A stretch of 64,000 nt of DNA, taken from IMG/VR virus record IMGVR_UViG_3300013901_000006, positions 15,774-79,773 of that record; one strand, 5' to 3'. This stretch comes from a virus. Lineage: Duplodnaviria; Heunggongvirae; Uroviricota; Caudoviricetes. The notes under the pieces were generated by a model. The model did no database searches. It was not told the DNA's origin and saw nothing but the letters and a program-made list of their open reading frames with translations. Each line of letters opens with the position of its first letter. Positions within the stretch are counted from its first letter, which is position 1. The position numbers were made by a program, and so were the translations under genes. Positions 1-64,000 of the stretch are shown one piece after another.

Positions 1-1432
1 TCGCCGCAGAGATATTACAAAAGAAGATGTTCTTCTTGCGATAAAACAAAATAATTTGAAAGAGCAGCGTAGAATCTCAGATTACTTCTTTAAGACTAGT
101 GGTATTTATTCCAGATTGTGTCGCTATATGGCTTTTCTCTTTAGATATGATTGGTTTATCACGCCAATGATTTATGACGAGAAGCTAAAACAAGAGAGTA
201 AATCAAAAAAGGTAATCGAAGGTTGGTATAAATCAACTCGTTATCTTGAGAATTGCAATCTTAAGAAGGTATTTGGTGAAATAGCTCTTAAAGTTGTGCG
301 GAAAGGTGCATATTATGGCACACTTGTACAGCAGAAAGATGCATGTTTTATCCAAGAGTTACCTATTAACTATTGCCGCAGTCGTTATTATTATAATGGT
401 TCCCCTGCGGTGGAATTTAATATGAAGTATTTCGATGATGCTTTTTCCGACGTTGAGTATCGACTTAGGGTATTAAAGCTCTGGCCCAAGGAAATCCAGA
501 AGGCCTACCTTGCCTACAAGGAAGGGAAGTTACCCAAAGATTTTGCTGGTGACACCAACGGCTGGTTTTTAATTGACCCAGCGACAACTGTTAAATTTAA
601 CATTACTGGCAGTGACGCGCCACTGTTCATGAGTGTTATTCCAAAGTTGCTGGACCTAGAAGATGCTCAGGATTTAGATAAGAAAAAGATGCTTCAGCAG
701 ATATTGAAAATCATTATTCAAAAGATGCCTATCGATAAGAATGGCGATTTGGTTTTTGATGTCCAAGAAGCGCAACAGCTCCATACAAATGCCGTCAACA
801 TGCTTGGCGATGCTGTTGGAGTTGACGTGTTAACAACGTTCGCAGATACAGATGTGGCAGACCTTGCGGACAAGGGTAATGTTTCATCTGTTGACCAGTT
901 GAATAAAGTTGAACGTTCGGTTTATAATGAAGCTGGTACTGGTCAAAATCTATTCAACGCTGACGGCAATCTAGCACTTGAAAAATCAATTGCGAACGAT
1001 GAAGCCACTATGTCTGATTTGATTGCTCAATTCCAGACATTTGCCGAACGTCTGTTGGCACCTTTTAACAAGAACTCAAAGCGGCTATATTATCATGTTG
1101 ATATTCTACCGACAACGGTCTACAATTATAAAGACCTTTCAAAGCAATATAAAGACATGACTTCTCTTGGGTTCTCCAAGCTCTTGCCGCAAGTAGCTCT
1201 TGGTCAGTCTCAGAGCGCTGTCCTTATGACCGCATACTTTGAGAATGATATTATGTCTTTGAATGATGTATTTGTTGCTCCTGCGTTATCTTCAACCAAG
1301 AGTGATGATAATGCTCAATCAAAGACAACGAATAAAAATCCATCTTCCAGTGATAATACTGGTGGCCGTCCCGAGCTTGCGGATGACCAGAAGACGGATA
1401 AGACAATTGCAAATAAAGAAGCTCAAAGCTAA
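1..1432 (+). CDS. Portal protein (5' end lies upstream of the window)
   Basis: The frame is open from position 2 (RRRDITKEDVLLAIKQNNL...) through 1432. It is the first gene before protease/scaffold and capsid, and its size and character fit SPbeta-like portals (inference from synteny). Confidence 0.75.
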   Translation, partial: RRRDITKEDVLLAIKQNNLKEQRRISDYFFKTSGIYSRLCRYMAFLFRYDWFITPMIYDEKLKQESKSKKVIEGWYKSTRYLENCNLKKVFGEIALKVVRKGAYYGTLVQQKDACFIQELPINYCRSRYYYNGSPAVEFNMKYFDDAFSDVEYRLRVLKLWPKEIQKAYLAYKEGKLPKDFAGDTNGWFLIDPATTVKFNITGSDAPLFMSVIPKLLDLEDAQDLDKKKMLQQILKIIIQKMPIDKNGDLVFDVQEAQQLHTNAVNMLGDAVGVDVLTTFADTDVADLADKGNVSSVDQLNKVERSVYNEAGTGQNLFNADGNLALEKSIANDEATMSDLIAQFQTFAERLLAPFNKNSKRLYYHVDILPTTVYNYKDLSKQYKDMTSLGFSKLLPQVALGQSQSAVLMTAYFENDIMSLNDVFVAPALSSTKSDDNAQSKTTNKNPSSSDNTGGRPELADDQKTDKTIANKEAQS

Positions 1433-1454
1433 TGGATAGATGTAAAGGAGGAAG

Positions 1455-2807
1455 ATGCTAAGAAACGAATCTGTTCCTGTAAGTTCTATTGACGGTGTGC
1501 AGTTTGTAGACCTCTCACCATCTGATATTAGCCCCGAGGTTTCTAAATGTGATATTAAAGTCATGTACCTTGGTAAAAACCGCAATGGTTCATATATTGA
1601 CCGTGAGACTGCTCTGAAAATGTCTAAGACACTTAGGGGAGTGCCCGTGGTTGGAGCCTATAAATCTGATATTGAAGATTTTGGTGACCATGGCGAAGTT
1701 ATCCATATTGAAGATGGAGAGATAAAATTCTCTTGTAAAACTGTTCCATACGGTTTTGTTGCCCCTGATGCGGATGTTTGGTTTCAAAAATTTGATGATA
1801 CCAATGAGATGGGGGAAACAACTACTCGTGAATATTTGATGACTACTGGTTATTTGTGGACTGGTCAATACCCTGAAATTATGAAGTGTATTGATGAAGG
1901 TCAGGGTCAATCAATGGAAATTGATGATGTTGATGGTCATTGGACACGAGATAGTAACGATGTAGAATTTTTCATTATTAATGACGCAATTTTTACGAAA
2001 CTTTGCGTTTTGGGCGATGATGTAGAACCTTGTTTTGAGGGCGCATCTGTCACTAGCCCAGAAGTAAGTGAGCATTTTTCTATTGAACAAAATTTCTCAC
2101 ATACTTTATTTGCTATGATGAATGAATTGAAAAATGCGTTTACAAAAGGAGGGTCTATGCCTGTTGAAACTGTTGAAGAAACAGTAGAAGCTCCTGAAGC
2201 ATCTGCCGCAGTTGAAGAAGAAGCTCCTGCGGTCGAAGAGTTTTCAGAAGCCGACAACGGTAACGAAGACTCCGCTAGCGAAGAATTTGCCGAAAAAGAC
2301 AAAAAAGATGAAGATGAATCAGATGATAAGGCTGATGATTCTGATTCTAATGGTGATTCCGCAGAGGATAAATCAGATGATGATTCTAAAGATGATTCAG
2401 ATGACAAATCCGATAAAGAGCCTGAAAAGAAACACGCTCTTGAAGACAAGATTGATGAACTCACCAATAGTCTAAGTGAACTTAATGAGAAGTTTGCGGC
2501 TCTAGAGCAAGAAGCAAAAGAACTTCGTGAATTCAAAGCCGAGCGTATTAACGCCGACAAAGACGCTATGATTGCTAAATATCATATGCTTTCTGATGAA
2601 GATAAAGCGGATATTGTTGCCAATAAAGATAAATTTACTCTCAGTGAGATTGAATCCAAACTCGCTTTGCTATACGTTAAGAAGAATGTTGATTTTGATG
2701 AGGAAGAAACTGAAACAGAACCTCTCACAACTTTTTCTTTAAATGATGATATTGCGGATGATGCTGACCCTATGCTAGTTGCTCTCCGCGAAGCACAGAA
2801 TTATTAA
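1455..2807 (+). CDS. Prohead protease / scaffold fusion
   Basis: N-terminal globular domain (GKNRNGSYI...GQSME..., LCVLG.DVEPCFEGA) followed by a very acidic, coiled-coil C-terminal half. It lies between portal and capsid genes. Confidence 0.75.
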   Translation: MLRNESVPVSSIDGVQFVDLSPSDISPEVSKCDIKVMYLGKNRNGSYIDRETALKMSKTLRGVPVVGAYKSDIEDFGDHGEVIHIEDGEIKFSCKTVPYGFVAPDADVWFQKFDDTNEMGETTTREYLMTTGYLWTGQYPEIMKCIDEGQGQSMEIDDVDGHWTRDSNDVEFFIINDAIFTKLCVLGDDVEPCFEGASVTSPEVSEHFSIEQNFSHTLFAMMNELKNAFTKGGSMPVETVEETVEAPEASAAVEEEAPAVEEFSEADNGNEDSASEEFAEKDKKDEDESDDKADDSDSNGDSAEDKSDDDSKDDSDDKSDKEPEKKHALEDKIDELTNSLSELNEKFAALEQEAKELREFKAERINADKDAMIAKYHMLSDEDKADIVANKDKFTLSEIESKLALLYVKKNVDFDEEETETEPLTTFSLNDDIADDADPMLVALREAQNY

Positions 2808-2823
2808 TAGGAGGAATAAACTA

Positions 2824-3342
2824 ATGCATGTAGATAAAACTGCTGCTGAGGTTCAACTAACTGGTCACTCAAATTTTGCGGTTGTTGAACCTAACCACCT
2901 CTCTGCTCCCCGCAGTGGTGGCGTTTATGGTCAGCTTCCCGCTGCCGATGAAATTGAAATTCTCGAACAGGGCACTTTCGTCAAGTACGACTATGCCAAG
3001 GGTGAAGTTAACTTCACTGGCAAAGGTCCTTGGATGATGGTCTTCAACGAGGAAAAACTTTATGACGAGCGCAAGCAGATGCATCGTGATTATGCTATGC
3101 AGAAGTCTGATTTCTATGATGGCGTCATGACTCCTCGCGTTTTCCGCATGTATGCTGGTGACGTTTTCACTACAAACAATGTTAAGGCTGGCGATTATGC
3201 CGAGGGTGATATTCTTGCCCCTGGTACCGATGGTATCCTTGCCAAGAACGAACAGCCCGAAGGTCTTGCTGTTCAGGTTGCTAAGTGCTATACAATGCCT
3301 GATGGTCAGCCCGGTCTAAAACTACAAGTTATTGCTGAATAA
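2824..3342 (+). CDS. Capsid decoration/stabilisation protein
   Basis: AGGAGG SD before ATG 2824; 172 aa; lies directly before the major capsid gene; high-expression-like codon usage. Confidence 0.55.
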   Translation: MHVDKTAAEVQLTGHSNFAVVEPNHLSAPRSGGVYGQLPAADEIEILEQGTFVKYDYAKGEVNFTGKGPWMMVFNEEKLYDERKQMHRDYAMQKSDFYDGVMTPRVFRMYAGDVFTTNNVKAGDYAEGDILAPGTDGILAKNEQPEGLAVQVAKCYTMPDGQPGLKLQVIAE

Positions 3343-3360
3343 GAAAGGAGTATGTAGATA

Positions 3361-4407
3361 ATGGAACTTATGAAATTTGACGAACTTAAAAAGCTCGCTC
3401 GTGCTGCTTCACACAATACTCCCCTTACTTTTTCAGTAAATGGTAATGAAGAGTCTTTTGACGCAGACACCGTTAACCGCACTCTTCGTGAACAGTTCAA
3501 TCTACTCGCTGGCGATTATAAACTTTTCCGCCGCAACAAGACTGCTGTCTTCGAACTCATTGAGAACACCATTGACGAGATTCTTCCTGTAAAGGTTATG
3601 TCTCAGTTTGAGCAGTTTGCTGATGTTCAGTCTATTGCTCAGGGTGATAAGGCTATCTATAAACTTCGTATTACAGAAGCTGCCCGCAAACGTGCTAAGG
3701 CTTTCGTTACCCGCGTTGGTCTTGCTGGTCGTTACGAAACAATGATGCTTGATGGTAAGGAACTTGAAGTTGCTACCAGCGCTATCGGTTATGCTGTCCG
3801 CATCGGTTTCGAGGAATTCCTTGATGGTCGTTATTCCTTCGCTGATTTTACTGACATCATGCTCGAAGGTATGGATGAATTCATCTATGACGAAATTCTT
3901 AAGGCTCTCTCCAATGCTGTTGCCCAGCTTCCTGTAGCCAATAAGTACACTGGCGCTGGTTTCGATGAAACTAAGATGGATGAACTACTCGCTATTTCCG
4001 ATTCTTATGGTAATGGCACTTCTACCATCTATTGCACCCGTGAATTCGCTGCTACCATGAAGCCTGCTTCTGCCGATTGGGCGTCTGATTCCATGAAGGA
4101 AGAGCTTTTCCGCAAGGGTTACTTCACCGACTATAAGGGCCACCCTGTAATCATCCTACAGCAGTCCATGGTTGATGAAACCAACACTGAAAAGGTTGTT
4201 GACCCCTCTCAGGCTTACATTTTCGCTTCTGTTGGCGAAAAGCCTGTCAAGATTGTTTTCGAAGGCCAGACTGCCGTTCGTACAACTTCTGAGAATGACG
4301 ATTGGTCAACCGACCTCCAAACTTACAAGAAGTTTGGCGTTGCTGTATTCTCTAATCCTTCTATCTGCTCTTATCAGAATACTGCACTAAAAAAAGCAAC
4401 TCGCTAG
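3361..4407 (+). CDS. Major capsid protein
   Basis: 348 aa; AAGGAG SD; strongly biased codons; position after scaffold and decoration genes. Confidence 0.8.
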   Translation: MELMKFDELKKLARAASHNTPLTFSVNGNEESFDADTVNRTLREQFNLLAGDYKLFRRNKTAVFELIENTIDEILPVKVMSQFEQFADVQSIAQGDKAIYKLRITEAARKRAKAFVTRVGLAGRYETMMLDGKELEVATSAIGYAVRIGFEEFLDGRYSFADFTDIMLEGMDEFIYDEILKALSNAVAQLPVANKYTGAGFDETKMDELLAISDSYGNGTSTIYCTREFAATMKPASADWASDSMKEELFRKGYFTDYKGHPVIILQQSMVDETNTEKVVDPSQAYIFASVGEKPVKIVFEGQTAVRTTSENDDWSTDLQTYKKFGVAVFSNPSICSYQNTALKKATR

Positions 4408-5315
4408 ACCCAGTGATTCCTCCTACTCCCGACCCAAAGCCGGATAAGGATGTTGTAGATGTTGATAAATATGATAGCGTAGCAGACGCTATTGCCGCAG
4501 TACCAGCAGGTGGTACTCTTAAGTTCACTGCTGGTTCTGCCCCAGTTGCCGAAGAATTAACCTTCGATAAGGCTATGAAGATTGCGGCCAATGGTGTTGA
4601 ATTCCAGAAGCCTATTGTGGTTTCCAATGCTGATGTTTCAGTTGATGGTGCGACATTTAATGTACAAGGCGCAAATTCAAAAGATGCTACCCCAGCTGTT
4701 AAAGTAGTTGGCTCTCAGCCTTTTGAACTCTCCAATAGCGTTGTCAAGGGCACTAGCCGCAATCCCATTTTAGTCAAGACTTCTGGCGAAGTTAAGATTT
4801 GCGGCAATAAGTTCGATGGTGCTGGTAATTTCTATAACGTCATTGAGTTTAGCATTTCCAACGATGAAGACGTTACACGTGCTGAAATCTCAGATAACGT
4901 CTTTACAGGTATGACTAACAATTGCATCAGCCTTTATAACATGGCTGATGGTGCTGTCGTTGATGTAAAGAACAACAAGTTTGAGAACATCAGTGTTAAT
5001 GTCAATCCAATGCGTCTCAGCAATCCTAAGAATGTTAATGCCACATTCAATGTTGAGAACAATACTTATACATTCAACAGTGAAACGCCCAATGCGGATG
5101 GTTACACTGCTTTCCTACTTTGCCAAGACTACAATAAATCTGGTAAGCGTCAGGAATTCTCTCAGTATACTGTTAATTTCGTCAATCTTAAACGTGGCGA
5201 CAAGCATCTTACTGAGCAAGGTGAAGGTCTTGATAAGGTCTATTACACTTACTCTGACCGCACAAATGGCATTCTTAATGCAGGAACTAACGACCCAACT
5301 GTTAGTTTCAAATAA
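4395..5315 (+). CDS. C-terminal extension of the major capsid protein via probable -1 frameshift (Pro-rich linker + beta-helix-like domain)
   Basis: A7 at 4389-4395 (CTA AAA AAA GCA). The -1 frame is open from 4395 into ORF 4413..5315, which has no SD. It begins DPVIPPTPDPKPD and continues with an Asn/Val-rich repetitive beta-helix-like sequence. Confidence 0.65.
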   Translation, partial: SNSLDPVIPPTPDPKPDKDVVDVDKYDSVADAIAAVPAGGTLKFTAGSAPVAEELTFDKAMKIAANGVEFQKPIVVSNADVSVDGATFNVQGANSKDATPAVKVVGSQPFELSNSVVKGTSRNPILVKTSGEVKICGNKFDGAGNFYNVIEFSISNDEDVTRAEISDNVFTGMTNNCISLYNMADGAVVDVKNNKFENISVNVNPMRLSNPKNVNATFNVENNTYTFNSETPNADGYTAFLLCQDYNKSGKRQEFSQYTVNFVNLKRGDKHLTEQGEGLDKVYYTYSDRTNGILNAGTNDPTVSFK

Positions 5316-5326
5316 TTTAACTTATG

Positions 5327-5355
5327 GAAGGGACGTGAAAGCGTCCCTTCTTTTT
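5327..5355 (+). terminator. Rho-independent terminator
   Basis: GAAGGGACG/CGTCCCTTC stem followed by T5. Confidence 0.8.
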
Positions 5356-5383
5356 ATAACGATTTAAAAGGAGAAAATAAAAT

Positions 5384-5950
5384 ATGTCAAATGAAGTAGA
5401 ACTTATCAGTGATGATACATTAGTCCCTATTCGTTGCCTAGGAGATACAGATACAGGTTATATTCTTTCAACTTCTGGCCGCTCTCGCCGTCTTGTACAG
5501 GGCGTTACCATGAAAGTCAAGGCCAGTGAACTTCGAGAGCTGTATTTTCAACCGGGTGGCGCAGTTCTTATCCAAAATTACATTCATGTTGGAAATAAAC
5601 AGCTTGCACTAGAGCTTGGTGTTCCAGAAGATTCTTATGACCATGAATATAGCTGGACTGCCGCAGACGTTGCAAAATGTTTGACAGAAGATAATATCGA
5701 TGTACTATTGGATGCACTTGATTATGCGCCATATGGTATCGTAGATTTTCTAAAGGATAAGGCTATTGAGCTTGAAATCCCAGATAATAGTAAGATTCAA
5801 GCTATTACAAAAAAGACTGGTGTTGATATTGCTGCCGCTATCCGCAATAAACACGCTTATGATAATCCAGATAGTGATAGCAATGTTTCAGCCCCAAGTG
5901 GGCGTCGAGCTGAAAAAACTACAGTTACACGTACACGCCGCGTGCGTTAA
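5384..5950 (+). CDS. Hypothetical head-associated protein
   Basis: 188-aa ORF with SD, between capsid and head-tail genes. Confidence 0.5.
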   Translation: MSNEVELISDDTLVPIRCLGDTDTGYILSTSGRSRRLVQGVTMKVKASELRELYFQPGGAVLIQNYIHVGNKQLALELGVPEDSYDHEYSWTAADVAKCLTEDNIDVLLDALDYAPYGIVDFLKDKAIELEIPDNSKIQAITKKTGVDIAAAIRNKHAYDNPDSDSNVSAPSGRRAEKTTVTRTRRVR

Positions 5951-5970
5951 ACCAATAGGAGGGATGTTAC

Positions 5971-6489
5971 ATGACGGAAAATGTAGATGATATTGATAAA
6001 GATATGGAAGTGACACCTCCTACTTCTTTCCAAGAGATGTATGAATTCTTTTTAGCTGGTATTACGGATGACATGTTCATGGAACTTACCAAGGAGGATA
6101 CCGAACAACTACTAGAAGAAATTCTGATTGCGGCGGTTCCTAAGTTTGAATTTCCGCATTGGCAGCATCCCTTTCATCTTGATTATGAAAACAAGTGCTT
6201 CAGTACTCATTTAACCGTAGAGGAAATGACCATTATTCGCTATTATATGATTGCGGAATGGATTTCATATCAACTTGCCACTGTAGATTTAATTCGTCAG
6301 AAATATTCTTCCAGCGATTTCAGTTTTACTTCTCAGGCAAATCATATGAAAGTGCTAATTACTATGAAACAAGAGTATGAGCAGAAGGCTTTTCACGCAC
6401 AGCGGGTGTATAGTCGCAGATATGAAGATAAGAAGGGCAATATTCGTTCTTCTTTTGGAATGATTATGGAGCCTGTCAAATGGCACTAA
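5971..6489 (+). CDS. Putative head-tail adaptor
   Basis: 172-aa helical protein at the usual connector position (synteny inference). Confidence 0.45.
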   Translation: MTENVDDIDKDMEVTPPTSFQEMYEFFLAGITDDMFMELTKEDTEQLLEEILIAAVPKFEFPHWQHPFHLDYENKCFSTHLTVEEMTIIRYYMIAEWISYQLATVDLIRQKYSSSDFSFTSQANHMKVLITMKQEYEQKAFHAQRVYSRRYEDKKGNIRSSFGMIMEPVKWH

Positions 6490-6800
6490 TGGTTGTTGAT
6501 GATAGAATCCTAGACTATCAAGTGGAGGATGTGAAGAGTAGTCTAGGCCGCATCACGAACCAAATCTTCAAACTTCTTCCAACATTTGAAGATGGCAAGA
6601 ATTGGATTAAGCCATTGGATACTTTGGTTATTGAATTGACTGGCATGGCTTTGATTACTCCAAATGTACCAAAATTATATCAGTTGATTTATAAACTTCA
6701 AGGTATTAAGCAGCAAGGCGAAGATATTGATTTTATGCTATATCGCCGCATGATTTTTGAAGCATGTAATATTGCAAATGATGTTAAGGAGAGCCTATGA
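6480..6800 (+). CDS. Hypothetical protein
   Basis: 106-aa ORF overlapping both neighbours. Confidence 0.5.
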   Translation: MALMVVDDRILDYQVEDVKSSLGRITNQIFKLLPTFEDGKNWIKPLDTLVIELTGMALITPNVPKLYQLIYKLQGIKQQGEDIDFMLYRRMIFEACNIANDVKESL

Positions 6801-7930
6801 GTGTAAAGACATTAGGCGCTAGGCTTCAATATCTAGGAGGGAATCAACAGGGCCGTATCGATAAAGCAAAATTAGAATCTTTTCGATGGGCATTAAAAAA
6901 TTCTTATAACATGCGGAAAATTAAAGTTGGTAATTCCGTTTGGCCTTGTTTAATTAATCAAATGTCAGGTGGCAGAAAAGCTGATTATAACAAGGAGTAT
7001 TTATCTGTAGAGTTTGATTCTGGGTTAGAGCCGGGAGATACTTTTGAAATACTGGATAACGGGTCACATTGGATGGTCTATTTGCCTGTCGTTACTCAAA
7101 CCGCTTATTTGTATACAGAAATAATCGAATGCCGGTACCAATTAGAGGTCAATGGGCAGTCATATTGGATATACGGCCAAGGACCCGTAGAAACAGACCT
7201 TAGATGGTTCATTAAGAGTAACGTTAATGTGAATGAATTGAATCTTTCTGGGACTATATATATAAAAAATGATGAAAATACACGTAATTATTTTAAACGT
7301 TTTACACATATTAAATTTGCGGGGCACACTTGGGAAGTCCAGACTACAGATTCTATTACAGTTCCAGGCATCTTAGAACTTGAAATCCAAGAATACTATG
7401 ATAATAGTGTTGCAGAGCTTCCCAGTATTATCAAAGATGAAACCACCCCAATTAATATTATCAGCGGTAAAACAACCGCCAAGCAAGATACAATTGTTGG
7501 CTATGCAATTTCAAATGAAGCGTATGACCCTAAAATTCATTGGGAAGTAAAGAATAATCCAAGAGTAAAGATTCAAGAAGAATATGAAGATGGCCGCATG
7601 TGTAAGGTTAAAGTATATGCGGGCGCTATCCGTACTTTTGATATTTGCTATGGTGATTTTTCACAAACGGTTACCATTGAATGGCAGAAGCCGATTATAC
7701 AAGGGCCGCAAGAAGTTTACCCTTATGACTCTCATACCTATTGGATAAAGAATCTACCAGAAGGTACAAAAGTTGAATTTTCAATTGAAGGAGATACCGC
7801 AGAGATTATTGAATCTAATTTTGATTCATGTAAGGTTGATATTACTTCTGGCAAAAAGGGTAAATTCGTGTTACATGCGGCATATGATGATATAAAAACT
7901 GAATTACCTGTAACTATTAAATCACTTTAG
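6797..7930 (+). CDS. Putative head-closure/neck protein with C-terminal Ig-like domains
   Basis: 377 aa, ATGA overlap, beta-rich C-terminal half. Confidence 0.45.
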   Translation: MSVKTLGARLQYLGGNQQGRIDKAKLESFRWALKNSYNMRKIKVGNSVWPCLINQMSGGRKADYNKEYLSVEFDSGLEPGDTFEILDNGSHWMVYLPVVTQTAYLYTEIIECRYQLEVNGQSYWIYGQGPVETDLRWFIKSNVNVNELNLSGTIYIKNDENTRNYFKRFTHIKFAGHTWEVQTTDSITVPGILELEIQEYYDNSVAELPSIIKDETTPINIISGKTTAKQDTIVGYAISNEAYDPKIHWEVKNNPRVKIQEEYEDGRMCKVKVYAGAIRTFDICYGDFSQTVTIEWQKPIIQGPQEVYPYDSHTYWIKNLPEGTKVEFSIEGDTAEIIESNFDSCKVDITSGKKGKFVLHAAYDDIKTELPVTIKSL

Positions 7931-7945
7931 GATTGGAGGTTATAT

Positions 7946-8557
7946 ATGAAACACGTTGCTTCTAATATCCTAAGAACAAACTATAAATCTACTTTTCTAT
8001 CTCACGCTAAAGACCAAGAGACGATTTGGCGCAAGTTATTTGTTGAAAGTAGACCATATAGTGATATGTTGAAAAAGTTGTTGATTATTAATACGTCTGA
8101 TTGTTTAGATAAAACGCAAGAACAATATCAACGTACCATTGAAAAATATACTATTAAAGATTTGCGAGATGCGCAATATATTAAAGCTACCCCTAAACTT
8201 TCTTTTGGCGAACACGAAGAAGTCAAATCTTATATTATGCTTGAATTTGACGATTTTACTCCTTCTACTAATCCGAGGTATCGCAATTGCACTGTAAGTT
8301 TTACCATAATTTCTCAACTTGATTATTGGGAGATGGATGATTATCAATTACGTCCATGGATGATTGCTGGCTATATTGATGGTATTATGAATGAAGAACG
8401 ACTTTCTGGTATAGGTACTTTACAGTTTATGGGTGCGACCCAAGTTATTTTAAATGAATATCTTGGCGGTGTTATGTTGCGGTATCAAGCCACTCATTCA
8501 GAAGCCGATGATTCAGAGAATATTGATAATACAAAACCTGCGCCGCAAGATTTGTAG
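7946..8557 (+). CDS. Putative tail terminator/completion protein
   Basis: 203 aa, GGAGG SD, located before the major tail gene. Confidence 0.4.
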   Translation: MKHVASNILRTNYKSTFLSHAKDQETIWRKLFVESRPYSDMLKKLLIINTSDCLDKTQEQYQRTIEKYTIKDLRDAQYIKATPKLSFGEHEEVKSYIMLEFDDFTPSTNPRYRNCTVSFTIISQLDYWEMDDYQLRPWMIAGYIDGIMNEERLSGIGTLQFMGATQVILNEYLGGVMLRYQATHSEADDSENIDNTKPAPQDL

Positions 8558-8563
8558 GTACTC

Positions 8564-9337
8564 ATGGCAGAGATACAAGGAGATTTAAGTAAATATTTGG
8601 CTGGTTTGCCAGTGATGGTTGAGGGAGCAAATATCGCTATCTCTCAGCCATCCATTAAAGATATTTGTGCTTATGGCGAAGATGATTTTTTAATGGCTGT
8701 TGAGTTTTTCGTTAAGTCTAAAGAGATTGCGGAAAAATTTAAAAATGAGGGCAAAAGTCAATTAGAATACTTGAATGATTTTCAAGTATTATTAGTTATT
8801 ATCCAACACGATGATACTTCGAGAGAACAAATAAATAACTTCTTCGGTATCATCTTTCCAAATTATCTATGTGAATTTGATAATGGATGTATCAATTTTA
8901 GAATGAAAGAGAATGAGCCGATTGTTGGTCAGCTAAATCCAATGAACTTTAATAATTTTAAGCAGACTATTCGTGAGCTTTTTCTTCCAATAGGTGTAGA
9001 AGGTGAAGAGCAGGAATTTAATCCTGTTAACGATAGAGCGGCGGAGATTGCCGCAAAGTTGGAGAAAGGCCGCAGACAACGTGCTGCTTTAAAACAAGAT
9101 GAAAAAGGAAAAGGACCTCAGAGCATTTTTGCTAATTATGCTTCTATTCTTTCTATTGGGCTAAATATTGATATTAATGTTATTTTTTCATATACTGCAT
9201 TTCAATTATTTGATAGCTTTAGACGGTATACAACTAAACTATCTTATGATTTGTATCAAAAGATTGCTACAACCCCTATGATGGATGTTAGCAAGATGGA
9301 TGAACCTGCTAATTGGATGGATAATATCTATAAATAA
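8564..9337 (+). CDS. Hypothetical tail-associated protein
   Basis: 257-aa ORF within the structural operon. Confidence 0.5.
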   Translation: MAEIQGDLSKYLAGLPVMVEGANIAISQPSIKDICAYGEDDFLMAVEFFVKSKEIAEKFKNEGKSQLEYLNDFQVLLVIIQHDDTSREQINNFFGIIFPNYLCEFDNGCINFRMKENEPIVGQLNPMNFNNFKQTIRELFLPIGVEGEEQEFNPVNDRAAEIAAKLEKGRRQRAALKQDEKGKGPQSIFANYASILSIGLNIDINVIFSYTAFQLFDSFRRYTTKLSYDLYQKIATTPMMDVSKMDEPANWMDNIYK

Positions 9338-9455
9338 AAGATTATAATCAGTGCTTTTGTTGGTACTGTTTATATATTAGATACGAGAACAAGCGCGTTA
9401 CGTTCTTGTAACTAAGGAAAATGTATACAATTTCTATCAAAAGGAGAAAACATTT

Positions 9456-12400
9456 ATGAATCGCTTTGGTGTGCGTGAAATCTGTGATGTTGTCTTCAAG
9501 CCTCTCACTTCCGTTGACCTTGGTGGTCAGCACTTTGACGCTGGTCAGCCTATGCTTTATATTGATACTGCTAAGACTTCCAGCCTTGAAGGCGCTGCTA
9601 CTACAGTCTACGCGCAGGGCAATACCTTGTAAAACCCCCCTTAATAGTAATATTGAGGTAAACACCGTTTGAATTGCTGGGAGATGTTATTTGGCAGAGG
9701 TAAAATATTATGATAAGATAGAGTCAAATAAGAAAATCAGCATCGAAGGTGTAAATATTATGAAAATTTGTTTAAATAAACGCAATTGGTCATATCTTAC
9801 GAAAGACATAGTATTTACATAACGTTCAACGACTATCCTATATGGAGTAGCGTCAAGTGACGCGAAGTGAATGGATTCCTGTACGCAGGAATAAGATATA
9901 GTCTGGTCTATATTGGAAGATATAGCAGTTACATAACTGTTCCTATAAAGTAACGTTTTAGGAATAACAAAATCGGGCAAGGGTAATCCACGTCTTATCG
10001 CTTGGGAAGAATGTCTATAAACTGCTCAAGCCGTATCTATATTATGATACGTAAAATAAAATTTTGTGAATTGCGAAAAACCCCAATTAGATGCTATTAC
10101 AAGTTTAAAATAAAGGAGTAGTAAATGAATAAATTGGGCAATTCGCAGCCAAATCTTGAAAGTAAATTTTTAAAAGAAAATGATAGTTATTTACTATATT
10201 CAGATGGTAGAATTTTAAATGTAAAAACAAATAAATTCTTAAAAGGTAAGATTGATAACGTTGGGTATCATACATATATATTACAGATTCCTGATGAACT
10301 GTCTGTTACCAGAAAAAAGAAAAGCAAAAATGTTTATGCTCATAGACTTGTAGCGCAATATTTTTTACCAAATCCGAATAATTTACCTTATGTTCATCAT
10401 AAAGATGAAAATAAATTAAATAACAATGTAGATAATTTAGAATGGGTTAGTGCAAAACAGAATAATGCTTATCATCGAAAAAAGAATGGAAAGCAAGAAT
10501 GCAGACCTCCGAAATATCACATTGTGGATTTAGAAGATGAACAGTGGATGATTTTTCCTGAAAATGAATTATATTCGGTATCAAATATGGGAAGAGTTAA
10601 AAATAATAAAACCAATAGGTTATTACATTTAGATACTACTCAAAAATATGTTCGTGTTAATTTGAATACAAAAAAGCACTATTCTTTAAATAGAATAGTA
10701 TATTGTACTTTTCATAACGATTTTGATATGGAAGGTTATGTTATTGACCATATTGATAATAATCCAAAAAATAATAAATTAACTAATTTACAGAAAATTA
10801 CTTTTTCAAAAAATAATTTACGTCAAGATAGGTTCAACGACTAACTCTCTAAGAGTGTAGATTTGTTTAAATCGAAGTGCAAAGTCTTAGGAATTAACCA
10901 AGACAAGATATAGTCTAAGCTGTATGTATATATAAAGATACAGATAATATAAATGTGGTGAAAAGACACTGACCCTAAAATCTTCTTTTGTTGGGGTCAT
11001 TAAAATTCTTGAATTGCGGGAAACTCTTTAGAGTTCTATGGTACCGTATTATGCGCGGTAATAAGTCATAGAAATTAGACAATCCGCAGCCAATATAATG
11101 GTTCAACGACTATCCTGTAAGGAGTACGTCTTAATATACATTAAGATGGAAGCGAGAATATTTTTTGTGTGATATAGTCTGTGCATGTATGAAAATACAT
11201 ATAAAATATATAATAGATACATTTCAGAACCATCGAAGATGCCTTAATGAGTCCTGTCAGCTTTGCAATGCTTTCTGGCGCGGGTCTTGTTAAGGGTAAG
11301 AAATCTGAGAATGGCACAAGCACTCCTGTTTACGTCCATGCTACCTATGATATGGTTGCTGAGACTGTAGACGGCAAGCTCGTTGCTCAACTCACAGATG
11401 AAGACCGTAACGGTGCTACTATCATCGTTACAAAAGAAGCTCCTATCTATCCTGTCACTCTTGACAGCGCTGGTGCTCAGGCCAATTACCTCTCTGCCGT
11501 AACTGAATCTCAGGTTATGACTTCTGACGGCAAAGCTCTTACTGCTGCCGAAATTGGTGAACATGGTGAGGTTAAGGCTAACGGCAAGACAATCGCTTTT
11601 GTTCTTGCGGCTGATACCCCTGGTGACCAGAATCAGGATAAGGGCGTAAAGACTGGTGATACTGTACGTATTGACTGCTATGAGGTTCATTACGATGAAG
11701 CCTATGAAATGCAGATTGATGCCGAGAACTTCGCCGGTTACTATTACATTGAGGCTTCCACTCTCTTCCGTGACGAAGAGACTGGTAATGACCTCCCCGC
11801 CGAATTCGTCATCCCTCGCGGCAAGATTCAAAGTAACTTTACCTTTACGATGGCAAATTCAGGTAAAATAAGTTGCCTGGCTGCTTAGTAATAAGCAGAT
11901 AAAATTTATTTTTTTAATTGCGGGAATCTCCTTAGAGCTTCTAAATACCAACTTATTAAATAAGGGCTGAATTAATTACTCAGGTATGGTAAAAAGTTTA
12001 GAAGATTGGAAAATCCGCAGCTAAGTGACTTGACGTTTTCTTTTTCTTATGATATGATATTATTATATAAATAAAAATATTGAAAAGTGATATTATATGA
12101 TAGAGAGAATACATAATTTTTTACCAAATGTAAAAGATTATTATGCTATAAGCGATAAAGGCGAAGTGTATAGCGATAATTTACATGGACGGCCTTTAAA
12201 GAAAAGACTAACACGTGCAGGATATCATCGCGTAGCTCTTTATTGCTTAGATGGCTCTTGTAAAGAATATAGTATTCATAGATTAGTAATGATGGCTTTT
12301 AGCCCTAATGAAAATTCTGATTTTTTGCAAGTGAATCATTTAGATTGTGACCGAACTAATAATATTTTGGAAAATTTAGAATGGTGTACTCCATCTGAAA

Positions 12401-12980
12401 ACCAATAGTATGCAGTTAAATTAAAAAGGTCTAGAGTTGCAAATCAGTATGGTGAAAGCAATACAAATTGCAAGCTGACTGATGCGCAAGTTAAAGAAAT
12501 TTTTGAATTAAGGAAATTAGGATGGACACATCAAAAAATAGCAGACAAATATCATGTTTCTCGTAGACATGTGGGAAACATTTTACAAGGTAAAAGAAGA
12601 CAAGTTAAAAGTTAAACGACTATCCTTCTATGGAGTAGCTTATGAATAAGCGAAGTGGAAAACCCCACAATATTTGTGGGTGAAGATATAGTCTCAACTT
12701 GTAGGAAACTACAAGCTACTATTTATGTAGTGCGTATATAACCAAATGCGCAAAGATTTTGGACCCATCTACCTTTACATTTACTATCGATTGTATGCCT
12801 GCCTACACCAAGTTCAATAAGAAGAAGAAGGTTATGGCTACGCTACAAATCGTTGATAAGACTGACACTACCCACAACTACAAGAACAAAGAAATCCTTG
12901 GTCACGATGGACGTACCAAGGACTCTGATGTGAATAGTTGGTACACTAAGTCTGTCTTCTCCGAAACAACGGGGGAATAG
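9456..12980 (+). CDS. Major tail (tube) protein, split into 5 exons by 4 group I introns
   Basis: Exons 9456-9620, 9976-10009, 10958-10976, 11228-11864 and 12762-12980 sum to 1074 nt (357 aa + stop). They read MNRFGVREIC...TVYAQG|GKGNPRLIAWE|GEKTLTL|TIEDALMSP...MANSG|DPSTFTF. Junctions 1-2 are approximate. Confidence 0.85.
9621..9975 (+). mobile_element. Group I intron 1 of the major tail gene (no intact HEG)
   Basis: Conserved core elements GAATTGCTGG, AATCAGCA, GTTCAACGACTA and AAGATATAGTCT; GNRA-capped P2; terminal G at 9975. Confidence 0.85.
10010..10957 (+). mobile_element. Group I intron 2 of the major tail gene, carrying an HNH HEG
   Basis: GAATTGCG, TTCGCAGCC, GTTCAACGACTA and AAGATATAGTCT core motifs; terminal G at 10957. 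Confidence 0.85.
10125..10844 (+). CDS. Intron-encoded homing endonuclease with two NUMOD4/HNH-like units
   Basis: HRLVA...VHHKDENKLNNNVDNLEWV and a second unit IDHIDNNPKNNKLTNLQ. The stop codon overlaps the intron P7 element. Confidence 0.85.
   Translation: MNKLGNSQPNLESKFLKENDSYLLYSDGRILNVKTNKFLKGKIDNVGYHTYILQIPDELSVTRKKKSKNVYAHRLVAQYFLPNPNNLPYVHHKDENKLNNNVDNLEWVSAKQNNAYHRKKNGKQECRPPKYHIVDLEDEQWMIFPENELYSVSNMGRVKNNKTNRLLHLDTTQKYVRVNLNTKKHYSLNRIVYCTFHNDFDMEGYVIDHIDNNPKNNKLTNLQKITFSKNNLRQDRFND
10977..11227 (+). mobile_element. Group I intron 3 of the major tail gene (ORF-less, 251 nt)
   Basis: Canonical P1 TGACCCT/GGGGTCA with U.G at the splice site; core motifs GAATTGCGGG, AATCCGCAGCC, GTTCAACGACTA and GATATAGTCT; terminal G at 11227. 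Confidence 0.9.
12030..12058 (+). promoter_or_regulatory. Sigma70/sigmaA-type promoter for the intron 4 HEG
   Basis: TTGACG-17 nt-TATGAT with an extended TG, upstream of ATG 12097. Confidence 0.6.
12097..12615 (+). pseudogene. Intron 4 HNH homing endonuclease interrupted by an in-frame TAG (12406-12408)
   Basis: HNH motif VNHLDCDRTNNILENLEWCT. The same frame continues after the TAG into an HTH-like domain, ending at TAA 12613-12615. Confidence 0.75.
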
Positions 12981-13120
12981 ACGCCGCAACGTCTCATGAT
13001 TCTGCGGCTAATGTAGGTAAAGACGTAGTTGCTGATGCAACTGAATCAACAGTAGATACTGTAAAAGTTGAAGCCACTCCCAAGGTTTCTGACCTTCGCA
13101 GTGTTCGCTAGTTAGACTTT

Positions 13121-13157
13121 AAGGGACGTTTCCTTTGGGAGCGTCCCTTTTTTATTT
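13121..13157 (+). terminator. Rho-independent terminator
   Basis: AAGGGACG...CGTCCCTT stem + T tract, the same stem core as the terminator at 5327. Confidence 0.8.
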
Positions 13158-13160
13158 AAG

Positions 13161-13218
13161 AAATAAGCAACTAAAATAGTTGCTTTTGTGTTTTAGAAAC
13201 TATTTTAGTTGCTTATTT
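13161..13218. repeat. Perfect 21-bp inverted repeat with a 16-nt spacer
   Basis: AAATAAGCAACTAAAATAGTT (13161-13181) and AACTATTTTAGTTGCTTATTT (13198-13218). Confidence 0.9.
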
Positions 13219-13231
13219 TTAGGAGGATATA

Positions 13232-14704
13232 ATGAATGCAGTGAGTACATATATACATTATCATGCTGAAAATATAACCCCCCAGCAATATACTATTGAA
13301 AATTTAGAGAGTGCAAAAAAGAAAATAGTGGAAGATTTTTTTAAGACTTCATTAGAATCATTAAAATTCTCTAACCCGCAGGCTGAGATTGATGCTAAAA
13401 CACTGTCGGATTTATTAGATGCATTAGGCGGAAAAACTGGTTTAATTGGCTCTAATTTAATGCAAAATTTGCAAAATGCTGATTGGCTTTTTAATGCAGA
13501 CGGCACAAGTAAGCTACCAACGGGAGCAGGTATAATTAATGAGTCGGAATCAGATGAAGACCCCCACATTCCAGATTATGCTACGAAAATATCTGATGAA
13601 GTTAGCAATCGCTTACAAAGTATTATTGATGTAATGTCGCAATGTGGAGAGTCTGTTCTTGTTAGTCAATTACAAGCAGTGAAAGACGGCAAAGGATTTA
13701 TCAGTGGTGAATTGGAAGTGTTAAATGGGAAATCTTTTTCTAGAAACGATATAGAGGGAGCGAACCAAAAAGTAATAAATGCGATGCAGCGATTACATAG
13801 TGACATTGAAGTATTAAATTCTTTTGCTAAAAATAATGGCGGAGTTTCAGATAACGTATCTTATAATTCACTTATTAATTCTGTTAGAGGTTGCTTTAAT
13901 ACAATCGGTGGCTCTTTATTTGAGGTCGCTGTAAAATATATCGGGAAGCATAGTAAAAATTATTTTGCGAATCATATTGAACCTCAAATAGATGCAGCGT
14001 TTGCTAACAGTGGCGGCAAAGTAATTAAAGACGCTGCTCATACTGGAAATAAAACATTAAATGGTCGAGAAGTCAAAAATGATGTTGAAATGTTTTTTAA
14101 TGAGAATGGCATTACTTTTATAATTGGTATTAATGTTAAATTAAACAATCAAATTAAACAACATTTAGGTAATAATATTACCATTAAAAATGTTCAAAGT
14201 GGAATGACTTTTGGGAGTTTTCTTGAAAATGGAAAAGCCAATAAAGATAATATTAAATGGATGGAAGGGCATATAGGCGCATTAAAAATGAAAAAAAATG
14301 GAAAAGATGTCCCTTATGTATTGTCAAAAGGCTTAGATTCCAATTTTAATAATATGAAAGAATTTTGTAAATATAATAATGCTGCTATTGCTTTAACTGG
14401 TTCAGGGAACTTTCAAAAACATGATTTTGCTTCTCTAATGGTCGTAAATAATAAAGTATTTTCTATGTATGATTTATTAAAATTATTGGCGCAAGACTTT
14501 GATGAATTTGCTTCGTTTAGCGGATTGCCGAGTTCAATGTCGAATTATAGAAGCAGCATTTCCCATGCGGTCAGAGAAGCGGCAGAAAAAGGCCCATGGA
14601 TGAAAACGTACCGCTCTAATGAAACTATTAATATTATTAATAGGATGTATGCCAGAAAAGTTTCTATGACTTTATATTTTTCTAGAGCAATGATGGCGCT
14701 TTAG
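13232..14704 (+). CDS. Hypothetical protein (possible PD-(D/E)xK-like fold)
   Basis: 490 aa, AGGAGG SD, AT-rich. The FE...KNDV...GINVK spacing is only suggestive. Confidence 0.5.
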   Translation: MNAVSTYIHYHAENITPQQYTIENLESAKKKIVEDFFKTSLESLKFSNPQAEIDAKTLSDLLDALGGKTGLIGSNLMQNLQNADWLFNADGTSKLPTGAGIINESESDEDPHIPDYATKISDEVSNRLQSIIDVMSQCGESVLVSQLQAVKDGKGFISGELEVLNGKSFSRNDIEGANQKVINAMQRLHSDIEVLNSFAKNNGGVSDNVSYNSLINSVRGCFNTIGGSLFEVAVKYIGKHSKNYFANHIEPQIDAAFANSGGKVIKDAAHTGNKTLNGREVKNDVEMFFNENGITFIIGINVKLNNQIKQHLGNNITIKNVQSGMTFGSFLENGKANKDNIKWMEGHIGALKMKKNGKDVPYVLSKGLDSNFNNMKEFCKYNNAAIALTGSGNFQKHDFASLMVVNNKVFSMYDLLKLLAQDFDEFASFSGLPSSMSNYRSSISHAVREAAEKGPWMKTYRSNETINIINRMYARKVSMTLYFSRAMMAL

Positions 14705-14706
14705 CA

Positions 14707-14735
14707 TTGACATATATAGAATTATATGATATAAT
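14707..14735 (+). promoter_or_regulatory. Perfect sigma70/sigmaA consensus promoter
   Basis: TTGACA-17 nt-TATAAT with an extended TG. Confidence 0.8.
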
Positions 14736-14777
14736 ATATATTATTATTATTATTATAGGAAATAAAAGGAGTAAAAT

Positions 14778-15398
14778 ATGACTATCGCTTTTACAAATGA
14801 AAAAAATAGTAAACTTACGTCACAAGATATTTATGATATTATTCATTTTGCCGCACAATCGGCAGAAGATAATGGTTTTGTGAACCAGTTTGTTTTTGAC
14901 CGTGCGCTTTATGCATATGCGGCGATTATTCTATACCCAGAGCGCAAGGCTGAAATTGGCCGCATGATTTCAGAGAATCTTCTTGATGCTTGGAATGCTC
15001 TTCTGGAAGATGGTACGGTTGAGAAAATGTACGATGAATTTAAAGACGAACTTGACCTTCTTGCAGACAATGGTGCAGTGTGGTTAACCGATTATGTAAA
15101 ATATCTACAGTCTGCTCGGGGTCTTCTCTCGTCCTTCCAAGAGTTTAGTGGAGATATTGTCGAAGCTACTGTGGAAAAATTTAAACATGTTTCTGATGAA
15201 GTTGGAGCAAATCAAGTTCTTGCAATTGCAAATAAATGGGGAATGAATAATAATCCAGAAAAAGATATTCAAGAACAGATGAATCAAGATAAACCTAAAT
15301 TTGAATTAGTTGAAGATGGTATAAAAGAGAGAATGGAACTTAAAAAAGAAGCAGAGGATGATCCGCAAGATGAAGATGGACCTCTGTTTGAAATCTAG
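14778..15398 (+). CDS. Hypothetical protein (tail assembly chaperone position)
   Basis: 206-aa helical acidic protein directly before the tape measure gene. Confidence 0.45.
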   Translation: MTIAFTNEKNSKLTSQDIYDIIHFAAQSAEDNGFVNQFVFDRALYAYAAIILYPERKAEIGRMISENLLDAWNALLEDGTVEKMYDEFKDELDLLADNGAVWLTDYVKYLQSARGLLSSFQEFSGDIVEATVEKFKHVSDEVGANQVLAIANKWGMNNNPEKDIQEQMNQDKPKFELVEDGIKERMELKKEAEDDPQDEDGPLFEI

Positions 15399-15419
15399 GG
15401 CAAAATTCAATAATTAATT

Positions 15420-15454
15420 AGAGCCTACTTTTATATAAAGTAGGCTCTTTTTTT
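15420..15454 (+). terminator. Rho-independent terminator
   Basis: AGAGCCTACTTT/AAAGTAGGCTCT stem + T tract. Confidence 0.8.
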
Positions 15455-15536
15455 ATGCCTATATTAACGTTAATAAAGATATAAAAGGAGGATATGCTTA
15501 TGATACAAAATCATATGTATAATAATCTTGAAGTAG

Positions 15537-18500
15537 GTGATTACGATTAGTAAATATTCTAATACTATTGAGTATAATCTACGGACTACATTAGATAATA
15601 GCGGTTTGTCTAGACTGCAATCTGAGCTTGCTAAAGTGCAACAACAGATTACGTCTATGCAATCTCAAAATTTACTTTCTCCTGGAACTGCTCAGAAAGC
15701 TTTAACTGATGTTGAAAAGGTTTCTAGCGCTCTAAAGAAAAGTTTTAATTCAAGTTTGGGTATGCTTGATATTTCAAAAGTTACAAAAAATCTAAGCAAT
15801 GATGTAAACCTTAAAGGCCTTCAACGCAGCTTTGAACTTGCAGGTACAGAAGGGCAAAAAGCATTTTTAGATGTCCTTGGCTCTCTTGGTAAGCTTGATA
15901 CAGGTGTTAAGGCCACAAGTTCACTTGTAGATAAAATGTTTAATACTATGGGCAATACTGTTCGTTGGGGTATTATGTCAAGTGCTTTTAATGGCGTAAC
16001 TGATTCTATGCGGCAGGCAGTAGATTACGTTAAGGAACTTGATGATTCTTTAACTCAAATTCAATTGGTTACTAGCTATAGTAAAGATGATATGAACCAA
16101 TACGCTAAATCTGCGAATGAAGCGGCAAAGTCATTGGGTAGTACTACTACTGCTATGACTAATGCTGCTTTGCTATTCACGCAGGCTGGTTTCTCGTTAG
16201 ATAAGTCTAATGATTTGGCTAAATTGTCTACTAAATTGGCTAATGCTTCTCAACAAGACACTGCTACGACTTCTGACCAAATTATGGCTTATATGAATGC
16301 TTATGGTATGGACAAAAATCTTGACCAACTTCAGCAAGCAATGGACTCTTGGGCAGAAGTAGCGAATGTATCTGCAGCTGATGTTAAAGAATTAGCGGAA
16401 GCGTCTCAAAAAGCGGCATCATCTGCTGCTACGTTAGGCGTTTCTACAGACCAATTAAATGCACAGATTGCTACCATCGAATCTGTAACTCGTGAAGATG
16501 CATCTAATATCGGAAATGGCCTTAGAAAAATTGCTTAGGGCATAAAAAGAATTAAAAGCTGGGAAACCATAAAGCAACTTTGCTTATTTATATAATTTTT
16601 ATCTTTGTGTATAAATAAGAGCGAAAGCAGAAACAAATAAGTTGATGATTATATGATATTATAATGTAATTATAGTATCTAAGTAGTTAAGAATTGGCAA
16701 TCAGCATTATAGAAAAAGGAAAGATAAATGGCTAAGAAAATTACTCAAGAAGAATTTGAAAAAAGATTTTATAATAATTATCCAAAATGCAATATAACAG
16801 TGTTGGAATATACATCTATTTCTCGTCCTGCTAAAGTATGTTGTAATGTGTGCGGCAAAATCCATACTCGTTCGACTGCTCGCCAATTTATTAATGGTTT
16901 TGACTGCTGCCATGCACATGATGAGACGAGACTTGAAAAGGTGCAGCGCTTATTAAAAGATAGCGAAGATTTTGAATTTATTAAACAAATAGATAGAGAC
17001 AATATTATTGTAAAACATAAAACGTGTGGTAATGAGATGAAGCGGGCATTAAATGCTTGTTTAGATAATCCGTATGCTTGTAAATATTGTGACACTCGCA
17101 AAAAGAATAATATGCTTACTGTTGATGAAGTTCAAAAGATTATTGATGACAGGTTTGGCGGCACGATTAAACTTTTACAATACAATGGGCAATTAGATAA
17201 AAATTATTATAGGTGTACGAAATGCGGTAAGATTTTTGTACAAAAACAGACCTGTTTAATGCAATCTAATGGTTGTCCTACGTGCGATAGATTTAAATCT
17301 ATGGGCGAGCAGCGAATTAAACGTTTGTTAGAATCTAAGGGGATTAGATATATTGAACAATATTATACTCCAGATTTGCCGTTACAACATTTTGATTTTG
17401 CTGTGGTGGACGATGCAGATAATGTTTTATATTTTATTGAAGTGCAAGGTGAGCAGCATTTTAAAGAAAATAATTATTTTAACACTTCTTTAGAAGTACA
17501 GCAGTTTAGGGATAATAAAAAAAGAAAATATTGTAAAGAAAATAATATTAAATTATATGAAATCTTGTATTTTAAGAGTAAGTTTAAAAATTTAGAGATA
17601 TTACCTTTTCTATAATTCAACGACTATTCCCGTTAAGGGAAGTACATAGCAAGCTATTGGCTATGGAAATATTGCTTTACCTGTGAATGGTTAAGATATA
17701 GTCTATTCTATATGGAAACTTATAGCTGAATTACAGTATTGGATAGTAGCGTGTCCAATAGAATATTATAAGAAAGACAATTTTTGCACGCTTTTCTGAC
17801 CTAAAGGCGGGCGAGACATTAGACGATAATATCACTTTAGGCGATGTTACTAAGCAGCTACAAAATGCTGGCGTTAACGTATTTGACCAAAATAATAATA
17901 TGCGTAATGTTGGCGATATGATGGAAGACTTGATGGGAGTTTGGAAAAATTTAGATCAGACACAGAAAGCTGCCCTTTCTCAGTCATTGGCAGGTAAATA
18001 CCAAGTAGCTCGTTTTCAGGCATTAATGAACCGTTCTGACTTGTATGACCAGTATAAAGATGCGTCAGAAAATGCCAATGGGACTCTTGATACTATGAGT
18101 GATAAATATGTTAATTCGCTTGAAGGCCGCATGAATAAACTGCAAGCGTCAGCGGAAGGTCTTTTTAATGACCTCTTTGATACAGAAGACTTTTATGCGC
18201 CGGTGGATGCGTTGACACAATTGGTTGATTTAACTGACCAGTTTGTTAATGCTCTTGGTGGAGTAAAAGGAATGCTTTCCGCCATCGCTCCTGTCGCAAC
18301 GCAGGTATTTGCAAAAAATATTGGCCAAGGTATTTCTAATGCAATTTATAATAATCAACTTTCAAAGTTACAAAATAATAATAAGAATCAAGCCTATGCT
18401 AAAATGAAGCAAATGGGCATTGAAGATGTAACAGATAGGCGTTATAGAGATGTTGCTAATTTAATTCAAGATGGACAAAGTCATGCTCGTATTATGACTG

Positions 18501-21500
18501 ATGACCAACAGAAACAGTATAATTCTATTCTTGAGGACGAGATTGCGTTTAAGAAAGAATCAATTGATTTAGAGAGTAAATTACAAACGTCTGTAGATGC
18601 TACAAATTCTGCGTATAAACTGCGTAATCAAACACTAAGTAAAGACCTGGAACTTATTAAGGACGAAGAAGGTAACATTACTGGTGTAAATACTGCTGGG
18701 TTACAGAATGTTATTTCTAAAAGGGGTATTGATAGTCAATTAGATTATAATACTCCAATCGATAAAAAAGCGTTTGCAAGCTATAAAGCGGATGTTAATA
18801 CTGCTAGTGAAAGTTTTGCAGATAATTTAGCTCAAATTGGTAATATGAATATTGCCGAAGCGAAAAAGTATATGGAAGATTATATTGATGAGGTTTTTGG
18901 AGCTATTGGTACTATTGAAGAGCTTACGAAAGCCCATAAAATGAATAATGCAGAAAATCAAGAAGCAGTAGAATCTGTACGAGCATTAGTGAACGTTCTT
19001 TCAGATGAAGATGCGACAACATCTGAACTTCAAACTGCGTATCAAAGATTGTCAGAAGCTATGAATGCTGTAGAAAAAACAACAGACGGCTACAATAGTA
19101 AACTGGTAAAGACACAAGATGAATTAAATTCTTTGTCTTCTAAATTGCAGCAAACCGAATCTGCGTTTGATGCTGCAAAAGCCCGTGGAAAAGCTTTTGT
19201 TGAATCTATTAGTTTTGCAAGCGCAATTGCTCAAACATTACAATTTGCTGGTGCGGTTGGTAATCTTGCCTTCGCTTTTCAACAAATAAAAGATATTGGC
19301 GATATTTGGGACGATGATGATTTAACATCAGGAGAAAAGTTATTACAGACTTTAATGTCAATTGGCACAATTGCCCCTATGGTCGCGCAATCGCTATCTA
19401 CATTTAAAAATATTTTAAGTCTTGATAGTATAAAAACTTTAACAGGCGATTTAAAGAATATCGCAAAGACCGTCAATGGTGGTGGGGAGGCTGGTACAAC
19501 GGCAACTGAAGCTGCTGATACTATTGCTACTACTATGAACACCAAAGCAGAGCAAGATAATACAGTTGCTAAAAATGAGAATGCCACTGCCAAAGGCAAA
19601 AGCGCCATCGCTTCTGGAGAAGAAGCAAGTGCTGATGCGGCTGATACTACTGCAACCATTGCGAATACACAAGCAGAGAAACTAAATACTGCGGCAAAAG
19701 CAGAAGGTACCGTTGCAGCGCAAAACGCAGGAAAAGCCATAGAAGAAGTTGCTACAACTACTGCGGCAGGTTCTGGAATCTTTGCTACTTTAAAAGCGAC
19801 TATTGGCGGTTTGGCAGGCGCTTTTGGAGCGTTGGTTTCTGCCGCTTTGCCATATTTAGCTATAGGTGGGGCCATTGCAGGACTCGCATATCTTACTTGG
19901 AAAGATTTAAATCGTGATGCTATTGCCGCAGACGAAGCTCAAAAGGCTGCTAATGATTTAGCACAAACGGCGGGCGATGTCGCTACCGAATATCAAGAAA
20001 TCCAAAATTCTTATCAATCATTGCAAGACACAATTACGTCATATAAACAGTCAGAAGAAGCGGTAGATAAGCTTAAAAAGGGTACGACCGAATGGAAAGA
20101 TGCTCTGGCAGAAGCTAATAATAACGTGCTATCTCTTCTTAAATCATATCCGCAATTAGCAGGATATTTAAGAAAAGATTCTAACGGAAAGTTAAGCATT
20201 GCAGATGAAGGATTAGATAATTTACAAACAGAATTAGCTCAGCGTAATGCTTATGGACAAATGGCAGTTGCTATAGCACAAGATAAAGCAAATTCTGCCC
20301 AAATTGAAGCTAATAATAAAGAGCTACAGACGAAAATTAAGTTTACCGCTCGCAATGAAGCGATTAAAACAGACCCCAGAGATGTTTCACAACCAACACT
20401 TGCTGAAAACAATGGGGCTACGCATAATAAATATAGAGCTATAAATGATGATGAATTACAAGCTATTTATTCTATGCTTAAAGCCAAGGGCGATAATTCG
20501 ATTACTTCTAAAAGTGCAATTAAAGAAGCGTTAGCTGGCACATCGCAAGTCGGCAATTCTGAATTAATTAACGCTATTATAGAAAATGGCGATAAAATTG
20601 TTGCTCAATTAAAAGTAAACGAACAGCTTGATCAACAAAATAAAGAAGCCATGCGTAATGCGGCGCAAAATGCATTAAATAACACTGACGGCTATGACTC
20701 TAATCAAAAAAATAATCAAGCTGTTGTTGATTTAGTTGCTCAAGCAGCGTCTAATAATATTGATAAATACCAAAAAGATTTTGAATCACAAGATACAGAA
20801 ACTCTTGGAAAATTATATGCGCAGCAGCAAGGGTGGACTTATAAATCAGAAGATGGCGGTAAATATAAATTTACTGATGCTTCTGGACAAGAGCAAGAAG
20901 TTTCGAAAGAAGTTTTAACAAATTATCTTGCTGCGGCGAAAGCTATGAATGAAGCCGCTGCGAATTGGCAAGAAAGTGCTGCTCAAGTTGCTCAAATTTC
21001 TAATTCCGCTGTTGGTTCAAAATATGGCGAAGATGCTGTTAATGTAATTGCTAATGGAACTAAAAAAGGTGGATTTGATTTTTCATCTTTATCTGGCTCT
21101 GAAATTATGTCTTTACAAGAGTCTGATATTAGTGCTAGCTCTCTTGGTATTAGTGATGATTTTGCAAAACAAGCAGGTTTTAAAGATGCGAATGCTTATG
21201 CAGAAGCTTTTCAAAAAGCATTAAATGCATATGACTTTAGAGATAATGATTTTCTTGATTCTAATTGGGACAGTCAGAAAATAGCAGATAAATTATCTTC
21301 TGTTGGAGAAGATGCTTCTAAGCTTGATGAATACAAACAAGCATTAAAAGATACGAATTCAGAATTTAATAATTACGCATCAAGTGTTGAAAATAATAAT
21401 TTAGAACTTGAAAAACAGAATGAAGAACTTACTAATTCAAATAAGGCTTTAGATGCTTCCAGCGATGAATGGAAAGCGAATCGCAAACAAATAGATGATA

Positions 21501-24500
21501 ATAATAAAGCTATCCAAAAAGCCAATGACAGATATGATGAGCTTGCTGCAAAAATTGTCGTTGCGCAAGATGGTATGGATGGATTAAAAAAGATTTTTGA
21601 GGAAACGCAGAATCCACTTGAAGGATTGGACCAAAATTCTGCTGATTATACAAATACTATTGAGCAAATTTCTGAATCGCTTCAAAATATGCTTAACATT
21701 GACATGTCAAATTGGTCACTTGGAGATAAAGCGTCTTTCATTTCATCTAATTTAGATGATATTAGAGCTGCTGCCGAAGGTGATATTGACGCACTACAAC
21801 GTCTTCGTGAAGCTGCCGCATCGCAAATTTTGATTGAAGCTGGTATTTCTCCAAATACAGATGCGAATTTGTATAATGGAATGATGTCCATTATATCTTG
21901 GGTTAATAGTCAGCTGCCAGACCTTGAAGCTGGTGCGACTATTGACACTGGTCCGTTTATTGAAAAGCTTCAAGAGATGATTTCAGAAGGGCATTATACT
22001 GCTAGTGAGTTAGAGACTATTTTTAAAGCTCTTGAAGGACTTGGTTTAGACTGCTACATTGACTATGAAGCAACTGATATTAGTTTGCCTGAAATTGAAG
22101 ATTCTGCTAAAAAGGCAGCAAAAGGAGCTAAAAATATCGCTGAAGCTGTTGGTGCTACTATTGGCTCAACCATAGGCAGCGTTAAAAGGTCTATCGCTTT
22201 GCCGAAAATTAAATCTGTTGTTAAAATGCCAAATAGTTCCGGTTCGCATAATACAGGCGGAAGCGGAGGAAAAGGCTTAGGCTCAACGGGTGGTTCTGGT
22301 GGAAGTGGAGGAAATAAAGGCGGCTCTGGTGGAGGTTCCGGCTCTGGTGGAGGTTCCGGCTCTTCGTATACCGCTAAAGAGAAAAAAGAAATAGATAATG
22401 AAATTGACTTATATGAACGTGTTAATACTATTCTTGAAAAGGTCAATAATCAATATGAACAGCTCAATAAAGAACGCGAACGTTTAACCGGTAAAAAGCT
22501 TGCGGAAAATATTTCCAAAGAGACTGCATTATTACAGCGTCAAATTGATGTTCAAAAAGAAAAGCAACAGATTCAGAATAAGGAAGCTGCTGATTTACGG
22601 AATGAGCTTTCTTCTAATTATGGGGTACAATTTGATTCCGAGGGATATATCGCCAATTATGCAGATGTATATAACAAGTTAGTTAATAAAGTTAATGAGC
22701 TTGGAGCTAAATATCCTACATTGACCTCTGATGACCAAGAAAAAGCTTTAGATAAAGAGTATGAAGCAGCAGAAAAAGCGCTTGATAAATTCAACACCAA
22801 ATATAAGAGGTATGACGAACTCTTCGCTGGCGATATGGAAGATACAAAAAAGTCAATTGAAGATTTACAAGATTCAATTGAAGATTTGCGAATCAATGTA
22901 CTTAAAACACAAGTTGAAGCTATGGATAATCTTAAAGATATTCAAGAAAAACTTGTAGATTTTGACCGCGCTTTTAATCGTGGCATTGAGCTTACTCCAT
23001 ATGAAGAAGCGCAAGATAGTATCGCAAAACTTGGTAAATACTTTGATGTTGCGACCATGAGTGCAAATGAGTATTATGATACTTTAATCAAAGACCAAGA
23101 GGAAGCGATGAATGCGGAAGGTACTTCCGACGCATATAAGAAATGGGCTTCCAATCGCATTGCAAATCTAAAGGCCGCGAAAGACCGCGCATTGGCGGGA
23201 GATACTTCTGTAGATTATTACGGCACTGGTTATTTTGATATGTCTATGAAAAATCTTACAGATATTTCAGAGCAGATGAAGCAATTCAATGAAACCGGTA
23301 CCTCTGACATATTCGGTGAAGATTCAGCTGACCTGTATGACGTTGCCAAGACAGTATATGAACAGGCTACCAGCCTTGTTTCTGACTATTGGTCTGAAAT
23401 TGAAAATCTTCATGGTCATATTACTGATATGATTGACGACATTTCAGATAGAATGGACCGCCGCAAAGACCAATATGAAGCTATTACCGATGAATTACAG
23501 CACCAAGCAGATATTATTGAGCTTCTTCATGGTGAGGAATCATATGATGATTTAAATAAGGTCCTTGGTGCGCAGCAGAATAATTATCGTGTTGAACTTT
23601 CTGAACTCATGCAGCAGCGTGACGTTTGGAAAGATATGCTGGGTACTCTTGAAGAGGGTTCCGAAGAATGGAATACTGTTTCAGACAAGATTAAAGACGC
23701 TACTAGCGATATTAATGACCTTATTAAAGATTCTTTAGACAATCTACAGCAGCAATATACAAATACTGTTTCCAAGATTACAAAGGCATGGACAAATAAA
23801 GCTGTCGGAACAGACCTTGATTGGATGAATACTCAGTGGGAGTTAATTAATCGCAATGCTGATTACTATCTTGATGATGTGAATAAATCTTATAACATTC
23901 AAAAGTTACAAGGCAAATATCTTGACCTTTTGGATAACTCAAATGATTTATCTATTCAGCAAAAGATTACCAATCAAATGAAAGAACAATTGTCTTACCT
24001 GCGGGATAAGACGAAACTTTCTGAGTATGATGTTAATTATGCTAATGCTCAGTTAGAAATTCTCCAAAAGCAGATTGCCCTTGAAGAAGCACAACGTAAC
24101 AAGTCTCAAATGAAGCTACGTCGTGATACGCAAGGCAATTATTCTTACGTATATACCGCGAATGATGACAATGTACGCAGTGCGCAATCTGATTTACTTG
24201 ATGCTCAGAACAATGCGTATAATCTTTCCAAAGACCAGATGAAGCAAACTCAGTCTGATTCTTTATCAGCACTACAGGATGCTCAATCTACAATCAATGA
24301 TATTTGGAATAATGCAAATCTTTCTCTTGAAGAAAAGACTGCCCGCACAAAGACTATTGTTGATTCGCTGAAAGAGTATCTAGCTGGCACAAGCGAACAG
24401 CTATCTACGTCTGAAAAGAACATCATCAATGATTTCATTGGTATGTGCGACATGCTCACCGATGAAAACAAGAATAATCTACAAGATACTTACGACCAGA

Positions 24501-25558
24501 TTATTCAGGGTAACAATGATGCATTCGACCAAATTGATACTCGTTGGTCTACTTCAATTTCTGATTGGCTACAGAATATTGATGACTTCAATACCAGTAC
24601 CGATGATATGTTTAATCAGCTTGTTAAGAATGGTCAAGATTACGCAGATAGCACCAAAGAATTAGCAGATATTGCAAAAACTAACTTCGACGATGTAAGT
24701 GGCGCAATTGAAAATACCAATAAAAAGACAGAAGAGCTTGCCAAGAGCACAACAGACTTCATCAATAAGTTGAAAGACATGTCTGGCGAAGTCGCTAAGA
24801 GTGAAGCAACGATGCAAGATTATGCGAACCGTATTCTTGACGCAAACAATAATATGCAAGCCTTTAAACAGCAAGCAGATGATTTGGCGAACCAGCTCTC
24901 TAAGAAGGAACAGGAAAACGCTGACCTTAAAACCACTATTTCCAATTATGAGAAATATGGTCAAGCTACAGTTCCTACGTCAGGTGGAGCAGGTGGCGGT
25001 ACAAGCGAGGAAATCGCTTTCGGTATCGCACAAAATATCTGGACTTATGGTTCTTGGGCTAATGACCCAGTGCGCCGCAACCGCATCATTGAACGCTACG
25101 GTGAAGGGGTTGCAAATCGTGCGCAACAGATTGTAAATGAATATATTTACAGTGGACGTGCGGCTCAACTTTATAACCCAGCTTCTGGTGCCTATGGCTA
25201 TGATACTGGTGGTTATACTGGCACATGGAGCGACAAGACGGCAGAAAAGAAAGATGGCAAACTCGCTTTCCTGCATCAGAAAGAGCTTGTTCTTAATTCT
25301 ACAGACACAGCGAATATTTTGGCAGCGGTTGAAGCAGTTAGGAATTTTGCCAATAGCGTCAAATCTAATGCTATTTCTTCTTCTCTTGGTGCGGCAATCA
25401 GTCAGCTTGCCCGCACAAAAGATGATGGAAATAACTCTATTGAGCAGAATGTTCATATTACTGCTGAATTCCCTGCGGCCAATAGCGCTGCTGAAATTGA
25501 ATCTGCATTAATGTCTCTGAACGACAGAGCTGTACAATATGCTTATAAGATTCGATAA
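15537..25558 (+). CDS. Tape measure protein (about 2,923 aa spliced), split by one group I intron
   Basis: Exons 15537-16522 and 17773-25558 join as ...NIGNGL|KTIFARFSDL... The TP901-type TMP core (AQIATIESVTREDASNIGNGLKTIFAR) is followed by long coiled-coil/amphipathic repeats. Confidence 0.9.
16523..17772 (+). mobile_element. Group I intron in the tape measure gene
   Basis: P1 GCCT|TA pairs with TAGGGC (U.G at the splice site); core motifs AAGCTGGGAAA, AATCAGCA, TTCAACGACTA and AAGATATAGTCT; terminal G at 17772. Confidence 0.9.
16728..17615 (+). CDS. Intron-encoded endonuclease: repeated CxxC zinc-ribbon units + C-terminal Vsr/DUF559-like PD-(D/E)xK domain
   Basis: Multiple CxxC pairs; SMGEQRIKRLL...HFDFAV...FIEVQGEQHF...DNKKRKYC motif. 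Confidence 0.75.
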   Translation: MAKKITQEEFEKRFYNNYPKCNITVLEYTSISRPAKVCCNVCGKIHTRSTARQFINGFDCCHAHDETRLEKVQRLLKDSEDFEFIKQIDRDNIIVKHKTCGNEMKRALNACLDNPYACKYCDTRKKNNMLTVDEVQKIIDDRFGGTIKLLQYNGQLDKNYYRCTKCGKIFVQKQTCLMQSNGCPTCDRFKSMGEQRIKRLLESKGIRYIEQYYTPDLPLQHFDFAVVDDADNVLYFIEVQGEQHFKENNYFNTSLEVQQFRDNKKRKYCKENNIKLYEILYFKSKFKNLEILPFL

Positions 25559-25620
25559 TTTTGGGCAAAAGTTTATAATTGAATAATTCTAGTTTTGATA
25601 TGTCTTAGGACATAATTTAT

Positions 25621-25654
25621 AGCGGGAGAGCTTATGTTCTCCCGCTTTATTTTT
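25621..25654 (+). terminator. Rho-independent terminator
   Basis: AGCGGGAGA/TCTCCCGCT stem + T-rich tail. Confidence 0.7.
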
Positions 25655-25669
25655 TAGAAAGAAAAGGAG

Positions 25670-28600
25670 TTGACAATGGCGAATTTACAAGATGCTATTC
25701 TTAATGCTGTTGATACGGTAGTTGCCAACAGAGTATCGCAAATAGCAACGGACAAAACAGTTACCGCCACTGTCGCTGGTTGCACTAATTCTTTGACGGG
25801 TGAATATCTTGTTTCCTACAATGGCGGCAAGCTGAAAGCCTATGCGCAAGAAGGGAATACGTATACACAAGGGCAATCTGTATATATATTGATTCCAGAG
25901 GGCGATTTTTCAAAGAAGAAAAATATTGTAGGTGTTGCTCAGGCGGCAGAAGATGATAATAATATCAGCTTTGTGTCTTCTGCTATTAGCAATTACAATC
26001 TTATTGGCCGCAATTGTCTTAGTGATAAATATAAAGTTACTCCTGCTGGATTGCGCTCGTATAAAAAAGAAGATTATAAGGTTTTATATAAATATAATGA
26101 AGATGTGAATGCGGCGCACGATGCTTTTCTATCAATTGATGTTGAAGAATTAGAAAATAACATCAAGCAAGCTGAAGCGATTTTAATCGAAGCGTCTTTC
26201 CGCACATCTCTACCAAGAGAACATAAATTAACTAAAACTGGTGAATATGGTTTAACTTTTATTTTAGCTTTTAATGACGGTGATGCTACAGATGATGAAG
26301 GTAAGCCATTAATTAAAAAACTATCTTATACTATTGATAGTAATTCAATGACTGGTTCGCCTTTACAATATCAAACTTATTTTGACCAATATCAAATTTT
26401 TCCAATCGATGTGGAAAATTTCTTATATATTGACCAGATTATTTTCTATTGCAAGAACTTTGTTGAAAAAACAGACGCTATTCAAGCACAAGATAGGCCT
26501 ATTGGTTGGGGCGATGATATATTCATCCAAGATGTAGAGTTCTATGGTTTGCGGAAAATCACTGCAACGAATGGTGACTATATGCTGCGCCTATCTATGC
26601 CAAAAGGTTCTACGTTCAGAGATTCTACCGCAAATTCAAGTCTTGGTGTGACAGGCACCTTGCGGCACAAGAATGAAGATTTGTCTAGTGACGCTATGTT
26701 TTATTGGTTTAGAGAAGATGGCAGAGTAACAGCATCTTCAAAGAACTATAAGATGTACGGTGGCTCTGGTTGGGCGTATTTGGATGATAAAGGTAATAGA
26801 TATAATTTTTCTACTACTGGTGCGGAAAATCGCGCATATGAAAATAAATATATGTGCGTTTGCGTATATAAAGAGCAGATGGTTTTAAAGGAAACTTTTG
26901 TTTTATATAATGAAGCTGCTAAACGTAATATTTCTATTGAATCTTCTCTTGGCGTTAAATTTTCATTTGACCGTGGAGAACCTACATTAACTTGTCTTTT
27001 GGACGGTAAAAAAGATTCTTTTGAGGCTGGAAAAGCCAATGGGCATCCAGATGATTATTTTAGATTTGTATGGTCTAAAATTGATGAATATAATCAAGTG
27101 TTATCTTTCTCAGAGACAAAAGAGTCTTTACAAAAAAGATATGAACAAGGTCTAAAAGACGGAATAGGATATAATAATCTTTCTGCTTTAAAAAATCAAA
27201 TGGCGGCACTTGAAGGAGCTTCTTGGGACAAAAATACTTTAACGTATCCCGTTAAGGGCATTGATTCATCTGCTACATTTAAATGTGCAGTTTATCTTCG
27301 TGATAGACAACCAACAGGTAATGAATCTGTTGAAGATGTTGAATATGCCATTGGCACGGCAACGATTGTGCTAAAGAATGCATCTGCCGCAGACCCGACA
27401 GATTATTATATCACTATTGAAAATGGTGACCAAGTATTCCAATACTCTGAATCTGGCGTATCTCCTGATGATGATAGATACCAAGACCCATTAGAGATTA
27501 AAACTTTAACTTGTCATTTCTTTGACCCTGCGGGGCTTGAAGTAAATAAAGACACATATGACCTTAAATGGCGAGTGCCGCTAGAGAATACGATGATTAC
27601 TTTACCAAAAGAAGGAATGATTTTAAATCAGTCTAATGGTAAAATTGAATATTGCGTGTCTCAATTATATCCGATGGCAATTGCGGCAAATTATGATTAT
27701 TCAGCAGTGTCCAATCAGGTTGAAGCCGTTGTTACTTATCAGGGTGTTACTTATACTCAAAGTACTGACTTTCTATTTACAAAAGTTGGAGAAAATGGTA
27801 CCAATGGTACAGACATTGTAGCTAAGATTTCTCCAACAGCCAAGAATTTAAAAAATAAGGCTCTTGCTTTGGTGTATGATAAAGCTACAAGAAAGCCTGA
27901 GTGGAATAGCGGTCAAACGATTTCGCAGCAGGTTTTAAATTTTCAACTATATCAGCGCAATGAAAAGATTGAAATTGAAAATAGCCCTGTATGGTCTATG
28001 GGCTATGGTCAGTCTAAATATATGAGCTGTGATGGCGGCGTTGTATCATATAGCTTTGACGGATATTCTAAGAAATTTATGAATCAAATAGTCAAGGCGC
28101 AAGTTAACTACACTGTTGGAGATAGTTCATATAAATATTATGCATTTTATGGAATTCCAGTAATTAAGTATGCGGCAAAGGAGCATTTGGACACAATCCA
28201 AATTGATAAAAACTCATTACTGAAATCAATTACATACAATGCGGATGGCCGCAATCCATTGTATAATAAAAATCAAGGCGTTAAACTCATATGCGGCAAA
28301 GATGCCAGCGATTTAAGTAGCTTATATTTTGAATGGATAGCAGAAGGTGGAGAGCCTACAAAATCTGGTCAAACGTATGATGAAAATCCACGAAATGCTT
28401 GCTTTAAGATAATTAAAGAAAAAGATACCGCAGAGTCTTTCATTACTACTGGTAAGGTTCAAGGCTTATCTGAAATTTATATTCTGCCTAATGATATATA
28501 CGATGGCGAATATGGAAACAATTTAATCCATTGTAAAATTTACAATAGTGCGGTAGATACCAATCCGTTTGTTGAGCTTTATATTCCTATTTATATGTCG

Positions 28601-30796
28601 CTTAACACTTATGGATTAAAATCTTTAAATGATTGGGATGGAAATCATCTTGAAATCAACGAAGACGAAAACTATATCTTAGCGCCGCAAATAGGTGCTG
28701 GCGAAAAGGATAAAGAAAATAAATTTACTGGTGTTGTGATGGGAACATCTAAGACCTATGACAGTGATAAATCTAGTGTTGGTCTTATGGGTTATTCTCA
28801 TGGCAAACAATCTATTTTCTTAGATGCTGAAAGTGGTTCTGCAACTTTTGGTTTGCCGGAACAACAGGCATCTCAAAATAATCATTTCGAGGAAGGTCGC
28901 ATTAAATTAATTCCGGGTGGTGAAAGCTACATCGGTGCATGGAGAATCGGTTCTCGCGCATTATACAATATTGCAAATGCCGAGACAGATGAAAATGGCA
29001 ACTTTACAGAAGCAAAAGTAGACAAGCCATACACAGAGTATCCTGTGAAAGACTCTCAGTTTTCAATTCCATCAGATAAGCAGGGCCTTATCTTAGGGGC
29101 TAATCCAGCATATATCTCGGTTAAAGGCAAGCCGTTAACCAAACAAAATTCAAGTATCGAGTTTGATGGGGCAAATGCCGCGCTTGCCGAAGGCGATAGT
29201 CTTGAAGTGGAAATTGACCCGCGTAAAGATTCAACCTTTTCAATTTATAGGCATTATAAAAAAGATAATAAATGGCATAGATACCCGCTTGTCGGTATCA
29301 ATCAATTTGGTCAATTCTACACAAATGCAATACAAGACCAAGAGTCTTCAATGGGTATCGGTAAGATTGGTGCTTTTGGTAAACGTGCTCTTGACGCAAA
29401 ATATATTGGTGCGCAGTTTGGTTGGGCAGATACGAATCTATTTAAATTCTTTGTTGATGGTACTACGTCGAAAGCAGAGAAAGAAACAACAGATTTGTAT
29501 TTGACTACTGGTACAAAGATTACCGATGAATATCCAAGAGGTTTTAATATCTATGGTAGTCATTTGAATATGTATGCGCCAGATACGGGAAAGAAGACAG
29601 CCACAAGTTCAACGCATAGGCTCCATATAGACCCTGATAAAATAGAACTTGGTCATGAAAAATCTTATCTAAGCCTTTCCGCAAAATCATCTGAAACGTC
29701 TTCTCTACTATTGGATAATCATTTTAAGTATGAAAATCCAAAAGATAGAAAGACAGAAATGTCTACAGGTGATTTTACTTTGTCTGCTACTGGTACTCCA
29801 AAAGATGATACAGAAGATAAAGAAGGTAAAATTACATATAATATTGGTGGTAATTTGCGGCTAAAGGCTACGAATTCAATTATTAATTCTGCCGATAATA
29901 ATTTTAATATTAGTGCTGGTAAAGATTATCACATGTCTTCAAAAGCATTTAGTTCAAATACCCATTCTAATACTGGACACTGGCTGCTCGGTGCGAACAA
30001 TTCTAAAGCGTATTTAGACTTTAATAATAACAATGGTGAGAAGACACAGCTTGTAGGCCAAGCGCTTAAACTTTATTCTACTGCTGGTGGTGGTATCGAA
30101 GTAAGAAGCGATGTGGCCGCAGAAGGAATTAAAATGGTTGCCACTGCTATTAAAGACAATGAAACAGATAGTGGTGTTTCATTCTCTATGATTCCTTCTT
30201 CTGGTGGTAATAGCCATTTCTTTATTCGAAGCGGTACAGGGACTATTGAATCATCTTATGATGATGTTCCCAACATCGGTAAACGCACACATGTCAATAT
30301 TGGACATGGTATCTTAACAAATTGGGGAGAATTCCAAGGGACTCCTGGCGGCAATTCAACAACATCAATTTTTGCCGCACGTGATGTGCGGTCACTTGAT
30401 GGTTGGATGTATGCAAATGAATTCTATTATAATGGCGGCTATTCACATAATTGTATGGGTGCCAATAGAAGTTCAAGTAAGGTTTCTGACCATCTTGGAT
30501 GTATTTACGATTTGTTAAATTATTTACAAAATAAATTGAATCAAGAAATACAAAATAGACAAAATGATGTAAATGATGCTCGTAGAAAGGCTAATGCGGC
30601 ACAGGCTTCTGCTGATACGGCGCAGGCCACAGCAAATAGTAAACTTGATACTAGTACATTTAATGAGCATACTCACAAAGTTAATATGGAAGATAATCAG
30701 CATTTCTGGGCAGCAGATTCTAGAGAAGGAAAAGCCACTAAATTTATTGGAATTATTTCTGCTAAAGCTAGCGTTATTAACACATCTAAACCATAA
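25670..30796 (+). CDS. Large tail tip / central tail protein
   Basis: 1708-aa beta-rich protein following the TMP, with a C-terminal coiled coil. Confidence 0.55.
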   Translation: MTMANLQDAILNAVDTVVANRVSQIATDKTVTATVAGCTNSLTGEYLVSYNGGKLKAYAQEGNTYTQGQSVYILIPEGDFSKKKNIVGVAQAAEDDNNISFVSSAISNYNLIGRNCLSDKYKVTPAGLRSYKKEDYKVLYKYNEDVNAAHDAFLSIDVEELENNIKQAEAILIEASFRTSLPREHKLTKTGEYGLTFILAFNDGDATDDEGKPLIKKLSYTIDSNSMTGSPLQYQTYFDQYQIFPIDVENFLYIDQIIFYCKNFVEKTDAIQAQDRPIGWGDDIFIQDVEFYGLRKITATNGDYMLRLSMPKGSTFRDSTANSSLGVTGTLRHKNEDLSSDAMFYWFREDGRVTASSKNYKMYGGSGWAYLDDKGNRYNFSTTGAENRAYENKYMCVCVYKEQMVLKETFVLYNEAAKRNISIESSLGVKFSFDRGEPTLTCLLDGKKDSFEAGKANGHPDDYFRFVWSKIDEYNQVLSFSETKESLQKRYEQGLKDGIGYNNLSALKNQMAALEGASWDKNTLTYPVKGIDSSATFKCAVYLRDRQPTGNESVEDVEYAIGTATIVLKNASAADPTDYYITIENGDQVFQYSESGVSPDDDRYQDPLEIKTLTCHFFDPAGLEVNKDTYDLKWRVPLENTMITLPKEGMILNQSNGKIEYCVSQLYPMAIAANYDYSAVSNQVEAVVTYQGVTYTQSTDFLFTKVGENGTNGTDIVAKISPTAKNLKNKALALVYDKATRKPEWNSGQTISQQVLNFQLYQRNEKIEIENSPVWSMGYGQSKYMSCDGGVVSYSFDGYSKKFMNQIVKAQVNYTVGDSSYKYYAFYGIPVIKYAAKEHLDTIQIDKNSLLKSITYNADGRNPLYNKNQGVKLICGKDASDLSSLYFEWIAEGGEPTKSGQTYDENPRNACFKIIKEKDTAESFITTGKVQGLSEIYILPNDIYDGEYGNNLIHCKIYNSAVDTNPFVELYIPIYMSLNTYGLKSLNDWDGNHLEINEDENYILAPQIGAGEKDKENKFTGVVMGTSKTYDSDKSSVGLMGYSHGKQSIFLDAESGSATFGLPEQQASQNNHFEEGRIKLIPGGESYIGAWRIGSRALYNIANAETDENGNFTEAKVDKPYTEYPVKDSQFSIPSDKQGLILGANPAYISVKGKPLTKQNSSIEFDGANAALAEGDSLEVEIDPRKDSTFSIYRHYKKDNKWHRYPLVGINQFGQFYTNAIQDQESSMGIGKIGAFGKRALDAKYIGAQFGWADTNLFKFFVDGTTSKAEKETTDLYLTTGTKITDEYPRGFNIYGSHLNMYAPDTGKKTATSSTHRLHIDPDKIELGHEKSYLSLSAKSSETSSLLLDNHFKYENPKDRKTEMSTGDFTLSATGTPKDDTEDKEGKITYNIGGNLRLKATNSIINSADNNFNISAGKDYHMSSKAFSSNTHSNTGHWLLGANNSKAYLDFNNNNGEKTQLVGQALKLYSTAGGGIEVRSDVAAEGIKMVATAIKDNETDSGVSFSMIPSSGGNSHFFIRSGTGTIESSYDDVPNIGKRTHVNIGHGILTNWGEFQGTPGGNSTTSIFAARDVRSLDGWMYANEFYYNGGYSHNCMGANRSSSKVSDHLGCIYDLLNYLQNKLNQEIQNRQNDVNDARRKANAAQASADTAQATANSKLDTSTFNEHTHKVNMEDNQHFWAADSREGKATKFIGIISAKASVINTSKP

Positions 30797-30821
30797 CAAT
30801 TATAAAAGGAGATAAAAGGAT

Positions 30822-31073
30822 ATGAACGAATTAGAAGTACGTATGAGGGTTCATGCTCTTGTAAAAAATATGGTACACAATTTTATGGCATCAAATAATG
30901 TTTCTGCCACTGTAATGGTAGACGCATTAAATGATGTACTTGTTGAACTTTATCCTATGGTTCAGAGCGAGATGCTTCAAGCTCTTGATGAAGCCAATTT
31001 TAAAGCTCAACAGGAACAACAAAATCCAACCCAAGAGCTAAAAGCCACTCCAAAGAAGAAAGAAGATAAATAA
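30822..31073 (+). CDS. Hypothetical protein
   Basis: 83 aa with SD. Confidence 0.55.
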   Translation: MNELEVRMRVHALVKNMVHNFMASNNVSATVMVDALNDVLVELYPMVQSEMLQALDEANFKAQQEQQNPTQELKATPKKKEDK

Positions 31074-31330
31074 TGGCTGTAAAATCTTTTGTTAAAAAGG
31101 TTGGTCAAAAGGCTAAAGACGGTTCACTCACTATGCCTTACTCTGAATTTGGAGTTGGTTTTGAAAATGTAGTGGACACTCGTAGCGGTAAGGGTAATTA
31201 TTCTCTTGCTCAATTTTTTGATAATTACATTAATTATATGGAGAGTACGACATTTGTATATACTGGCAAAACGCAACCAGCCAATACTCATGTCGGTATC
31301 TGGATTGATACAAGTTCTTCAAATCAATAG
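31073..31330 (+). CDS. Small tail protein ending in a TQP...IWID motif
   Basis: TAATG coupling; 85 aa. Confidence 0.55.
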   Translation: MAVKSFVKKVGQKAKDGSLTMPYSEFGVGFENVVDTRSGKGNYSLAQFFDNYINYMESTTFVYTGKTQPANTHVGIWIDTSSSNQ

Positions 31331-31346
31331 AAAGGAAGGGTAAAGT

Positions 31347-34300
31347 ATGGCAACAGTGGTAAGCACTTTGTATCCTCCTGTGGTTTCAACGTTTCAAAAC
31401 GCTTTTGTGAATACAGAAGATGCTGTTGTGTATTTTACTCTTTCTTCTTTTAATTCTGCTTCTGAAATAAAGCACGTTCACGTAAGTTGCGTAAATCAAC
31501 TTAATAATGAGAATGCATTAAATAAAATTTCAGGGATTCTTATTGAAGATTTACAATTCGACAAGGCGGCAGGTATGTATTATGTTACCATTCCTACCGC
31601 CTATGTGGATGGAAATGCTTTTAACACGAATCAATTCTATAAAGTTCAAATTAGATTTGATTCTTATGATGGAACTGATGAAGTTCCTATCAATGATGAA
31701 GCCAAGAAGAATAGTTATCTTTTATCTCATACACAATATTTTTCAGAATGGTCTAGTGTTTGTTTAATCAGGCCTATTCATCAACCACAAATCTATCTAT
31801 CTGTATTTGAGAATTATACAGGTAATTCATATATGACATTTAATAAAGGCTTAACGCAAATTGCGGGAGGGCTTTATTTTACCACAGTCAATGGTGCTGG
31901 CGAAGAGGTTATTTTAAATACTGAAACTGAGACATTAGAAGCATTTAAATTCGATATTTTAGATGATGAAAATAATATTTTGTATTCAACACCAACAGTA
32001 TATACTGGTGAAAATTTGAATCCAAATAATATTGTCTATAATATTGATTTTTCATCTTTAAAGAATACAAGCGATGGAACGTCTTCTGATTTGACTAGTA
32101 CATATTATGTTTGCCGTGTCACTTGCCGCACAAAGAATCAATATCAGCTATCTAAAGAATATAAATTTCAAATTGGTGAATATATTGGTACTGACGAATG
32201 GCAGCCTATAATTACCGCTTTTGTAGATGATGAAACCGCTTCGATTAAAGTAACGGTTAAAAACGAATATTCTTTTAGCGATGGTATTCAAGTCTATGTA
32301 AGAAGAGCATCTAATGCTGATAATTTTAAGGAATGGGAAACAATCTATTCTGCAAAGTTACAACAGGTTAATTTCTCCATTATAGACAATACAGTCAACA
32401 GCTTATCATGGTACAGGTATCGTGTAGAAGGTTTGACTTCAACGGGCATGCAAATGGCAAAACCTGTAATGTCTACTATGTGCTTGCCGCAATTTTATGA
32501 TGCTTATCTATCTCGTGGGAAAAAGCAATATGCTATTCGTTATAACTATAAAGTTACTAATTTCAAGCCAACAGTCAATAGAGCTAAAATTGACACCCTT
32601 GGCGGCAAGTATCCTAAATTTGCAGAAAATGCTGTATTAAATTATAAGCAATTTAGCATTAGTGGAACAATCTCTGCGGAAGCTGACCCGTATAGCGAGT
32701 TTGCGAATAAAGCTCAATTGATTCATCATAACAATGATACTCTTAAAGATTTATATTCTGAATATAAAGAAGAAACTGGTGTCAAGGATTTAGTTCGTAA
32801 TGATTTTAAAAACTGGGAAAAGACTAGCGGAAATCAATATCCATCTGCGCCTATTTCCAGTGTAACTTCGCAGAATTATTTAACCACGACTACCAATGAT
32901 TGGCTATATGAACGTGAATTCAGAGAATCTTTAGTCTCTTGGTTAAACGATGGAGAGCCTAAACTTTATCGTTCAATGGCCGAAGGCGCTATGGTCGTTA
33001 TGCTTACCGATATAAGTTTAACACCTAAGGAGACTCTTGGAAGACGTTTATACGATTTTTCAGCTACTGTTTATGAAGTCGAAGATGCTTCTTCTTTGGA
33101 AACTCTTGATACCCTTGGTATTTATGAGCGTCACATGATTTCTTCTATTATGGGAGGAAAAGGTGATGATAATAATGATGATATTAAAGATTACATAGAA
33201 GTTATTAAACCGGGACAAACATACAAATTAACTGTTCCAGATACAAATGATATAAGAAATCGAATTAATGATTTGCTTTCAAAGAAATATAGCGGAGTTT
33301 TATCTGGCTCAAAAGCGGATGAAATTGTTCTTAAAAATGTTAAGATATATTATCATTCCAAGCCTAGATATTATATGTTTCAAGGTTCTGGTTCAGATGG
33401 CATTATAGAGGTAAATTCAGATACTGCCGGTTTGTCTGCGTTAGTGAATTCACATCAAGTTCAACGAGGATATTATTTTAGCGTAATGACTAAAGCAAGC
33501 CAAGGATATAGAAATTTCTTTGTTAATGAACGTGGATATTATCAAATTCCAAATAAATTAGATGTAGTTGGTTTGAGTTTTCAAAAGGACGATGTGGTTA
33601 CCATAGAATATACTTTATGCTATAAAGAACGTTCAAGTTCGAAAGAAGCTATTTCTGGTACGTCGATTGACCGCACACTCGTAGGCCAAGAGAGTGGAGT
33701 TTTTCGCCCTAATGTTTATCTTGGCAACAAGATTCGTAATAAATACAATTTTATTCAAATGGATGGAGATGTTATGCTTTCCAGTAAGTGCATGCGCTAT
33801 TGGAAAGGTATTTGTTTAGATGTAACTCCATATGCTGTTGCAAGTATTAAATATCATAATGAAAATGATTTTAAGAATTTTTTGGTTGGCGGCACAGGTG
33901 TACTTCACATGTTACGTGATGTTCCTGTAGACGATATTTGTTTTTTGGGCATTCGTATGAAGCAGGTAGATAAAAAGAAATATTTACAGCCAAATGAATT
34001 CAGACTTGATTCATCTGTAAATGCTTCAACAGTTCAAAATCTTAATTGGTTTACTGTAATAGATGCAAAAGATACAAAACAACCAGTATCTGTTGTTCAA
34101 GATGACGAAGAACCTGTAGATAGGTTTAGTTCATCTTGGAAGGTTATTGGATTACCAGAATCTTCTGTAGTATACACTGATGAAAATGATATTGAAAAAC
34201 CTGCTTTAAACACGGTATATAATGTTAATAATAAATTAAGATTATATTATAACTATCAATGGTATGATTTTGCTTTTGGGGCGATTGACCAAATCAACGG

Positions 34301-34394
34301 TAATACGTCTACTGAGCGCATAGGCATTGCATCTATACCAGTAGAAGGTATGATTAATTATTATGGAACGGTAATGACTACTAATTATCAATAG
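31347..34394 (+). CDS. Tail/baseplate protein with Ig/FN3-like domains
   Basis: 1015 aa; FN3-like segment (YVRRASN...WETI...DNTVNSLSWYRYRV). Confidence 0.55.
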   Translation: MATVVSTLYPPVVSTFQNAFVNTEDAVVYFTLSSFNSASEIKHVHVSCVNQLNNENALNKISGILIEDLQFDKAAGMYYVTIPTAYVDGNAFNTNQFYKVQIRFDSYDGTDEVPINDEAKKNSYLLSHTQYFSEWSSVCLIRPIHQPQIYLSVFENYTGNSYMTFNKGLTQIAGGLYFTTVNGAGEEVILNTETETLEAFKFDILDDENNILYSTPTVYTGENLNPNNIVYNIDFSSLKNTSDGTSSDLTSTYYVCRVTCRTKNQYQLSKEYKFQIGEYIGTDEWQPIITAFVDDETASIKVTVKNEYSFSDGIQVYVRRASNADNFKEWETIYSAKLQQVNFSIIDNTVNSLSWYRYRVEGLTSTGMQMAKPVMSTMCLPQFYDAYLSRGKKQYAIRYNYKVTNFKPTVNRAKIDTLGGKYPKFAENAVLNYKQFSISGTISAEADPYSEFANKAQLIHHNNDTLKDLYSEYKEETGVKDLVRNDFKNWEKTSGNQYPSAPISSVTSQNYLTTTTNDWLYEREFRESLVSWLNDGEPKLYRSMAEGAMVVMLTDISLTPKETLGRRLYDFSATVYEVEDASSLETLDTLGIYERHMISSIMGGKGDDNNDDIKDYIEVIKPGQTYKLTVPDTNDIRNRINDLLSKKYSGVLSGSKADEIVLKNVKIYYHSKPRYYMFQGSGSDGIIEVNSDTAGLSALVNSHQVQRGYYFSVMTKASQGYRNFFVNERGYYQIPNKLDVVGLSFQKDDVVTIEYTLCYKERSSSKEAISGTSIDRTLVGQESGVFRPNVYLGNKIRNKYNFIQMDGDVMLSSKCMRYWKGICLDVTPYAVASIKYHNENDFKNFLVGGTGVLHMLRDVPVDDICFLGIRMKQVDKKKYLQPNEFRLDSSVNASTVQNLNWFTVIDAKDTKQPVSVVQDDEEPVDRFSSSWKVIGLPESSVVYTDENDIEKPALNTVYNVNNKLRLYYNYQWYDFAFGAIDQINGNTSTERIGIASIPVEGMINYYGTVMTTNYQ

Positions 34395-34402
34395 GAGGGA
34401 AA

Positions 34403-36712
34403 ATGAGAAGGACTTATCCTTATCTTCAAGATTCATATTATGAAGATGAAAATAGCGCCATAAAACGTAGAAATTTCCTCAAGACTATTGATAATTTTGT
34501 TAATCAAAAACAATATGTGCGGATTACACTTTTAAATTGGAATGAAGAGCCATTGAAAGAGATTCAAGGAGTTATAGCTTCTGGCACTCTCAATAAGGAT
34601 GGCTCTTCTGCCATAAGACGTACTTGTTCTCTAACAGCTTCTATCAGTAGTGGAGAATATGATATTGAGAATATGTCATATGATTTTGCCGTCAATAAGA
34701 AAATTTTCATCGAAATTGGCATTGAAAATCATAGTGACCAATATAAAGATTATTCTATTTTATGGTTTCCGCAGGGTGTATTTTTTATTGCTGGTGCAAG
34801 TGCGTCATCTAGCGTTTCATCAGTCGTGTCTTTGCAGCTGACTTTAAAAGACAAGATGTGCGGACTGAGCGGTGACGTTGCAGGCAAATTGCCAGCAGCA
34901 GTTATCTTTGATGAAGAAGATACACAAGATGCATCTGGCGCATACGTTACCCAAAAGGTTTTAGTATATGATATTATCAAAGAGTTGGTTAACCATTATG
35001 GTGGTGAAGATTTAAATAATATCGTTATAGAAGACGTTCCCAAGAGAATCAAAAGGGTTATGAAATGGACTGGTTCAAATCCATTATGGCTTGTCCCGCA
35101 ACAAAGCGGCAGCGCAGGCGTGATTTGGTATGCGGCATATATTGATGAACCTTCTGAAAAGCCACCTGGAACGATTGAAGTTTTAAGCGGGCAAGACTGT
35201 GGATATATATATGATGATTTTGTATATGATTCAGACTTGTCGGCCAATCTTGGCGATAGCGTAACTAGCGTGCTAGATAAAATTAAACAATATCTTGGCA
35301 ATTTTGAATATTTCTATGATGAATTTGGCGTTTTTCATTTCAGAGAAATTAAAAATTATTTAAATACTACACAAGCTACGACACTTGTAAATGATATGTC
35401 AAAACATGACTATCTTGTGGAAACAACCACAGGTAAAACAGTATATACATTCAATGATAAAGATAATATTATCAGTATTTCTAAAACTCCACAGCTTGAT
35501 AATATTAAGAATGATTTTATCATTCAAGGTACGCGGCAAGGCATAAACAGCTCACAGAAAGTTGACATTAGATACCATTTAGCTATTGATCGCAAACCAA
35601 CTCCCGTTATAACAGATGAATTCGGTAATAACTTTTATAATACATATTATAATCTATTGCTATATACAGAAGAATCAACGCAAGAGATAAAAGCTGCTTT
35701 TCCAGCAATATATACAACAAAAGATGATTTTCCTACTATTGGAGAATTTAATACTATCTATCTTGATGCTACAAACAGATTTGCTTATTATTGGAAAGAC
35801 GATACATATAAAGCATTGAAGTGTTCAGCTTTCTACCCTGCACAAGACACACAAGTATCTCTATCTGATATTTCAGTATATGCTACAGATAGCACTAGCT
35901 CTGAGGATGATACTAATCCTGTTCCAGTACCAGTGTATCCAAATGGATATACGGTAAAAGATTGGCGTACAGAGTTATATCTTGAAGGACTTATTTGCCG
36001 CAAGAATGGTATCGATTCTGGCAATTATTATGCTAAAATTGATTCTATTTCAGGATGGCAAGGGGATATTTTACAATATGTACATAATTGCAGAATAGAT
36101 ACTGATTATTATTTTGAAGAACTTGAAGCGTTTTGGCCTACAATCTATGATTTGGTTGAACAAAAGTTTATAGGCGAAAAAGAAAATACTGAATTGTTGA
36201 CTTCTTCTTTAACCGATGGAAACTATTTTTTAGATTTCATAGATTCGTCTTCTACAGACTTAGGGAAGTTTTCAGTTTCAGCCATTGGCCGCAGAACTGA
36301 TGCTGTGGTTTCTGATGATGTTAATTGTCTGTTTGCGCCAGAGATTCCAAATATAGTATTTATTAATGCGGATGAAGATGATAAAGGCAGAGCCAAACAG
36401 CAGGAATGCCAAGAGAACGGAATGCCGTTTACACAAGTGCGTGGTGAGGTATTTTATAATTTAGCTACTGGCGGATATAAAAATGGAGCTTTCGACCAAG
36501 TAAAATATGAATTATATTTACATACTACTTATCAAAATTCTGCCACGATTACTGCCATTCCAGTTTTTTATCTTGAACCCAATGTTAGAATCGGACTGAA
36601 TGATACGTCTACAAATACATATGGCGATTTCAATTTAAATACTATTTCTATTCCTCTTGGTGCTGGTAACACAATGAGTGTTTCATGTAGTCAAGCGATT
36701 GAAAGATTTTAA
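34403..36712 (+). CDS. Tail hub/tip (Tal-like) protein
   Basis: 769 aa; LKEIQGVIASGTLNKDGSSAIRRTCSLT is a hub-type N-terminus (recognised from similar siphophage proteins; inference). Confidence 0.55.
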   Translation: MRRTYPYLQDSYYEDENSAIKRRNFLKTIDNFVNQKQYVRITLLNWNEEPLKEIQGVIASGTLNKDGSSAIRRTCSLTASISSGEYDIENMSYDFAVNKKIFIEIGIENHSDQYKDYSILWFPQGVFFIAGASASSSVSSVVSLQLTLKDKMCGLSGDVAGKLPAAVIFDEEDTQDASGAYVTQKVLVYDIIKELVNHYGGEDLNNIVIEDVPKRIKRVMKWTGSNPLWLVPQQSGSAGVIWYAAYIDEPSEKPPGTIEVLSGQDCGYIYDDFVYDSDLSANLGDSVTSVLDKIKQYLGNFEYFYDEFGVFHFREIKNYLNTTQATTLVNDMSKHDYLVETTTGKTVYTFNDKDNIISISKTPQLDNIKNDFIIQGTRQGINSSQKVDIRYHLAIDRKPTPVITDEFGNNFYNTYYNLLLYTEESTQEIKAAFPAIYTTKDDFPTIGEFNTIYLDATNRFAYYWKDDTYKALKCSAFYPAQDTQVSLSDISVYATDSTSSEDDTNPVPVPVYPNGYTVKDWRTELYLEGLICRKNGIDSGNYYAKIDSISGWQGDILQYVHNCRIDTDYYFEELEAFWPTIYDLVEQKFIGEKENTELLTSSLTDGNYFLDFIDSSSTDLGKFSVSAIGRRTDAVVSDDVNCLFAPEIPNIVFINADEDDKGRAKQQECQENGMPFTQVRGEVFYNLATGGYKNGAFDQVKYELYLHTTYQNSATITAIPVFYLEPNVRIGLNDTSTNTYGDFNLNTISIPLGAGNTMSVSCSQAIERF

Positions 36713-36797
36713 CCTATAGGGCAAATCAGTATAATTGATTTGCCCTATTTTTTATTTTTATATAGGTATGTTTTTAAGAAATAAAAGGAGGGATTAC

Positions 36798-37748
36798 ATG
36801 GCAACTACACAATTGGGACAATTTAGATTCCCAGGGAGCGGATGTGTTGCGGATTATGCGTCACAGCTTACTTATGTAAAATCTGCGGCAGATATTACCA
36901 CTGGTTCTAGTAGCGATAGCGGTAGTTCTGGCTTCCAAGATGTTGCTATCATTCCTAATGCCGCTTTCTCTAAAGGTCAAGATTATTATTTAAAGGTTCA
37001 GATTCCGCAAGATATGAATTATGCAATGGAATTTACAATTAAATTATCTAAAGATGCTGATAAGGGAACTGAGACATATCAGTATATTAAAACTGTTAAT
37101 GTGAATGCTGGCGGTACAAGGAAAAACGTTTATGACGTTGCATTATATGAAAAGGAAGATGGCACTGTAAGCGCTATGATTCCTCTTAAATATGGTAATG
37201 GAAATATCGCTGGTATGCTTTATTTTAGAAAATCTGATAGGCAATATTACCTTGGTACTGGTGGTACGTCATATAAACAAACAGATAAACGTAATGTTGT
37301 TTCTTTGGCCGAATCTTGGCGTAATGATGTTGGCGAAAGATATGGCGTTTTTGAAATGATTTTTAGACCAGTAGAAGATGGATTTACGTCTATTGTCCTA
37401 TCGATGACTCGCCAATCAGAGGATTACAATATTCAACGTACTACTAGTAGTGGTATTGAATATGGCCGCAAAGTAGATATAACTAAAATGTCTTATAGTC
37501 TTATGCAAATAACGAATTTAGTTACCTCAATGAATTCAAATTCCACTCTTGATAGAATAGGCGTATGGGGCCATTCTGGTCTTATGATGGCTGTCAATGG
37601 TGAAGAGATTAAAATTGGACCAAGTGGTTTTTATGAACTTTCAGAGGTTCCTGTTTCTTCTCTTGGAGTGGTAGCTAAAGATTATAACGATTCTTTTACA
37701 ATAGATTATGAATTTACCCAAAGAGATACAGAAGAGGAAGGTGAATAA
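36798..37748 (+). CDS. Hypothetical tail protein
   Basis: The SD AAGGAGG favours ATG 36798 (MATTQLGQF) over the track start at 36735. Confidence 0.55.
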   Translation: MATTQLGQFRFPGSGCVADYASQLTYVKSAADITTGSSSDSGSSGFQDVAIIPNAAFSKGQDYYLKVQIPQDMNYAMEFTIKLSKDADKGTETYQYIKTVNVNAGGTRKNVYDVALYEKEDGTVSAMIPLKYGNGNIAGMLYFRKSDRQYYLGTGGTSYKQTDKRNVVSLAESWRNDVGERYGVFEMIFRPVEDGFTSIVLSMTRQSEDYNIQRTTSSGIEYGRKVDITKMSYSLMQITNLVTSMNSNSTLDRIGVWGHSGLMMAVNGEEIKIGPSGFYELSEVPVSSLGVVAKDYNDSFTIDYEFTQRDTEEEGE

Positions 37749-37750
37749 TT

Positions 37751-40030
37751 TTGGATTCGCTTTATGGAGGTCATCAAGCCCCTGCTTTTACGATTAAAGC
37801 TGCATTCGCTTCTGTGCAAGATATGATAACTAGTTTTTCTCTTGGGGCAAATTTTACCGAAGTATGGTATGATGAATTTTGTATTATTAATACAAAAAAT
37901 AAAAATCACCCTGATAACGGTAAATTATTTCAAAGAGGATTAGATTATCAGAATTCTATGGGCGGAGCTATTCTGCGTGGTCAAATAGTCGGTCCATCTT
38001 CTGGTACTCCGTTTTTTGAAATTTCATCTATTGATAATGTAGCCGCAAAGTCAACCGAGCAATTAGATGAAAATAGCTATCGCCGTTATCCAACAGGTCA
38101 AACAAGCACAGGCTTGGCTATTACGAATTGGAAGCAAGATGACAATGGAACTTGGTATGACGCAAAGGGTAATATCAAGAAAGATTTTAAATTCGGTATA
38201 AAAAATAATGTGCTTGTGCCCGGCAAAAAGGACAATACCTTCAATGATGATATTGAATATACATGGGTTAATATTCGCAAAGATGATGAAGATGCAGATT
38301 CTTGGTTTTATGTTGGCTTAAAATTGCCATATACTGTAATTGACTATAAAGCACACGCCGTTTCTCAGTATGACCAAGCTGGCAATATTAAGCAAGATGC
38401 GGCTATGGCAAGTATTAATCGTATTGACGATGAAACGCATCCATTTTGGGAATATTGGGACATGGGTATCCCTAAAGGCATTAAAGGTGATACTTTACGC
38501 AATCTTAAAGTAATTACCATGAGCAATACATATCGTGGCAAGATTTACGATACTAGCAACGTAAAAGTTGATGGGACTACTGGCCTTGCTACTGTAGGTG
38601 CCGCAGGTTATACTGGTATGGATGATGATATTGCGGCAGGCCGTCAGATTGTTTGCTATGAGCTTTATATTTATGATAAACAGTTGAATCCATCGCCTAT
38701 TTTAATTTATCTTGGTGATTTTAATATTATTAAAAATATTGCCCTTGATGATTATGGCACATTAACTGTATCTTATACTCATAACGATAACACTGTATTT
38801 GAGAAGAAAATCAAGTGGGTAACAGGCGTCTCTTTGTCTACCGGAGATGGCTCTAAGGGTGGACACTTCGAAATGAATTTCAACAATGGTTCGCCTGCTT
38901 ACCAAACAGACCTTACATGGGTTAAAGGCCTTAAAATTGAAGATAATGGTGATGTTATCGGCACATTTGCAGGTACCAATGGCGGCACATTGTCCAATGA
39001 TGGTAAAAACAAAGTAGGCCATATCCGCTGGATTAGTTCTGTTACATTGGATGAAAATACAGGCCATTTTGTATGTGCTTTCAATGATGGTACTGCTTCT
39101 GTAAATAAATATCTTACTTGGGTTAAAAATATCACAATTGACCAGTCTAATGGCAATATTACAATTAATACCACTACTGGTGATAAACTTAGTCCTGCCA
39201 AACTAAAGTTATTGACCGCCGCACGTGTCAATGATGTTGGTGAGACAACGCTTATTTTCAATACTGGTGAAACAATCAGCCTCAAGACTGAGAACGGTGG
39301 CGAGAATTACAAAATCACTACTGTTAAGTCTATCTATATGGGAACTGGTATTAGTGATGACAAGAGCATCTATGTTAAATATAATAGCAATCCAAACCCT
39401 GTAAAAGTTAGTGACCCTATTAATTCAATTGAACATTTAGTTGTACGGCCTAGCGATTGGCATTTATTTGTATTATATAGCGACCCGTCACATCGTGTTA
39501 AAGTTGCTACAAATGGTTGGATTTCAAACAACGATGCCATGGCATATGATTCGTCAATTCCAAATTATGGCGCAAATGTTTACTGGAAAGACCTTGGTAC
39601 AATTAAAGACCAAGCAGGTATTCTAGTTGGCTTTAATGTTACAAAAACACAGCTAACTACGGCTGGCTATACTGATGCGAATATTATTGAATATTTAAAT
39701 AAAGAGTATCCCTTTGGCCTTACAGGTGCGCAGAATCAGCCAGGTGGTCAATCCACATTAGGTAAGATTATCACATATCAGCCTAATGATGAAGCCAAGA
39801 GCGACAAAGAATTCTATGCATTTGATTATAATCTAGGTACATGGTATTATCTTGGCAAGATTGCGGATACTGGTATGCGCGATGTTAAGTTAATGGACGA
39901 AAGTGCTGCTACCTATGAGAGCATCAAAATGCTTACAGTAGAAGGTCTTGCATTTTTAAAGAATTCTGTTACTGTTTCAGATAATGCTATTCCATCTTAT
40001 TGGTCTAGTGCCTATAAGTTTGGAGCATAA
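37751..40030 (+). CDS. Tail/baseplate structural protein
   Basis: 759 aa with repeated ...(T/R)W(V/I)(K/T/S)... beta units in the middle. Confidence 0.5.
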   Translation: MDSLYGGHQAPAFTIKAAFASVQDMITSFSLGANFTEVWYDEFCIINTKNKNHPDNGKLFQRGLDYQNSMGGAILRGQIVGPSSGTPFFEISSIDNVAAKSTEQLDENSYRRYPTGQTSTGLAITNWKQDDNGTWYDAKGNIKKDFKFGIKNNVLVPGKKDNTFNDDIEYTWVNIRKDDEDADSWFYVGLKLPYTVIDYKAHAVSQYDQAGNIKQDAAMASINRIDDETHPFWEYWDMGIPKGIKGDTLRNLKVITMSNTYRGKIYDTSNVKVDGTTGLATVGAAGYTGMDDDIAAGRQIVCYELYIYDKQLNPSPILIYLGDFNIIKNIALDDYGTLTVSYTHNDNTVFEKKIKWVTGVSLSTGDGSKGGHFEMNFNNGSPAYQTDLTWVKGLKIEDNGDVIGTFAGTNGGTLSNDGKNKVGHIRWISSVTLDENTGHFVCAFNDGTASVNKYLTWVKNITIDQSNGNITINTTTGDKLSPAKLKLLTAARVNDVGETTLIFNTGETISLKTENGGENYKITTVKSIYMGTGISDDKSIYVKYNSNPNPVKVSDPINSIEHLVVRPSDWHLFVLYSDPSHRVKVATNGWISNNDAMAYDSSIPNYGANVYWKDLGTIKDQAGILVGFNVTKTQLTTAGYTDANIIEYLNKEYPFGLTGAQNQPGGQSTLGKIITYQPNDEAKSDKEFYAFDYNLGTWYYLGKIADTGMRDVKLMDESAATYESIKMLTVEGLAFLKNSVTVSDNAIPSYWSSAYKFGA

Positions 40031-40032
40031 AT

Positions 40033-40386
40033 ATGAAACTTGAACAAATTAAAGGGCCTTTTTCAGTAAAATCAAATCATACATTTAATGCGGGCGCTGG
40101 TAACTCTTATGTACATATTGGTATTCAAATTCCAAAACGTCAACCCATCGCATATTCTGAATATCGTGCTTTAAATGAAGGAAAAGAAGATATTGTCCTT
40201 TTTCCGCAAATTCCTGATTATGATGTAACTATCACTACAAATGAAAGTGAATTTTCGTATAAAATCAATGAGATAGGAATTCTAGAACTTGATGGACATT
40301 TCGGCTCTAAATTAAAATTTACATTTGAAAAACCTATGCCGCCAGAGACAATTATAGATGTTATCTATGCAAGCAATGACGATTAA
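40033..40386 (+). CDS. Hypothetical protein
   Basis: 117-aa ORF in the operon. Confidence 0.5.
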   Translation: MKLEQIKGPFSVKSNHTFNAGAGNSYVHIGIQIPKRQPIAYSEYRALNEGKEDIVLFPQIPDYDVTITTNESEFSYKINEIGILELDGHFGSKLKFTFEKPMPPETIIDVIYASNDD

Positions 40387-40397
40387 GGAGGTAGTAA

Positions 40398-41930
40398 ATG
40401 GCTAAAGGCAATCCAAATGATTCTACGATGAAAAATAATTTCGTAGCCAAGGTATATGACCCAACATTAGAGACTTATAGGCCGATTTATGTTGCGCCAG
40501 ATGCTACCAACAACAAGCGTGGCGAAGTCTGGCTCTCAGACGCAACTAGTGCGACAGATAGTGCGGCTACTGGCGTAGTTGCTGCTACGCCTAAAGCAGT
40601 AAAAGCTGTAAATGATAATGCAAATAATAAACTTGATAGAACAACAACCACGGCGCAAACAGTGGCTTCTGCAACAACTTTTGCTGGTAAAGTAACTGGT
40701 AATGGTGGTTTCGCTGGAAATCTAACAGGTAATGTTACTGGTAACGCCGATACTGCTACAAAGCTAAAAACAGCCCGCTCAATTAGTGTTAAAGCAGGTA
40801 ACAACGGTGGTGCTGGTAGCGCAAATTTTGATGGCTCTGGAAATGTTTCTATTACCATTCCTTCAATCGATGCAACGGCTGTGACCGGTACTTTGCCGTT
40901 ATCAGCTATTCCGCAAGGGGCATTAGAGCGCATGGTTACGGTAACAGATAGAGCCGCACGTTTAAAATTGACAGCATCGCAAGTTCAGCTTGGAGATACT
41001 GTTAAGCAATCCGATACAGGTGTCCTTTATATTGTTGTTGACGAATCTAAATTAAATCAAGATGCTGGTTATCAAGAATACAAAGCTGGTACGGCGCTTG
41101 AAGCAAACCATGCGGCGAATGCAGATAATGCAACTAATGCAACAACTGCTTCAAAGGTTGGACATACATTATCTATTACCAATATATACGGCACAACGAG
41201 CGCACAGAGAAAACAAACTGTTACTTTTAATGGTTCTGCGGATGCATCATTGAGTATTGATACAGTACAGCCAGAAGCAATGAAGGGCGCTACATCATCT
41301 GTCGCAGGAGCCAAAGGTCTTGTTCCGCAACCAGCAGCAGGAGATAATACTAAGTTCTTGCGCGGTGACGGTACGTGGCAGGTAGCTGGTGAAGTCACTG
41401 GTGTTAAGGGTGATGCGGAAACTACATACCGCAAAGGCAATGTTAATCTTACTTGTGCCAATATCGGGGCTGCTGCTGCGAATCATAATCACGATAGCTC
41501 ATATTTAAAGCTATCTGGCGGCGCACTGACTGGAACATTAACCTCTCGTTCAATCACACCGAGTGCCAATAATTCTTACTCTCTTGGCACATCAAACAAT
41601 AAATGGAATTATGTATATGCAACTAGCTTTGTTGGTAATCTTACTGGTAATGTTGAGGGCAACGCAACTAGTGCAACGAATGCCCAGTCCGCCAATAAAT
41701 TTAATAATACTGTCGCTTTGAGTGGTGATGTAACAACATCTGCCACTAGTTTCAATACTGCAAGTGCTATCACTATGTCCACCACTATTGGAAATGGTAA
41801 AGTAACATCTGCAAAAATTGCGGATAAAGCTGTTACAAATAGTAAAATTGCAGATGACGTTGGTACTGTTTACGTCGGCGCTTCTGAGCCTACAGAAGAA
41901 CATGTCAAAATCTGGGTTAAAATTGTTTAG
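40398..41930 (+). CDS. Tail fibre protein A
   Basis: Thr/Ala/Gly-rich fibre motifs (NADTATKLKTARSISV, GLVPQPAAG..KFLRGDGTW); C-terminal EPTEEHVKIWVKIV. Confidence 0.7.
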   Translation: MAKGNPNDSTMKNNFVAKVYDPTLETYRPIYVAPDATNNKRGEVWLSDATSATDSAATGVVAATPKAVKAVNDNANNKLDRTTTTAQTVASATTFAGKVTGNGGFAGNLTGNVTGNADTATKLKTARSISVKAGNNGGAGSANFDGSGNVSITIPSIDATAVTGTLPLSAIPQGALERMVTVTDRAARLKLTASQVQLGDTVKQSDTGVLYIVVDESKLNQDAGYQEYKAGTALEANHAANADNATNATTASKVGHTLSITNIYGTTSAQRKQTVTFNGSADASLSIDTVQPEAMKGATSSVAGAKGLVPQPAAGDNTKFLRGDGTWQVAGEVTGVKGDAETTYRKGNVNLTCANIGAAAANHNHDSSYLKLSGGALTGTLTSRSITPSANNSYSLGTSNNKWNYVYATSFVGNLTGNVEGNATSATNAQSANKFNNTVALSGDVTTSATSFNTASAITMSTTIGNGKVTSAKIADKAVTNSKIADDVGTVYVGASEPTEEHVKIWVKIV

Positions 41931-41943
41931 AAAGGAATCTATA

Positions 41944-42015
41944 ATGTTACATTGCATTCTCTTGGGGGGGGGGGCTTGCGCCCCGCTAAATAATTTAGCT
42001 GATATTTGTGGCTGA
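41944..42015 (+). CDS. Poly-G leader peptide L1 (G11 at 41964-41974), currently coupled to the GTG at 42008
   Basis: AAAGGA SD; reads MLHCILLGGGACAPLNNLADICG*. TGA 42013-42015 overlaps GTG 42008. Confidence 0.7.
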   Translation: MLHCILLGGGACAPLNNLADICG

Positions 42016-42436
42016 ATTATATGCTTCAAATGGTACTGAATTTACAAAGCTACCTATTATGACAGCGGAGACAACCACTGACACAGAATATAATAATCAT
42101 TTTGCTACTGGTTTTTATTCCGTTAGAGGTGTTCCATCAACTAATGGAACAAGCAACGTCCCTTTCGGTCAATGGGGAAGTGTCTTATCTGATAATTCAA
42201 TTGGAACTCCTTGGCAAATTGCTATACCCGATGGCGCTAATAATTTATATATATATAAACGTGCTCAATCAAGTAACACTTGGTCAAAAATGAGTGCGGG
42301 GTATGCCGACAGCGCTGGAACAGCAACTAGTGCGAATCATGCCACGTCTGCTGGAAGTGCTGATAATGAGTATTCTATTATGGTTCAAGATACTCAGCCA
42401 ACAGATTCAAGATGTAAATTATGGATTCAACCTTAA
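42008..42436 (+). CDS. Short fibre extension module
   Basis: 142 aa, GTG start with no SD, C-terminal QPTDSRCKLWIQP. Confidence 0.65.
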   Translation: MAELYASNGTEFTKLPIMTAETTTDTEYNNHFATGFYSVRGVPSTNGTSNVPFGQWGSVLSDNSIGTPWQIAIPDGANNLYIYKRAQSSNTWSKMSAGYADSAGTATSANHATSAGSADNEYSIMVQDTQPTDSRCKLWIQP

Positions 42437-42452
42437 AATAATATAAAATAAA

Positions 42453-42536
42453 ATGTCTATGGGGGGGGGCATAGTATTTCACCTCTCCTCTCTAGAAAGG
42501 AGTCAATACTATGCCAAAAGCGTATTATCCAGTTAA
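42453..42536 (+). CDS. Poly-G leader peptide L2 (G9 at 42461-42469)
   Basis: MSMGGGIVFHLSSLERSQYYAKSVLSS* crosses the CTCCT/AGGAG SD hairpin. There is no SD for the leader itself. Confidence 0.5.
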   Translation: MSMGGGIVFHLSSLERSQYYAKSVLSS

Positions 42537-43770
42537 TGGTTCTTACAAAGAGTGGACACCAGATATGGTAGGAGCTGCTGCAAGTAGTCACACTCATGCT
42601 AAGGCTGATGTTGGATTAAGCAATGTAGATAATACGGCAGATGCAAATAAGTCTGTTAAATACGCAACGTCGGCTGGTAGCGCTACAACTGCTACTCAGC
42701 TATCCTCCTCTGCTGGTTCTACTACGCAGCCAGTATATTTTTCAAATGGAAAGCCAGTAGCAGCCACCGCATATTCAAGTGCTAGTGTAAATTATGCCAA
42801 TTCTTCCGGTTGGACGAAATCTTTAAATGGTGTAGCACATTATATTTCAACAGATACAAATACAGTACCTTATTATAGAATTGCAACGGTCGATACGAAT
42901 AGTTCTTATATGGATGCTTCTCTAGTTTTGTCACTAGACCAAGGATACCAAGACTCTTATTTTGGTATTTGCCGCATTTCTATGCGTACTGATGATATTG
43001 CTTCTGGTCAAACGGGGAGTTGCCATTGCGCTGTTGAATGGCTCGTTAATAACGGTATAGACAATTCAAAACTATTTTGTAATGTTTATTCTAAAGCTGG
43101 CGCCACTTGCTATGTAGACTTATATTTTAAAGCAACTAGTTCTTATGAAGGAGTTAACTTTAGAGTTATTTCGAATGGTTCAAGAGGTTCTAATGGTAGC
43201 ATTTGGGTACTGACAGGAGATGAACCAAGGGCTGCGGCAGATATTAGGACATATACGCAAACGAATGTCACAGCAAGTAATGTCGGTAGAGTAAACCATG
43301 CCAATAGCGCTGATAGCGCAAGTTCCGTTGTATGGACAAATGTCTCAGGCAGGCCATCAAGTATGCCCGCAAGCGATGTTTCATCTTGGGCAAAGGCATC
43401 ATCCAAACCTTCGTACTCTTGGAGTGAGATTTCATCTAAACCAACATTTGCCACTGTCGCTACAAGTGGTTCTTATAATGATTTATCTAATAAACCAACA
43501 ATTCCATCTGTAGGTAATGGTACTATTACAGTAACACAAGGTGGGACCTCCAAAGGTTCTTTTACGTTGAACCAATCTGGCAATGCAACCATCGCACTTA
43601 ACGACACAAATACTTGGAGAGGCGTTCAAAATAATTTAACTTCTACTGCGACCGATCAATCGCTCTCTGCGGCACAAGGTAAGATTTTAAATGATAAGTT
43701 AAATAGCCTTATTACTATTTCAAGCACTCAGCCAACAAGTAATGATTGTAAAATTTGGATTAAAATTTAA
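42511..43770 (+). CDS. Fibre extension / receptor-binding module
   Basis: 419 aa; N-terminal MPKAYYPVNGSYKEW, variable central domain, C-terminal QPTSNDCKIWIKI. Confidence 0.7.
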   Translation: MPKAYYPVNGSYKEWTPDMVGAAASSHTHAKADVGLSNVDNTADANKSVKYATSAGSATTATQLSSSAGSTTQPVYFSNGKPVAATAYSSASVNYANSSGWTKSLNGVAHYISTDTNTVPYYRIATVDTNSSYMDASLVLSLDQGYQDSYFGICRISMRTDDIASGQTGSCHCAVEWLVNNGIDNSKLFCNVYSKAGATCYVDLYFKATSSYEGVNFRVISNGSRGSNGSIWVLTGDEPRAAADIRTYTQTNVTASNVGRVNHANSADSASSVVWTNVSGRPSSMPASDVSSWAKASSKPSYSWSEISSKPTFATVATSGSYNDLSNKPTIPSVGNGTITVTQGGTSKGSFTLNQSGNATIALNDTNTWRGVQNNLTSTATDQSLSAAQGKILNDKLNSLITISSTQPTSNDCKIWIKI

Positions 43771-43786
43771 TAAAACTAGTTTAATT

Positions 43787-43820
43787 GAGGATTAGAAAAA
43801 TTTTCTAATCCTCTTTTTTT
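43787..43820 (+). terminator. Rho-independent terminator
   Basis: GAGGATTAGAAAA/TTTTCTAATCCTC stem + T7. Confidence 0.85.
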
Positions 43821-43903
43821 GTTGGACAAAAAAGTATAATTTACACTGTATTTCTTTCATATTTTATAGGCTATGTTGAAATAGAAAGGAATATTGCTGT
43901 AAT

Positions 43904-44431
43904 ATGGATGCTTTATCTCAATTATTTTCACAATATTCTTTGGAGACTATTATTATTTTGATAGTTTCGCTTGCGGTTGCTTTTAAATTTATTAGCGAAC
44001 TTGTTGAATATTTTTATGAGAAACTGAAAGCGTATTTCAATCATCAATCTGTGAAAGATAGAAAGCATTCTGAAATCATGGAAGGCTTAACCAATGTGCG
44101 GCAAGAGGTTTCAACTTTATCTTCTAAAATCAATGAACAATCAGAAGAGATTAAACAACTTAAAGAGCATGAAAAGCTAACCATGGAAAGGCTTCAAGAG
44201 AATTCTCGAAGCTATATTATAGATAAACACCACTATTTCTGTTATGAGATTAAAGCGATTGATGATTTAAATTTACAATCCTTGGAACGCAGATATTTAT
44301 ATTATAAAGCGGCAGGAGGAAATTCATTTATTGATGGTCTTATGGAAGAAATTCGTGAATTACCGAGGATAAATCTTTCTAATCCTCAAATAATTAAAAC
44401 TATACAAAGTGAAACCGAAAGGAGTGAATAA
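43904..44431 (+). CDS. Membrane protein, holin/XhlA-like
   Basis: Single N-terminal hydrophobic helix followed by a coiled coil. Confidence 0.4.
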   Translation: MDALSQLFSQYSLETIIILIVSLAVAFKFISELVEYFYEKLKAYFNHQSVKDRKHSEIMEGLTNVRQEVSTLSSKINEQSEEIKQLKEHEKLTMERLQENSRSYIIDKHHYFCYEIKAIDDLNLQSLERRYLYYKAAGGNSFIDGLMEEIRELPRINLSNPQIIKTIQSETERSE

Positions 44432-45250
44432 ATGAGTCAGGAATTAAAAGCAGTTACGGTTAATTTGAAATCACTTGACCAAGATATTCAAGACCCGATT
44501 GTTGCTGGTGGCGCTGATGCCAATGGCCGCACTTTTAGAATCATTTTCGACCAAGAAGCAGCTGCTCAAATTACTCCTGAAACTAAAGTATATCTTAGTT
44601 GGTTTCATCGCCAAAAGAAGGTAAAAGGATATAATGTCTTTACTCAGACCAATGATGACCCAATTATATGGGAAATTCATTGGCCGCAAGCGATGTTACT
44701 TGAAGGCGATGTGCTTTGTTGTATCGAACTGGTTGATAGTGTTTCAATTGCTCAGTCAACTAATTTTGTTGTACACGTATTATCTGACCCGAATGACGGT
44801 TCTTCTTTTGTCGTATCCGATGATTTCAGTTTATTTCAAAATGCGGTAATTCGTCTCAATTGCATCGGCGACCAGATGAAAAAGCAAATGATTGCTCAAA
44901 AAATTGAATTCGAAGATATGCTTCTTGAATTCGGTAAAGTTAAAGTCGCTGCCAAAGATGCGGTTGATACTGCCAATGCTGCTGCCGATAAAGCTGATAA
45001 AGCAGCTGAAAAGGCTGATGAGGCTATTGAACGAGTTGAGGCTATTGGCAATAAAGCTGATGAAACATTAGAAGAAGCTAAAAAGTCATTAGAAATTGTT
45101 GATGCTCGCATAGATTCTAAATTAGATAAAGATAAGTGTGGCATTGACTTTGATAATGATATTCAAACTATTAAAGATTATGTAGATAGACAGATTCAAA
45201 CTCCTCACTTGGAAATGATTAATTTCGATGAATTGGTAGAGGAGGATTAA
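44432..45250 (+). CDS. BppU-like baseplate upper / fibre-anchoring protein
   Basis: N-terminal ...DANGRTFRII... beta domain followed by an Ala-rich coiled coil. Confidence 0.5.
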   Translation: MSQELKAVTVNLKSLDQDIQDPIVAGGADANGRTFRIIFDQEAAAQITPETKVYLSWFHRQKKVKGYNVFTQTNDDPIIWEIHWPQAMLLEGDVLCCIELVDSVSIAQSTNFVVHVLSDPNDGSSFVVSDDFSLFQNAVIRLNCIGDQMKKQMIAQKIEFEDMLLEFGKVKVAAKDAVDTANAAADKADKAAEKADEAIERVEAIGNKADETLEEAKKSLEIVDARIDSKLDKDKCGIDFDNDIQTIKDYVDRQIQTPHLEMINFDELVEED

Positions 45251-45251
45251 A

Positions 45252-45683
45252 ATGGTTTATACTAATCTTTATACCGTTAGTGCTAAAAATTTAAGCAAGT
45301 TATCTGTTCGTGACGGTAATGTTATTTTTGTTACTGATAACGCCACTGTATGTTTAGACATTAATGGCGTACGCTATCCTTATAGAACAATTCAAACCTT
45401 TAAGACAGAAGAAGATAGAGAACAATATGCCTCTGTATTAGATGGTTATTATTATGTATTATCTTCAAACGTTATGTGGAATTTTTCTAATGGCTCTTGG
45501 AAGCAACTTACTCCCAGTAATCTAGAGCCTGTTGTGTTCGGCACAGATGTACACGATTTTCCAAAAGAAGGAAATCCGACAACTCTTTATATTGCAAATA
45601 AGGCTACATATAAATGGAGCGCGAGTACAAAAGAATATATTGCAGTTTCCAACCTAACCGAATGGAATGAATTCCAAGAATAG
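45252..45683 (+). CDS. Hypothetical fibre-associated protein
   Basis: 143 aa; ends in an FPKEGNPTTLYIANKATYKW motif shared with the fibres. Confidence 0.5.
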   Translation: MVYTNLYTVSAKNLSKLSVRDGNVIFVTDNATVCLDINGVRYPYRTIQTFKTEEDREQYASVLDGYYYVLSSNVMWNFSNGSWKQLTPSNLEPVVFGTDVHDFPKEGNPTTLYIANKATYKWSASTKEYIAVSNLTEWNEFQE

Positions 45684-45751
45684 AAGGTTATATAATCTTT
45701 AAAGAGATTTTATAATAAATATGTAAATCATACAAAAGAAAGGAAAATTAG

Positions 45752-47395
45752 ATGGCTCAAGTTAAATTTATTTCTTGCACCGCTGCCCAGTTTGCGGGTC
45801 TTGATAATAAAGATGCTGCTACCCTGTATTTCATCAGCGATTCTCGAACAATCTATAAAGGTGACGTTCCTTTCTCTGGTGGTATCTATAAAAAGGTTTC
45901 TGCTTTCCCCGAAACCGATACCGCAGAGGTAAACGTACTTTATATCCATGAAACTACTGGTGAAGTCCGTTTCTTTGATGGCGCTGCCTATCAGACAGTT
46001 GTCCTTCCAAAAGCTACCACTATTTCAGGTTCAAGCACTCATGGTGAATTCGCTACGGCTAAATCCGTTGCCGACTACGTAACCGAGACAGTCAAGAACC
46101 TCAATACCGGTGCTCTTGCTGACCGTGTTACTGCCGTTGAGGGTAAAACTGCTGCTAACGAATCTGCTATTGGCGTAATCAATGGCACTGGCGATGGCTC
46201 AATTAAGAAAGCTGCTTCCGATGCTCAGGCCGCTGCCGAGAAAACAGCCGCCGCTGATGCGACTGCAAAAGCCAATGCCGCTGAAACTAATGCCAAGAGC
46301 TATGCTGATACCAAGAAGACCGAAGCTGTAGCTGCCGCTAAGACTGAAACCACAAATCAGGTCTCTGCTGCTAAGACCGCTCTCGAAGGTGAAATCGCTA
46401 AGAAAGCTGACAAGGCTACAACTTTAGCTGGCTATGGCATTGGCGATGCTTACACCAAGACACAGACTGATTCTGCTATCGCTACAGCCGTTGCAAACGC
46501 CCATCACCTAAAGCGTGAAATTGTTAAAGCTCTTCCAGCAGTTAAAGCTGCCAATGAAGATACAATTTACATGGTCCCTGATGGCGGCGATGCTACAGTT
46601 GCTGGTTCAGCCAAGTCAATTTATACTGAATATATGCTTATCAATGGTGCCTTTGAGCGCATCGGTACCTCTGATACAGACCTTAGCAATTACTATACCA
46701 AAGGTCAAGTTGACACTGCCGTAAGCGATGCCAAGACTGCCGCTGCTAATGATGCTACTTCCAAAGCTAATGCTGCCAAGGAGGCCGCTATTGCTGCTGC
46801 TGCCACAGACGCTTCAACAAAGGCTAACGCTGCTCAGGCTGCTGCCGAAGCTACTGCCGCCACCAAGGCTTCTGATGCCGAGAAGGCTGCTAAGGATTAT
46901 GCTGATGGTCTAGCCAAGAATTATGCCACCGCCGCTCAGGGCGCTAAAGCTGATTCTGCGCTGCAGGCTGCTGATGTTATTGAAGGTACTACCAATGGCG
47001 CTATCTCTGTTAAGGGCACTGCCGTCAAGGTTCACGGTCTAGGTTCCGCTGCCTATGCTGGTACTGGTGATTTCGCTACTGCCGCACAGGGTGCTAAGGC
47101 TGACTCTGCTGTCCAGAAAAGCGATGTCGTTTCCGGTTCCGCTAACGGTACTATCTCAGTTCAGGGCAAAAACGTAGCTGTTAAAGGTCTTGGTTCTGCC
47201 GCATACGTTGCCACAAGCGCTTTCGATGCTGCTGGTTCTGCAAATGCTGCGCTTTCTAGCGCTAAGTCATACGCTGATACCAAGAAAACAGAAGCTGTTA
47301 ATGCTGCTGCTGCCGATGCTACTACAAAGGCCAATAATGCTCTTGCGTCTGCGAAAAAATATACTGATTCTGCTCTTACCTGGGGCACGCTCTAA
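45752..47395 (+). CDS. Ala-rich coiled-coil fibre protein
   Basis: 547 aa; repeated AAAADATTKAN and VKGLGSAAY units; capsid-like codon bias. Confidence 0.65.
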   Translation: MAQVKFISCTAAQFAGLDNKDAATLYFISDSRTIYKGDVPFSGGIYKKVSAFPETDTAEVNVLYIHETTGEVRFFDGAAYQTVVLPKATTISGSSTHGEFATAKSVADYVTETVKNLNTGALADRVTAVEGKTAANESAIGVINGTGDGSIKKAASDAQAAAEKTAAADATAKANAAETNAKSYADTKKTEAVAAAKTETTNQVSAAKTALEGEIAKKADKATTLAGYGIGDAYTKTQTDSAIATAVANAHHLKREIVKALPAVKAANEDTIYMVPDGGDATVAGSAKSIYTEYMLINGAFERIGTSDTDLSNYYTKGQVDTAVSDAKTAAANDATSKANAAKEAAIAAAATDASTKANAAQAAAEATAATKASDAEKAAKDYADGLAKNYATAAQGAKADSALQAADVIEGTTNGAISVKGTAVKVHGLGSAAYAGTGDFATAAQGAKADSAVQKSDVVSGSANGTISVQGKNVAVKGLGSAAYVATSAFDAAGSANAALSSAKSYADTKKTEAVNAAAADATTKANNALASAKKYTDSALTWGTL

Positions 47396-47427
47396 TTTAA
47401 ATTGATTATTTAATTTAAGGAGATTGT

Positions 47428-48243
47428 ATGTCTGCGGATATTAAATTCTATTCAGGTGTACAATCAGAATATGATGCTCTTGGCGCAAAAGTAGACCCAA
47501 ATGGAATCTATTTTATTTCTGATTCTAAGAGTATTATGAAAAATAATATCAAATATGGAAGTGGCGATGTAAAAGTCGCCACTTCTTCTGCCGCAGGTGT
47601 TATCAAGCCCGGCAATGATTTTGATATTACATCTGACGGTACACTTTCACTTTATAAAGCGATGTCCATTAGTACTTTTTCAAACAATACGGGCACGCTT
47701 GAACTAGGTTCTTCTATTTCATCTTCTACATTTTCTTGGAATTTGAATAAGCAACCTTCCAAATTGACCATTACAGCAGGTAGTCAGTCATCTGAAATCA
47801 TTAAAAGTCAATCAGGTTCTACAGCTTTGTCTTTCGCGTCTCCACTCAAAACTACAACTACGTTTACTTTGACGGCAACAGATGCTAGAAATTCTGTGTC
47901 TTCAAAACAATCCACTATTTATTTTTTAAATGGTAAATATTACGGAGTGAGTAACATTACTGACACATCTAAGATGGACGCGACTTTTGTCAAAGGATTG
48001 ACTAAGAATTTAGTTTCTGGGCGTACTGGTTCTTGGACAGTAACGGCTAATGCTGGTCAATATATTTATTTTGCAATTCCAACTTCTTTTGGGACTCCCG
48101 TATTCTATGTTGGCGGTTTTGAGGGCGGTTTTAGTAAAGTAAAAACTTTTGACTTTACAAATGCCAGTGGAGCAACTGCTTCGTATGACATTTATAAATC
48201 AACTAACGCTGGACTGGGCGCGACTACGGTAGAGGTGAGATAA
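47428..48243 (+). CDS. Fibre-associated protein with an Ig-like domain
   Basis: 271 aa, Ser/Thr-rich beta protein. Confidence 0.5.
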   Translation: MSADIKFYSGVQSEYDALGAKVDPNGIYFISDSKSIMKNNIKYGSGDVKVATSSAAGVIKPGNDFDITSDGTLSLYKAMSISTFSNNTGTLELGSSISSSTFSWNLNKQPSKLTITAGSQSSEIIKSQSGSTALSFASPLKTTTTFTLTATDARNSVSSKQSTIYFLNGKYYGVSNITDTSKMDATFVKGLTKNLVSGRTGSWTVTANAGQYIYFAIPTSFGTPVFYVGGFEGGFSKVKTFDFTNASGATASYDIYKSTNAGLGATTVEVR

Positions 48244-49004
48244 TGCCAATTCAATTAATTGATAAAATCAAGCAAAAAAATAATGGCACTTTTAAGCTCG
48301 TAGATGCGTCCGATATTAATTGGGACGTTGCTATTCCATCTGACAAAGTGCCTAGCGATTACGTTAAAAAAGATGCTATGGATTCAGCCATTGCCAACGC
48401 AGTTGCCGCAGCTCCGCATCTTAAACGAGTTGTTTTGGCAAAAGGCTCAACTCTTCCTTCTACTGGTGAAAATAACACAATCTATATGCTTCCTGATTTG
48501 TCTGAATCTGATAATGAATATACTGAATACTTTTGGGTTAATGGAAAATTTGAAAAATTAGGTGGCTCCAAAACAGATTTATCAAACTATCCGACCAAAA
48601 GTGAAATGAACACCGCTATCAGTTCAGCATCTGGTACAGCTTCATCTGACGCTCAGACTAAAGCAAATAAAGCTCTTTCAGATGCAAAAGCATATACAGA
48701 CCAAGAGAAGGCAAAATACTTGCCTCTTGCTGGCGGTATTTTAAGTGGTAAAGTTAAATATGCGGCGAATCAGTCAATTTCAGATGACAACGATTTGGCG
48801 ACAAAGGCATACGTGGACGCAAAAGCCGCTGGCGTAAAACCTGATGAAATGCTTACAGCAGACCAAATCACAATTGGTACCGAAAACGGTACGATTAAAG
48901 TTAAAGATAAATTGATTTCAGTCTTTGGACTAAAATCTGCTGCATTCCATGCGATAGAAGATTTTTTGACGCCAAATGATTTAACTTGGCACCCTATCTC
49001 ATAG
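48243..49004 (+). CDS. Fibre-associated protein, partly paralogous to 45752
   Basis: Shared HLKR.(I/V)V..LP.....N.IYM.P....YTEY..(I/V)NG.FE.(I/L)G.S.TDLSNY segment. Confidence 0.55.
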   Translation: MPIQLIDKIKQKNNGTFKLVDASDINWDVAIPSDKVPSDYVKKDAMDSAIANAVAAAPHLKRVVLAKGSTLPSTGENNTIYMLPDLSESDNEYTEYFWVNGKFEKLGGSKTDLSNYPTKSEMNTAISSASGTASSDAQTKANKALSDAKAYTDQEKAKYLPLAGGILSGKVKYAANQSISDDNDLATKAYVDAKAAGVKPDEMLTADQITIGTENGTIKVKDKLISVFGLKSAAFHAIEDFLTPNDLTWHPIS

Positions 49005-49017
49005 AAAATAATGTATT

Positions 49018-49707
49018 ATGAAAAAACCAATAAATTTTATTCAGGGGCAAGAAGACACAATAAAATCTCAAGAAGCAAACAAGAACATCAATGATGGTAC
49101 TATATATGTTTCTACGGATACTGGAGCAGTATATTTAGGTATACCAGATAGCAAATTGCTACAATTGAAAGCAGATTCTTCTGTAACGCTTGAAACAAAA
49201 GAGTCGATAATTCTAGAAGGGGACACTTCTAACAATATATGGCATTATCGATTCTATTCTAATGGTTTTGTTGATTATTATGGTAGGAATATGTATCTAA
49301 ACGTTTCTTGGCCCAAAATGACATGGAGAAGTGCATATGGTTGGGATTTATCAGACGTTAAATTTGCTGATTTTCCAGTAGCACTAAAAGATATTCGTTT
49401 TAAAAAAGCAGAATGCTTTCCCGAAAAGAAAGTGAAATTTGCGTCATCTTCTACAATGGGTCAAAATTTTTTATCTACATTAAGCTCTTATCCTTATATA
49501 GATGATGCTACTGGCAAATTTACATGTCCGGGTAATGTAAACTGTTATCGTCTTGAACCGTGCGATGCACAAAATGTATTCGCGGCATATTTTACTTCTG
49601 GTAATATTTGTGGCAAAGGCGACATTACAAGTATAATTGAATATAGAACAAAATTAGAAAATGCTATAAAAGCATATAATGAAACTGGCGTAAGTCAATT
49701 CATTTAA
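49018..49707 (+). CDS. Hypothetical protein
   Basis: 229-aa ORF. Confidence 0.5.
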   Translation: MKKPINFIQGQEDTIKSQEANKNINDGTIYVSTDTGAVYLGIPDSKLLQLKADSSVTLETKESIILEGDTSNNIWHYRFYSNGFVDYYGRNMYLNVSWPKMTWRSAYGWDLSDVKFADFPVALKDIRFKKAECFPEKKVKFASSSTMGQNFLSTLSSYPYIDDATGKFTCPGNVNCYRLEPCDAQNVFAAYFTSGNICGKGDITSIIEYRTKLENAIKAYNETGVSQFI

Positions 49708-49722
49708 TAAAGAATATACCTT

Positions 49723-52587
49723 TTGGACAGAAAGGATGTGAGCAAGATAGCAAGAGTAAAATTTATCAGAGATAAAGAACCTAATATCAAAGCCCTACAG
49801 TCTGCGAGTAAAGTCATCGATGGCGCACTTTATATTGCAACCGATACAGGTACTATGTGGATGGGCACTTCTACAGCCTCTCTGATTCAAATTAAAGATA
49901 ATATCAACTCTAATACTACTTACAATTTAACAAAAGACGGTAGTACTATTTATCTTAAAGGCAGCGATGGTTCAAGTTATAGCGTTACTGATTCAAACAC
50001 CGTCTATGGTAATGCTAGCACTAGTGCCGCAGGTCTTATGTCTGCAAGCGATAAATCAAAATTAGATGGTATCGCTAGCGGAGCTAATAATATTTCAGTT
50101 GACTCTGCACTTTCAAGTACTTCTACAAATCCTGTACAAAATAAAGTAATTAATTCTGCTCTTAGTGGCAAATCTAATACGGACCACAAGCATGTAAAAG
50201 CTGATATTACTGATTTTCCAACTTCAATGCCTGCATCGGATGTTGCCGCTTGGGCTAAGGCTGCAAGTAAACCATCTTATTCTAAGAGTGAAGTCGGTTT
50301 AGGTAATGTCGATAATACAGCGGATAGCCAAAAGAGCGTTAAATACGCAACGAGTGCTGGCAGCGCTACAAATGCAACCAATGCCGCATATCTTACTGCG
50401 CACGAGCTTACCAATCAAAATTTAAACGACATTAAAACTGTCGGCATTTATTTTGGTGTCGGCAGTAATACAGTTTCAAATAAGCCAAGTGGCGTTGATG
50501 CTTTTGGTCTTGAAGTTAAGAAAACCGCCAGCGGATATGTAGCACAAGTGCTTACAGAGGGTAACACGAGTGCCAATAAAACTTGGATTCGTCAATTTAA
50601 TAGTACCTCTTGGGGTGCTTGGGCTTACTATTTCGATTCAAGCCATGCTCCTTCTTGGAGTCAGGTAACAGGTAAGCCTAGTTTTGCCACTGTTGCGACT
50701 AGTGGTTCATATAACGACCTTTCAAATAAGCCATCTATTCCAACAGTCCCTGGCTCTCTAAAGAACCCAAATGCCTTAACGATTTCTCTTAACGGTACGT
50801 CCCAAGGTGCGTATGATGGTAGTGCTGCTAAATCAATCAATATCACTGCGTCTAATGTTGGTGCGGCAGCTGCTTCCCATACCCATACGAAGTCTCAGAT
50901 TACTGATTTTCCAACAAGTATGCCAGCTAGTGATGTCCCTTCATGGGCAAAAGCCGCGTCTAAACCTTCATATAGTTTCTCTGAGCTTGGCGGCACATTA
51001 GATGCATCTAAAATTAGCGGCACGATTTCAAGCTCAAATCTTCCTTCTTATGTTGACGACGTTCTTGAATATGATTCACTTTCCAAGTTCCCAACTACAG
51101 GTGAAGCTGGTAAGATTTACACAGCTAAAGATACCAATAAGATTTATCGTTGGAGCGGCACTGCCTATGTTGTGATTTCTGAAACAATTGCTCTAGGCAC
51201 TACCCATTCTACTGCTGGCTATGGTGATGAATCACGCGCGGCATATAATCACTCAACTGTGAAAAGTGGCAATCCGCACGGTGTTACTAAATCAGATGTT
51301 GGCCTTGGTAATGTTGAAAATAAATCTTCTGCTACTATTCGTAGTGAGTTAACTAAGGCAAATGTAACAACTGCTCTTGGATATACTCCTCCAACAGCTG
51401 ATACAAATACGCATTGGACAACTCGTATTGTAGCTGGTGCTGCCAGTGATACAGCTAATGCTGCTACTACGAATGGCAACACTCACATTAATGTTACAGA
51501 TGACAATACATTCCGCACTGGTGTGACCATTAAAGGCAGTGGAGCTACAAGTGTTACCTCTGACGCAAGTGGTAACATTACTATTTCATCTACTGATAAT
51601 AATACTTGGCGTGGAATTCAAAATAATTTAACATCAACAGCTACAGACCAGTCACTTTCTGCGGCACAAGGCAAGGTACTTAATGATAAGTTCGGTTCAT
51701 ATGTCCCCACTAGCCGCACAGTTAATGGAAAGGCTTTAACTGGCAATATTTCACTTAGCTATGGTGATGTTGGCGCTGCGGCATCCAATCACTCCCACTC
51801 TTATTTACCATTGAGTGGCGGCACTATGTCTGGCCGCATTCTCCGTGGCTCTGGTGGTAGTTTGATTTCCGCACGTAATAATGCTATTGCTTTTGGTACA
51901 ACATCTAATAAAGATTCATATAACCCAGTAGTAGGTCAAAAGACTCTCAAAGGCGCTTGGACTATCGGTAACTTATATGGAGATGAACGTTTGGCGTTTT
52001 CCTATGATACTGATACCAATTTCAATGCAGGTACAAATCAATCCACCGTTGTATATATGCCAGTAAGCGGGGGGCAGTTAGCCTTAACCTCACAGATTCC
52101 CTCTGTTGGCAACGGTACGGTTACCATTACGCAGAATGGAGCCACTAAAGGCACATTTACTATGAATCAGTCTGGTAACACAACAATCGCCCTAACTGAT
52201 AACAATACGGATACAAATACAACGTATTCTGCTGGCACTGGTTTATCTTTATCTGGTACTACTTTCAGTGTAAAGACTGGATTCACAACTTCTGGTAAAA
52301 ATTATAAAGTTAGTGCCGATAGTAGTGGCAATCTGTATGTTAATGTTCCTTGGACTGATAACAATACTACTTATGGTGCGGCAACTGGCTCAACTTTAGG
52401 TTTGGTTAAGACTGGTTCAAATATTACAAATTCTAGCGGTACGATTTCGCTTACTAAAGCGAACGTCACTGCGGCACTTGGTTACACTCCACCTACACAA
52501 GATACCAATACGTGGAGGCCAGAAGAGGTTATTGTGTCTTCTTCGCAACCAAGCGCAAGCACTTGTAAATTATGGATAAAGGTGTAG
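49723..52587 (+). CDS. Tail fibre protein B (start uncertain: TTG 49723, GTG 49738 or ATA 49747)
   Basis: 954 aa of fibre repeats (SMPASDV..WAKA.SKPSY, VGLGNVDNT, TANVTAALGYTPP); C-terminal QPSASTCKLWIKV. Confidence 0.75.
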   Translation: MDRKDVSKIARVKFIRDKEPNIKALQSASKVIDGALYIATDTGTMWMGTSTASLIQIKDNINSNTTYNLTKDGSTIYLKGSDGSSYSVTDSNTVYGNASTSAAGLMSASDKSKLDGIASGANNISVDSALSSTSTNPVQNKVINSALSGKSNTDHKHVKADITDFPTSMPASDVAAWAKAASKPSYSKSEVGLGNVDNTADSQKSVKYATSAGSATNATNAAYLTAHELTNQNLNDIKTVGIYFGVGSNTVSNKPSGVDAFGLEVKKTASGYVAQVLTEGNTSANKTWIRQFNSTSWGAWAYYFDSSHAPSWSQVTGKPSFATVATSGSYNDLSNKPSIPTVPGSLKNPNALTISLNGTSQGAYDGSAAKSINITASNVGAAAASHTHTKSQITDFPTSMPASDVPSWAKAASKPSYSFSELGGTLDASKISGTISSSNLPSYVDDVLEYDSLSKFPTTGEAGKIYTAKDTNKIYRWSGTAYVVISETIALGTTHSTAGYGDESRAAYNHSTVKSGNPHGVTKSDVGLGNVENKSSATIRSELTKANVTTALGYTPPTADTNTHWTTRIVAGAASDTANAATTNGNTHINVTDDNTFRTGVTIKGSGATSVTSDASGNITISSTDNNTWRGIQNNLTSTATDQSLSAAQGKVLNDKFGSYVPTSRTVNGKALTGNISLSYGDVGAAASNHSHSYLPLSGGTMSGRILRGSGGSLISARNNAIAFGTTSNKDSYNPVVGQKTLKGAWTIGNLYGDERLAFSYDTDTNFNAGTNQSTVVYMPVSGGQLALTSQIPSVGNGTVTITQNGATKGTFTMNQSGNTTIALTDNNTDTNTTYSAGTGLSLSGTTFSVKTGFTTSGKNYKVSADSSGNLYVNVPWTDNNTTYGAATGSTLGLVKTGSNITNSSGTISLTKANVTAALGYTPPTQDTNTWRPEEVIVSSSQPSASTCKLWIKV

Positions 52588-52594
52588 GTGTAAA

Positions 52595-52642
52595 ATGATA
52601 ATATGGAATTATACCCTTCTGGGGGGCATGGTGTGCCAATGA
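52595..52642 (+). CDS. Poly-G leader peptide L3 (G6 at 52621-52626)
   Basis: AGGTG SD; reads MIIWNYTLLGGMVCQ*. With G5/G8 the stop overlaps TTG 52648 (TTGGCTAA). Confidence 0.6.
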   Translation: MIIWNYTLLGGMVCQ

Positions 52643-52647
52643 TGTAA

Positions 52648-64000: not shown

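Follow-up and report, generated by a model that had tools for sequence, protein, structure and literature searches.

The closest published case to the gene described here is orf142 of Staphylococcus phage Twort, a tail-tube gene that is interrupted by three self-splicing group I introns and contains an internal exon of only 23 nt (Landthaler and Shub 1999, cited after PMC11878797 and PMC10136302). In the Bastillevirinae, the same kind of Rfam-based detection that we used has revealed up to three group I introns per gene, with small exons between them and exon skipping, but in DNA polymerase, terminase and nucleotide-metabolism genes, with no tail gene and no four-intron gene among them (PMC11878797). 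Cluster J mycobacteriophages, which are large siphoviruses, carry group I introns in capsid and minor-tail genes that are missing in some close relatives; there, each gene has one intron, splicing was demonstrated by RT-PCR, and in the tail intron, for which the junction is given, the -1 base is U and the last intron base is G (PMC3706429). Finally, two group I introns flank a 34-nt exon in Coxiella burnetii, although in a bacterial 23S rRNA gene rather than in a protein-coding phage gene (cited in PMC10136302).

Here we describe a tail-tube gene split into five pieces, at positions 9456-12980 of a 64,000-nt stretch (the window) from the 145-kb genome of an uncultured phage. An earlier note on this DNA had proposed four group I introns in a major tail gene, and had pointed to Twort orf142 as a precedent. 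Both proposals stand up, and orf142 proves to be a tail-tube gene itself, with its 23-nt internal exon. Very probably, four IA2-like group I introns interrupt the tail-tube gene of a long-tailed phage of the SPbeta/YomU type. This takes the precedent of Twort, with its three introns, one step further. As in orf142, several IA2-type introns lie close together in a late structural tail-tube gene around a very short internal exon: if genes of this type are taken as those with at least three group I introns and an internal exon below about 35 nt, ours has four introns and internal exons of 32 and 21 nt. In contrast, orf142 encodes a tube protein of the myovirus family whereas ours is a siphovirus YomU-type protein of 357 aa, and it has three introns against four here, where two carry HNH genes and two 5' splice sites lack the U.G pair. 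Also, splicing and exon skipping were shown in Twort, while for the present gene splicing is predicted from the sequence. Four introns in one phage protein gene exceed the three per gene reported, in the articles cited here, for Twort and the Bastillevirinae.

A tail-tube gene in five pieces

The five exons sum to 1,074 nt, that is 357 codons and a stop, for a protein of 39 kDa (Table 1), and the introns take up 2,451 of the 3,525 nt, with only 53 nt of exon among the first three of them, the same figures as in the earlier note. The exon-intron map is established by alignment of the joined 357-aa protein with intron-less homologs, as the note had proposed: 317 of 357 residues are identical end to end in P0004 (89%) and 311 of 357 in P0013, the junctions are free of gaps, and the part encoded by exon 1 is completely identical to residues 1-55 of both. 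An independent 75-kb contig (run X1) spans the entire stretch with five differences, which excludes an assembly artefact.

The product is a siphophage tail-tube protein, as judged from the Pfam family of its homologs, fold matches and gene position. There are 3,792 homologs, and the precomputed Pfam family PF27173 (YomU_Tube) can be read on all 120 of those listed, which are accompanied by YomW and YomV neighbours. The family profile matches a solved tail-tube protein (E 0.005), and the product of exon 4 matches PHROG 2729 (E 3.3e-16). When the AlphaFold model of P0013 was searched with Foldseek, the top 17 PDB matches were all phage tail-tube proteins, with E-values down to 2.4e-7, the model being moderate (mean pLDDT 66) and the TM-scores ranging from 0.2 to 0.44. 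The tape measure gene, which starts at 15537, follows two genes downstream.

Table 1. Features of the interrupted tail-tube gene (window coordinates)
Feature	Coordinates	Strand	Description
Ribosome-binding site AAGGAG	9441..9446	+	9 nt upstream of ATG; read from sequence
Exon 1	9456..9620	+	165 nt; codons 1-55, last codon GGC
Intron 1	9621..9975	+	355 nt; phase 0; ends in G; RF00028
Micro-exon 1	9976..10007	+	32 nt; codons 56-65 and GA of Asp66; protein alignment
Intron 2	10008..10955	+	948 nt; phase 2; ends in G; X4 allele, split RF00028 matches
Homing-endonuclease gene of intron 2 (predicted)	10125..10844	+	239 aa, intact; HNH_3 (two) and NUMOD4
Micro-exon 2	10956..10976	+	21 nt; T of Asp66, codons 67-72, CT of Leu73
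Intron 3	10977..11227	+	251 nt; phase 2; ORF-free; ends in G; RF00028
Exon 4	11228..11864	+	637 nt; codons 73 (third nt) to 285
Intron 4	11865..12761	+	897 nt; phase 0; ends in G; RF00028 in 3' half, ordered core motifs
Homing-endonuclease gene of intron 4 (predicted)	12097..12615	+	broken by TAG 12406-12408; HNH_3, NUMOD4
Exon 5	12762..12980	+	219 nt; codons 286-357, then TAG stop
Terminator-like hairpin	13121..13149	+	13 pairs followed by a T run, 3' of the gene

Four group I introns and the states of their endonuclease genes

The Rfam comparison that the earlier note had suggested succeeds in part: all four introns match RF00028, by E-value or with split hits, but only intron 3 exceeds the gathering score of 50 bits (58.1 bits at 10967-11201). 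Intron 1 reaches 37.9 bits (E 2.6e-7), the 3' half of intron 4 has 37 bits (E 5e-7), and intron 2 gives two partial matches of 23 and 16 bits (10072-10184 and 10861-10935) that flank its HNH ORF; these three fall below the threshold because of ORF or loop insertions. The ORF-less introns of relatives at the same sites reach 61-81 bits, among them the site-A intron of L027 (71.8 bits) and those at site B (70-81 bits). The 3' half of intron 2 can be aligned with these ORF-less relatives, while its 5' half, which MAFFT misplaced, was compared by eye.

The hallmarks of group I ribozymes are present in the four introns. Each one has a P1 helix between the end of the 5' exon and an internal guide sequence, a terminal guanosine (omega G, at 9975, 10955, 11227 and 12761), and the core motifs AATTGCNG, a CAGC-type P4'/P6 strand, T(C/A)AACGACTA and GATATAGTCT, found once each and in this order, with which the cmscan alignments of the catalytic core (P3-P4-P6 and P7 strands) are consistent. 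Global identities among the four introns were inflated by gaps and were discarded. In intron 3, P1 pairs TGACCCT (10970-10976) with GGGGTCA (10993-10999) and P10 pairs AAC with GTT; in intron 4, P1 pairs TCAGGT (11859-11864) with GCCTGG (11875-11880) and P10 pairs GAC with GTT. Both have U.G at the splice site. By blastn, intron 3 resembles sequences of a Flavobacterium phage and of a Bacillus phage weakly and in the core only, and an intron of the type of intron 4 occupies the same site in L027.

In the mechanism that we propose, the late transcript would be a single precursor in which every intron folds into its own ribozyme and forms P1 between its internal guide sequence and the final 4-8 exon bases; two guanosine-initiated transesterifications would then excise each intron, and ligation of the five exons would restore the frame of the 357-aa tube protein. 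The introns themselves would be selfish mobile elements caught at differing stages of the homing cycle. Indeed, this one locus displays every stage of an endonuclease gene: intact in intron 2, interrupted by a nonsense codon in intron 4, internally deleted in intron 1 and absent from intron 3. The ORF of intron 2, which starts within the P5 loop and ends within a P7 strand, is predicted to encode an HNH homing endonuclease, since it has both the motif (Pfam HNH_3, E 9.6e-18, 64 bits) and a DNA-binding module (NUMOD4, E 2.9e-10, 40.6 bits); it also matches PHROG 59 (E 3.8e-52). In intron 4, both Pfam domains lie within the first 103 aa, and past the stop the frame runs on to its end with a helix-turn-helix-like tail; the 172-aa ORF of L027 is intact, with Gln in place of the stop. 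TAG is also the stop codon of the tube gene, at the point where the homologs terminate, and we therefore rejected a recoding of the one in intron 4 as a sense codon. The ORF of intron 1 (9691-9822) is a remnant of a deleted HNH gene of which only the two ends are kept; blastn against L020 and L115 shows that some 460 nt have been lost from the interior of an HNH ORF of 175-188 aa. All four insertion sites fall where the gene is most conserved, in two stretches at codons 55-73 and 285. Conserved stretches of this kind are the targets of homing endonucleases.

Micro-exons and the order of splicing

The earlier note had placed the micro-exon boundaries at 34 and 19 nt. The actual lengths are 32 and 21 nt, as set by a natural intron-less allele together with L025 and L068: the X4 contig (83 kb, depth 53), from a near-identical genome, lacks exactly intron 2 and joins 10007 to 10956 unambiguously and with no mismatch. 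The 34 + 19 nt reading (WEGEK) would moreover substitute the invariant Gly67 in L025 and L068, and all examined homologs of the window's clade have Asp at the junction.

It was also proposed that the micro-exons serve both in the P10 of one intron and in the P1 of the next, so that the introns would be removed in a fixed order and splicing would throttle the supply of tube protein. Indeed, just 32 and 21 nt separate the three ribozymes, interaction is known between tandem group I introns that surround short exons (exon skipping in Twort orf142, engineered Tetrahymena pairs; PMC10136302), and four serial splicing events must cut the yield somewhat. However, the P1 segments (10000-10007 and 10970-10976) are the 3' ends of the micro-exons, whereas the P10 of an upstream intron would take their first 3-7 nt, so the two do not overlap and the double duty finds no support. 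A possible P10 segment exists in micro-exon 1 (9978-9982); the first bases of micro-exon 2 show no evident one. An enforced order fares no better. In the X4 genome, which lacks intron 2 but keeps the other three, one exon of 53 nt lies between introns 1 and 3, and in relatives introns at sites A, B, C and D occur alone or in varied sets, from which it follows that each works without its neighbours. We therefore regard a fixed order as most unlikely; a tube supply limited by splicing is possible.

Alternative splicing is a different matter, in which skipping of micro-exon 2, or of both micro-exons, would give a second product next to the full-length tube protein. Micro-exon 2 could be skipped in frame, its length being divisible by three, the core motifs are common to the four introns, and skipping is on record both for the 23-nt exon of Twort orf142 and in one Bastillevirinae gene (PMC10136302, PMC11878797). 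On the other hand, the seven residues that micro-exon 2 mainly encodes include the invariant G67, E68 and T72, so that a protein made without it would probably not function as a tube subunit. We consider this reading unlikely, and retain the ligation of all five exons as the preferred one.

Two 5' splice sites without U.G

The U.G pair at the 5' splice site is conserved, and it is needed for activity in the Tetrahymena ribozyme (PMC1891724). It is absent from two of the four sites. Intron 1 pairs GGGC (9617-9620) with ACCC (9634-9637) and has C.A at the splice site (C9620, A9634); intron 2 pairs 10000-10009 with 10022-10031, at 9 of 10 positions, and has A.G at -1 (A10007, G10024). In relatives, the P1 of both introns covaries with the exon. 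Across ten site-A introns, U at -1 is paired with a guide G and C with A. At intron 2, four variants show compensatory changes and all keep the guide G opposite the -1 A, which cannot be U because it occupies the middle position of an Asp/Glu codon. These patterns suggest that two natural ribozymes probably work without the near-universal U.G: intron 1 would cleave after a C facing A, a C.A pair that swaps with U.G across lineages, and intron 2 after an A facing a conserved G.

Two more conventional arrangements of intron 1 were discarded. A "canonical" version, with the exon ending in AAT, U at -1 and the 3' site after 9981, loses a residue and alters the conserved GGKGN. An alternative P1 of GCAGGG with CCTTGT is missing in the relatives L020, L022 and L027 and is therefore not the conserved pairing of the intron; its CCTTG could instead be the P10 partner of 9978-9982.

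Alternatively, intron 1, intron 2 or both may have lost self-splicing, leaving a damaged gene in a defective phage, or one that depends on host or phage proteins for splicing. The requirement for U.G in model ribozymes (PMC1891724) would fit with this, as would several Bastillevirinae introns that were spliced in infected cells only and not in vitro (PMC11878797), the loss of the endonuclease gene of intron 1 and the low RF00028 score of this intron. However, the irregular pairs are found again in several diverged lineages, where the surrounding positions show compensatory changes, the -1 A of intron 2 is constrained by its codon while the opposing guide G is kept, and the exons have no stops or frameshifts at 89% identity to intron-less homologs. 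Also, four runs contain the genome at depth 53-90, which makes a dead phage unlikely. Damage thus seems very unlikely to us, and functional ribozymes with irregular pairs remain our preferred reading; we infer from the sequence that splicing would take place exactly at the mapped junctions. If both introns splice efficiently, nature would have provided, at this tail-tube hot spot, cases in which to test how far the splice-site wobble rule can be relaxed, and their irregular pairs would be useful natural ribozyme variants.

The searches of sequencing runs for this sequence returned no RNA run among those listed. The one run labelled RNA-Seq (X25, wastewater) gave no junction for the tube gene: its reads come from introns of other organisms and pile up on conserved core segments only. 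Four apparent joints (9845/11103, 10925/11072, 11033/12002 and 12389/12678) have short sides of 21-27 nt and reflect similarity between intron cores, not splicing.

Intron variation among relatives

A pattern scan of IMG/VR for site-B introns found none beyond those already known, and megablast of the region against cultured phages gave no match. The relatives that are in culture infect Enterococcus and carry the gene intact. The tube gene is mostly uninterrupted among 74 IMG/VR relatives, 16 of which have it split at the same or neighbouring sites, and introns occur at ten or more positions along it. Introns are hence polymorphic for presence and absence, down to near-identical genomes that provide natural alleles with and without intron 2. 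As the earlier note anticipated, ORF callers return only fragments of the gene, and database homologs are mostly pieces that begin or end at intron sites (about 100 of the best 120, of 3,792). It follows that the products of this abundant virion gene, the tail-tube proteins, are mis-annotated in a sizeable group of uncultured phages. In the relative L113 the introns number five or six and one exon measures 9 nt, suggesting that the intron load of this gene can rise to that number.

A tail-tube gene in five pieces

As the earlier note had said, the region 9456-12980 of this virus (IMG/VR record of 145,027 bp, completeness rated 94%) appears in the ORF list only as fragments, of 58 aa at the start, 213 aa in the middle and 73 aa at the end, along with two HNH-type ORFs. 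Homologs of the middle piece number 3,792, with full-length forms of 355-360 aa, and by aligning the full-length homologs and their DNA to the window we derived the exon map tabulated below. Its totals (1,074 nt of exon, 2,451 nt of intron) equal those proposed before, and so does the length of the joined protein (357 aa), which aligns seamlessly at 4/4 junctions with intron-less homologs (89% identity to P0004, 87% to P0013).

Predicted exons and introns of the tail-tube gene (window numbering)
Feature	Positions	Strand	Length (nt)
Exon 1	9456-9620	+	165
Intron 1	9621-9975	+	355
Micro-exon 1	9976-10007	+	32
Intron 2	10008-10955	+	948
Micro-exon 2	10956-10976	+	21
Intron 3	10977-11227	+	251
Exon 4	11228-11864	+	637
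Intron 4	11865-12761	+	897
Exon 5	12762-12980	+	219

The name major tail gene is supported by PF27173 (YomU_Tube) on the homologs, which YomW and YomV genes adjoin, by a match of the family profile to a solved tail-tube protein (E 0.005), by Foldseek, whose top 17 matches to an AlphaFold model of P0013 (pLDDT 66) are without exception tail-tube or major tail proteins of phages, with low TM-scores, and by gene position, downstream of portal and head genes and two genes upstream of the tape measure gene.

The Rfam group I intron model (gathering score 50 bits) matches the plus strand at four places, in line with the four introns first noticed: intron 3 at 10967-11201 (58.1 bits), intron 1 at 9587-9925 (37.9 bits, E 2.6e-7), intron 4 at 12549-12715 (37 bits, E 5e-7), and intron 2 as a split pair, 10072-10184 and 10861-10935, flanking a 239-aa HNH ORF. 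ORF-less introns of relatives at the same sites reach 70-81 bits (L037, L115, L025 and L068 at site B, that of intron 2; L027 at site A, that of intron 1), and the ordered core motifs are the same in all four window introns. The intron 2 ORF, with its own AAGGAG upstream, begins within the P5 loop, spans P5', P4' and the P6 loop and terminates in the P7 strand; P2, P4 and P5 carry paired changes relative to ORF-less relatives (5' half compared by eye).

The micro-exons and their splice sites

Of the two micro-exons described earlier as 34 and 19 nt, the presence stands and the sizes become 32 and 21 nt. Both splits are in frame, reading WEGEK and WDGEK respectively, and three observations favor the second. 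An 83-kb contig from the public sequencing run X4, at depth 53 and differing from the window at a handful of positions, contains introns 1, 3 and 4 and joins 10007 to 10956 unambiguously; this natural allele lacks intron 2. In the relatives L025 and L068 the site-B intron starts with AAGT directly after TGGGA, and the 34/19-nt split would cost them the invariant Gly67. Finally, Asp stands at residue 66 in all inspected homologs of the window's clade. On these grounds we rejected the 34/19-nt split.

Introns 3 and 4 have canonical splice-site pairing: P1 joins TGACCCT with GGGGTCA in the former and TCAGGT with GCCTGG in the latter; both introns have a U.G pair where cleavage is predicted, a P10 of 3 bp and G as their last base. 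The 5' splice sites predicted for introns 1 and 2 are the least certain part of our model, because the U.G pair is conserved in the Tetrahymena ribozyme and activity depends on it (PMC1891724); they are also the most interesting. In intron 1, predicted to be cleaved after C9620, this base lies opposite A9634. In the ten site-A introns compared, which represent several lineages, a U at -1 (the last exon base) always goes with a guide G (L022, L107, L108, L109, L113) and C always with a guide A (window, L115, L020, L027, L028), a swap that keeps the wobble geometry and supports both pairing and splice site. In intron 2, with predicted cleavage after A10007, P1 pairs 10000-10009 with 10022-10031 at 9/10 positions, the sole mismatch being A.G at -1, where U would be unavailable since this base is the middle one of the Asp66 codon. 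This layout is kept in four sequence variants, in which two or three of the exon pairs have changed in a compensatory manner.

The earlier note had proposed that the micro-exons serve in both P10 and P1, imposing a splicing order. We see no basis for this: the P1 segments of introns 2 and 3 lie at the micro-exons' 3' ends, any P10 would take the first few micro-exon bases without overlap, P10 is weak or absent in introns 1 and 2, and each intron is found without its neighbors in other genomes. Four splicing steps are likely to bring some loss of yield, and a degree of exon skipping like that in Twort is likely too (PMC10136302, PMC11878797).

Endonuclease genes and mobility

The endonuclease states of the four introns form the decay series expected for homing elements. 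The HNH gene of intron 2 is intact (HNH_3 and NUMOD4 domains, Pfam), and the X4 allele makes this intron presently polymorphic. In intron 4 the gene is interrupted by a TAG at 12406, a position at which L027, whose ORF is intact (172 aa), encodes Gln; past the TAG the frame extends to 12615. Of the HNH gene found in L020, L022, L028 and L115 (175-188 aa), intron 1 retains just the two ends, ~460 nt in between having been deleted, and intron 3 has no ORF.

A promoter-like site in intron 4 (12030-12058: TTGACG, 17 nt, TATGAT and an upstream TG; a consensus match only) lies 39 nt upstream of the endonuclease start codon.

An insertion hot spot

Among 74 IMG/VR relatives the tube gene is mostly uninterrupted, being split in 16 at the window's four sites or neighboring ones; it is intact (344 aa) in the cultured Enterococcus relatives VRE9_2 and VRE9_4. 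With Logan, ENA and JGI contigs added, there are at least 10 insertion sites (after codons 6, 55, 58, 64/65, 66, 67/68, 73, 285, 288 and 289), and ~100 of the 120 best homolog protein clusters are fragments starting or stopping at insertion sites. L068 has four introns, with exons of 23 and 21 nt. In the L113/L114 lineage (96 member sequences, one 152-kb contig) the tube gene (593-3700 in L113) gives five Rfam matches above cut-off, with a further intron after codon 6 holding a LAGLIDADG-like ORF (faint Pfam match) and exon pieces of 17, 9 (GGCAAAGGT) and 19 nt. Six bases of the 9-nt exon of L113 would lie in P1 of the next intron. In L111 (~1500-2530) an intron follows ATCGGGT of codons 63-65; its candidate 3' end is A, not G, assuming that splicing restores the conserved Trp-Asp.

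Introns were already known in siphovirus capsid and tail genes (PMC3706429), and Twort orf142 is likewise a multi-intron tail-tube gene with a very short exon (three group I introns, 23 nt; PMC11878797, PMC10136302). The window gene belongs to another tube-protein family, has one intron more than the published phage cases found and shows unusual splice-site pairs at two of its introns.

Other features of the genome

At the 3' end of the tube gene (12969-13149) a five-G run at the stop codon is followed by a -1 frame open for ~45 codons to a strong terminator (13121-13149); some homologs have longer in-frame C-termini (446 aa in L031, 438 aa in L052). The near-perfect palindrome at 13155-13224 gives spurious matches to microRNA families on both strands, with scores (41 and 37 bits) under their cut-offs.

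The phage genome is rich in introns. More group I matches lie in the full record (G000:C1) at 14081-14184 (+), 80523-80800 (-) and 107503-107578 (-), one at 55.6 bits. The tape measure gene (15537-25558) looks split too, into a 333-aa N-terminal piece matching tape-measure families (15537-16538), a 295-aa HNH or intron-encoded nuclease ORF (16728-17615) and a 2,552-aa remainder (17900-25558). In an RNA-Seq-labelled wastewater run, contigs (summed depth 89-1,310) cover only conserved intron-core segments (9808-9934, 11840-12093, 12602-12728); they are 85-95% alike, and their presumed source is related introns in other phages.
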